The position numbers were made by a program, and so were the translations under genes. 64,000 nt of DNA from Rhina ancylostomus (Eukaryota). The notes below the pieces were generated by a model that was not told the DNA's origin, ran no database searches, and saw only the letters and a list, made by a program, of their open reading frames with translations. Below, piece after piece: positions 1 through 64,000 of the stretch (within the stretch, counting starts at the first letter, position 1; each line of letters opens with the position of its first letter). The stretch lies in contig JARFYF010000001.1 in the NCBI GenBank assembly GCA_030265395.1, positions 20,631,662 to 20,695,661 on the forward strand, read 5' to 3'.

Positions 1-164
1 ACAAGGCATTAATGGAGCCAAATTGAGGACCAGAACTCAGAACCATGACAGGTGGTGTCCATGCTATTCTCATTCTTTTATATATCTCTCAGAGAGAAAC
101 ATCAAGCTTGGTTTAATGTCTAATCTGAATAATAGTGCAATATTCCTAATGTAACTCAATAGAA

Positions 165-1790
165 TAGGAACATAAGTACATAAGAAACAGGATCTGGAAG
201 AGCCCATTCAGACCCTCATACATGTTCTGCCACTCAGTAAGTTCATGATTGATCCAACTAGACTTCAACACCACTTTCTCACTCTTTTCCCTTTCCCCTT
301 GACTCCGTTATTGTTTAAATGTCTGTTAATCTCTGCCTTGACTGTATTCATTGACTCTGCCTCCCCAGCTGTCTAAAGTACAGAATGCCAAAAATTCACA
401 GTCCTCCGAGTGAAAAAAAAACTCTCATCTCCGGTTTGTTCTGAAAATGTGGTACCTAATTCTAGGTGAACTTTCCTGTCAATACACATTAGAATCTGTT
501 TCAATAAGATCACCTCTCATTCTTCTACGCTCTAATGACTGTTCCAGCCTTTCTTTGTATGTTAGCCTCTCCATCCCATGAATCAATCCAATGAACCTTC
601 TCTGAAATGCCTCCAACACAAGCATGTCCCTCCTTAAATATGGAAAATAATACTGTATGATATCTTCCTAGTATGGTTTCACTAGCATCCAGTAAAGTTG
701 TATCAAAACTTCCCTATTTTAAACTCTGTGCTGCTTGCCTTCCTGATTGCTTGTTGTACATGCATGCTAACATTTGTGTTTCATGTACGAAGACATCCTG
801 ATCTTTTAAGACTGCAACATTATGTAATCTCACTCCATTTAAATGATAGTTTTTTTTCATTCTTCCTTTCTCAGTAGATAACCTCACATTCTCCCACATT
901 ACGCTCCATCTATCAACTTTTCGCTCAATTGTTTAATCTTGCCATATCGTCACAACTTGGTAATGTCCTTATCTTTGTATCATCAGCCAATCTGGCCATA
1001 GTACACTCAGTTCCTGCATCCAAGTCATTAGTATAGATAATGACTAGCTGAGGACCCAACACTGATCACTGTGGAAACCAGAACCAGTCTAATTACTGAT
1101 TGCCAATCTGAAATGATCCATTTATCCCAGCTCTGTTTTCTGTTAGTTAGATGTTCCCCTATCCATGTGAAAATATTACCCTCAGTCCTTTATCTTGTGC
1201 AGTAACCTTTTCTGCAACATATTTTCCAATGTCTTCTGGAAATCCAAATACACTACATTTTCTACTTCCCCTCTATCCACCCTGTGTGTTACATCCTCAA
1301 AGAATTCTAGAAAAATCTGTCAAACACAATTTCCCTTTCATAAAGCTATGCAGACTCTGTTTGATTGCATACAATTTTCTAAATATCCAACTATTACCTC
1401 CTTAGTAATGGATTTAAGTATTTTCCCAGAGAAAAATATTAAGATAATTGGCCCATAGTTTCCTGCTTTATATCTCCCTCCTTTCTTGGATATTGCCATT
1501 ATACTGTATTTGTGGACTTCCAGTCCTCTGGGATCTCTCTGGAATCCAGAGAATTTTGGTAGATTGCAACCAAAGCATCCACCATCCCTGTAGTAACTTC
1601 CTATAAGACCTTAGGACATAAAACATCAGGTCCTTGGAACTTGTTGGCATTTAGCCCCATTAGTTTAAGTAAAACTACTTTTCTAATGATTATTTTATGT
1701 TTCTCCCTCCCTAGAGTCCTATGAATATCTACTATTCTTATTGGAATGTATTATATCTTCCAACTGAAGATTAATCCAAAAAGTACTTAG
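165..1790 (-). mobile_element. Old, degraded CR1-type LINE (RT to 3' end)
   Basis: Reverse-complement CR1-like 3' tail near 165-215, plus RT-region remnants such as ctgaggacccaacactgatcactgtggaacc (the GVPQGSVLGP region) at ~1048-1080. Boundaries approximate. Confidence 0.7.
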
Positions 1791-1884
1791 AATAGACCAT
1801 ACCCAGGGCCACTTTGAGAAGAGAGATTGCCATGTGCAGAATATTTTTGGAAGAAGAGTCATTAATCTTTTGGGATTTTGGTAT

Positions 1885-2235
1885 CAGCATTTATTGCCCA
1901 TCTCCAATTCCCTCAGGAAGATGGTCATGAGCCACTTTTGTGAACCACTGCAACCCTTCTGGCATAGGTACATTTACAGAGCTGTTTGGCGGCAATGAAA
2001 GGCCATTGATATATTTCCAAATCAGGATGGTGTGCAACTTGGTGGGGAACCAGAAGGTAGTGGCATTCCCTTAAGGCTCTTTGTTTATGGAAGAGGTTGC
2101 GGTTTTGGAGATGTTGTTGGAGAACCCCAAGCAACTAAGTGTAGCGTATTTTTTAAACCACTCCCAGTGCTGTCATTCTGCCCTGGTGGCAGATGGAGTG
2201 ACTATTTAGTGTGGTGGATGGGATGCCATGGAGAG
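1885..2235 (-). mobile_element. 3' fragment of a second CR1-group LINE family
   Basis: cagcatttattgcccatctccaattccctcaggaagatggtcatgagccac is the reverse complement of the 3' end seen on + at ~31370-31420, 37860-37950 and 44100-44175. Confidence 0.65.
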
Positions 2236-2244
2236 TGTGTCGTT

Positions 2245-2853
2245 GAACATAAAACAGTACAGCATGGAACAGGCCCTTCGGCCCACAATATTGTGCCAAT
2301 CTAATTAAATTATTGATTAAATGCCCAACTAAACTAATCCCTTCTGCTTAAATATCCATATCTTTACATCTTCCGCACATTCATGTGTCTATCAAAGAGC
2401 CTCTTGAACGCCCCTATCATATATTTACCTCCACCACCACACCAGGCAGTTTGTGGGTGTGGTGGTGGAGGTAAATATATGATAGGGGCATTCAAGGCAC
2501 CCACCACTCTCTGCGTAAAAGGCTTGCCCTGCACATCTCCTTTGAACTTACCTCCTCTCACCTTAACTGTATGTCCTCTGGTATGAGACATTTCAACCCT
2601 GAAATGTCTCAGGGTTGACAAAAAAAGATACTGGCGGTCTACTCTATCTATGCCTCTCATAATCTTATAAACCTCTATCAGGTCTCCCCTCAGCCTCTGC
2701 CACTCCACAGAAAACAACCTAAGTTTGACCAGCCTCTCCTTACAGCACGTGCTCTCTAATCTAGGCAGCATCCTGGAAAACCTCTTCTGCGCCTCCACAT
2801 CCTTCCTATAATGGGGTGACCAGAACTGAATGCAATACTCCAGATGCGGCCTG
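2245..2853 (-). mobile_element. 5'-truncated CR1 LINE (ORF2 C-terminus and 3' UTR)
   Basis: ORF 2364-2861 reads RPHLEYCIQFWSPHYRKD...RLRGDLIEVYKIMRGIDRVD...TRGH...FTQRVV, the canonical CR1 ORF2 C-terminus. Confidence 0.92.
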
Positions 2854-3789
2854 TGTAACACGTAATAAATATGGCTTAAGTATGTGTAATATTTGCTGTA
2901 AACAATACTTTCTGCTTGAAGGTTGTTCCTTCTTTGAGAACTATGTCGTGATTTTCACTCGTTATGCTCCCACATTGTTAGCAAATTCCAGAGAGATGGT
3001 TTGTGAAGAGCCTTTTAATAAAAAGGACACACCTTGTTTTGATCTGTTTGTGCTTCATGTGCTTTCATCTACACATTCTGCAAATTGACTTTGCTGAATG
3101 TTAGGAATCCACAGAAAAGACATATCTAACAGGGCCATTGTACTTATCTGAAAGCAAAATATTCCTGTTGGCCTCATCTTCTTGACAAAAATCCACTCAA
3201 AGCCACTCGTTCTCTTTAAAAGTCAAAGTCAGTGATGTGGATTATTTTATTCAGGTTTTTCCTCCTATTTTGATCTGGTGAGCAGAATTATGGGCTACTC
3301 TTTTAAATGTTCTATTACATTTTGTTTCCATTATAAAATAACAGGATCAGCCTCAAATTATTTGTCTCCTAAGGATTTAAGTCAAATCTAAAAGTTTGAG
3401 ATGAGTTTTCTCATTGTTAATTTACAAGTACTTAACCAGAATTTGGCAGGAACATTTTGACTCTTTTTAAGTTAAGGTTGCATTTTCTTTCTGCTAAATG
3501 CCACAAGTGATTTGAGCTTCAATGCTCTCAGGTTTACTCAAGGATATTCTGACAGCATGGTACTCTCAGCAGTGAGGGAATGTGTTTAGAAATGTGGGAA
3601 GTGGATGCATCCATTACAGTGCCACTGGCTGCTTCTTTAAGGCAACATTTGGACATCTGAAAAGATTAACTGGTAAACTGTGAATTCTGAATATCTGCAA
3701 TAAAAGAAACAGAATATTTCTAATTATGCAAACAATGGAGAAACTTTCCTCACTGAAAAAAGTATTCACTTTTTCTGCTCTTTAAGCAA

Positions 3790-3975
3790 CCTCAAAATAT
3801 GTCATACCATGTTATATCCATTGAAGTATAATGCAGGAAATGTGTGGCAGATAATATACGCACAGCAAGCTTCCACAAGCTAGTTTGTGAAATGAGTAGC
3901 TGCTTTTTTCAAGAAACATTGATTGGGGAATAAATATTGAACAGGATTACAACGAACACAGCCCATTCCTTGCAC
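3790..3975 (-). mobile_element. Deu-domain SINE fragment (SacSINE/AmnSINE-like)
   Basis: gcacagcaagcttccacaa and gattggggaataaatattgaacagga match the reverse complement of the recalled Deu-domain 3' half. Confidence 0.55.
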
Positions 3976-4356
3976 TAGCCTGTCAGGACATGTCCTTTGT
4001 CACAACTACTTTTGCGGTTCAGTGACCCCCAATGTCCTGTTGTTCTGGGTTCTGCAGCTGTTCTGCAAGGTAGAATGTTCCATGAGCTACGAATAGGCCA
4101 CAGATGGCAGATATTAAGGACCCTCCCACAGATGACCCTGACGGTTCTTTGTGTCAGAAAGTTTGTTCCCATTTCAGTTAGACACAGTCAAAAAACAAAC
4201 GTTTTTCAAAAACTGTAAAATATGAATAAAACATTTTAAAATGGTAAACTCATTATAATCCTCAATTAACTTGTATAAATGAATTAAAAGGTTAATATTA
4301 TTTAAAATAATTCCTTCACTTAACTTACTAGTTAAGGTCAATGCACCCATTCAGTT

Positions 4357-4660
4357 GATAAGTTAAGATAAGATAACTATTAGTCACATGCACATTAAAA
4401 CCCACAGTGAAATGCATCTTTTGTGTAAAGTGTTCTGGGGGCAGCCTGCAAGTGTTGCCACACTTCCGGCACCAACATAGCATGCTCACAACTTCCGAAA
4501 CCCATACGCCTTTGGAATGTGGGAGGAAGCCAGAACATGTGGAGGAAACCCATGCAGACATGGAGAGAACATACAAACTCCTTACAGACAGTGGCCGGAA
4601 TTGAACCCTGGTCGCTAGCACCGTAATAGTGTTACGCTAACTGCTACACTACCGTGCCTG
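4357..4660 (-). mobile_element. tRNA-derived V-SINE, full length
   Basis: Minus strand has an A-box-like ggtagtgtagcagttagc, B box ggttcaattcc, V-domain core gtaaggagtttgtatgttctc...gtttcctcc...cccacattccaaag and a (tctta)n tail. Same family as 60245-60536. Confidence 0.88.
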
Positions 4661-5379
4661 CAAACACCATCAGATAAGCCAGATGCCTAACCATTGGGTT
4701 TTCTGAATGGTCGTAAAGTGGATGTTCAGAGTTTTACCACTTACCATATGAGCTTGAACAATTTGTCCACCTTTAGCCCCATGACTTTTTCAAATACGTT
4801 CTCCCTTGTGCTCAGGACTTTTACAGGTGTTTGAAATTAACCTATTTGCTATCAGCAGGAATACGCCAGCTCTCACCAAAGTGAAATATATCACTTGTTC
4901 TACTTCTTGTCTCTCTGCTACTTTCTAAATCTGTGATCAGAAGGGTACTGGTGGAATGTACCAGCAGTTTAAATGTTCCTATTTTGCACAATGTACATAT
5001 CAAGTACTCCCAGGAATAACCTGCAGTGTGCTGGATCACAAGGGTAACTTTGCACTGATGGCTTCAAAACAATTTCCTAAAATATGACCAGGGAGACAGC
5101 TCCTGCACCAGTTTGCTGCGTGGCCTCCCCAAGTTGGGCTGCCAGCTAATAAAGCTCTTTGATATTTTGCACTGAATTTAGGATAGTATAGTGCTATGAA
5201 CTAGCTCTTAGCAGAAGAGAAAACTATAACCAGTTGTAGTCTCTGTACAGAAAAACAATTTGGATGTCTTTATCCTTTGTCTGGGCAGGAATTTAGTTGG
5301 GTTATTCACTTAAAAACTCACCATTCTTAATTTTTTTGGCATCGAACAAGAATAATAAGTTCAGAAAATACACACTGCT

Positions 5380-5664
5380 TCATGAAATACATTACTGGCA
5401 TATCCCTCCCCACCATTGGTAGTGTCTACAGAAGGTGCTACCTCAAGAAGGCATCACCAATCATCACAAATACCCACCAACTGGGCTACAGCATCTTCTT
5501 GCAGCTACCACTGGGCAGGAGGTACAGAAGCTTGAAGTCCCACACCACCCGGTTCGAGAACAGCTTCTTCCCTTCAACAATTTGGTTCTTGAACCAACCG
5601 GCACAACCCTAATCACACGAGGTTAGCAACACTATGACCACTTTGATCACTTTGCATTAAAATG
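5380..5664 (+). mobile_element. Rex1/Babar-like LINE 3' fragment
   Basis: Peptide LPLGRRYRSLKSHTTRFENSFFPSTI; clearly similar to 44940-45110. Confidence 0.8.
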
Positions 5665-6239
5665 NNNNNNNNNNNNNNNNNNNNNNNNNNNNNNNNNNNN
5701 NNNNNNNNNNNNNNNNNNNNNNNNNNNNNNNNNNNNNNNNNNNNNNNNNNNNNNNNNNNNNNNNTATGCACCTTCATTGTTGACTTTTTTGTGGCCTTTG
5801 TCAACCTGTCTTTCCACGCTGGCCGAATTTTGAATGATGAGGCCCTGCATGGTGGCAGAGTCTTGTGTGATGTAATGCCATAATGTGGTGGCGCCAGAGC
5901 AAGTCCAGCCAATGAAACAGTTGTGGAAATGTTGGCAGCTCACTAAACCTCATCCTCTGGCTTTGCCAGCTGAAAAAACGTAAATGTTTTCTGAATACCC
6001 CTGACATTCAAAAACTTTGAAAATATATTAACTATCAATCTACGTCAATTGATGTAGAAAAAATAAACAAAATAAATAAAACACGTTTAAAGCATTTTTT
6101 AAAAATTAAAAACATTTAACTAAATCAATTTTAAAAAATGTAAACTACCGAATATTTACTTTGCTCCTTCTCAGCTGGAAGGATCACTGCAAGTTTTAGC
6201 CGTATAGCTGCTCTTAATGAGGAATTTGCCTCTGGAATA

Positions 6240-7500
6240 CTGTCAAGAAATTAGAAAAAAAGTCTGACAGACAGGATTAATCTGAACTTGGAGAGGAAGG
6301 GATTGACCAGGGAGAGTCAGCATGGCTTTGTTGAGAGTAGATTCTATCTGAATAATTTGATTGGATTTTTTCAGGAAGTAACTAATTATGTCAAAGAGAG
6401 CAGTGCAGTTGTTGTCTACATGGACTATAATAAGGCTTTTGGCTAGGTCCCACATGGGAGACAAGACCAAGATGTAAAACCTCATGTAATCCAGGGGAAT
6501 TTGGGAAGCTGACTTCAAAATTGGCTTGATGAAAGGAGGCAGAGTGTAATGGTGGAGAATTGTTTTTGTAATGGAAGCTTGTGATCAGTGGTATACCATA
6601 GGGATTGGACTCTTTCTGTTTGTTATATACATTGTCTATCAGGATGTGAATTCAGGAGGTATGATTAGTAAGCTTGAAGGTGACATGAAGATCAATGGTG
6701 TTGTTGATGATGAGGAGGGTAATCTTTAGCCACAGAAAATATTGATCGGTTGGTAAGATGGGAAGAGCAATGGCAGATGAAATCTAATCCTGAAAAACGT
6801 AAGGTGATACACTTTGTGAGCTAAGGCTAGGATATACACAATGAATGGTAAGGGTCTTAGGAACTATTAAGGAATAGAGGAGTATGTCCAAGGATCCTCA
6901 AAGGTTGCAGCAGAGATAAAAGAGTTGGTTTAGAAGGCATATGGTATATTTGTTTTCATTAGCTGAGGCTTAGAAGATAATAACAGGAAAATTATGGTGC
7001 AACTATATAAAACATTATTTAGGCCACAAAATAGGGAGGATATGATTGCACTGGAGAAGGTATAGTCTCAATTTATCAGGAGGTTGCCTGAGATGACACG
7101 TTTCAGCTGTGAGGAGAGACTGACTTGACTGGGTTTGGTTTCAGCTCAGAAAGCTGAGGGGGGGACTTAAATGAGATGTACAAAATTATGATAGGTTGTA
7201 AAGAGAGTAGATGTCAAGAATTTTTTTCCTTTTAGCTGAGGTGTCTATAACCAGAGGTTTAAAATAAGGGGTAGGAAATGTAGAGGGGTTTTAAGCACTT
7301 TTTTTCTTTCACCCAGCAGATGCCTAAAATCATGAACACGTTACCTGAAGGGGATTATAAAATCAGCATTCTTACAATAGTTAAGAACAATTAAGATGCA
7401 CACTGGATTGCCATATCATAGAAGGTTTATGGGTCTAGTGATGGAAATGGAACTGGGTTTGGTTTTATCAGCTGTTTTATAGGTATGCGATGGCCAGCAC
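6240..7500 (+). mobile_element. Degraded CR1 LINE (RT and 3' end)
   Basis: gagagtcagcatggctttg (QHGF), gtggtataccatagggatt, atgattagtaagcttgaaggtgac (decayed SKFADD) and a CR1 C-terminal remnant, with many stops. Confidence 0.8.
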
Positions 7501-7539
7501 AAGTCTCACCCTGGTTCCATGAATAGTTTGCATCTTTGA

Positions 7540-8070
7540 TCTCTAATACATTCTATTCTTTTCTTTGTTACCTCTTGCCCTTAATATACTGATAAAATGG
7601 TTTGTGATTTTCTTTAATCTTGTCCGTCACTGCTATTTCATTCTCCCTCTTTGCCCTCCAAATTACCTTAAGTACCTCTTACATGTTTTTAATCACTTTT
7701 AGGGCCTCTCTTGTTTTCAGTTCTCCAAACCTGTCATAAGCTATTTTTTTCTTTCCTTTGTCCAATCTTAGGTATCCTTTAACATCAAGGGAATTGTTGG
7801 ACCTACCTTTCACTACTATGGGAACTCTAAGCTCTTACTCTTTCATTTTTAGATGATGCCTAATTTTGTCCTTTGTAGCTGTGAGTAGCTACTTGTCATC
7901 CACTTATACTAGGTCCTTTCATATCATATTGAAATTGACCAAACTAGTCTAGGTTTGTCATTCCCTCAACAACCTTAACACTTACAGAGTTATGGTCACT
8001 ATCTCTGCAATGCTCTCCCACTGACACTTGCTCCACTTACTTGGCTGCATTCTAAAAGATCCAGCACTGC
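7540..8070 (-). mobile_element. CR1 LINE fragment (end of endonuclease and linker)
   Basis: gagttatggtcactatctctgcaatgctctccc reads GEHCRDSDHNS on the minus strand, the APE SDH motif. Confidence 0.6.
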
Positions 8071-11000
8071 AATCATGTGGGGGTCGTTAACTTTTTGGCA
8101 AATGTATAGAGATTACTGCATTTCTGCATATGACCATTGGCATATCCTCTCAAGATTCAGCCTTATAAATTTCAATGACCCCAGATGGTCTTAGATCATT
8201 AAGCGGCCTTTGCATTTCTGTGCCTCCCCCCACCCCCTTGCCAACTGCCCACACCAGCTGGATCCATTCCACATCTTGATCTATCTTAATGTGAAGGAAA
8301 TGTTCTTGAAATTTGCCCTTTCACTTCTACACCTTGGTTACGTCATCCCACTGTCACTACTTAAGTTGAAATATTTCAAGCCAGCCCACTTGTTCTTCGT
8401 GCTGGAGGTCTGTGTCTAAACCCTTCTCTCTGACTTTAATTTTACCCTTCTGCCTTGGAGACTAAACCAGATCACAGCACTCAACACAAAGTTTGAACAG
8501 AGTGTTACAACATTTTTGAAATGATCTCTTCTGATACGTATGTTTCTGCATCTAAAACAACTCAAGTTTCCATTTTAAAAATATATCTCACAAATTTGCT
8601 TTTAATAAATTTATTTTATGTCTACTGCTGGTAATGTGTGTCATAGGGAAAAATTTGCTAATTATCACCTGGAGTTAAAAGATACCTAAATCAATAAAGT
8701 ATTTTAGCTAAATTTTTCAAGGCTTCTGATTCAAATAGTTTTTCTCATCTACATTGTTCTGCGATGATGGAGACCCCTGGACACTAATCCCCTTTCACCC
8801 TCCCATCCAAACTCAGCTGATTTGAAGAGACAACTTGAGGGAATCTGATCCTGGCAAAACCTGTAGCATATGTGTTTCATTTTTTTAAAGAAAAGCTAAA
8901 GTCAACATTTTCTTTGTGCGTTTTAAGAGTACAACACAATCAGACAAAAATGTATGACTGAAGACATTGGTATAGGTTTCTGTGCCAGGTCTCAGGGTAA
9001 ATATTTGTATCTCTGTGGTAGTCATGCATCACTGATGTCAAACAGTTGGAATTCTCATTGTTTATAAACTTCTGTTGTTTTAGTTGGATTTGGCAGGAAA
9101 GGAATGAAAGAGAAAGATGACTTACATGTGAAGGAACATTTTTCATCTGAATGTGATTCATGTAGAATCCTGTGGAATGAACTCTTCATCCTGAGTGTAG
9201 TGTTTGTTTCATGGTAATAAGATGTTAATCTTTTTGTCGAGAATCTTCAATCTAGAAATCCCATCATTTTCACTGTATCAAGAATCAAGCTGCAGAAATG
9301 TATTGAAACTTGAGAAATGTTATGATGTCGATGAAGTGAGACAGGTTAAGGTGTGGTCATATAGCTGTAATCTAAATCCTACACTGAGTATAAGGAAGAT
9401 CACTCCTGAGGTTTTTAGTTGACAATCCCGTGTAATTTAATGTTGCATTGGTAAGGTCTAAGTTGTGGACAGCCAGTCACTAGTTGGCCTGTTGCCTTGA
9501 CAGTAAAGGAGTTGTAAGGTTATGAAAACTCCTGCTTATCCAAACCCTCAGCTGTAGAGACTGGGAAGATCCCATGTTTGAATCTTGCTATTTGCTCATG
9601 GACCTTCAGGAATGTTACTCACAACTTCAAAGAAAGAACTCTTAAGAGTACACTGCAGAAGGATATCCCTCAGCCGATCAGGCTCTTTGAAAGAAAAACC
9701 CTATCAATCCTATTCCCTTGCTCTCTCTCTGTAGCCCTGCAATCTTTTTTCCTTTCAAAGTGTACACTCAATTCCCCATTGACTCTACTTCTTTCATCCT
9801 TTCCAACTGTGAATTCCAAATCATAATATTTTACTGTGCAAAAAAAAGGCCCTTGTCTCCCCTCTGGTTCCTTTCCCAGTTCTTGGGTTACTCTGACCCT
9901 TCTGCCAGTGGTAACAGTTTCCCCTGTCCAAGCCTCTCATCATTTTCAGCATCTGCATTAACTCTTTGTAGCTGATTTATGAGTGTGTGAGACTGATCAA
10001 CAACGACCTGTCCTGTAATGCACCCATGCTGGAAAAAGGGCTTGATCATGGTAACAGTCATTGAGAACATAATTGAAATGAGGAAAATCATAGGATTGTA
10101 AAACCCACCTCATCTTGTCAAAACTCCAAAGCATTTTATTTGTTTTCAATTCTGTTTTAAAAACTCTTAGTCTTTTTTTTATTTTTCATTTTGAAATTTT
10201 TAGTCTCCAAGGTACTTTTGGACTCACCACATCTTGCACTGTTGGTGTCCCCACTGAAAGAGTGGCTCAGTGACTCTAGCCACTAGGAGGCATCTGAGAG
10301 CAAAGTAAATGACTTGGGTTCTGTCTCTGCCTTGCACTATTCTTTGTCACTTAACAGGCAGCCCAGTTGAGTTAAGGATGTCATGGATGAAAGCCATTGC
10401 CTGGCAAACTTAGCCAGGATGTTAATACAACAGCCCTGCAGTGCAATTTTTATTTTTTAACATTGACAGGGATTATAAGTAGTTGCTCAGTGCTAAAATT
10501 ACAGTATCACATGCATCCAAATAAACTGTTGTAGGCAGCTACTAAAATGTAACTTTTTTAAAGTTCAGCATTTTGTTCATTACAAATTCTAATCCGTGAC
10601 ACAGTGAATGTGCTTGTGTACTCAATACACCACCAAAAATGCAGTTTGAAATTAACAGTTTTATAAGTTTATTTTTTGAACATATAGTTGGTAAGATATG
10701 TGTTCCAGAAAGCAAGATTTCAAAGTTTTGAAAAATGTTAAAATGTTTTCTGACTTCTCCTTTATCCACATTGTTCTTCCCTTTCCTGAAGTATTATAAC
10801 CTTTATTTCTGTGATTTGATATTATTGCTGTTTATAATGTGACTTAAATAAAAGCTACATATTAAAATTGTGAGTTGAGGACTAACTTCATACCACATAC
10901 GAACTGCTGAAAGCACTCCAGTTTTAATCAGCAGCTCCATATTACTGACCAGTAGATGGAGCTCCAATCTGACAGCCATCAGCTCACCACTTTACAATGA

Positions 11001-13350
11001 ATCCATTGTTCCTCAATCCTGTCACCAATCTCTTGTCTCCTCCTACATTTTCTCTGGTTGCATGTTCCACTTATTTTAATGTATACTTCTCTACAACTCC
11101 TGTCTCCCTGCGGTTAAATACCCTGTTGATATGTGGGCTGTAAGAAAAGTGCACAAACTATTCCCATGACATTCTTGGCAGAGTGGGCCAAACACAGCTC
11201 GAGAACACCTAATGCTTGGTTTTGGTCCAAGTACCACAATATATGAACAGCGAACATAGGCCACGAGGGACCATTCCAGTTTAGGTGTGTCTCTTAGTGC
11301 TAGACCACAACTAGCCGTGAGGCAAATCTACTAAGCTCAAAGCAAATAAACTGTGGACACCTTTTTGCTATGATGAAGTATTCAGTTACATTCGTGGGAA
11401 ACCATGTTACCTTCTGCTAAAGCTGTAAAAGTTCTATTTCCCACAAAGCTGTATATGTTTTAAGCTGAGCAATTACGTGCATTTTTTTAAAGTGCTGGCA
11501 AACGTATCTCTGCTTAAGAATTTGACAAACCAAAGTAAATCTCCACAGGAAAGTGAGGAAATCGAGACTTAAAAGACAACTGCCTTAAACATTTTTGTGG
11601 TGTTTACTTTGGCTGTGTTTTTTTTGCACTAATTATGGTCCTCAAGGTTTTTGTTTTTAAGTAGTTGCTATATTTGTGTTTAAACAGATATTTATGAGAG
11701 TTCTTCATAGTCTGCTGAGAATACAATAAAAGCTCCTCAGCTTATTATTCTTCTGTTCATTTAAAGCTAAAGTGATATTCTGTTCCGTGTGATGTTAATT
11801 TATGTGAAAGACTTTCTTATTTGCAAATTTCCAGGACCACAATGTAATGTCAGTGCTGAGGTCGTCTGGGCTTTTACGTGGGTGAAAGTCAATCTCTCCA
11901 TTCCCGAATCTCATAGTTTTCCCAGAAGATGGGTATTTTCTTTCTGTTATTCAGTTTCCTGTGCCTTCATAATTTTGTCTTATCCACTGTAAGGAAGCAT
12001 GGAGAATGAACATAACATTAACAATAAGCTGCCCCTGAAGTGCCAAAGAACAGTGCAAGAAGAGGCAGAACCCAAGTCTTTACTCCTCTTTATACTCCAG
12101 AAAGCCACCTGGCATAGTGGACGCTAGCTGTGATAAAATCCTTGTGGATGTCTGTCCAGTGGACTCAGAAGGACTGTCAGTTTGATCAAACTATCGGCAG
12201 TTTTAAAGTTTGAGGCTTAATGTTTGCCCTGTCATTTATCCAATACAACAGTGTGAAAATGGGATGTAATACTGTTCAATGTCATGTACATGTCAGAAAT
12301 GACAGCATAACATACTGAAAGTGGGGTCATACATAGCCATTATGTGTGAATTTAGAGTTCACTAAACTTCACGATAACCAGAACATTGCAGTAAAGTTAA
12401 TAGGCATCCTGTTGATGAGAAACATGCACTTAAAGGGAATACTTAACTCGACACCAATTAATTTTCTGTACAATTCACTGTTATTGGAATGATAAGATAA
12501 AAGTCAAACTTTACACCAGAATTAAGAACTGTCTGGAGCATAACAAGGCAAATTTAAAAATAAATTGTGGAGCTGCACAACCAACTAGAAGTATAATTTT
12601 GAAACAATACATTTTGAAGAATTAATTAATTCAAATATTTTTATTGTGAAAATGCTACTGCCGCTTTTTATGGAAAGAGCCAATAATAATTCAAAGAAAA
12701 TACAGTCAGAAATAGCTCGCCCTTCAACAATGGCACTGTCTACACATGCCACAGTGGGATCACAGTTCACAGTGCACCATTTCCCCACCCACCAATCACA
12801 CTACATATTTAAATTTTGTGACAAGAACAGGTGAATTTCATTAGCAGAATTTGTCTTATTGCTCTCTTGCACTGCAATGCATTAAACTTATGTTAACCTG
12901 CAAACCAAATTGCAATAAACTTCATGATCCACTTTACTTCATGAAATGCATTATGTCTCTGTTGATAGATGTACTGTCAGTAGGAAACCTTGTCACACAG
13001 AGTGGAAAGGTGCCACATTTGATTCCTGATTAATTGGAGTGGTAAGTTGATAATACCACATCTGGACAAGGGAGACAGAACTCAGACCAGTTTCCAATCT
13101 CATTTTTGATCCACTGTATGGAATGCATTGCTCATAGATTTTGGAAAAAGACAAGGTGAAGCTTCATCATGATTGCTGATGATCCTGAAGTAGCTATTGA
13201 CAATGATAGGCCAATTCTCCTCATGAAGAACATCCTTTTGGTATTGGATGTAGTCAGTGCCCATGGAATCTCTAACATCTCCATGGAAGAAGGAGTGAAA
13301 GATGTGTAGACTTTTATTTTCTTGCATATCCCCAGGAGATGACATACCTA

Positions 13351-13692
13351 TCATGACACAGAAGGAGACTGTCCAGCTCATTGTGTCCATGCCTTCTCCC
13401 AACAGATGAATTCCATTAGTGCATTCTCCCTATCTTTACCTTTTTGTGATCCTCAGTCTAAATACTCATCAACATTTTAATTCATGTGCCACTTATCTAC
13501 ACCAGAGGGTAGGTTACAATAGCTAACTAACCTACCATGGGATGTGGAAGGAATTGGGGTACCTGGCAAAACACACATGGTCACAGGAAGAACATGCATA
13601 CTCCCAACAGGTGGTACCCAAGGTCAGGAGTGAATCTGAGTCTTTGAAACTCTGAGGCAGCAGCACTAACTGCTGCACCATTATGCACCCTT
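13351..13692 (-). mobile_element. V-SINE (HE1-like), diverged
   Basis: Minus strand ggtgcagcagttagtgctgctgcctcagag head, V-core remnants and a CR1-derived tail. Confidence 0.7.
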
Positions 13693-13829
13693 CAGTGAGA
13701 AAGAACTTCCTTGAGTTTAGAATGCTCTTACAACCGACCCAGCAGACAACTTGTTCAGAGTAAATTCCTTATTACAGGCATGACCAGAAACACACAGGTG
13801 GGATAAATATTGGCCATGATCTTGGAGGG

Positions 13830-14250
13830 AAATTACATGGAGTCATACAGCACAGGAATAGTCCCATGATCCACTATGTCCATATTAATCATCAAGTACC
13901 CATCTATACTAATCCTATTTACCAGCATTTTGTCCATAGCCTTCTCAACCTTCGTGATTCAAGTGTTCATCTGGATCTTTCTTAAATGTTGTGCGTGTAC
14001 CTGCCTCTTCTCCATTCAGGCATTGCATTCCAGATTCCGACCACCCTCTGAATGAAAAGGTTCTTCCTTAGATCCACTCTGACCCTCTTTCCCATTATCT
14101 TAAAACTATCCCTTTAATTTTAGATCCCTCTCCTTGTAAAAAAAATCTTACTACCTACCCTATCTATGCCTCTCATAATTTTGTATACCTCTATCAGGTC
14201 CCCCCTCAGCCTCCTCTGCTCCAGGGAAAGCAAATCCAGCCTATCATATC
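13830..14250 (-). mobile_element. CR1 LINE 3' fragment
   Basis: tatctatgcctctcataattttgtatacctctatcaggtcccccctcagcct reads RLRGDLIEVYKIMRGID on the minus strand. Confidence 0.85.
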
Positions 14251-15109
14251 TCACCTTTCTTGTTTCCTTAATTCTGTATGTCTTTTTGATTCAGCAGAAA
14301 GGGAATTATCATTAGGTCAAGCTAAAGCATAATACACATCAAGGTCTGTATGAGCTTGAGCATGATGTAACTTTGTCCAAGTTTGACCCTGTCGAAGTTT
14401 GCATTGAACTGGGTGAGTGACAACCAATAAGTTACCAGTGGCTTTAGAAGTGTAGGATCAAGAACAGATTTCTCCTGCATTTTTCTCAATTGTATGGCCA
14501 ATGTCTGAACAAAATTATTTATGTTCTCTCTACTCTTTTTAATTCTCTATTGAGCTCTGAATCTAATATGTTCCAAACACAGGTGCAGTTATCCAGCACT
14601 CCAATGCTTGCTGATGTACATTGTTCCTTGTTCAGCAATGTTTTGTATCCATAACTCCATCCAATGGCCTCACCATTGCCCATCGCCATAACTTCATCCA
14701 TCCATCCATCCATCCCGCTGACAATTTGTACTCCTCCCATTGTTTAGCAGCTATGGTATAGAATTAGCACCATTTTGGCTCCTTATCAACATTCTGAAGG
14801 GAGCTTTAATTCTGGTCTAATCATTCTGACAGAGTATCAGTCTACATAAAAGGAAACAACAACATTCTTTATTTTGTGAGAAATGACCTTCATCATCAAT
14901 TCTCAAAGCAGAAAATTGAGAATGTCACTAATAAAATGTAGAATTCATCAATCAAAAGTTTCTTTTTCCCCTTTCAGGAAATTATTCTGATGTTTCTATA
15001 TACTTTTAATGTCAGTATACATTGCTATTACCTATATTCTGTTCACTTCTTAACCCTGTAATTCCCCGACATTTCTTAAAGGCACAGAAAATATGAATTT
15101 ATTTTAAAA

Positions 15110-15345
15110 AATCACAGATGCTGGAAACCTAAATTAAAAACAGAAAGTGCTGCAAATGTTTGGCAGGTCAGGCGACATCTGTGGAAAGAGAAAATCAGTT
15201 AATGTTTTAGGTCGAAAACCCTTCATTAGAACTGTGAACGAGAGAAAGCAAGCAAGTTTTAAGTTCCAGAGAACATGGAGGGGGAGGGATGGATAGGTCA
15301 AAGGGAATATGACAGGGGAAGGCCAGGGGTGCCATGGGGATAGCA
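15110..15345. mobile_element. Penelope-like pLTR fragment with decayed hammerhead core
   Basis: acagatgctggaaa...ggcaggtcaggcgacatctgtgga...gttttaggtcgaaaacccttcattag. The same motif recurs at ~19005, 19810, 26623 and 30005. The family assignment is inference. Confidence 0.6.
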
Positions 15346-17237
15346 CACAAGATATCTTGGTAGAATTCACAAGTGACTAAAGTTGATGAGAATATAGAAG
15401 CATGTTTCAAGTCAATTCATTTTATTGTCATTAAGTTTATTAGCAAATATTCATTGTTGATTGTAAGAACAAAATTACAATAAAACCCAATCATAGCAAT
15501 GCCTAAAATTGGCCCAAATTTTAACAAGCATTNNNNNNNNNNCATTAAACAGGCATAGCAAAGTCACATATTCACCCCAATCCAATTCCTTCCATTGTAA
15601 CTTAATAATCCCATGTTGTGAACATGTAATTCAATTTTAGCCACTGTGGCACTAATAATGACCAACTTTGTCTTCCAACTAAAAGCAGGAATATATCTGT
15701 TTTCCTTCATAATTAATGAGTTTTTAATAAAAATTGTGGGAATAGTGGCTTTAATTTCATTAGTGGGTGGCTAATTATGGGAAAACATAGACATTTCCTG
15801 CTACTTTTATTAAAAGTGAGAACTGGACCCTTGGGATAAAAAAAGCACTTTGCTCAATTAAAAGTTTACCACAGCATCAAACCTCACATGTATATTCTTT
15901 ATGGGGGTGTGGGGAAGGTTATGTGACAGTAATCTTTCATTACACTGGATCTTAGTGTAATGCAACTGGCAATGACAGATTTGCTTATGAGTAGATTTTC
16001 ATGTAAAAAAAAGGGGTCAAGCAGCTATTTTGGTATGAAACGGTGATTTTGTTTTATTAGTTATTTCAACTTGCATCTCTGCCACCTTGCACATTCAGGG
16101 TTAGGGAACAGACAATTGATGATTCTAGTCCACAATCACAATTACTGTATCTTCATTGTGCTGATATGTTTGCTCTTGATATGGCTTAATATGCCTGGTC
16201 TTCCTTGCTCAGCCTGAAAGGAACTAAGCCTCAGTGTCTGGGATCTCCAGCACTGCAAGGTCCAGTAATCAAGCCTAAAGCCCTCTTCCTGCTTGCGGTC
16301 TATGATTCACCAGATGACACAGGACAGTGGGCAAAATGTCAGGTGCTGTGTTGTAAAACTGATCTTACACAATGATTCACAGATGGATTGGTTACCAACA
16401 GCTAAAAGTAAAACCTAGTAACCATGTAATGGCCCTTTTATTTCCGAACATCTGGAAGTGGATGTGTAGTCATCAGTGCTGTGGTACTCACCATTGTCAT
16501 TCACACTTTCTGACTATTATTATTCATTAAGGTCTCACTACAATCTTCATAGTCTTGAATCCTGAAATGTTCCTGAATATATTTGTTACATAATCATATT
16601 GTCTTTATCAAAGCAATCACCTTCTTGAAGTGATTGTTGTTGGCATTGACAGCAAAGGATTTTCTGTGCAATTATTATTTTTAAGCTAATGATCCTTAGT
16701 GAACTGATCCTCAGGTGCAGATGACCTAACATGATGATGAAAAGGTGTTTAAATCTATTGATGTCACCACTTCTGGGTTTTTAAAGCTGGTAGGTTGTAG
16801 ATCAAAAGCCCAACTTCAGCTACTAGTAAACCCAAAAAGTTTTAATGTGCTACCAAAATAGTAGAGTGAGAAGCCTGCAAGTGAATCATTATTTAAACAT
16901 AATGAGAAGGTAACATCTGATTCACTGCAAGGATACAGTGGGTGTTTTGTTCAAGGATGGAGAGTTCATTTTGTGATGAGTACTTACTGAAACCAAAACG
17001 GAACCTGCTTGGGAAGACAGCAAAGGCCAGCAATTTTGCACTCAAAGCAACACAGTAAAATTAAAAAACTGTTATAACTTTTAATTTCCAAGGAGTAACA
17101 ATAAATATGAAATAACAATGACAATGATTCTCTCTAATATAGTCATTCAACTATTAAATTCTCAGCAAAATGTAAGTCAATTGTGTATTTTCCTGTGATT
17201 ACTACTGCAGTTTTGTGGATCCTTTCAATTATAATGC

Positions 17238-17410
17238 AAGGAGTTTGTATGTTCTCCCTATGTCTCCATGCGTTTCCTCTGGGTGCTCTGATTTCCTCCC
17301 ACATTCTAAAGATGTATGGGTTGGTTAACATGAATTTAAAATGGGCAGCACAAACTCGATGGGCCAGAAGGGCCTGTTACCGTGCTGAATAAATAAAGTT
17401 TTAAAGTAAA
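17238..17410 (+). mobile_element. V-SINE 3' part
   Basis: V-core aggagtttgtatgttctcc...tttcctcccacattctaaag, then tail gggccagaagggcctgttaccgtgctg. Confidence 0.8.
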
Positions 17411-17849
17411 GTTTTATATTGCCCATTTAGAGGGCATTGTGAAGGCTCGCCTTTGACTAGTATGACAAGAAAATGGGGAATAAATGTACATATGCAGTAG
17501 TGGTGAGCTGAAAGGCTACTATGTCTGACAATTTGAATGCTTTAGCTGAACTTCCATCTTTGGAGGTACATTGATAGCATCATGTGGTTTGTTACTCATC
17601 TTCTTCATGTATGATTTTAAGTTGTGCTGAAACAAGTTCCTGGAACAAACTACCACTAGGAGTTCATGATGACTTCTTTAGAGGATGCATATCCATAATC
17701 TTTGTTTCTTTAACACTATCTGTCCCCCAACAGCCATCAGCCTCTTACTCCCCCTTCCCCAAGTATGCACCACACATATTCACTTTTCTTCCCTGTGATC
17801 CGTTGTACCTTCAAAGTGGCTTAATATCACTATACAGATTTGTGTAAGT

Positions 17850-18125
17850 GTCATTATTCATTCTATTTGGGATGTGGATGTTGATATCAAGGGCAGCATT
17901 TATTACCTCTCCCTGATTATCCTTGAGAAGATGGTAGTGAGCCACGTTCTTGAAATGCTGCAGTCCTCCTGCTGAAGANNNNNNNNNNNNNNNNNNNNNN
18001 NNNNNNNNNNNNNNNNNNNNNNNNNNNNNNNNNNNNNNNNNNNNNNNNNNNNNNNNNNNNNNNNNNNNNNNNNNNNNNTACTCTCTCAATGCCACTGGAT
18101 AGGAGTTCCAGGATTCAGACCCATC
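17850..18125 (-). mobile_element. CR1-group LINE 3' fragment spanning a gap
   Basis: gcagcatttattacc...ccttgagaagatggtagtgagcc; same family as 1885-2235. Confidence 0.6.
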
Positions 18126-19004
18126 CATTCACATGCATTTTCCAGGAGAGGCTCAGGGGCTGTAATCCCTGCTGATTTTTTTTTCTGCCTTAGTTTAGGG
18201 ACACCAAGATGATGTGAAATGTCCCCCCTACATCCCATATCATGTCACATAACCTACCAAAGACTAAGGATTGAGTCTTTAACTTTCTTCATAACTCAGA
18301 ACCATACTAATGCACTGAATGACTGTGAACTCTGGGAAATACTGAATCAACTGTTTGACTCAGCTGAAATATCTATTTCTTAGATTGCTAAAATGTACTT
18401 ATATTTGCAGCTACTTAAGATGAAATAGAATATAAAATGAGATGAATGTGTATTGAAACCTCAAAGAGCTGTGAAAAGAAAGAGGAAATGATATCAAAAT
18501 ATCTTCCAAAATTGAGAAACCAAAGAGAAGGGCTACAATGCCACCAGTTTGAAAAGCATCAGAGAGATATCAACAATTTACATTTTGTTAGCACTACCAT
18601 ATCCCATCAAAGCTTGTCAAAATCACAGCTTGGGATTTCCAGTCGACATCAATGGTTCTCACCACTGGTAAATCCTTACCTGTAAAGATTTAGCCAACAT
18701 CAATTGTTGTCAGTTGTCAATTCTAGAACATCTCTGGCATCCTATAACTGCATGTTATCAAACAGGGAGAGTGACTAAAAGAATTCCACAGGCAACAAAG
18801 AGGAAGTAAAGAGCACAGATTTCAGCTAACATTTTAGATATTTTATAAAATGTGAAATAATTATTAGATATCTACATAACTAAAGGATGACAGGAATATT
18901 GTGAACAAATATTATGTAGAATAACCACAGAAGTCATTTATTTCCATGATCAGAGACCTTGCCATCATCAGTCATCATTCTGGAGTGACAGTAAGGTACA
19001 TATT

Positions 19005-19200
19005 AAGATGCCAGAAATCTGAATGAAAACAGAAAATGCCAGAAATACTCAGCAAGTCAGGCAGCATCTGCAGAAAGAGATCTAATGTAGGATATTCAGC
19101 CTGAAACAATAATTCTGCATTTCTTTTTCTACAATCTGTTTATCTGTGGAGTATTTCCAGAATTTCTATCCTTATTCCATTTAAATGTATTTCTCTGTTT
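19005..19200. mobile_element. Penelope-like pLTR remnants in inverted arrangement
   Basis: cagaaaatgccagaaatactcagcaagtcaggcagcatctg is followed by its inverted remnant gagtatttccagaatttct. Confidence 0.5.
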
Positions 19201-19804
19201 TGAATTGATACTTCCAGCATTTGATGTTGTGTGTGTGTTCCTTCTAGCTGTTCCTGGAGTTAAGGGTATAACATTGATGGTGGCTGTTTGGCCAACTTTT
19301 AAAAAATCAGCTGCTTGTTTTGGTGCTTCTGATGCGACCAAGTCATTGCCAAAAGTTTATTTTTCCCTGTGTTGCTTGAAGATTATTGTTTTAGTTTAGG
19401 AGAAAGAGCCTGAGTCCTTTAAGTATGGCCAAGAGATGACATGGAACTGCTATTGAGATCAGTGCCCACAAATTATAAATAATGTATTCATGATTTTGCT
19501 ACGAGGAGGAATGCTTTTCCTAAATGACAATAAGAAATACATATTTTATTTCTAGTCACTTTACAGGAATGAGCTAGGGATATTTTGTCAGTTCTATTAC
19601 TTGAATTATAAATTGTCATTGTCATTGGCACTTTTGACTTGACTGATTCTGCATGTCATTAATTATGTCATTGATGTTGTGAAATAAGGGCAGGGTTTGG
19701 ATTCAGTTTGGCGAAGTACAGCTACACCATCTAGGTTTGGTCACACCCACGTGATTCAGGTCCTTCTCAGCAAAATCCAATACAGTAAGGGAGGAGAATA
19801 TACC

Positions 19805-19990
19805 TAATATAAACCCAGAAAATATCAGGGATGTTAAGCAGGTTAGGCAACATCTTTGGAGAGAGAAAAGCAAAGCTCTGCTGAAGTGTTATTGACCTGG
19901 AAAGTTAACTGTATCTCTCTCCATAATACTGACCTACGAGGTTTCTCCAGCATTTTCTGGTTTTATTTCTGATTTCCAAAATATGTTGTT
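19805..19990. mobile_element. Penelope-like pLTR remnants in inverted arrangement
   Basis: aaacccagaaaat...gcaggttaggcaacatctttggagagaga, then ctgctgaag...gacctggaaagttaac, then tctctctccat...ccagcattttctggtttt. Confidence 0.55.
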
Positions 19991-21319
19991 TTTCAGTTAA
20001 GGAACATACATAATTAAGCTTGCTACATACCTTAGCAGAATATTGGTTAAAAAGTTAACCTGTCAAATTTGCAGCAGCAAGTCATAACAACAGAGAAATT
20101 TAACTCAGAACACTGACAGTTCTTGGCTCATCTGCCATCACGAAGTTTGGAGTGGATTCATTAATTGATTACTCCAATAAGACTATAATAATTAATATGT
20201 ATTAGTGATTATAAGCAATCATCTATATCACATTTACTCAGCCATTTTTTTTTCGAACTTAGGACTATACTATGGAAAATGGTGCTTGCAAAATTGGCTC
20301 TTTAAATGAAGTGGACAACCCTAGAGAAAGTGAGATAAGTTTAAACTTCTTCTGGTTCTGGCTTAGCTCTGTGTTAAAAAAACAGTGACAGGCTAGACTG
20401 ATGCCAGGTCTGACAATCCAATAGTTATGCAACTACGGCATGGCAGCGTACTCACAGATCATGAGACTGCCAGCAAGACAATGTGCAACAACCATGTCTA
20501 AAAGGAAACATGAAAACTGTAGGCAGAACCTTTTAAGGCTTCTTGGAAGCATTTCTCAATCTTTGGCCAAAGGTGAAAGGTCATCTTCTATGTTTTGTTA
20601 ACAAGAGTAATAGCTTTTGAGCTGGAAATTCTTCACACCCCACCTTTGGGATGAGTCTTGCTTTTTGGAGGGCGTTCACATGTTCTTGTGGTAAATCTAC
20701 TATTTATGCACCCAATTACTAACATATGTGAGAACATTCAGTCATGGACACTGATAATTTTAAACATGGGTTCAACCATGTCCTTTATTGTAAATAACAA
20801 AGTGTGCCCAAGATCACAAAGCCTATGTGTTGGCAATTACTATGGTGCAATGACTACTTCCACACTGAAGACTTAGTAGAGTAATTTACAATTATAGACT
20901 GATGACACAGGGCAGTTTTATGATACAATTTCTGGAACTGTTTGTAAGTTCTGCCCAATATTACTTCATAACTTTCCAAGTGTAGATCAAATGACTTTAA
21001 AGAACCCCTTAGATTCCAGCTGCAGCTAGTTTCTGATGACAGCCTGATTACTCATCTTGATACATGCATACAAAAAAAATCACAATATTCATACACATTC
21101 TTTCAGCTTACCCAGCTTTAGAATGTAGACTTACGTGTTTTTTTTAAGATTTTTAGTTGACTTAACTACGTTCGCAATAGTAGCTGACATATTATGCTGT
21201 TCAAGCATAGTGGAAGGATAGAAGATTAAATGTGCATTGTGAAACTATTAGCGCATTTTAGTCTCACAGCTTTCAGTTACATGAAAGAAGAGGGTGGTGA
21301 CTTCCAACTGTACAATATG

Positions 21320-21976
21320 ACGGCTTGAATTTCAACATTGGACATCTTCTAACTCAATCCAGGATTAAATTGACCTTCAGGCTAGTTAACCACATATTTA
21401 TAGGTGAACGAATAATATGACAAAAATAGTAAATAAGATGTGATTATCATCTACCCTGTTTCATAATGTCAAATTAATTTTAAAAAATCTTGCATTTGTA
21501 TAGTGATTCAGAGTGCCTCAAAATGCGTAATAGTGATGAAGTACTTCGGAAATGTATGGCTCTTCTAATACTGGAAACAGACAGGAAATATGGGTCTTTC
21601 ACATTGGCCATATCAGACCCCACACAAATTAAGTGGAAGTCAGTCATGCTCAACCAACAGGTAATACCTCAGAAGAAGATGACTAGAAATCTCTAAAATA
21701 GATTGTTTAACCAGTATCACATTGCTATTTGTGTGATCTTGGTATTTACAAATTTCCTCCCTTGCTTCCAGTACTAGAAGAACCATACATTTCAGAAGCA
21801 CTTTATTGCTGTGAAACATTTTGAGATTATATGATAAAACAGGGCACACAATAATCACATCTTATTTGATTTCTTTTCAAATCAATCATTTACCTGGAAA
21901 TATGTGGTTAAATAGCTTGAAAGTCTATTTAATCCTAGGTTGAGTTAGAAGAGTCCCATGCCAAGATTCCAGCTGC
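21320..21976. mobile_element. Long palindromic MITE-like element (diverged inverted arms)
   Basis: tcttctaactcaatccaggattaaattgaccttcaggctagttaaccacatattt (~21346) is the reverse complement of aaatatgtggttaaatagcttgaaagtctatttaatcctaggttgagttagaaga (~21898-21952). Similarity continues inward for more than 200 bp. Confidence 0.75.
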
Positions 21977-22404
21977 TACAGATAGAGCAGGAGGTGCCCA
22001 ACAGATTGACTGATTGGTTATTTTGGAGAAAGGCACTCCTTCTATAGTTTAGAAGCCTCTGTAGGCTTAGGAGAAATGAGCTTGATGTTTTTGATGCTAT
22101 CCTGAATACTCCATTTCCATTATGAATATTCACAGCCAGGGATTCCCATGGATCAGCGGGGATGTTTCATCTTGTCAAGAGGGCTTTGAAAACATTGTTG
22201 AATTGTTTTGTTTGTCTGCCTTATAATCTCTTCCCTTGACAGAGATTGGAAGACAATGTCTACCTTGGCAAGTTTGATGCCATGCATGTGAAAAACATGG
22301 CCTGCCGATCAGAGCTGATGGAATATGATAAGGTCTATAGAATTGGGGATATTGGCCTGGGAAGAGGATGCTGACATTAGTTGCTTTGCCTTGCCAGTGA
22401 ATTT

Positions 22405-22612
22405 CTGTGATGTCAGTTGAGTGATTAAAAATTGGCCAGGACACCCAGGGAAGACTTCTTGCTCTTCTCCCAAACAGGGGCTTGGGACATTTTATGTTCG
22501 CCTGATGGGTGGATAAGGAGTTAGGTTTAATTCTTCCTCTGAAGAACAACACCTTCAATACTACAACATTCCTTCAATTCTGCACTGAAATGGCAGCTTG
22601 GATTTTACATTC
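22405..22612 (-). mobile_element. Deu-domain SINE (SacSINE/AmnSINE-like)
   Basis: Minus strand cagtgcagaattgaagg...gaagagcaagaagtcttccctgggtgtcctggccaat matches the recalled Deu-domain consensus. Confidence 0.7.
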
Positions 22613-22939
22613 AAATAACAGTGTTTTCACTTCATAACATGAACATAAACTACAGACAAACCCATTCTTAGCATAGAACAGAAAAATGCCAAATTTATTC
22701 CAAGGAAGAAATGATAATTCATGCAGACCAACACAACAATTATTTAAAGAATAGCCCTGTGATTTGGCCCTGTAATATTGATTAAACACACACATTGCTA
22801 CTCAGTAAAATGGAGTCACTTGTACTTCTTTGCTTCCTTGAAATCTATTGTGTATTGTCCAATCTATATGCAGTGTCCTTAAGCAAAATGGTGTTCTCAA
22901 AATGCATACAATTATGGAACATAGCAATAGCTTACATTA

Positions 22940-23225
22940 AAACAAGGTGAGAGGGGAAAGATTTAAAGAGTACCTGAGGGGCAACTTTTTTACACAGTGG
23001 GTGGTGGATATGTGGAATGAACTTCCAGAGGAAGTGGTAGAGGTAGGTAAAATTACAACATTTAAAAGACTTTTAGACATGTACAGACATGGAAAGGTTT
23101 AGAGGGATATAAGGCCAAATGTATACAAATGGGAGAAGCTCAGGTTGGCAACTTGGTCGGCATGAACAAGTTGGGTCAAAGGGCTTGTTTCCATGCTGTA
23201 TAACTCTCTGACTCTATGACTCTAA
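22940..23225 (+). mobile_element. CR1 LINE 3' end
   Basis: aaggtgagaggggaaagatttaaa...tttttacacagtgggtggtg...tggaatgaacttcc, with tail ctctgactctatgactcta. Confidence 0.85.
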
Positions 23226-23759
23226 CCACTGAGAGAATGCTGCTTGAAAACACACTCAGGTTATGCAATAACCCCATGTTCGAGTAAGTTATAATAAATT
23301 ATGTCCACTTTGAGATCCTGAAAGATCACTAACAATTGTGCAACAGGATTGTAACTTATGTCCATATATTTGTGGTGGGGGAAAATTATGGTAAAAGGAA
23401 TAGATGAGATGGCAGTTTCATATTTTAGTCACCAAGATTCACTGCCATTTTATCGTTCTATGTTGAACATAGTCGCCTGCCAAACTTTCAGCAGAATGGG
23501 TTAAGACCTTAGAAAATTCTTGGCACATAGTTTTAGCTTCAAAATTAATTTTGGAGATGTAACAGAGAATGAGAGAAACTATCTTGTATATAAAAATAAA
23601 TTAACTATAGTATTTTTTTCTCTAAAAAAGAGTAACCATTTCACAGCCACACTAACTTTCTGCATGAGAATCAAGCTGAAAGTCTACATCAATCAATTCT
23701 TACACTTAGGTAAAACAGTTTGTTCCATGCTCTCTGGTGACGGTCATAATTAAATTATT

Positions 23760-24000
23760 TTTTTAAAATTAGATTTAAATTATATTTTACTTACAGCGTC
23801 GTAACAGGACTTTCCGGCCCAATGAGTCCGCGCCACCCATTTTAAACCCCAAATTAAACTACCCATATGTATTTAGATCGTGGAAGGGAACTGGAGCACC
23901 CGGAAGAAACTCATGCAGACACGGGAGAACATACAAACTCCTTACAGAGAGCAATGGGAATCGAACCCCGATTGCTGGTGCTGTAATACCGTGCCGCCTG
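23760..24000 (-). mobile_element. V-SINE
   Basis: Minus strand ggcggcacggt head, B box ggttcgattcc, V core and AT-rich tail. Confidence 0.85.
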
Positions 24001-26622
24001 CTCATGGTCATTGCTCATGGTCATGTCACATTCCTTGTGTAGATCATAGATGATCAGTGATAACATAATTCTTGGGAACCTGCACTGTCTTTGAGTTCTT
24101 TTCTTCCCCTCACTAACTGATGGGCAATCATTTTCCATCATTTCCTTTGCTATTTCTCCCCAATTCCACAACAAAGGTACTTTCCTCTGTTCTTACTGTG
24201 CCAAGAACCCTGCAGAAAACATCGCTATTAATTTGTCTAGTTCATATTATATATTCCTTAAAACTGTCACAGGTCGATATGCCAGTGGCTTACAAATGTT
24301 CCTCATTCAATTTGAAAACATAAGCATATTATCTACTGCTATTAAAGGAGACAATCTGAATAAAGTTAACCGCAGCTGCACAAGAGAGTTAAATGCAGTG
24401 AAAACAGTCTATTTTCTTTGGATAATTAGCAAATTTTATCACAATTATTATAGACATTTAAACTGGCAGAATTCGGTACAAATATGGATGTACAAACAAT
24501 GGATGAATGCTGCATTGGTTGCAATACAATCTAAGTGCATTTCTTGCTGCAAACTCATGTACACAAGTACTCTAAACTAATTTAAGTGTATGCTCTCCAC
24601 TTCAAAGGAGTCAATACTTGATTATGTGCCAACCTGTGTTGATGATGGAGGGGCCAGAGTCATCTTGGATGGGTATGTCAGTTGCACAAATTAGGTCAAT
24701 GTAAAATGCTGTTGCAGATGGCTGTAGGGAATGTATTGGTTCAGTTTCTAGAGGTTTATCACCTTCTAAGAAGTGAATAACTTCAAAGGTATCCTTGTCA
24801 TTGTGAGGGTATTATTGACTGGCTATGGATTGCAAGGACTGCAGGAGATTCACATGTAGATCAAATAAAGTCTTTCATCAGGGTTCACATGAGCTGTTGG
24901 TCAATATTTATTAATCACCATCTGTGACCACTACTCTCCTCCCCTTTTCCTACTGTTTAATAATGCACAGTAAGTAGAACATAGGCCGAGTGGACTACGG
25001 GTCAACAAATTCATTTTAATCACGTAAATGCAAATAAGCTTAGTTCAAAATTTGCTTACTTCTGTTCAGATTTTACATCCCTCACTCATCTTAGGTGTGC
25101 TTGCAACAGAGTTTAGAGAAAAATAATTACTGGAATATTTCATTCATTGATGCATTTCACAATGAGGCTAATAATCACATTTCAAAATAGTAGAGCCCCA
25201 TGTCGACATATATTGGACATACGTCTGGCATTATCTTCTGCTTTCAATCACACCATCTTGTCCAAGATTGTTCTGCTGTATTTTTTAAACATCACATGAT
25301 GGTGAGATGGTGTAGCTGTCAGAATTCCCTGAAATGATTCGCTCTGTGTCAGACACATAGCTGAAATGATGTGCAAGGCAAAAAAAGTAAAGGAAGAAAC
25401 AAACTGAACATTTCTTTTTACCTCTGTCCTTTGCATAAAGTGACAGGGTTATTTCATGAGTCTGATCGCCTGTTTCTAAAAGGGCAAATGTCAGGGTTGC
25501 TTAGACAGCCTGGTACTGTCTACCACAAATTCTACTTGCAAAGCACCTTTTCAGACACTGCCAAAAGGCAGTGCAAAAGATATGTTCTGTGTTGCTCATT
25601 GATACTCTTTTATGACAATCTTCATTATTTTTGTTTCTTTGTGCTTATTTAACAGCTGATGCAGACAGCAAAAGAACAATGTAAATGCAGACATGAGCTG
25701 GTCTGTTGTTCCCCTGTGGAGGTATTGAAACTTTGCTACATTTTAAGTCATGCAAGATGAAAAAGAGACCAGCTTGGTTTATATTTTCCAGTTAGTAGGT
25801 CTGAATTAATGGGAGCACTATGGAGGATATCCTGGAGGGATTGTCCAATATGGCCATAGGGGTAGAATTCAGGAATAAGAGGATTATCACTTTGTTGGGA
25901 TTATGTTATAGACCTCCCAAAAGTCAGCAGGAATTAGAGGAGCAGATATATAAGCAAATCACAGAAAGGCGTAAGAGGAAAAGGGTTATTGTAGTGGTGG
26001 ATTTTAACCTTTCCAAGGTTGGCCAGGATTGCTTTAGTGCAAGGGGCTTTGATGGGATGGAAGTTGTAAAGTGTGTCCAAAAAAGTTATTTGAGAAAATA
26101 TGTCGATAGTCCTACTGGAGACAGGGCTATACTTGACCTCATTTTAAGAAATGAAACTAGACAGGTGGTGGAACTATTGGTGAAAGAACACTTTGGGAGC
26201 AGTGACCATAATTCTGTAAGTTTCACGGTCATTTTGGAAAGGGATAAGGTTTGTCCTCAAGATAAGGTCTTCAATTAGGGGAAGGCTGATTTCAATAGTG
26301 TCAGAGAAGACCTGGTGAAAATAGATTGGGAGCTGATGTTTAAGGGTAAAATCATTGTTGATATGTGGAAGTCTTCCAGAAGAGAATTAGTTCAGGGCCA
26401 GCATGTTCCAGTAAGTGTGAAAGGCAAAGATGGCAGGATTTGGGAACAAAGGATTTTGCAGGTCTGATCAGAATAAAAAAGGCAGCATATGGCAGGTCTA
26501 GGCAACTGGAATCAAGGGACTCTGTTGGGAAACATAGAGTGTGCTGAAGAGAATGTAAGAAAGAAATTAGTAGGACAAAAAGTGGGCATGAAATATCCTT
26601 GGCGTGTAAGATTAAGGAGAAT

Positions 26623-26738
26623 GGAGACACAAGAGACTGTGGGTGCTGGAATCTGGAGGAACTCAAATGGGTGGAGCAGCATCTGTGGGGAAAAAAGGAA
26701 TTATCAATATATTGTGTTGAAACCCTACATCAGGATTC
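26623..26738. mobile_element. Short Penelope-like insertion in CR1 with 14-bp TSD
   Basis: Flanked by direct repeat agattaaggagaat at 26609-26622 and 26739-26752. The insert resembles the pLTR motif (gctggaatctggaggaactca...gcagcatctgtgg...catcagga). Confidence 0.75.
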
Positions 26739-26955
26739 AGATTAAGGAGAATCCCAAATATTCTGTGAGTATACCTGGAGCTAAAAGGTAGCCAGGGAAA
26801 GATTAAACTGTCTGTGAAGTCAAAGGATACGGGCAAATTCCTCTCATTTGTATTCATCAAGAGGAAGGATAAGAGGAGATAATGAGTTCAGGGTTAAGTC
26901 ATGAATAATCTGGAGCAAGTCAATATTAAGGACGTGGCACAAAATTTCATGCAAC

Positions 26956-27174
26956 TGTTACGTACCAGCAACAACAGAAACACACCNNNNNNNNNNNNNN
27001 NNNNNNNNNNNNNNNNNNNNNNNNNNNNNNNNNNNNNNNNNNNNNNNNNNNNNNNNNNNNNNNNNNNNNNNNNNNNNNNNNNNNNNATCTTCTGTTGATG
27101 TAAGCTCGCCACACACACACTCACACACACACAATCTTAAAGGAACCTCACTAATTGTAACCTAGTCCGTCACA
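26956..27174. mobile_element. LTR-type insertion (solo LTR or collapsed element) in CR1, spanning a gap
   Basis: Ends TGTTACG...CGTCACA with 4-bp direct repeat CAAC (26952-26955, 27175-27178); CR1 sequence resumes afterwards. Confidence 0.7.
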
Positions 27175-40598: not shown

Positions 40599-41579
40599 TT
40601 GACAGATTTATATCTTCTTTGTTTAGTCATTCTCCCCACTGTCAATGGTATTCGACAACTAATTTCAAAGAAGAGTTTGCATTAGACTTTGTTCTTCAAT
40701 GCTAACCTGAGAAGGAAGAAATTTATATAACTTCTTTATATCATGCTTTTCACTTCAAGGTGTTTCGAAGTTCTTCACAACCAAAGAAATACTTTGCAAT
40801 GTGCTTACTGTCAAGATATAAGAAAGTACCTGTTGATTATGGGCCTGTTGATCCTGGAAGCATGTGATAGGAAAATTCAAACAAAGAGCTTTCTTTACCT
40901 GTCTGTGACACAGAGCCAAGGCATAGTATTTTAATAACCTTTTTGCTCCTTCATTCATAAGCATCAGAGGAACATTATTTATTTTAACAAATATCTATGA
41001 ATCCTGGTATAAGTGTTAGAATTTTGAATTTGTGTGGAGAGTGCATGTAATCATAAATACAAGTGTGAAGAATCTGAAGTTAAATCCTTCAAATTTTTTT
41101 CTCTTTTATCTTGAACTTAGAATGCATCTTGACTTTGGCACATAGCCTTCCTCACAGCCAGCCTGTCTCAATTAAAGTCTCTTCATGACTCAAAGTTTAA
41201 TTGAATTAGTCAATAGTGTAGGAGTGGACCCAGACAAGGGCACACATCACTTGTCTAAGGAGGCGATCAATTAATGTCCACAAGAACTGCAGAGCTTAAA
41301 GCTCTGAAAAATGCTACAAATATTCAGCCTTCAACATATGGGCACAGTTGTAGGAGACCCTGCTTAAGGCAGCCTGTCCTTAATTGAAACTTTAGCATTT
41401 CAGTCTCCCCTATTAAACCCAGCTCTGAAACTCTTTGCCTTTATGTTAATTACTATGATTAAAACCATCAACAATTGGCATCAGATTCCACATATTCAGA
41501 CAAACATCGATTGCCTTTCAGTACAGCCTTCCTTCTTATAGGGAACATTCTGTTTACTTTGCTTAATGTCACAAGTAAC

Positions 41580-41935
41580 GGGCAGCACAGAGGCATAGAT
41601 AATAGGGTCACTGCCTCACAGCACCAGAGATCTGGGGCCATTGCTGATGTCTGATGATGTGCATGTGGAGTTTGCATGTTTTCTTCCTGACCAGGTCAGC
41701 TTCCTTCAGGTGCTTGGGTTTCTTTGCATGTCGCAAACATGTGCTGGTTGGTAAGTCCGTTAGCCACTGTAAATTGCTCCTCATGTGTAGGTGAGTGATA
41801 GAATCTGGGAGAAGTTAATGAGAATGTGGGAAGAATAAAATGGGATTACTGTAGGATTAGAGAAAATGGGTGCTTGATGATTAACGTAGATGGTCGATGG
41901 AAGGGCCTGTGTCCATGCTGTATCCCTCGATGACA
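41580..41935 (+). mobile_element. V-SINE (HE1-like), diverged
   Basis: gggcagcacag...actgcctcacagcaccag head, tggagtttgcatg core, tail gaagggcctgtgtccatgctgtat. Confidence 0.8.
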
Positions 41936-42839
41936 CTAGAACTCTAATTCTGAACCTTTTCCAATTTTCAAGTGATCTCCTATAAATTAGGTTTTGGGAG
42001 ACTTCCGTGGGACACATCTTCCAACATTGCTTCTGCTCCTTCTTTTGACAGTTTTCCTTTTTGACAATAGAGTGATTTTCAAATAAAATCTGAGGGCCAT
42101 ATGGGGAGATGACACCTCGGGTGAACAGAAATTTGGTCAGAGGTGGGTTTTAAGGAGCAGGAGAAATGGACAGGAAGAAAGGTAGGGAGAATATTGCAGG
42201 ACTTTGGGCCGTGGCAGCTGAAGGCACAACTGTGGAATCTGACACCATATTGTTGATGATTTTCATCCACAGGTGAACAGTAAACTATTAAGTACACCAT
42301 AACTGGAGGTGCACCTAGGTAACAGAGCATTGTAGGGCAGGAGGAGATTACTGAGATAGGGAAGAGCATGCCCACGGAAGGATTTTAAGCACAGTATCCA
42401 ATATTCTATATAAGCATGACAGCAGCTTCCCTGCAATTTTTCACCTGCTGTTTCCTTTTCTGAGTCTGTGCAAAAATGATTGACCCATGTTGGTCCAGCA
42501 AGCCACAGAATTATAAAAAAGGACGAGAAGAATAAAGCCCCATTAACCTTGGCATCAAGTTATGATGTAACTGAGACACATCCAGATCAGTTTAAATAAT
42601 AAAGTGTGCCTAACTAACATACCATGCAGCATTGGAAGAGCTGTCCCACATATATGTCAAGCAACAGCCTGAGAATGTCACACATGGAATGTTACTGTCA
42701 GGNNNNNNNNNNNNNNNNNNNNNNNNNNNNNNNNNNNNNNNNNNNNNNNNNNNNNNNNNNNNNNNNNNNNNNNNNNNNNNNNNNNNNNNNNNNNNNNNNN
42801 NNACTGTCAGGCACACATCTGAATCTGCTGGCAGGATCC

Positions 42840-44210
42840 TTGGGTATCCAAACTCACAGGTGTAACAGCACAGTTGAAAGGATGTGACCCATGAAATGCC
42901 CAAAATTGTCCGTGGACTGCCATGAATTCTCATGCCATCAGATTAACATACAGTTGTGCTGCAGGTTACCACATATCACCCTTCCTTGGCTGAAATCACT
43001 GCACTTTGAACAGCAATTGGAACAGGGAACATAGCCTGCATGGGGAACTTCAACGTGCATTGTCATGACCAGGTCAGTAGCATCACGACCAACCAAGCTG
43101 AAGGGCAAGGCTGTCAGGCTTGCAGCAGGTGGTGAGACCACCAAAAGGATGGAAGATTCCACTTGATTCATCTCTTATGTGCACATTTGACATCTGTCCA
43201 TTGTAATACTAGTAAGAGCAAATACTAAACTTTGCCTTCACATTGAGCGCACTATCCATAGCCTATTGTACAGTACTGTCATCAAGCTAAATGGGATAGG
43301 TTTACAACAGATCAAGCTGATTAAGCATGAGGCACAGTGGCCAATAATCAGTTGCAGAATTATATTCTGCCACAATATATCAACATTTTGACTGGCATAT
43401 CACTCAACCTACAATTGCCATCAAGCCAAGGGCCAGTCTTTGTTCAAAGATGAATGAAGTAGGGCATTTTAGGAGTAGGTAGCCAAGTGTACCCATCATG
43501 AAGAACATGTCCATTGAAGCTTAGTGAGGAAATAGGATTGATGGGATTGTCTCAGTGGGCTAACTGCCATCCTTCTCTGTCACAAGAAAATGTAAAATAT
43601 AGCATGTCAGAAGATTAAAACTCAATGCAAAATTTGGCAGGTAGGAAAATTGAAATTGAATATGGCAGCCTACAACATCGTTAAACTCTAAATAGTGGAA
43701 GTAGAATGATGTGACTGATCTCGGCAATCTTTGAGGCCAGGACAACACACCTGCCACACCTTGTTCTGAATGGTTGCTGACAATTAACAAGCAAAGAGTA
43801 GAGGGAGGGGACATAAACATCTCCAAACTCATCAACATCCTTACTGGAGTGCTAATCACCTGTTCTCGAGAACCAGGTGCACTTCTGGCCAAACTGTCCT
43901 CATACAGCCTACAGCATTATTCTTTACACAAGAATGTGAAATGTTACCTGAACTTGTCCTATNNNNNNAGAAACAGGATGGGCAAATAGTGACAATCCGG
44001 GCTTGGAATATATGGGTGGTCCTTCATCATTATTGAGCCAAAATCCTGGGACCTCCTGCATAAAAGCAATGTGCAAGTTCCTGCACCACAATGACTATAG
44101 CAGCTCAAGAATCCAGTTTCCCACCATTTTCTCATGAACAGCTTGGGGATGGGTAATAGATGATGGCCTTGCCAGCAATGCACAAATCTTATTTCAGCTA
44201 AGGATTCAAG
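42840..44210 (+). mobile_element. Highly degraded, internally deleted CR1-group LINE
   Basis: ggggaacttcaacgtgcat (GNFNVH, an APE motif remnant) and a 3' end matching the 37590-37960 family. Confidence 0.55.
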
Positions 44211-44464
44211 CAACCTTGTATACCTCAGAATGGAGATCAAGAAGAAGGGAAACAAATTTCTCACTCAAACTGACCAATTCATGCACCAACACTTTTCTCA
44301 TACAGTTAAGGGTTTTGCTTTGCAGCCTACTTGGCATCAGCATTTCAGTTATGATGTGTCTTCCAGTAACATATTGACCCACCAGCATGCTATACCGACA
44401 ATTTAATGCCTCTGAAACTTTGCTTAAAAATTCCTTTTTGTTCTCCCCCAAGATATTGCACACA

Positions 44465-45300
44465 TAAAACTAAAGAGCTGATTGTTGACTATAGGAAGGG
44501 GAAGGAGTGTGAACATGTGCCAGTTGGTGGTGGAGAGAGTCAGCAGTTTTAAATTCCTAGACATTTACATATTAGATGACCTGTCCTAGGCCCAACACAT
44601 AGATGCAATCACAAAGAAGGCATGTGAATGTCTTTACTCTCTTAGAAAGTTAAGGAGGTTCAGCTTGCCACTGAACACACTAACAAACTTCTACAGGTGT
44701 ACTGTTGAAAGTTTCTTTGGTTGCATCATGGTCTGGTATGGCAATGTGAATGCACAGGAATGTAAGAAGCTGCAGAGAGTAGTGAACCCTGCCCAATATA
44801 TCACTGGCGCATCCCTCTCCACCATCGGTNNNNNNNNNNGTAGTATCTTCATGAGGGGCTACCTCAAGAAGGCAACATCTATCATCAAAGATCCCCACCA
44901 TCCATCTAAGATGGATGGATGGATAGATGGCCACACCATGTTCTCACAGTTACCACTGGGCAGGAGGTACAGAAGCCTGAAGTCCCTCATCACCAGGTTC
45001 AAGAACAGCTACTTCCCTTCAACCATTCAGTTCTTAAACCAACTGGCACAACTCTAATCACTACAATATAGCAACATTATGACCACTTTGATCACCTGAC
45101 ACTAAAATGGACTTTGATTTTCTTTGTTCCACTTGTATTCTTTCTTGTAAAAATTGTATAAAATTTACATTTAATTTATGTGTGACTTGTGAATGCTGCT
45201 TATATGATGCTATGTGCCTGTGATGCTGCTGCAAGTAGATTTTTCATTGCGCCTGTACAGACATGTATTTGTACATACGACAATAAACTTGACTTTGTAT
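44465..45300 (+). mobile_element. Rex1/Babar-clade LINE 3' part
   Basis: Motifs KTKELIVDYRK, FYRCTVES, VWYGN and GRRYRSLKS...FKNSYFP; 3' UTR ends aataaacttgactttg. Confidence 0.88.
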
Positions 45301-45404
45301 TTACAACACCACTAATACTGGTGATTGTTTCTATATTTCTTATTTTTGTTACAGGCTTCAATTCCAGTCTTAGAAGTTATTTTAATCTTCCATTGATATA
45401 AGCC

Positions 45405-45717
45405 TTGTATGGAGGCTCCAATGCACAGGATTGCAAGAGGCTGGCCTCTTCTTATTGCTACCATCAGGAAGGAGGTACAGGAGCCTGAAGACCCACACTC
45501 AAGGATTCAGAAACAGCTTCTTCCCCTCCACCATCAGATTTTTGAATGTCCATGAACCCATCAATACTGCCTTGTTATTACTTTTTTTGCACTATTTATT
45601 TATTTTTGTAATTTATAGCAATTTTATTTTTTGCACTGTACTGCTGCCACAAAACAACAAATTTCACTTCACCTAAGTCAGTGATATTAAATCTGATTCT
45701 GAAATCTGATTCTGATT
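45405..45717 (+). mobile_element. Rex1/Babar-clade LINE 3' fragment with internal deletion
   Basis: Peptide LPSGRRYRSLKTHTQGFRNSFFP; tail tctgattctgattc. Confidence 0.8.
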
Positions 45718-47456
45718 CATTGCCTTATGTGAAGAACTTTGTCAGTCAGTCCATAAGAATTAACAAGTGCTGCGACTTAAATCTGTGTACGGGGGTAATT
45801 TTATGACTTTGCATTCCCTGAAGAGGGCTTTGTCTTCCCAGAGCACATTTTAAAATATAGAGACAAAACTTTTGGACTAGTAATTATAAGCCAGTCAGAA
45901 ATTATCTGAAGTTTGTGTCCAGACTTTTGATTTGGCAGCTGGCTGATAAGGTGCCCAACAGGCAAGCAAAAACTGGAAAACAAATGTTATGAAGAAACAA
46001 CACAAGTTTCAGATTTCAGATATGAATGATCAACTAAATTCTATATTGGCTACAGTCCTAAATAAGAGTAATCTAAAGTTTGAAAAGTATTTAAAAATAA
46101 AGAGAAAAGAAGGCCATTATTGTATTCCAATTTCTTTTGGCTTGGAACTAGAAATTTACAAGCACCTGCACTTCAGTATATACTTGGCAACAGGAGAAAT
46201 TTTGCTCTTAGTCATCAACTGATTATCCTCTTAAAATAAATAGATCTTTGTGACACTAAAGAGAAAGATTATTTAAAGGTTTTTGTATCTTGTGTTCAGA
46301 ATTGTGCATTATGCAGTATAACATTCCTTCTGTTATAAAACAACATACTGGCTGACTTGATATCGATGATTATATGAACGAAATGTTTATACTGGATAAA
46401 TTGATATTACTTATATGAACCATGGAAGCAAACAAGACCATTTGGCCTGTGATATTTATACTGGATTACAACTGAGAAATAAATATTGAACTGGACTCCA
46501 CCAAAGCATTGTTTCTGCTTCATGTATTTACCTGCTTTTCTCTCAGATGGCCCCGCCTCAAGCATTCCATGTAGTAAAGCATGCCATGCTGTAATAGCCT
46601 TCTGCATTAAGCTATTGTTCATAACTGTGCTCCACACACCTGCCCCCACCCCATCTTTCTTTTGGTGATAACTTTAAGTTGTAGTACATTCATCACTGGC
46701 TGGCCAAACAGAGGAAATGTGCTTTCCCTATTAACCCCATTAAAAGCCCTCAAAATTTTACAAACATCTACTAAATCTATTCCTTTCTGTTGCAATATGA
46801 AGCCTATCTCATGAGTCTCTCCTCATAAATATAGTTTCCCAAACTAGTTTTGCCCTCATTATACGTGTTCATTCCTTACACTGAAAGTGAAATATTACTA
46901 GCTAGCCGAAAAGGAATTGGTAATGTGGTTTTCACTTTATAATCATGCAAAAAATCCATGTCATTTCTATTCAGGAACAATCATCTGGACTTCATTTGTT
47001 TTAAACTACACCTTCATCCTTTTATATACCACACTTTAAAGTTATTCATTAAAGGGGAATTGAAAAAAGTGTATAGCTCCTTCATTTATTAACTATTTCC
47101 AACAAATGGACCTGAAAATTAAGAAAGACAGTCAAAGATTTATACTTAAGGCAGGTTTTTTTATTCCAGCACCTGGCACTATTGCATTGTTTGCAGGCAG
47201 TGAATATAGGATTATAAAGCAGGGAAACATGGGCATTCTTAAGGGAAACAAGTTAAGTTCCGATCATTAATTTAGCCCTTTAATTTAAAGAACTGGAAAG
47301 CTACAATTATGGCATAACTTTTTTTGAAAGGATAAACAGAAGGATAGACTGAGTAATTGCAGGTCAAGCAGAGAAACATCACTGGTGGGAGAATTATTGG
47401 AAAAAATGTGAGCAAAGGTATAAATCATTATTTTAAAAGACACGTATTGATCTAGT

Positions 47457-47648
47457 GGGGCAACATGGTAGCTAGCTGAGCTGCTACCTCACAGCTCCAG
47501 TGATCTGAGCACTGGTAATCTCTGTGTGGAGTTTGCATGTCCTTCCTGTGACCATGTTGGTTCTCTCTGGGTGCTCCAGTTTCCTCCTACATCCCAAAGG
47601 ATTGTGGGTTGGTAGGTTAATTGGCCAATGTAAACTGCCTGTAATGTG

Positions 47649-47650
<2 letters not shown>
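47457..47650 (+). mobile_element. V-SINE fragment followed by (CT)n
   Basis: ctgctacctcacagctccag...tggagtttgcatg...gggtgctccagtttcctcc; (CT)n microsatellite at ~47650-47677. Confidence 0.75.
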
Positions 47651-47680
<30 letters not shown>

Positions 47681-48794
47681 CATATCAATGATTTTGACAA
47701 ATGCAAAAGCTACAATCGGTATGGTTGCAAAAACTGCAAAAATGCTTGTGCATTTCCTATTCAAGTACCAATCCCCAGCAGAAAGGGACATGGATATATG
47801 CAGAAGTAGTTGAAGGGAGCTAAAAGTCACATAAGGAGATGGGGTGTTTGGAATTTATCACCTAGAGGTCTGGTGGAGGAGAAAACCTCATCAAATTTAA
47901 AGAGTGCCTGGATGAGCAATAAATGTAACAAAATGAGTGAGAGCTGTAGGTTTGCATGACTACATTTTTTTCAGACCAATTAAACACCCATATTCCAAGT
48001 TGTGTAACAATGCTAGAATTAGATGGTAGGATAACTTTCAACTTAAATAAAAACTGGTGATTAAAGCTTGCCCTTTTCTTATAGAAACATTTCAACGGGC
48101 ATTTCCATTTATTTCAATGAATTATAAAATGTCTCTGATTCTGGAAAGGAAAGGTGATATACAAAATTGCTTCACACCTGAATGACAAGTTGACAATCCA
48201 AACCATAGGAGACAGGTTTGACCTTTGCCAATAGTGTGAAACTAATGATATCATTTCAGCACCTGTTGGACATCTCTCCTGATCTTTGGCCCCCTTGAGC
48301 TCCATAAAGCAAAAGCAAGGAAAGGTTAATAATATCCATCTGATCAGGTATTGCCCCTTTTTCACTATCACTAATGGTTAAATTAAAACACTGCTCCATC
48401 ACCACTACCTCTACTGTGGCGATACTATGGAGTGGAACGCAATGCATTGGTCAGGTATGAATACTTCTCTCACAAATTCTGATCGTCTCCAGGGAAGACG
48501 TGTTCTCATCTTTCCTGAGTTCACCTGATTCTTTTTCTCATGTGAAAAACTGAGAGATTACTCCTTTTGTTCCAGTGAAATAATACATGTCGCATATCAA
48601 CATCTTGCTTTTTGTAGAGAAAAGTACCAGTGTAAATCTTTTGGGCCAAATGTTTGTTTGCTTTGATATAACATTCTATGAGACAAAACTCTGCAAAATA
48701 TTAGGAAGACTAATCTTCTCATGCTGCAACTTCACTACAAAGTTTTTCACTGTACCTCAGTACGTGACAATATGAAAACAATTTGCAATTTACA

Positions 48795-49113
48795 CCCAGA
48801 ATCAACAGTTCTTTTCATTATCCAAGTTAACCAATACCAGAGGGCGTGCATTTAAGGTGAGAGGGGGTAGGTTCAGAAGAGATATGATGGGTAAGTTTTT
48901 ACTCAGAGAATGGTGGGTGCCTGGAATGCATTGCCTGATAGGGTAGTGGAGACTCATTCATTGGAAGCTTTTAAGAGGGGCTTGGATGGGCACATGAATG
49001 AGAGGAAAATGGAGGGATATGAGCCTTCTGTATGTAGGAAGGATTAGCTATGTCGGCACAATATTATGGGCCAAAGGGGCTGTTCTGTGCTCTACTGTTC
49101 TATGTTCTATGTT
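48795..49113 (+). mobile_element. CR1 LINE 3' end
   Basis: accagagggcgtgcatttaaggtgagaggg...gcctggaatgcattgcctg; (ttctatg)n tail. Confidence 0.88.
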
Positions 49114-49559
49114 CAGCTTATGATCTGCATCAGATTTGTTGAAACTTTTGTGCTTGTTATTTTCCAGTGCCCAGACTTTAAACACTGAAAATAAACTCCA
49201 CAGTGAAGAATAATTTTAGCATATTTTCTGAAAATAAAATGGTCTTGTATTGCATGATCACTCACAGAGCCAGCCGCTAAGCTAATTTGAAGCATGCACC
49301 TGGGCCATTGTCATATGATGGCATTGAGCCAGCTGCTTCTTCCAAGGCTAATACTGATAAGTTTGAGAATACCTTAAAGTAAAATCAAGTGTAAGAGGTT
49401 TTGCAATATCAGCTACTCTGTGTGTTGGAGATTAACACAGCATAACACTGATACAAAGGATTTGAATTAAAGAATTAGTGTGTGACTGTATTAACAACTA
49501 CATTGCTAGTTGCAATAGTCATGAAGCTAGTCATAATAGTTGAAGTAATAGTGAACTAT

Positions 49560-50500
49560 AAATATCACAGAATCATACAATTTAGTACAAAATGAATCCG
49601 TGTGGCACTTTTCCCTTAGATCTGCCCCTGTAATCTCCTTTCTCTATTCTTTCCTTGTAGTCTTTAATATTTTTTGCTTTACATATGTTTATCTAATTTC
49701 TTATTCACTGTGGTGATTGACCTGTGGTAATGCATTTCATACTCTAATAGCCCATTGCATGAAAATATCTTCCTAATCTCCTGCCTTGCGCCTCCAGAGC
49801 TATTGTTGAGTTTAATGCGCCCCAGGACTTTAAGCCCTTTCTTCATTTCAATTAGATTCCCCACCCCTCACTTAACCTACTCTGTTGCACTGAGGATAGC
49901 CTTAGATATTTTTAATGGCTTTCCTCATAAATAGATTTTCTCATCTAGTGAAATCATCCCACGTTGCTAATCTTTTCCAAGGGTCAGATAGCCTTACTGT
50001 AGTGAGCCTAACCAATGCCTTTTTTATTATCATTTCCTTGAGTTATATTCACTGCCCATTCCATAAAATCCAAAATCCTAATTGCTTTTGACATCCTTTC
50101 AACCACCCATGATTTGAATATCAGTACCCCAAGATCTCTGTTATGAATCATGCCATTGTAAGTATATTTCCATAATAAATATTGATCTCCAGTGCTGTAT
50201 GACTGAGACAGAATACAACATATTTCATTAAATGTAACTCTTTTTCTACACATATTCTTATTCTGAATTTTGTGGTGAATCATTTTTCAGCATCAGAAAA
50301 TCTGTAATTTTTTTGTAAAAATGATATAGTTTTTTTGTCTCTGAACAACTTTCATATTATCCATGGCTGATGGCCACAGATTACATTTTAATCAAACCAG
50401 TCTGCATTGAATGACTTTCCTGCCTTAGTCCACAGCATGTTCTGATGATGATTGTGGTGGACTGCCATTACTGAAAGTCGTTCTAATGAATGTGACCACA
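49560..50500 (-). mobile_element. Very old CR1 LINE fragment
   Basis: Tail atcacagaatcatac, peptide RDLGVLI (ORF 50008-50283) and scattered RT remnants. Confidence 0.5.
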
Positions 50501-53500
50501 TGAATGTGAATAGTTGATTGAGTCCAAGGCAAATTAATTCAAATATATCAGTAATATAGTAAATGTTAATTGAGATATTAATTACACATTTCAGTGTCAA
50601 TTGTGTTGGAAACATTCAATTAGTGCATTACAGAATAAACAATATGTTAAATTTACATTTAATCTTTAAAATACTACACACAGCACAAAAATAATCATCA
50701 GTGTTAATCATAATATCTGCGGTGATTTTCATAAATTTACATTAAAGCTGCCAAAAAAAGTCAGAGTAGTTAAACATATCTTGTTAAACATTCTTGTAAG
50801 AAAGTAGCCTTTGTATGTGAAACATTGCTGCCGGAATTTATTGTCAATTCCTAATTATCCATTAGAAGATGATGGAGAGAAACCCCTTTGAATTGCTGTG
50901 ATCCTTGACAATAATATTTTTGTATGATATTTGGAAATAAATGTTTGGGTTAAATAACCAGCACCTTGTACCCCAGTGGCGAATTGGTGGATGTTCTCGA
51001 TGAGTGAGAAAGGAAGAGGGAACTCGGAGGTGCTTTGTTCCACTGTTTTGTTGGATGATCACAACCCTGCATGGGTCTTTGCCTCATTCTACATTTGAAA
51101 AGGGAGTAAAACAAAGCCCTTACACAGTGTTCCTGTTAAGTGTTGCTTCTTTTTTTTCTTCAGCATACCTATCCCACCAATCAACACTGGACACTGCATT
51201 ACAATTCTCCTGTTCCTTGTGATGAAGGAAATAAGCTCCAAATGTTTCAGAAGAAATTCTGTAGTAATTAAATGCATAATTGGTGCAGCTAAATTTTTTC
51301 ATCTTTTCTGTAATTTAATCTAGCGCAACTTGCAGAAATGTTTGATCTACCCCTGTCCAATTGTATTGTTCAATGATTTTAGATTAGGCTAAAATCAGGA
51401 TTTAATTAATGCTCTGAGAATATTGAGCTAAATCATTTGCCTTTCTTCTTCCAAACTACCCAGTGGAGCATATATACAAGTGTACAGTGTTTCCAGTGTC
51501 AAATGTTGTCACCCACTACATTCATGTGCCCAAACAAACAAAATAATTTCCACTTATTTCTGTGGAAAGGAGCAGATGCAGTGGGAGAACTGAATGAAAT
51601 TGGCAGTAAATCTTACAATCATTTAAATTGTATTGGCTCTGAATTAGTCCCAGTTTGAAAGCTTCCAAATTCTGGGGTTTACGTAATGCTACAAGTAATC
51701 TTCAGCACACAATTTGACAAATTTACTCTGGAAACAGTAAGCAAGTGTAAAAAGCAAATAAAAGCAGCATTATCAGAATTGGAAACCAAGTACCTGGCTG
51801 GAATATGTTTACTCTTTAAAGTGAATGTGAAATTGTTCATGGAATACCTCATTATGTCTTACCTTGTCAAATATGATAAACTATTTGAACCAATGCTGAG
51901 ATTCATTACTCGCCAGCTTCAGGGTGGTCTTCGCCTTCTGCGAACTTCAACATTCATTCCGCCTAAAACTAAACCCCAGATTACTCATCACCCAGATCTT
52001 TGCTGACCATTGCCCCAATTGTGCTAAATTTGAAACTGTTTCACCTTCTGATCTTCCCTCCATATTTGGAATCTCTTCTGGCCTTACATATTCTTTTGTT
52101 CTTAGTATTAGCACGAACATTACTGGAAAAGACAAGTCATTTTTGCCTTATTCTCTGGCAGACTCTCCCTGAACACTAACATCTCCCTGAATTTTTAGAA
52201 CTTTTCTTAGAAGTGATTCTCTTGGCCCTGCTTTCAATGACCTCATCCTCCATGGTAGCCACCTGGTTCCATTTCTGAATTCCTTGTAACATCTATTGCT
52301 GCTGTTGGTGGTGCTGCTACTTCATTCTCTGGTGGGAGGCTTTGGTACCAAACTTTATTGCATGCTTCCTCTAAATGGACATTCCTGGCTGGAGATGACA
52401 TCGAAAACCATGATGAAATCATTCACACTCAAGCAATGCCAACTTCTAAAATCACCAGTAAAAAAGATATACAAAGAAAATGGAATTGTTTAATGCATTT
52501 ATTTTCATTAGAGTGAGGTGATCTAAGCAAGTGGTAGAAATCATCCCTTAAATGCTAGAGATCATTCAGATCAAGAAAAAAAATGAACTAATCATGTTAG
52601 GACACCTTTGGTTTCTTGCACTGAATCATGACTTCCACCTGCTAGACAAAGGATAAAAAGCTAAATAACAAATTCATCGAATAAAGACTTGAAAAATTGC
52701 TTCAGTTCCAACTTGAGGCTGAGAAAAGAACAATAATGAAGGCTATGCAGCCTTTAACCTTTTCAACCTGTACCTCCCTACACTAATAGTTGGCAACAGT
52801 AAAACAGACACAGCGAGGTTACTGTTCTGCTTCTGAGAAAAACCTTTCAAGGATTAAATTGTCCTTTTAAATAGGAAGTGAAAGTCATTTAAAGTAAATT
52901 AATGGGGGAGGGATGCACCTATTCTGGGTGGTAAAACTCAGCCATTTAACCTGTAATCTGGAAACATCTGCAAAGAATTATCTGTAGCACTGAAAATATA
53001 ATTGTTATTTGAAACATCAATCACAACTGAGAAAGGCCTTTCCTAAAACAAACCTAACTTGTGTTTTTTTTGCCATAAATACAAAAGCAAAGCATAATTC
53101 TTTTTAATGTAAACGTCAAAGAATTTTGCTGTGACAAATTAAGAAGGTAAGGGGAAAGGGTTACAATGTTGGGAATGTTGCCAATCTACATGAATTCTTT
53201 AGTGCAACACTGACATTTATTATTTCAAGACCAAGTCAGCTGCTATACATTTTATAAATTAGCTTCTACGGTTTCTTCTGTTCTTTTGAAAATGTGCAGA
53301 TTGTAACAGAGTTTTGAGCTGAGAACCCAGCCCATGCAGAAAAGAGAAAGCTTTAAAGAGATCCCACAGCTGTGAAAACACAGGCCGGGGGCTGTGTGTA
53401 AGAGCACATCAAACAGCTGCTTCAGGTGACTGAACACCTTGAGTCCCATTCATCAAGTGCTGTTTACTCTAGCTGACAGGCCAGACATCGAGAATTACCT

Positions 53501-55134
53501 CTCAGCTCTGTGGTATGTGTATAAGAGAAAGTGTTACTCATTGTGCCATGCATATATTTGCTGAGGTGAGTCCTTTAAGAGATACTTTCGTATGTCATTT
53601 GACAAACACCTCATTTTTTTTCTCTGAGACTGTGTTCAAACACTCACGGGTAGGTTAATTTCAATGAACTGTGTCCACTAAAGATATTTATAGAATTACA
53701 GTTTAAACTTCGGAGATGCAGCATCAGATGTTACTACTGCACTTTTTTTCACCTAATGCTTATTTTTTGCTGAGATTTGGGGCCTCTGTTTTGACTAGAA
53801 GATGATTTTAATTTAATCTTCTAATAAACAGAACAAAGCAAGAATGCATAGGATGTTTTTGTACATTCCTTGTGAGCACTGAAAGGTAATAATTATGAAA
53901 TAATGTTTCTACAGATAAGTGTCACATATGAAGGGTTGAAGCTGAGGTTTGGGGAGGACCTCCAGAGTAAAACAAGGAAATTTCACTTATAATACATACA
54001 CATAAATGACACTGGATATTTGAGATTCATTGTATGGATACATGATTCATTGTCTAAATACTCTGTATAATCTTGTGGCCCTGGAAACACATATTTTCAA
54101 TGGGAGGCACAAGAATGCCATGTAATTCTTGTATTAGAAATAGACAAAATTACTTAGTCGCAAAATTAAAATGTGCATCAGGGTAAACCATTTACTTTGA
54201 GATGAAGTACAAGAAACAAGAGATTATGAAAAATAAAGTGACATTAGCCCACAAAACTCATGGAAGTCTTGAATAATTAATATCAAATATAAACTAGTCG
54301 GTGATATACAATGCCAAAATTGTGAACAGTTTGTTTTGCTTCTTTTATCATTTACAAAGATGCTGCTATATTTTCTATTAATTAAAATACTTGTAACTCT
54401 TTGCAAGGTTATTGAAAAGTGAAATTTAATTCTAGAGCAATAATTAAAAAATAGTAAACAATTTTTAAGGAGAAATAGAACAATTGACGAGTCTATTATT
54501 GTTTTCCTGATTTCCATAAAATTACCTGGATGCAATATTAAATCTAATAACTGTTCAGACAGGAATTTTCCTAGACTTTTAATGAACCCAAATAAAAGAG
54601 CTGATATTTGACTGAAATATGCTGATGGCTTGCCAACTTGAACCATTCCATAAGTTGCTGAGCCAAAGGATGAGTTACACTTCATATCTGATCCCATAGC
54701 TTTAGGTCACCCACAACTAGTGATGCTCCAGCAGCTCCATTCATTTAGAAAGTAATTTCAGGTAAGTTTTGTTTATTTTTCTTCATTTCATTGTAAATTT
54801 ATATCTTTAATTAAGGAACAAGAGTGCTTCTAAATAAATGTATCAACTTCAATTTTCAAAATTTCAGATGTTTTTAATTACTTTGTGTATTTTAATTTGA
54901 TAATCAGACACATATGGAAACAACAGGGAAATGAAAGCCTTTGACAGCATGAGCTGTCAGAGAGCCATCAGCTTGATCTGTGGGCAGAGCCTTAATTTCT
55001 ACTATCCAGTCAGAGCCCTCTGTGCCTTGCGGAAGATCTGCATTGGCAATGCCAACAATGCATTGAGAAGTGTACAACTGTAACAAGTTAATACAGTCAT
55101 GACGCCAGCACAGACAATAGTTTTTCCACTTCAA

Positions 55135-56590
55135 AGATTTACTTTATTCCTAATACCACCAGTACATGTCTTTCACTACATTCGTTGCATCATCAATTGG
55201 TATTAGTATTAGACACAGAGACTTAGCATTGACTGCACCGAGCTTCAGTGCATCCCTCAGCATGTACTCCTGCATCCTGGAATGTGCCAGTCTGCAGCAT
55301 TCCCTTACAGACATCTCACTGTGCTGGCAGACCAACAAGTTTCAGGCAGACCAAAGGGCTTCTTTCACTAAGTTGATGACCTTCCAGCAGCACTTGATGT
55401 CTGTCTTGGTGTGTGTCCCTAGGAACAGCCCGTAGATCAGAGAGTCCTCTGTTACTCAGCTGCTGGAGATGAACCAGGACACAAACTCTTGCATCCATCT
55501 CCACACCTTTTTTGCGAATCCACAGTCTGCAAAGAGATGGGTGATCATCTCTTCCACACCGCAGCCATTCCAAGGTTAGCATGTATTGGGGATGATGTGT
55601 TGTCTGTACAGGAAGAATCTGATTGTCAGGGCCCCTTTCACCACCAGCCAAGCAAGGTCTTGATGTTTGTTGGTGAGATTTGGTGATGAGGTGTTTTTCC
55701 AGATAGTTTGGACAGTCTGCTCAGGGAACCACCCCACCATATCCATAGTGTCCCTGTCCCACAATGTCTGCAGGACATTCTGCACTGACCACTGCCTGAT
55801 GGATGTGGTCAAAGGTGTTTACTTGGAAGTACTCTTCCACAGGGGACAGTTAGTGTGGCGACATTCAGATGACTGGAATGTTGCACAGTAATGGGGCCAG
55901 GCCTGTCTTCCACAGCACCAGGGATAGGTAAAACCTTAGCACGTAGTGACACTTGGTGCCCACGTACCTGGGGTCCACACACCGACTGATACAGCCACAC
56001 ACAAAGCCGGTCATCAGGATGGGGGCAACTTTGGGTACACTTTTGCCCCCATTCTCTGGGGACTTGTGCAACAAGACCCATCAGAGTCACTCTATCTTGG
56101 TCCCACAGATAAACTGGAAGACATCCTGGATGATTACCGTGGCAGAGGAGTGGGGAACAGGCCACACCTGAGCCAAGTACAGTAGCCCTGAGAGAGTATC
56201 GCACCTGATAACCAAGTTCTTCCCAGTTATTGAAACAGTGCACTGTTTCCACAGACCCAGTTTCTGTTTTATCTTCCCAATCTGCTCTAGCCAGTTCTTG
56301 GTACACACCTCAGCCCCTCCAAACCAGATCCTCAGCACCTTCAGGTAATCGGACTTGACGGTGAAGGGACCATTGGACTGGTCAGGGCAATCACCAAACA
56401 GCATGGCCTCACTCTTTCTGCATTTGACTATGGCCCCTGATGCCAACTCAAACTGGTCACAGATGTTGACCAATCTGTGAACTGACCATGGATCCAAGCA
56501 GGAGACAGCGACATTGTCCATGTTCAGGGAGGTTTTGACTTGGGTACCTCTACTCCCTGGCAACGTCACCCCTCTTATGCTCTTGTCCTT
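55135..56590 (-). mobile_element. Tx1/L1-clade LINE, 5'-truncated ORF2 pseudogene
   Basis: Motifs SLNMDNV (decayed YxDD), FELASGA, YLKVLRIWFG, SITGKNLVIR, AWLVVKGALTIR and a C-terminal H-x4-C zinc-knuckle remnant; AATAAA at the 3' end near 55145. Confidence 0.88.
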
Positions 56591-57571
56591 CCACCACCTC
56601 TATAAGGAGAAGATTGGGACTGAGGTTAAAGTTTAAGAATTTCAGAGCAGAACCTTAGGCAACATACAAGAGGGCCAGCACTTTTAAAGTGGAGATTAGA
56701 TGGCTTTTATTTGTCCTGTTTAGCAATCTATAGCACCTCATTAACATATTTAAATCAGTTTTCCGTTCTGCTGCTGAGAGGTTTAAAGTAGCCTCAGTTG
56801 GTCAAATAGCCAGGTCTTGAGAAACTTGACTGTAAAATGCAGATGGAAGAATTTTCCTGCAGAATTTTGGTGCCTTATTGAACTCTCTAAGTGAGCCAGG
56901 CCAAACAAACCTGACAATCATAGCTACTCACTGCATAAGTATCCAATCCATCATCCTAAAACTTCCCACCTTTATCACCTTCTCTCCTGCTTGCCATTCT
57001 CCAGTCATTCCTATCCCTGCCCCCATCATCCCCCAAGTTTTGCCTCTTTTGCAATTGCCATGGTTCAAGTACTACACCGTTCCTCATTCCATAAATTACC
57101 ATTGCAATTCCGGTACAGTTCTTTGATCTCAGTTTTTCTTCCTCCCAATTATTGATTTCTCCACCATTCAACTAACTCTTTCACCCTTTCAATTGTTGTG
57201 CTCCTATTTCACCCATTCCTTCAGACAACCTACCATTTCACACTCATTCTTGGGAATCTCAGTACCTGGAGACTACCCTCAAGCCTTACCTTCCCTGTTC
57301 TGCAGCCAGACAGCATTTGGCTGGATCCCGGAAACAAAATGGAATAAAAAATTAAAATGAGGAGCTGAAGGATCTACCTGTCCCTCTACCTGTCTCCTTC
57401 CAACAGCCTCCATTTATTGTACACCCTGCTCCCTCTCCACTTCCTCTAGTTGTCAGTGACATCATTTATTACTTGACCATCCCACCTGCCAGTCTCTTAC
57501 AGATGTTTGTTTTCATTTTACTTTTAAAAAAGTTGTTTCTCTATGTGTACCGTCTGAAAGCTCTGAACTTA

Positions 57572-58700
57572 TGTCAAGACTTTAATTTCTATCTGGCATA
57601 AGCATCTATGAGTACATCCACTATAGGAAGATTATACTGTATCAACCTACCCTTCAAGGACTAGTTTACTTCATTACTTTAATCTCTACGGAAAGGTCCA
57701 GCTGTCAATAATCACTATTTCGAGCATTGGGTCCCTCTTCCCAACCAAGGAGAAGATACTTCCAGTTAACAAAGCAGTGTCACAATGTTGATCGAGAGCA
57801 AACTCACAGAGAACCCAAATGCAGCACACCAATACAAGACTGGAGTCAGGATNNNNNNNNNNNNNNNNNNNNNNNNNNNNNNNNNNNNNNNNNNNNNNNN
57901 NNNNNNNNNNNNNNNNNNNNNNNNNNNNNNNNNNNNNNNNNNNNNNNNNNNNTTCTCTATTCCTTTGTGAAGATCCAGTTCATGTTGGGATTCCTCTTCT
58001 GATCTCTGAGGCAAGATTCCTTCCAGTTGTTGCCTGTGTTTGTCCTGAGGAAGTACCCTGACTCCAGTCTTGTATCGATATGCTGCATTTGGGTTCGCTG
58101 TGGGTTTGCTCTCGATCAACATTGTGACAAGCAGTTTAAACACAGTTTATTTTAAGTGAGACACATTTAATTCTAATAAGTAATTCTTAAGAACATCTTG
58201 TAACTTACAAAGGATTTCCAAACACAAGTACAATTCTTACAAGCTAAAAAGTCACACCAACAAGTTGCAGATGAACAAGTGGTCCATCACAAAAACCAAA
58301 GGCTGAGGAATGAATTTTTGGTCTTCTTTCTGTAACCCTTTCTCTCTGTCATTTTTTCCAACCCTGACTGCTTTCCAACATTTGTACTGATTTTTCACTG
58401 AGTTGACATTTTCAACCACATTTTCAGGCCAGGCGACTGGAGCATTTAATTAAGTAAATGTGGATCCCATTGTTCTCTTGTTTAAGTTAAGAGGCTGAGC
58501 GGGGAATATTGGTTAGAAGTTTAACTTAGTAAACAGCAAACATCTTGAGCCTTGGGCAATTTCTGCTGTTTTTGCTAATGGGATCTTAGCTTAATGAGCA
58601 ACCACGTCCTGACCTTCGGACAGGTAATGCTGCTGGGCTAAAAAGATGAGGTTATCAATAATTCCTTTTTGTGGCCTGGAAAGTGAATGTGCATCACACA
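57572..58700 (-). mobile_element. Candidate 3' LTR of the endogenous foamy-like virus
   Basis: Minus strand begins TGTG directly after purine-rich AGCAGTAGGGG; CCAAT at 58512-58508; AATAAA at 58151-58146; ends AAATTAAAGTCTTGACA at 57572. No second LTR in the window to confirm. Confidence 0.4.
57778..58129. mobile_element. TIR element (TGT...ACA ends, 73-bp TIRs, 5-bp TSD)
   Basis: 57778-57850 is an imperfect reverse complement of 58057-58129. AGCAG direct repeat at 57773-57777 and 58130-58134. Internal N gap. Confidence 0.85.
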
Positions 58701-59312
58701 CCCCTACTGCTGACTGAAGTTTTCTAGTCCAGCTAGTCCTTCCAGAAACTATTCAAGGTCAGACTCCTGCCAAGATTCCTCCTGGGAGCAGACTATCATT
58801 CCACCAACTGTTCCACTGGTACCAGAGGAGATTTCCTTAATTGGATGCTCAATGACTCATTGAATATTTCCCAATATAAGGGTTTCTGTGTGATCTCTTT
58901 GTAAGAGAATTCTCAGCTTCATATATTTCTGAGCTTTCAGAGGATGTTTTACCACCAATCATTTTATAAACATGTGACAACAATGCACCAATATTCATGT
59001 TATAAATCCATTTTTAGTTCATCTTTAAAATTTTTCTTCTTCATAATCAGCTCTCGCCATTATCTTGATGCAAGTTTGGATCACTGTCTTTGATATATTT
59101 GTTAATCTCATCAGCTAGTAGTGTCTTTTATCAAGCTGAAGATGGTTCATTCCTTTCCACAAGAGTGTCTGGGTTCCTTTGGATGCTGTGCATGATGTTT
59201 ATTTAGATTTTCTGAAAATGAGTCTTATAGGCATACTACTGATTTTTGTTTTCTTAGATTGTATATTGCTATCTTCTTTTGCCTATGGATTAGTAATCTT
59301 ATGTTTTATGTT

Positions 59313-59640
59313 GAAGGTACAGGAGCCTGAGGGCACATACCACCAGGCTGAAGGTCAGCTTCGACTCCAGTCTTGACTATTATACGATGAGATGGTTTCT
59401 GACCTCACAATCTACCTTGTTCTGACCTTGGACCTTATTCTCTACCTGCACTGCACTTCCTCTGTAGCTGTGACACTTTACTTTGTACTGTTGTTGTTTT
59501 TACCTGTACTACCTCAATGCACTCTGTACTAATTCAATGTAACTGCACTGTGTAATGAATTGACCTGTACGATTGGTATGTAAGACAAGTTTTTCACTGT
59601 ACCTCAGTACAAGTGACAATAATAAACCAATACCAATATA
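59313..59640 (+). mobile_element. Rex/Babar-like LINE 3' end inserted in the provirus
   Basis: gaaggtacaggagcctgagggcacataccaccagg start; tail aataaaccaataccaata. Confidence 0.8.
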
Positions 59641-59644
59641 GAAA

Positions 59645-62258
59645 TTAGACTCATCAGTTACATGATTCACAGTATAAGTGTAAGGTAAAAACATTTATAG
59701 AGGCAGGTTACATTTACATGTGTACTAAGGAAGGGTACAGTACTCCTGTTAAGGATTCTGTCTGTACTTTCACTTCTGGGTGACCAGAATAAGGTGTTGG
59801 AATTTATGGGTTGGTTATGTCCCTCCCATGGGAATGAATACCCAAAGGTGTACTGTGGCTTGGCATTCTGATGACAACCATACAATATGCAGTTTCTTCC
59901 CATTTGGATGATTCTGTACTCTGGATGTAAATATGCAGGTCTCTCTCTTTTACCTTGTTAGAATTGGGCCTGATGGAGAAAAAGTGATATATCTTCCCAA
60001 CTTTCGTGTTTTTCCAGAAAACTTTAACTGAACCAGGGCTGTTCCTTCAGGCCATGGGATTTTGTCAACCAGATATATTGATTGTTCTTGTAACATTAAA
60101 TATAACACAAATGGCAGTGTCAGTAGGCCTAGGGTCCTACCTGTTGCATTGTAGGAGTACCATATATGCAATAAATGCCTATACCCAAATGGTAATTAAG
60201 CAACAAAATGCATCCAGATAATTCTACTTTATGACAATATATGACAGGCAGGACAATAGTGTAGAGGTTAGCGTAATGCTGTTATGGCGCCAGTGACTCA
60301 GGTTCAATTCCAGCTGCTGCCTGTAAGGAGTTTGTATGTTCTTCCTGTGACTACGTGGGTTTCCTCTGGGTGCTCCAGTTTCCTCCCACATTCCAAAGAC
60401 GTACGGGTTAGGAGCTGTGGGCATACTATGTTGGCGCCGGAAGCATAGCAACACTTGCGGGCTGCCCCTAGAACATTCTATGATGCATTTCACCGTGTAT
60501 TTCGATGTACATGTGACTAATAAAGAAATCTTATCTCATAATACTTTGTAGGCCCCGAAAGCCCCAGAGGTTACATCACCATTTCTGAAGAAGTCACAAC
60601 AAAATACGTAAAAAATGTTATCAGGAGTATAGGATTCCCCAGGGGTTGCCATTTTTTCCCCTCCTGGTAAGTCTTTTCCCATAGTAAAACATAGCACACA
60701 AGATATAGTGTTATAATGGTTTGAACATAAAAGTAAATGGTTAAACCATGATAGCATAATGCCATATTAGCAGTTAGCAACATATTAACATAGTATATAA
60801 ATTCTTAAAAAGCATATTATGAAGTTAACCATGTTAGAAAATAAAAATGTAATATCCANNNNNNNNNNNNNNNNNNNNNNNNNNNNNNNNNNNNNNNNNN
60901 NNNNNNNNNNNNNNNNNNNNNNNNNNNNNNNNNNNNNNNNNNNNNNNNNNNNNNNNNNNNNNNNNNNTGAGGCAAGAAATGTGGATAGCCATATGCAACA
61001 TTAGTGATCAGGACCAGAAAACTGAGAGGAGCAATGATAATGTGGTGAGGGTGGTCCCTGTTCCTCACTCTTCCAGGGTTGAGGCTGAATCTGAGGAACA
61101 GGTAAAGTGCAAGGATGAGGCAGTGTATATCGAAGCAGACAGATGAGAGATAATCCACGGTGCCACAGGTGGGCCATAGACTCAGTGGAGTCGGAGTGGA
61201 CCTGGTATACAAAAAGCGGAAGTCAGGAAAGCCTCAGTTCTTCCAGGCTTCAGCGTTCAACAGAAGGAGCACTTCTGCTGCAGTGCATCCTTCCGCCTTA
61301 TCTTCCTGTGCAAAAGCTGGATCAAGGGCTTCGCCGAACCATTTAGAATATAAACCAGTAGTATAGAAAATTGTCATGTTACTGTTAACATTGGATAAGG
61401 AAGTGGAATAGAGGCCATAGTTGGAGAAATGAAAATGTCTAAAGCCTTTGTAATAAGTATGTTTGCCATAAAGGGGAAGTGCAATACGATATCAAACTAA
61501 CATGAAAGAATCGTCATTAAAAATGACAATGGTCTAGTCCAATAGTGTTAATGTCATGTCACCATGATTAGGACCATTCAACAACACAGCAAGGATCTAT
61601 GTCAAGGAATTCTTCTATTAGTTTACCTTCAACATCTGAGCTGGAATCTTTCAGTTTTGTCAAGATATCATTAATTACTCTCACAAGTGATTCTTTCCTT
61701 TCTATGTTCATTTCTTCTGCAATGCAGTCAGAGTGAATATTTAAGTGGACGGGAACAACACTTTGCCAGAGGCAAGGATTATGAGTTCCAGCATATTGGT
61801 CCACATATGACCAAGGGGTATGAACTATTTGGTGACATTTAATTGGAATTATCATTGCTCACAGATCTCGAGGATCTAATATTTTATGAGTCATTGTTTA
61901 AGGGTATCTGAGCCAGATGAGACAATCTCTGTGGTAAATACTTCTTCATCTGCTAAAGAGCAAATCTAAGTAAAGCAGCACTGAATAATATTGAAATATG
62001 AGACATAAATATTATAGCAAGAGCAACATTTCTTTCTGGAATTTGAGTGTTTCTTACTCCAAAATCAACAATCCTTTTTAGTTGTACTACTTCTGGGTAA
62101 TGAATCTATGAGGTCTGCTTCAAGTGAAAAGGAATTTTTATGTTTTGTTTTAGATTGAAGCATGTGCCCTATCTGTTCAATACATCTCACCTATCGTCCA
62201 TTGAGATGTAGGGATTCTACGGTGCATGTATAGCTTTAATATCAGGATTCCAACACAT
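59645..62258 (-). pseudogene. env: Foamy-virus-like env (leader peptide and SU), disrupted
   Basis: ATG at 62258, just after the pol stop. Hydrophobic NVALAIIFMSHISILFSAALLRF at ~62030-61962. RSSR/SV furin site at 61877-61866 (PFV RIAR/SL). HLNIHSDCIAEEMNI...LVRVINDIL (PFV LMINSENIANNANL). TIFYTTGLYSKWF at ~61375-61337 (PFV VLFCSDQLYSKWY). Weaker match RNCILY...YTFGY near 59900-59840. Confidence 0.75.
60245..60536 (+). mobile_element. V-SINE inserted in env
   Basis: tRNA-like head with B box ggttcaattcc, V core and tail aataaagaaatcttatct; same family as 4357-4660. Confidence 0.9.
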
Positions 62259-62269
62259 TCTGGGGGTAT

Positions 62270-64000
62270 TCACTCTGCTGGGGCGGGATTAGTGTTATCA
62301 ATGGAGACAGATCTACTTACAGTTTTGTTTGCCTTCCCTGTTTCAATTACCAGTCTTATCATTGATAAACTGGATAATGAGCAAGGAGGTTTCCATTTAG
62401 GATGGAAACTGGGGTCACAATTGTTTTTATGAAATTTTTTTTCTTGAACCCATTCACCTTTTTGTGCTATCCAAACTTTCTTATCAGGTTCTTTTGTTTC
62501 TCTTGAGCTCCCATAAACTCTCTCAACTCCTTGAGTGGAGTTTTATCTGGTGTAGGCGAAGGTTGGCCTGATTTAGCAATTAAGGGTGTATTTAGATGGA
62601 CATTGTACATTAAAAAATAAGGTGTAACATTCTTATGTATTCCTATTTTTGCCAATAGCATGTTATTTACAGATAGCTGAACTTCAGGGACAAGTGTAGC
62701 CTATCTTTTACCTCGAGAGTAGACCAGTTTTGCCAGGGCCCTCTTAATCTCCTGATTCCTTCTCTGCATGGTCACACTTGATTGTGGGTGGCATGGAGTG
62801 GTGTACCCCACTTGTATTCCTGCCGATTCACACATGGCCTGAAAGCCTTCAGCAATGAAGGAAGACCCTCAGTCTGCATGTTAGCAGGCAAGATGGCCAG
62901 CATGCGGGACTATTGAGTTCTGAAGTGTGGTGATGGTAGCGGTCCCACTACAAGAAGCTGTGGAGACTAACCACGTATATCCTGTACAAAGATCAACTAC
63001 AACAAGAATATATTTATTTGGTGGTTGCCTTGGGATGCCAGAAATGGGCCTATATAATCAATTTGCCACACGTACATTGATATGTTTGGTTTTATTCATC
63101 TTTTAGGAGGTGGTTTTGTAACTGCTCCTGCATTATTGGCCAGATATTCTTTACAATTTGCAACAAATAGCTTGCAATCAGTCAACATGTAAGGTCACCA
63201 ATATAATAAGGCTAATTTTGCATTAGTGGCTTGTCCGCCACCATGATTGTGTCCAAATCCTTGGTGAGCTTCTTGAATTAATTCTTCCGGCTTATGAGCA
63301 GGAGGTATTTGCTTCTTACCTTTTTTTAGGGACATACCCAAACCTTACCTTCACCATCAGTTTCATACTTGTACTTTAAGATTGGGTTGAGTAGTAGGAG
63401 TATTCTTAGAAAATCATCTTGATTACTCTTTATTTGTTGCTTAGTTACTACCATAACCCTGACCTCCCTTACCATAGTAAGGTCCATCCTGACAGCTTGC
63501 TTGGCTTGTTCATCAGCAAATTTATTACCATAGCTGTGTAGATGGTCTGCAGTATGTCCTGGTGTGTATAACACCTGTATTAATGGATGAGTCAATAATA
63601 ATTCATAGATCTTTTTCCACGTGGACAAGTGTGGAAGTAGATTTCCTCTATGTGTTTTTCATCTGGTAGTCTACCAGATGGGGAGATCTCTTTCTACTGC
63701 ATTCCTGACATAGTTAGAGTCAGTGCAGATCAGGACTGGTTCAGTTGTATTTACNNNNNNNNNNNNNNNNNNNNNNNNNNNNNNNNNNNNNNNNNNNNNN
63801 NNNNNNNNNNNNNCTTGCAACTCCTGAGGTTCAAATTCTGTTTCAGATAAAACTTTTCTTTTATAATCCCTGCTCCTGCTTGTAACCTGGTTGATTATTT
63901 CTATGGACTTTCATTGCTGACCCATCGCAGTACCTTATTTCAGAGTAGTGTTTTAAAGGATGTTATGCCACATTAGGCCATGGAGGAGATTGTTCTGCAT
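62270..64000 (-). pseudogene. pol: Foamy-virus-like pol: RNase H and integrase, disrupted, continuing beyond the window
   Basis: RNase H motifs HPLKHYSEIRYCDGSAMK, PVLICTDSNYV, HLSTWKKIYE and PGH...GNKFADEQA. Integrase motifs AHQGFGHNHGG...CKEC, WQIDYIGP, YILVVVDLCTGYTWL, HAD*GSSF, TPCHPQSS, EIKRALAKL, VQEK, HPKWKPP and SVSIDN; stop at 62272-62270. Order and spacing follow recalled PFV Pol. Confidence 0.93.

Follow-up and report, generated by a model that had tools for sequence, protein, structure and literature searches.

What kind of retrovirus left the broken genes that lie at one end of the window (the whole 64,000-nt stretch of DNA analysed here), and how did a copy whose env lacks its middle come to be one of several in the genome? 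We address these questions from the letters of the locus, of the adjoining stretch and of related loci in the same genome.

A degenerate foamy provirus runs past the end of the window

A preliminary description of the window had reported colinear remnants of RNase H and integrase on the minus strand. Pfam scans bore this out, matching RNase H (E = 8e-8), the integrase H2C2 domain (1.5e-7) and the integrase core (6e-8) on that strand, in colinear order, in three different frames and with in-frame stops. The foamy-like Pol motifs on which the description had relied were also recovered in forms comparable with those of PFV (YCDGSA, QIDYIGP, VVVDLCTGYTWL, HPKWKP and VSIDN), and the best PDB match of the window integrase was PFV integrase (E = 1.5e-23, as against 3.5e-6 for the best non-foamy integrase). 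A word-index search of longer proteins with the window integrase piece returned a single weak match (E = 7e-6), without foamy-specific domains, because this integrase is too degenerate for that kind of search. The element is confirmed as a degenerate and defective endogenous foamy provirus of the germ line, and its parts within the window are as follows.

57545–58698, minus strand: 3' LTR, starting TGTGATG, about 800 bp without its insertion (survey of LTR starts and ends across copies)
57778–58129, no strand assigned: younger inverted-repeat element, MITE-like, with 73-nt arms, in the 3' LTR (inverted-repeat search)
58699–58712, minus strand: polypurine tract (PPT), degenerate in the window copy (LTR-start survey)
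58713–61250, minus strand: accessory region following env, about 1.9 kb once its insertions are discounted (shared-stop scan, per-copy frames)
59306–59637, no strand assigned: younger repeat inserted into the accessory region (sister copies uninterrupted across the site)
60241–60538, no strand assigned: younger SINE-like insertion (repeat family D1; inverted pairs I1, I9 and I11), not in sister copies
61250–62260, minus strand: env remnant, with leader peptide and N-terminal SU joined to the last membrane-anchor codons
61271–61272, minus strand: exon-exon-like junction GAAG/TGCTCC (slashes mark breakpoints), env middle lost in frame, GT donor and AG acceptor
62270–63450, minus strand: integrase remnant (H2C2, core and C-terminal SH3) in three frames (Pfam; PDB match to PFV IN)
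63491–64000, minus strand: RNase H remnant (PF00075, E = 8e-8; tblastn to feline foamy virus Pol), with a run of N at 63755–63813

Within the window lie RNase H, integrase, env in its 5' third, the accessory region and the 3' LTR, and the provirus continues for about 3 kb beyond the window end, in the adjoining stretch (L011).

L011 1–390, minus strand: connection domain
L011 about 400, minus strand: remainder of protease and the RT polymerase domain deleted (about 1.24 kb, about 9-nt microhomology)
L011 about 400–500, minus strand: protease stub with DTG
L011 506–508, minus strand: gag/pro junction codon
L011 511–2170, minus strand: gag remnant, with a SINE/N-gap at about 1093–1441
L011 about 2171–2188, minus strand: primer-binding site (PBS)
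L011 2190–2963, minus strand: 5' LTR (LTR comparison)

The overall order is LTR-PBS-gag-pro-pol-env-accessory-PPT-LTR; RT is deleted from the window copy and present in sister copies. The env remnant that had been listed alongside Pol is indeed there, a call made because its DNA is 77–80% identical to that of sister copy C59, whose env matches PF03408. It spans only about 62260–61250, carries stops and frameshifts and, taken by its own frames, gave no match to the foamy Env model in Pfam.

The insertion had been called old, and the divergence of the LTR pair agrees (K2P 0.128 over 731 nt; identical blocks of 84.5% and 81.5%). The insertions at 60241–60538, 59306–59637 and 57778–58129 are absent from sister copies, in line with the earlier statement that at least three younger elements sit inside the provirus, and the last of them occurs neither in the 5' LTR nor in sister LTRs. 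We propose that the window copy, once it had lost RT, decayed neutrally and took these three insertions. Its target-site duplication (TSD) is unreadable because the last 14 nt or so of the family LTR end motif are gone. That the host is a cartilaginous fish, and among these an elasmobranch, as had been supposed, is supported from one gene. In an index of sequencing runs, one run matched 0.78 of the words of the stretch and five, from three other organisms, 0.05–0.09, with no RNA run among those listed; shares this small are no sign of orthology.

Gag, Pol and Env point to the foamy lineage

The host genome contains about 40 related internal loci of this family, which the preliminary description had not picked up, as it had not the putatively spliced env, the in-frame gag-pol or the accessory ORF. 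The presence of RT in sister copies disposes of the idea that the whole family was without RT. In a tree of 32 rows, RT grouped with mammalian foamy viruses and with newt and catshark proteins (support 99/94), and the integrase, in a tree from which one out-of-frame query row and one long Gypsy row were left out, grouped with mammalian foamy viruses (93/96), the references of these trees being without any named lokiretrovirus or snakehead retrovirus and without published foamy sequences of cartilaginous fish. The best PDB matches of RT were foamy Pol (E = 2.6e-38; Ty3, 3e-13; HIV, 2.5e-9), and its best named match among 1.84 billion representatives was feline foamy virus Pol.

The structural genes tell the same story. 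Gag_FV_central (PF20672) scored above its cut-off in all three sister copies scanned (E = 1.8e-8, 8e-8 and 1.8e-8); the part of the window copy gag that was tested gave no match to it, a PDB search with one Gag piece found nothing, and inspection by eye revealed no Cys-His box in the P/Q/R-rich C-terminal frames of Gag. In C59, Env matched PF03408 (E = 2.6e-9 and 9.6e-6) and PDB entry 8ozh (3.3e-8), and the integrase matched SH3_11 (2e-5). Among 18 LTRs whose ends could be resolved, nine have a perfect 4-bp TSD and two more agree at 3 of 4 positions, while no perfect duplication of 5 or 6 bp occurs; such duplications also occur in gammaretroviruses, so they are not diagnostic by themselves. 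Eight copies have, directly after the LTR, a TGG[CT][GA]CCCAAC-like PBS, which may be of the tRNA-Lys1,2 type, and family copies have a PPT ending ...AAGAGGGGG/TG and a protease DTG motif.

Could the family nevertheless be a ray-finned-fish-type foamy-like element, a Loki element or another class III element, and not a true foamy virus? Some observations lean that way: Spuma_A9PTase (PF03539) had no match in the three frameshifted RT-region copies scanned, a test on RT alone (211 columns) did not reject grouping with the teleost clade (p-AU 0.055), and gag and pol lie in one frame, as in class I and some class III ERVs according to an excerpt of PMC8278194. Against these stand the foamy-specific Gag and Env matches, the foamy Env structure match, the placement of both RT and integrase, and the rejection of grouping with the frog/bird clade (p-AU 0.0125); the family also lacks the combination that would mark a Gypsy, Loki or epsilon-type element (RT and integrase grouping there, with no foamy Gag or Env). 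We consider the non-foamy reading very improbable, and the foamy identity given in the preliminary description holds.

gag and pro-pol share one reading frame

The C-terminus of Gag and the protease DTG motif lie in one frame, which is free of stops over 191 codons in copy C74b. At the gag/pro junction, 12 copies have TAG (five), CAG (four), TGG, TTG or AAC (one each); of the copies in frame that were translated, none has an in-frame Met between this codon and DTG. A separate-frame Pol with its own start codon, and hence without Gag-Pol, was not found in family copies. Judging by these frames, Pol probably arose by read-through from gag or as a Gag-Pol fusion, and not from its own start codon; with the junction codon mixed, read-through and an open fusion are both plausible. 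Separate-frame pol with its own start codon is the defining feature of mammalian foamy viruses, as stated in part of PMC3705263, and because the family does not have it we assign the element to the foamy lineage without placing it in the mammalian foamy genera. A laboratory study, in the portion available (PMC3196705), indicates that PFV tolerates an orthoretrovirus-like Gag-Pol.

The middle of env is missing at splice-site borders

The same segment of env, about 1.9 kb in C22 and 2.3 kb in C59, where it holds a 440-bp insertion, is absent from eight loci, the window copy included, and with it the bulk of SU and almost all of TM. In seven of these eight carriers the join keeps the frame and falls exactly between an AG/GTAAGA donor and a TTTTTATAG/ acceptor; the remaining carrier has an additional small deletion at the join. 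The donor AG/GTAA is kept in six of seven unspliced copies, and the absent segment is bordered by GT-AG consensus sites, which unspliced relatives retain intact. In C59 the donor is the only match to MAG/GTRAG in 5820 nt, where there are 19 acceptor-like sites, and the chance that both ends would land on splice consensus at random, computed post hoc, is 6e-7. Since eight loci lack the same segment at exact splice borders, the carriers likely descend from one spliced viral genomic RNA.

An ordinary template switch by reverse transcriptase could also remove such a segment and end by chance at splice-like sites, in which case the family would be a plain endogenous foamy virus with deleted sublineages. 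The junction has 2 nt of microhomology (AG), which would be compatible with template switching, and at least four further deletions, none of them splice-like, are common to several family loci. Most of the other deletions inspected, however, have longer microhomology, of up to about 10 nt, and none has GT-AG borders. The 750-nt accessory deletion, for example, has about 9 nt, as does the RT deletion of the window copy, and at deletion C an acceptor-like 3' end goes with 6–7 nt of microhomology and no GT donor. (Copy C104c is counted in the junction survey and the carrier tree and is absent from the tables of deletion microhomologies and donors.) Given these differences, and ends that coincide with the sole donor match in 5.8 kb and with one of 19 acceptor-like sites, we regard template switching as the cause of the env loss as very improbable. 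Nor can every shared deletion be read as a splice, given deletion C, with no GT donor, and the microhomologies at the others.

The putatively spliced genome probably multiplied from one origin

In a tree built from sequence outside the junction, the carriers form a single star-like clade (100/98) with no unspliced copy inside it. The flanks of the six carriers tested are unrelated, except for one 207-nt repeat match. We consider it very probable that the window element is a defective provirus, one of eight loci that stem from a single spliced RNA, likely re-integrated in germ cells without a functional envelope. In the scheme we favor, a full-length RNA would have lost the internal env intron while retaining PBS, packaging region and PPT and still encoding Gag and Pol; this genome would have been reverse-transcribed and re-integrated, probably inside germ cells and with no functional Env, and would then have become the master for a burst of insertions, the window copy losing RT by a microhomology deletion later or during copying. 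Primate foamy genomes are capable of intracellular retrotransposition, according to the part of PMC3705263 available.

How far the spliced genomes spread by their own means is a separate matter. The splice may have been real and its products defective passengers of Env-competent relatives, multiplied by reinfection or complementation in trans and not by retrotransposition in cis. Intron-bearing copies coexist at nine loci, and the sublineages C50, L003 and L007, which have a gag-pol deletion in common and no RT, multiplied too and so required help in trans. On the other hand, three of the eight carriers keep RT sequence, so the master could have supplied its own enzymes, and the carrier clade contains no unspliced copy. 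One origin and a star-like tree fit cis retrotransposition and trans help by an Env-competent relative alike; we hold the passenger reading to be unlikely, if far from negligible. A codon test for selection on the stem branch counted changes at the three codon positions of 9/3/13 in retained env and 5/3/16 in the integrase core, numbers in which changes before the splice are indistinguishable from changes after it.

By analogy with MMTV Rem, the in-frame env splice product could have been a short leader-peptide protein with a Rem-like function, a function that we think quite improbable.

A putative coding region follows env

The accessory region of about 1.9 kb bears a coding signature in the shared-stop scan and in codon-position differences, which between subfamilies show a third-position excess (0.143/0.165/0.288). 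It contains a hydrophobic, broken ORF, which one frame of sister copy C94 shows to span 320 codons or more, and, near the LTR, a second stop-poor stretch. A search for an internal promoter, such as foamy viruses have at the 3' end of env, gave no consistent candidate, with a TATA-like site less than 900 nt from the acceptor in one of three copies. Scans of three copies yielded no Pfam match of any kind, and no homologs of the ORF were found in Pfam, PDB or one length-limited word search. The product might conceivably be a multi-pass membrane protein of no known family.

Implications

Separate expression of Pol is counted as a foamy hallmark, and a family that has foamy Gag and Env together with gag and pol in one frame bears on the origin of that trait; if Gag-Pol expression here is true, the separate foamy pol mRNA would date to after the split of shark and tetrapod viruses. 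The intron-less germ-line subfamily would likewise preserve a junction at which an extinct virus really spliced its RNA, for endogenous foamy viruses the first such fossil, if true, and the carriers would illustrate one route from an Env-dependent budding virus to an envelope-less genomic resident. A literature search of sources other than the two closest J Virol papers gave no account of a spliced endogenous foamy provirus and no report of gag-pol read-through in one. That this is an early-branching foamy lineage in which the Gag-Pol read-through or fusion and the spliced, env-less master are both true and unpublished is a tentative view, to which we give somewhat less than an even chance.

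Comparison with known systems

Foamy elements of sharks and rays, and with them the host range, have already been published; a foamy call in such a host is therefore no novelty, and the proposal that the lineage is an undescribed one of elasmobranchs is, in that form, not supported. Endogenous foamy viruses of cartilaginous fish were reportedly described by Wang, Chen and Cui (2023, J Virol). Those elements come from the same host class and, like this family, are of a foamy lineage outside the mammalian clade; the present family may be among them. ERV-Spuma.0-Sca of the small-spotted catshark (PMC10699275) is also a multi-copy foamy-related ERV of a cartilaginous fish (293 elements), but it was reported to cluster with ray-finned-fish foamy-like ERVs, with no Gag domain detected, and from the chimaera element CmiFLERV (PMC5512871) pol alone was found, whereas the family here has foamy-specific Gag and Env domains.

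With the mammalian foamy viruses (PFV, FFV, BFV and EFV) the family has in common the Gag central domain with no Cys-His box seen, Env TM homology, the RT-connection-RNase H-IN order with SH3_11, the 4-bp TSD, a possibly Lys-like PBS and an apparently coding stretch from env to the 3' LTR. It differs from them in Pol (about 35% identity), in the single frame of gag and pro-pol, where no start codon precedes the protease motif, and in a post-env ORF that is hydrophobic and without a Tas or Bet match. Similar in layout is the Logan protein P0002 (1687 aa), the best match of the family RT (39%) and sister to the family in the integrase tree (97/96), in which a Gag-like N-terminal part and Pol likewise share a single open frame; it is intact, with 25–50% identity over aligned pieces, no stop between the Gag-like part and protease, and a protease that matches RVP and not A9.

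As for the splice, Saib (1993) is said to have shown that deltaTas foamy proviruses are made by splicing of the pregenome. Such proviruses, which match the Bet splice sites and lack exactly one intron of the viral genome, are a foamy precedent, although the text available of PMC12945018 describes a 301-nt Bet intron and somatic infection, whereas here about 1.9 kb of env is absent from at least eight loci fixed in the germ line. Endogenous MMTV with a rem-intron-deleted env and spliced HERV-H offer LTR-flanked proviruses with an in-frame intron loss internal to env, spliced retroviral insertions being called rare in the same excerpted source (PMC11998498). According to that source the MMTV copies are betaretroviral, young and recurrently generated, whereas those described here are foamy and ancient, and appear to go back to one origin followed by a burst.

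A foamy provirus on the minus strand

The preliminary description had read the minus-strand remnants near the end of the window as an endogenous foamy virus, and Gag, Env, RT and integrase evidence from the window and from sister copies in the same genome agrees with that call. The neighbouring 10 kb (L011) supplies the 5′ LTR, PBS-like site and gag for which a look at the adjacent sequence had been proposed; the RT polymerase domain, listed with them, is gone from this copy, though sister copies have it.

Features of the provirus
L011 2963-2190, minus strand: 5′ LTR, aligning to the 3′ LTR
Window 62300-64000, minus strand: RNase H and integrase remnants with stops, in three frames
Window ~62260-61250, minus strand: env remnant
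Window 60241-60538: younger insertion 1, not in sister copies
Window 59306-59637: younger insertion 2, not in sister copies
Window 58698-57545, minus strand: 3′ LTR, aligning to the 5′ LTR
Window 57778-58129: younger insertion 3, not in sister copies

A PBS-like site, presumably of the tRNA-Lys type, directly follows the 5′ LTR, and gag is next. Beyond it lie a DTG-bearing protease stub, the connection domain, RNase H and integrase, then env and, after it, 1.9 kb of post-env sequence. The window copy has lost about 1.24 kb, comprising the RT polymerase domain plus the remainder of the protease, with ~9-nt microhomology at the gap; sister copy C94 matches RVT_1 (Pfam E 2.5e-13). Pfam matches back the RNase H (E 8e-8) and integrase (zinc-binding E 1.5e-7; core E 6e-8) remnants originally described, as sister copies do the three younger insertions. 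The env remnant had been claimed within 57572..64000; it stands at ~62260-61250, the rest of that span not being env. The third insertion is a ~350-bp inverted-repeat element of a younger, abundant MITE-like type, which has also landed within or close to several more copies of the family. By eye we noted a broken non-LTR retrotransposon RT C-terminal region immediately beyond the 3′ LTR (55200-56600, minus strand), which is separate from the provirus.

Relationship to foamy viruses

The provirus is a real endogenous foamy virus. For two window integrase frames the top solved-structure match was the integrase of PFV, a mammalian foamy virus (E 1e-9 and 1.5e-23), against E 3.5e-6 for the best non-foamy integrase, and the C94 RT matched foamy Pol structures at E 2.6e-38 versus 3e-13 for Ty3. 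Gag_FV_central was matched in all three sister copies scanned, and Foamy_virus_ENV twice in C59, a copy 77-83% identical to the window over common env and post-env parts, whose TM matches PDB 8ozh (E 3.3e-8). Among 1.84 billion representatives, the list of protein matches was headed by P0002, an unnamed Logan protein of 1687 aa (39%), together with the Pol of feline foamy virus (36%); a Scyliorhinus torazame (catshark) protein came ninth.

In a 32-row RT tree the family falls with mammalian foamy viruses, newt proteins, the catshark protein and P0002 (support 99/94), and in an 18-row integrase tree the window integrase pairs with P0002 (97/96) inside the foamy group (93/96). Against the foamy placement, on RT alone and with references lacking named Loki or published fish sequences, grouping with the teleost clade was not rejected (p-AU 0.055); grouping with the frog/bird clade was (p-AU 0.0125). 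P0002, the nearest relative among those found, has foamy-like Gag, Pro and Pol, intact and within a single open frame; its RYNLRPR motif presumably resembles the foamy chromatin-binding site. The hypothetical protein P0010 of S. torazame carries a foamy-clade RT/connection piece fused to a PR/SET domain in its gene model, and is probably an ERV within a PRDM locus misannotated as an exon. A different retroviral element, L073 (G000:C1461:1-3993, minus strand), has a 1222-codon open Pol frame spanning PR, RT, connection, RNase H and IN. This element clusters with proteins of frogs and birds, apart from foamy viruses, and is young, possibly Loki or class III.

The lineage, at first suggested to be possibly undescribed, has probably already been reported from sharks and rays; a foamy-related catshark element, ERV-Spuma.0-Sca, is described in PMC10699275. 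The host itself, judged by one gene, is supported as an elasmobranch: against acetylcholinesterase structures, an esterase exon of the genome reached 935 bits with PDB 1gqr/1ea5 (electric ray), 763 with 4qww (krait) and 663 with mammalian entries.

Family size and age

A 1.4-kb query returned 50 matches at about 40 places, at 69-88% identity (40 of 43 candidates scored), and an LTR query gave 666 first-look candidates, with 42 matches from the 40 scored. LTRs of the family (TGTGATG...ATCATCACA) are about 805-835 bp long. From 19 LTR matches fetched, 18 were resolvable, nine with a perfect 4-bp TSD and none with a perfect 5- or 6-bp one. The LTRs of the window copy align in blocks of 84.5% and 81.5% identity, and over 731 nt their K2P distance is 0.128. 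Seven further LTR pairs give 0.11-0.20, and an eighth overlaps too little. At rates assumed in PMC10699275 (0.5e-9) and PMC4422223 (2.2e-10), the LTR age would be ~130 or ~290 Myr, on a distance inflated by CpG decay (observed/expected 0.23). A family solo LTR with a 4-bp TSD (L069 6849-8249) is inserted into pol in a different copy of the family, and closely spaced LTR matches at G000:C84:15890144-15891979 and C94:33646758-33647998 are possibly tandem or interrupted LTRs.

A splice-like loss of env

The window lacks the env middle, 2.3 kb relative to C59 and ~1.9 kb relative to sister copy C22, the larger gap reflecting a 440-bp insertion in C59. The C59 borders are GAAG|GTAAGA (5′) and TTGTTTTTATAG|TGCTCC (3′), and the window junction is GAAG|TGCTCC, which places the final 7 codons of the membrane anchor in frame behind N-terminal SU. 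Eight loci out of 21 junction-query matches span the join, exactly in seven and with an extra small deletion over it in one; nine loci keep the intron sequence. Of seven unspliced copies inspected for the donor, six read AG|GTAA; an acceptor is present in all three that keep that end. MAG|GTRAG occurs once in 5820 nt of C59, as the donor, alongside 19 acceptor-like sites. Both ends would fall on splice sites at random with a chance of 6e-7 (uniform model, post hoc), or near 5e-5 once a less strict donor pattern (8 sites) and the roughly ten deletions looked at are allowed for. None of the other shared deletions examined has GT-AG borders, and those mostly show longer microhomology.

On env upstream of the junction, the eight carriers form one star-like clade (100/98), sister to two unspliced copies, and the flanks of the six compared are unrelated apart from one 207-nt repeat match. 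RT changes are even by codon position within this clade (0.111/0.128/0.116), with a third-position excess between subfamilies (0.163/0.160/0.317). Independent insertions share one common, exact, in-frame, GT-AG-bounded env loss.

A genomic RNA was probably spliced inside env while keeping both ends, was reverse-transcribed and then became a master copy. Because three carriers retain RT sequence, cis retrotransposition of spliced genomes is the simplest reading; the same retention speaks against movement with help in trans, which is a real rival because RT-less sublineages of the family multiplied too. A second amplified sublineage without env (L017/L018, L003, L007, L055/L056; support 100/100) must have moved with such help, since most of gag-pol is missing too from at least three of its copies, with a common breakpoint. 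Precedents for the proposed mechanism are deltaTas proviruses, arising from spliced RNA (PMC12945018), endogenous MMTV with the rem intron deleted (PMC11998498) and primate foamy virus, which can retrotranspose within the cell (PMC3705263). A Rem-like role of the fused leader peptide is speculation. We found no spliced endogenous foamy provirus in the literature searched, which excluded two key papers that may hold these loci.

Accessory and gag-pol frames

Post-env, one C94 frame of ~320 codons has few stops, several hydrophobic segments and a third-position excess between subfamilies (0.143/0.165/0.288); two other accessory pieces show a weaker excess or none. Searches of Pfam and PDB and one length-limited protein search gave no homolog, and we regard the frame as a putative orphan accessory ORF.

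The Gag C-terminal frame extends as far as the DTG of the protease. It has no stop over 191 codons in C74b, and it is likewise open in C52b (both sister copies) and the window copy. The gag/pro codon, readable in 12 of 13 copies (one unalignable), is TAG in five, CAG in four, and TGG, TTG and AAC in one each; the in-frame copies translated have no in-frame Met between it and DTG. As Gag and DTG share a frame with no such Met, Gag-Pol is likely made by read-through or open fusion, while Pol expression via an unseen splice into pol is possible. In mammalian foamy viruses Gag and Pol are made only as separate proteins (PMC3705263, PMC8278194), whereas here gag and pol lie in one frame. This single frame sets the family apart, as do its amplified env-less subfamily of probable spliced origin and its putative orphan accessory ORF.

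Follow-up and report, generated by a model that had tools for sequence, protein, structure and literature searches.

A putative foamy-type env remnant behind a broken foamy-like pol in the genome of Rhina ancylostomus

Does the DNA that follows a broken, foamy-like pol in the genome of Rhina ancylostomus retain part of a foamy-type envelope gene? The locus lies on the minus strand of a 64,000-nucleotide stretch of contig JARFYF010000001.1 (assembly GCA_030265395.1), which was analysed as a whole and is called the window; all positions are numbered within it. An earlier note on this DNA had described an Env with a start codon at 62258, an internal hydrophobic helix, the furin-type site RSSR/SV and the motif LYSKWF. 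All four are present at those places, but they do not belong to one open reading frame, which is interrupted by stops and two frame changes. From the comparisons presented here, the stretch from 62258 to 61335 is very probably the 5' third of a foamy-type env in a dead endogenous provirus of a deep-branching lineage. The env evidence comes from one copy only, and it is the two matches to the surface subunit (SU), together with the foamy-like pol, that support this assignment and not the leader. The features are collected in Table 1.

Table 1. Positions of the pol, env and adjoining features in the window
Feature	Positions	Strand	Remarks
pol RNase H, C-terminal part	63494..63754	-	Stop-broken; PF00075 E 7e-8; tblastn of 14/14 foamy Pol, 33-40% identity
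pol integrase zinc-binding domain	63036..63326	-	Separate frame; PF17921 E 1.5e-7
pol integrase catalytic core	62551..63012	-	Separate frame, has stops; PF00665 E 3.8e-8
pol integrase C-terminal SH3-like domain	62270..62485	-	PF18103 E 0.054, 14.1 bits, under the cut-off of 25
Presumed env leader region	61841..62258	-	Seven stops; start codon and first-half frame uncertain; no profile match
Hydrophobic stretch where foamy TM1 would be	61956..62027	-	KD19 2.25 at codon 78
RSSR/SV (minimal furin-type RxxR), where the LP/SU junction would be expected	61860..61877	-	P1 at codon 131
First frame change (approximate zone)	61820..61860	-	Stop pattern of three frames
Second frame change (approximate zone), with stops	61494..61580	-	Stop pattern of three frames
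SU match 1 (residues 171-207 of foamy Env; domain III with HRC helix 186-204)	61640..61744	-	6.5 bits; E 0.51 (2556 tiles)
SU match 2 (residues 293-329 of foamy Env, within the 217-543 receptor-binding domain), ends in LYSKWF	61330..61434	-	8.8 bits, E 0.1 among 2556 tiles
GC-rich segment where env similarity ends	60968..61335		GC 0.27 to 0.55 across 61340; 50% GC vs 35%

The pol remnant upstream of env

The pol remnant (63754-62270, minus strand) is broken, with RNase H, the zinc-binding domain and the integrase core each read in a different frame, and extends past an N gap to the edge of the window. Its integrase C-terminal domain is terminated by an S-I-D-N motif and the pol stop codon (62272-62270). 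The integrase core scored 82-86 bits against prototype foamy integrase compared to 25-31 bits against HIV-1 integrase. When blastp bits were summed over the four pol pieces, foamy-type Pols reached 216-258 while the best other protein reached 140; identity to the exogenous foamy viruses ranged from 24 to 41% by piece. These sequence comparisons support the assignment of a foamy-like pol upstream of env. Beyond a 59-base N gap, a YCDGSA motif at 63816-63998 (minus strand) looks by eye like the start of the RNase H domain; a Pfam search of this segment was without match.

A tree of the integrase was calculated from 34 rows, 33 of them picked from 108 Pol sequences (P0043 was omitted, having no integrase-core hit). 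The window sequence pairs with P0033 (97/90; 39% identity), and the two together form the sister group of ten exogenous foamy viruses and P0032 (100/98). A deep foamy-like lineage is thereby supported, though not its exact place, since the branch of the element is long (1.23), the tree is midpoint-rooted and it has no labelled row for lokiretroviruses, teleost foamy-like viruses or ERV-L; the reverse transcriptase lies outside the window. By its title, a report by Wang, Chen and Cui (J Virol 2023) is said to place a cartilaginous fish endogenous foamy virus at the root of vertebrate foamy viruses, a position that fits the place of the window element in the tree. Its abstract reportedly mentions motifs that the canonical foamy viruses have retained.

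P0033, the nearest Pol, is an intact fused Gag-Pol of 1687 residues with a foamy-like integrase, located on a 10,956-base contig; a match to the A9 protease family of foamy viruses was lacking. P0032 is a canonical foamy Pol. A word-indexed protein search with the integrase piece returned 327 candidates, none of which reached E<=1, and close relatives were not found when IMG/VR was searched by protein.

Reading frame and leader features

In the frame that begins at 62258, stops are found at codons 14, 24, 30, 51, 102, 125 and 140, six of which precede RSSR (codons 128-131, with SV next). A second frame, which holds the sequence matching Env 171-207, is open from 61858 to 61571, and a third, which holds LYSKWF (61353-61336), continues from 61491; both frame changes lie between RSSR and LYSKWF. 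Stops are dense in all three frames of the env region and the library searches are blank, as would be expected if host non-coding DNA lay beside a pol fragment and there were no env. This reading is disfavoured by a base composition that is continuous with pol (A 33-35%, GC 35-40%) and by the collinear profile matches presented below, and it is very improbable.

Five ATGs at 62258-62163 are available for the start of env. The ATG at 62258 is located 47 nt past the integrase S-I-D-N motif, beyond the pol stop and with no overlap with pol, whereas in natural foamy genomes the env ATG is found 31-37 nt past this motif and overlaps pol (12/14, where the motif was found). A second ATG at 62227 (minus strand), in another frame, places Gln-Trp at codons 9-10, and natural foamy leaders have Gln-Trp10. 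While profile support for the 62227 frame is absent, the Gln-Trp hints at a further frame change within the leader. The WxxW Gag-binding motif is absent from the 62258 frame, with one Trp in the leader piece; it is present in 14/14 exogenous Envs and absent from the first 35 residues of 7/7 distant natural proteins.

The best 19-residue Kyte-Doolittle window of the 62258 frame (KD19) has a score of 2.25 and starts at codon 78 (62027). In natural Envs, the helix starts at codons 68-86 with scores of 2.58-3.35, and the helix of the window is weaker than all 14. The RSSR sequence is a minimal furin motif, like the natural RIAR site. Its P1 residue (RSSR/S) is at codon 131 compared to 123-128 in 13 of the 14 natural Envs, which bears out the position near the junction of leader peptide (LP) and SU that had been given to it in the earlier note, and which makes it a candidate cleavage site.

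An alternative reading is that SU is foamy env and the leader features are accidental, such that the true start and frame differ and the helix or RSSR is not the ancestral TM1 or furin site. The leader is without a sequence match in any frame. Against the N-terminal Env profile it scored -2.1 bits (hhalign E 0.3), and on a leader-only profile 495 of the 2556 tiles described below score equally well as the leader piece. The T-rich DNA yields a hydrophobic stretch in two frames (KD19 2.01 in the adjoining frame at the place of the helix), RxxR by itself is frequent (507/11,300 control tiles), five ATGs are possible, and 62258 is off the natural distance from the pol motif. Set against these points, the helix and RxxR share a frame and the natural spacing, with 53 codons from helix start to P1 (53-57 in 13/14 natural Envs). 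The combination of a helix >=2.2 starting at codon 61-92 with RxxR at codons 116-140, ranges that were fixed after the natural values and the locus had been inspected, was found in 3 of 11,300 control tiles off the locus. SU match 1 also lies on the diagonal of the 62258 start. The best leader alignments, though non-significant, place the helix at profile 67-84 and, by hhalign, at 66-97. An accidental leader is thus unlikely, and the named helix and RSSR are probably the true TM1 and cleavage site.

Similarity to the foamy surface subunit

Standard searches of the env pieces were blank. No single-frame piece matched PF03408 or any other Env family in Pfam; as a control, 4/4 natural Envs scored about 1500-1690 bits on PF03408. 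A search of PDB sequences gave chance rows only, where a natural Env recovered five foamy Env entries. PF00523 was not hit by the env pieces in scans that also miss PF03408, and the comparison with lokiretrovirus Env draws on published descriptions. The middle env piece gave 35 candidates in a word-indexed protein search, none at E<=1, and the best ESM Atlas result (0.87, NfeD-like) was at chance level. A low-confidence single-sequence model of one 96-residue piece (pLDDT = 41) presented a helix at match 1; a Foldseek search with this model found no meaningful match. Among the 10 sequencing runs listed for the sequence, one carries most of its words (0.78) and may derive from the source sample, the other nine carry small shares, and none is an RNA run.

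Custom Env profiles were made from 14 sequences of natural foamy genomes, and from 20 sequences when six distant natural Envs were included. A profile search of 1.84 billion representatives returned 14 proteins. Within the window, the profiles were run against 2556 single-frame tiles from all six frames. With the 14-sequence profile, the top-ranking tile was 61741-61640 (E 0.85; profile 172-207) and the second 61410-61327 (E 1.4; profile 301-330); both lie at the env locus. Match 1 starts 173 codons past 62258 at profile position 172, and match 2 starts at 284 codons; the spacing between the two is about 18 residues shorter than in the profile.

Since the breaks between frames had been placed by eye, the two matches were also evaluated by a pair test that is independent of the breaks. 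The collinear pair at the env locus scored 12.8 bits with the 14-sequence profile and 15.4 bits with the 20-sequence profile, compared to 1.2 and 2.0 bits for the next best collinear pair elsewhere in the window. In 25 block-shuffled windows, no pair exceeded 6.8 bits; single hits reached up to 9.8 bits and as a result it is the pair that counts, and neither match alone. When the region was read through with X at the breaks, it scored 9.6 bits on the N-terminal profile from 14 sequences (0/1000 shuffles, 0/3648 same-pattern controls), 3.2 bits on the full-length profile (1/1000 shuffles, 0/3648 controls) and 12.2 bits on the 20-sequence profile (E 3.7e-6 for one comparison; 0/1000, 0/3648). 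A profile of the six distant Envs alone gave no more than 3.2 bits (3/1000 shuffles, 4/3648 controls). Both blocks were selected by hhalign (match 1: E 0.0065, probability 5.8%; match 2: E 0.0066, probability 5.7%), with 15/39 identical residues between match 1 and L005. Wrong frames and reversed pieces scored below zero.

The structure of gorilla foamy Env, in the available text of PMC11468914, places residues 186-204 in the HRC helix of domain III and residues 217-543 in the receptor-binding domain. From the part of PMC9988990 at hand, residues 311-369 belong to the more conserved lower subdomain of the receptor-binding domain, which has a C235-C318 disulfide. Only 293-329 of the receptor-binding domain matches, and there is no clear match to profile 208-292. 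The motif [LIM]YxxW is found at 316-335 in 14/14 natural Envs. LYSKWF, which the earlier note had likened to foamy SU, ends match 2; across the six frames of the window LYxxW turns up six times, so the motif alone is weak evidence. Cys318, invariant in 14/14 natural Envs, is aligned with a Tyr in the window, and the N-M-T sequon of the window (61380) is displaced by two residues from the natural one. The custom profiles support a homology to foamy SU that is weak in absolute terms. A profile or structural match to foamy Env, by which the earlier note had proposed to check its reading, was not obtained from Pfam, PDB or structure searches, but the custom profile scored above all controls.

The blank standard searches would also suit a different viral gene behind pol, whether an accessory ORF or an envelope that is loki-like or of another kind, as is seen in the teleost foamy-like viruses, with both matches arising by chance. 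Teleost foamy-like ERVs are described, in the available text of PMC5210030, with ORFs between pol and env and with Envs that have no detectable foamy homology, and the nearest Pol to the window, P0033, is the fused Gag-Pol in which the foamy A9 protease family was not matched. However, this explanation is made improbable by the collinear pair of matches, which lie at the offsets to be expected and score far above the nulls. The 62258 frame also has no N-terminal stretch resembling a signal peptide (KD12 0.21 in the first 40 codons; 1.68 in another frame), whereas the accessible part of PMC7947760 describes a signal peptide in loki Env.

The contrast that the earlier note had drawn with a lokiretrovirus-type fusion protein has to be stated more narrowly. 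Foamy Env shares the paramyxovirus/pneumovirus F core, as far as the available text of PMC11468914 goes, and loki Env resembles F as well according to the corresponding part of PMC7947760. Since both are related to F, the F core does not separate them and the contrast narrows to the retained leader and the inserted domain. In this form the argument would hold, as the 293-329 match lies within the part that is the receptor-binding domain in foamy Env.

The end of env and the relatives of the element

The GC-rich segment at which the env similarity ends enters a 109-base N gap (60859-60967) 368 bases past about 61335; it has no Pfam hit and no other copy in the window. Profiles of Env 330-570, 570-780 and 780-988 found nothing around the locus, their best rows (E 0.17 or worse) lying elsewhere. 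The fusion (TM) subunit, including the second furin site, the fusion peptide and the second anchor, is without a match near the locus, and 61335 is followed by the foreign-looking segment and the N gap. A hydrophobic stretch at 60858-60690 was considered as the C-terminal anchor of Env; as 148 of 2556 tiles score equally well, this candidate is unsupported and was discarded.

From 60858 to 58700 (minus strand), the DNA is A-rich like pol; stretches that look open occur around 60200-59800 and 59150-58850, and AGTAGGGG/TG stands at 58703. The putative accessory genes of the provirus and the start of a 3' LTR may be located here, with no homology found; none of 28 natural foamy accessory ORFs matches behind env, no tRNA genes were found, and the GGGTG at 58703 is one of 26 in the window, no more than chance would give. 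The 5' half of the provirus lies outside the window. Within this stretch, a SINE-like repeat at about 60250-60540 recurs in other parts of the window as five or more partial copies. The remainder of the window has many gaps and many repeats that resemble SINEs and LINEs, apparently of types that occur in sharks and rays. Long stop-free stretches at 55316-56599 (minus strand) resemble what we take to be the reverse-transcriptase end of a Tx1-type LINE, for which Pfam returned no fitting family. Further, a 73-base inverted repeat (57778-57850 / 58057-58129, 93% complementary) flanks an N gap and may represent a small transposon or have arisen in the assembly.

If the ancestral Env is modeled on the foamy family, it would have had a long, retained leader anchored by the internal helix TM1, and a furin-like protease would have cut it at RSSR, at the LP/SU junction. 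In SU, a receptor-binding domain would have followed the HRC helix as an insertion into an F-like fusion core of class I. The present copy would be incapable of making Env, with the rest of the gene apparently broken by foreign-looking DNA and the assembly gap.

Compared to the Envs of exogenous foamy viruses (Spumaretrovirinae; PF03408; PDB: 8OZH, 8RM0, 8AEZ), the window is alike in its place behind a foamy-like pol, in a candidate internal helix at about 70-80, in RxxR at about 125-130, and in the similarity at 171-207 and 293-329 including LYxxW. It differs in being broken and below Pfam and PDB detection, in the missing WxxW, in the loss of Cys318 and in having no overlap with pol. Deep endogenous Envs have diverged far less than the window pieces and retain a strong match to the family. 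In coelacanth CoeEFV, the pfam03408 match covers 887 of 1016 Env residues (E 1e-69; PMC3386198, available part), and the amphibian foamy-like Envs P0008-P0010 and P0015 (Ascaphus, Bombina) match with E 5e-48 or better. The unannotated NCBI proteins P0008-P0010 and P0013-P0018 (Ascaphus, Bombina, Lissotriton) are foamy Env fragments; those of the newt keep the TM-subunit part only, one of them in four near-copies. Three full-length divergent foamy Envs from assembled sequencing runs, P0005, P0006 and P0007 (961-988 aa, single-member clusters), may represent undescribed foamy viruses or co-opted env genes.

The teleost foamy-like ERVs have a foamy-like pol as in the window, and PpERV-1 has two furin-type sites. 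Their Envs, as described in the available text of PMC5210030, show no detectable foamy homology, and most have a signal peptide, whereas the window pieces match the foamy profile. Lokiretrovirus Env is set apart by its description, which in the accessible part of PMC7947760 includes a signal peptide and one RXKR site and mentions no foamy receptor-binding domain. In cartilaginous and jawless fish, the available texts report that only pol was detected in elephant shark (PMC5512871) and that the catshark and jawless-fish elements have no Env domains (PMC10699275). A literature search turned up no text on a foamy Env from a shark or ray, although one may have been published.

For the question of when the F-like core described in the available text of PMC11468914 acquired the receptor-binding domain, a foamy-type SU remnant from a deep lineage is of relevance. 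The weight of the finding is limited by its source in one broken, truncated copy with weak matches, and the 2023 paper on a cartilaginous fish foamy virus concerns the same group. It is a tentative and rather doubtful suggestion from these sequences, and new only if that paper lacks it, that a foamy lineage branching below the exogenous foamy viruses, probably one of cartilaginous fish, already had an Env with an inserted receptor-binding domain and a retained leader. If true, the insertion of the receptor-binding domain into an F-like core would date near the root of jawed vertebrates, and the unrelated Envs of the teleost foamy-like viruses would be later replacements.
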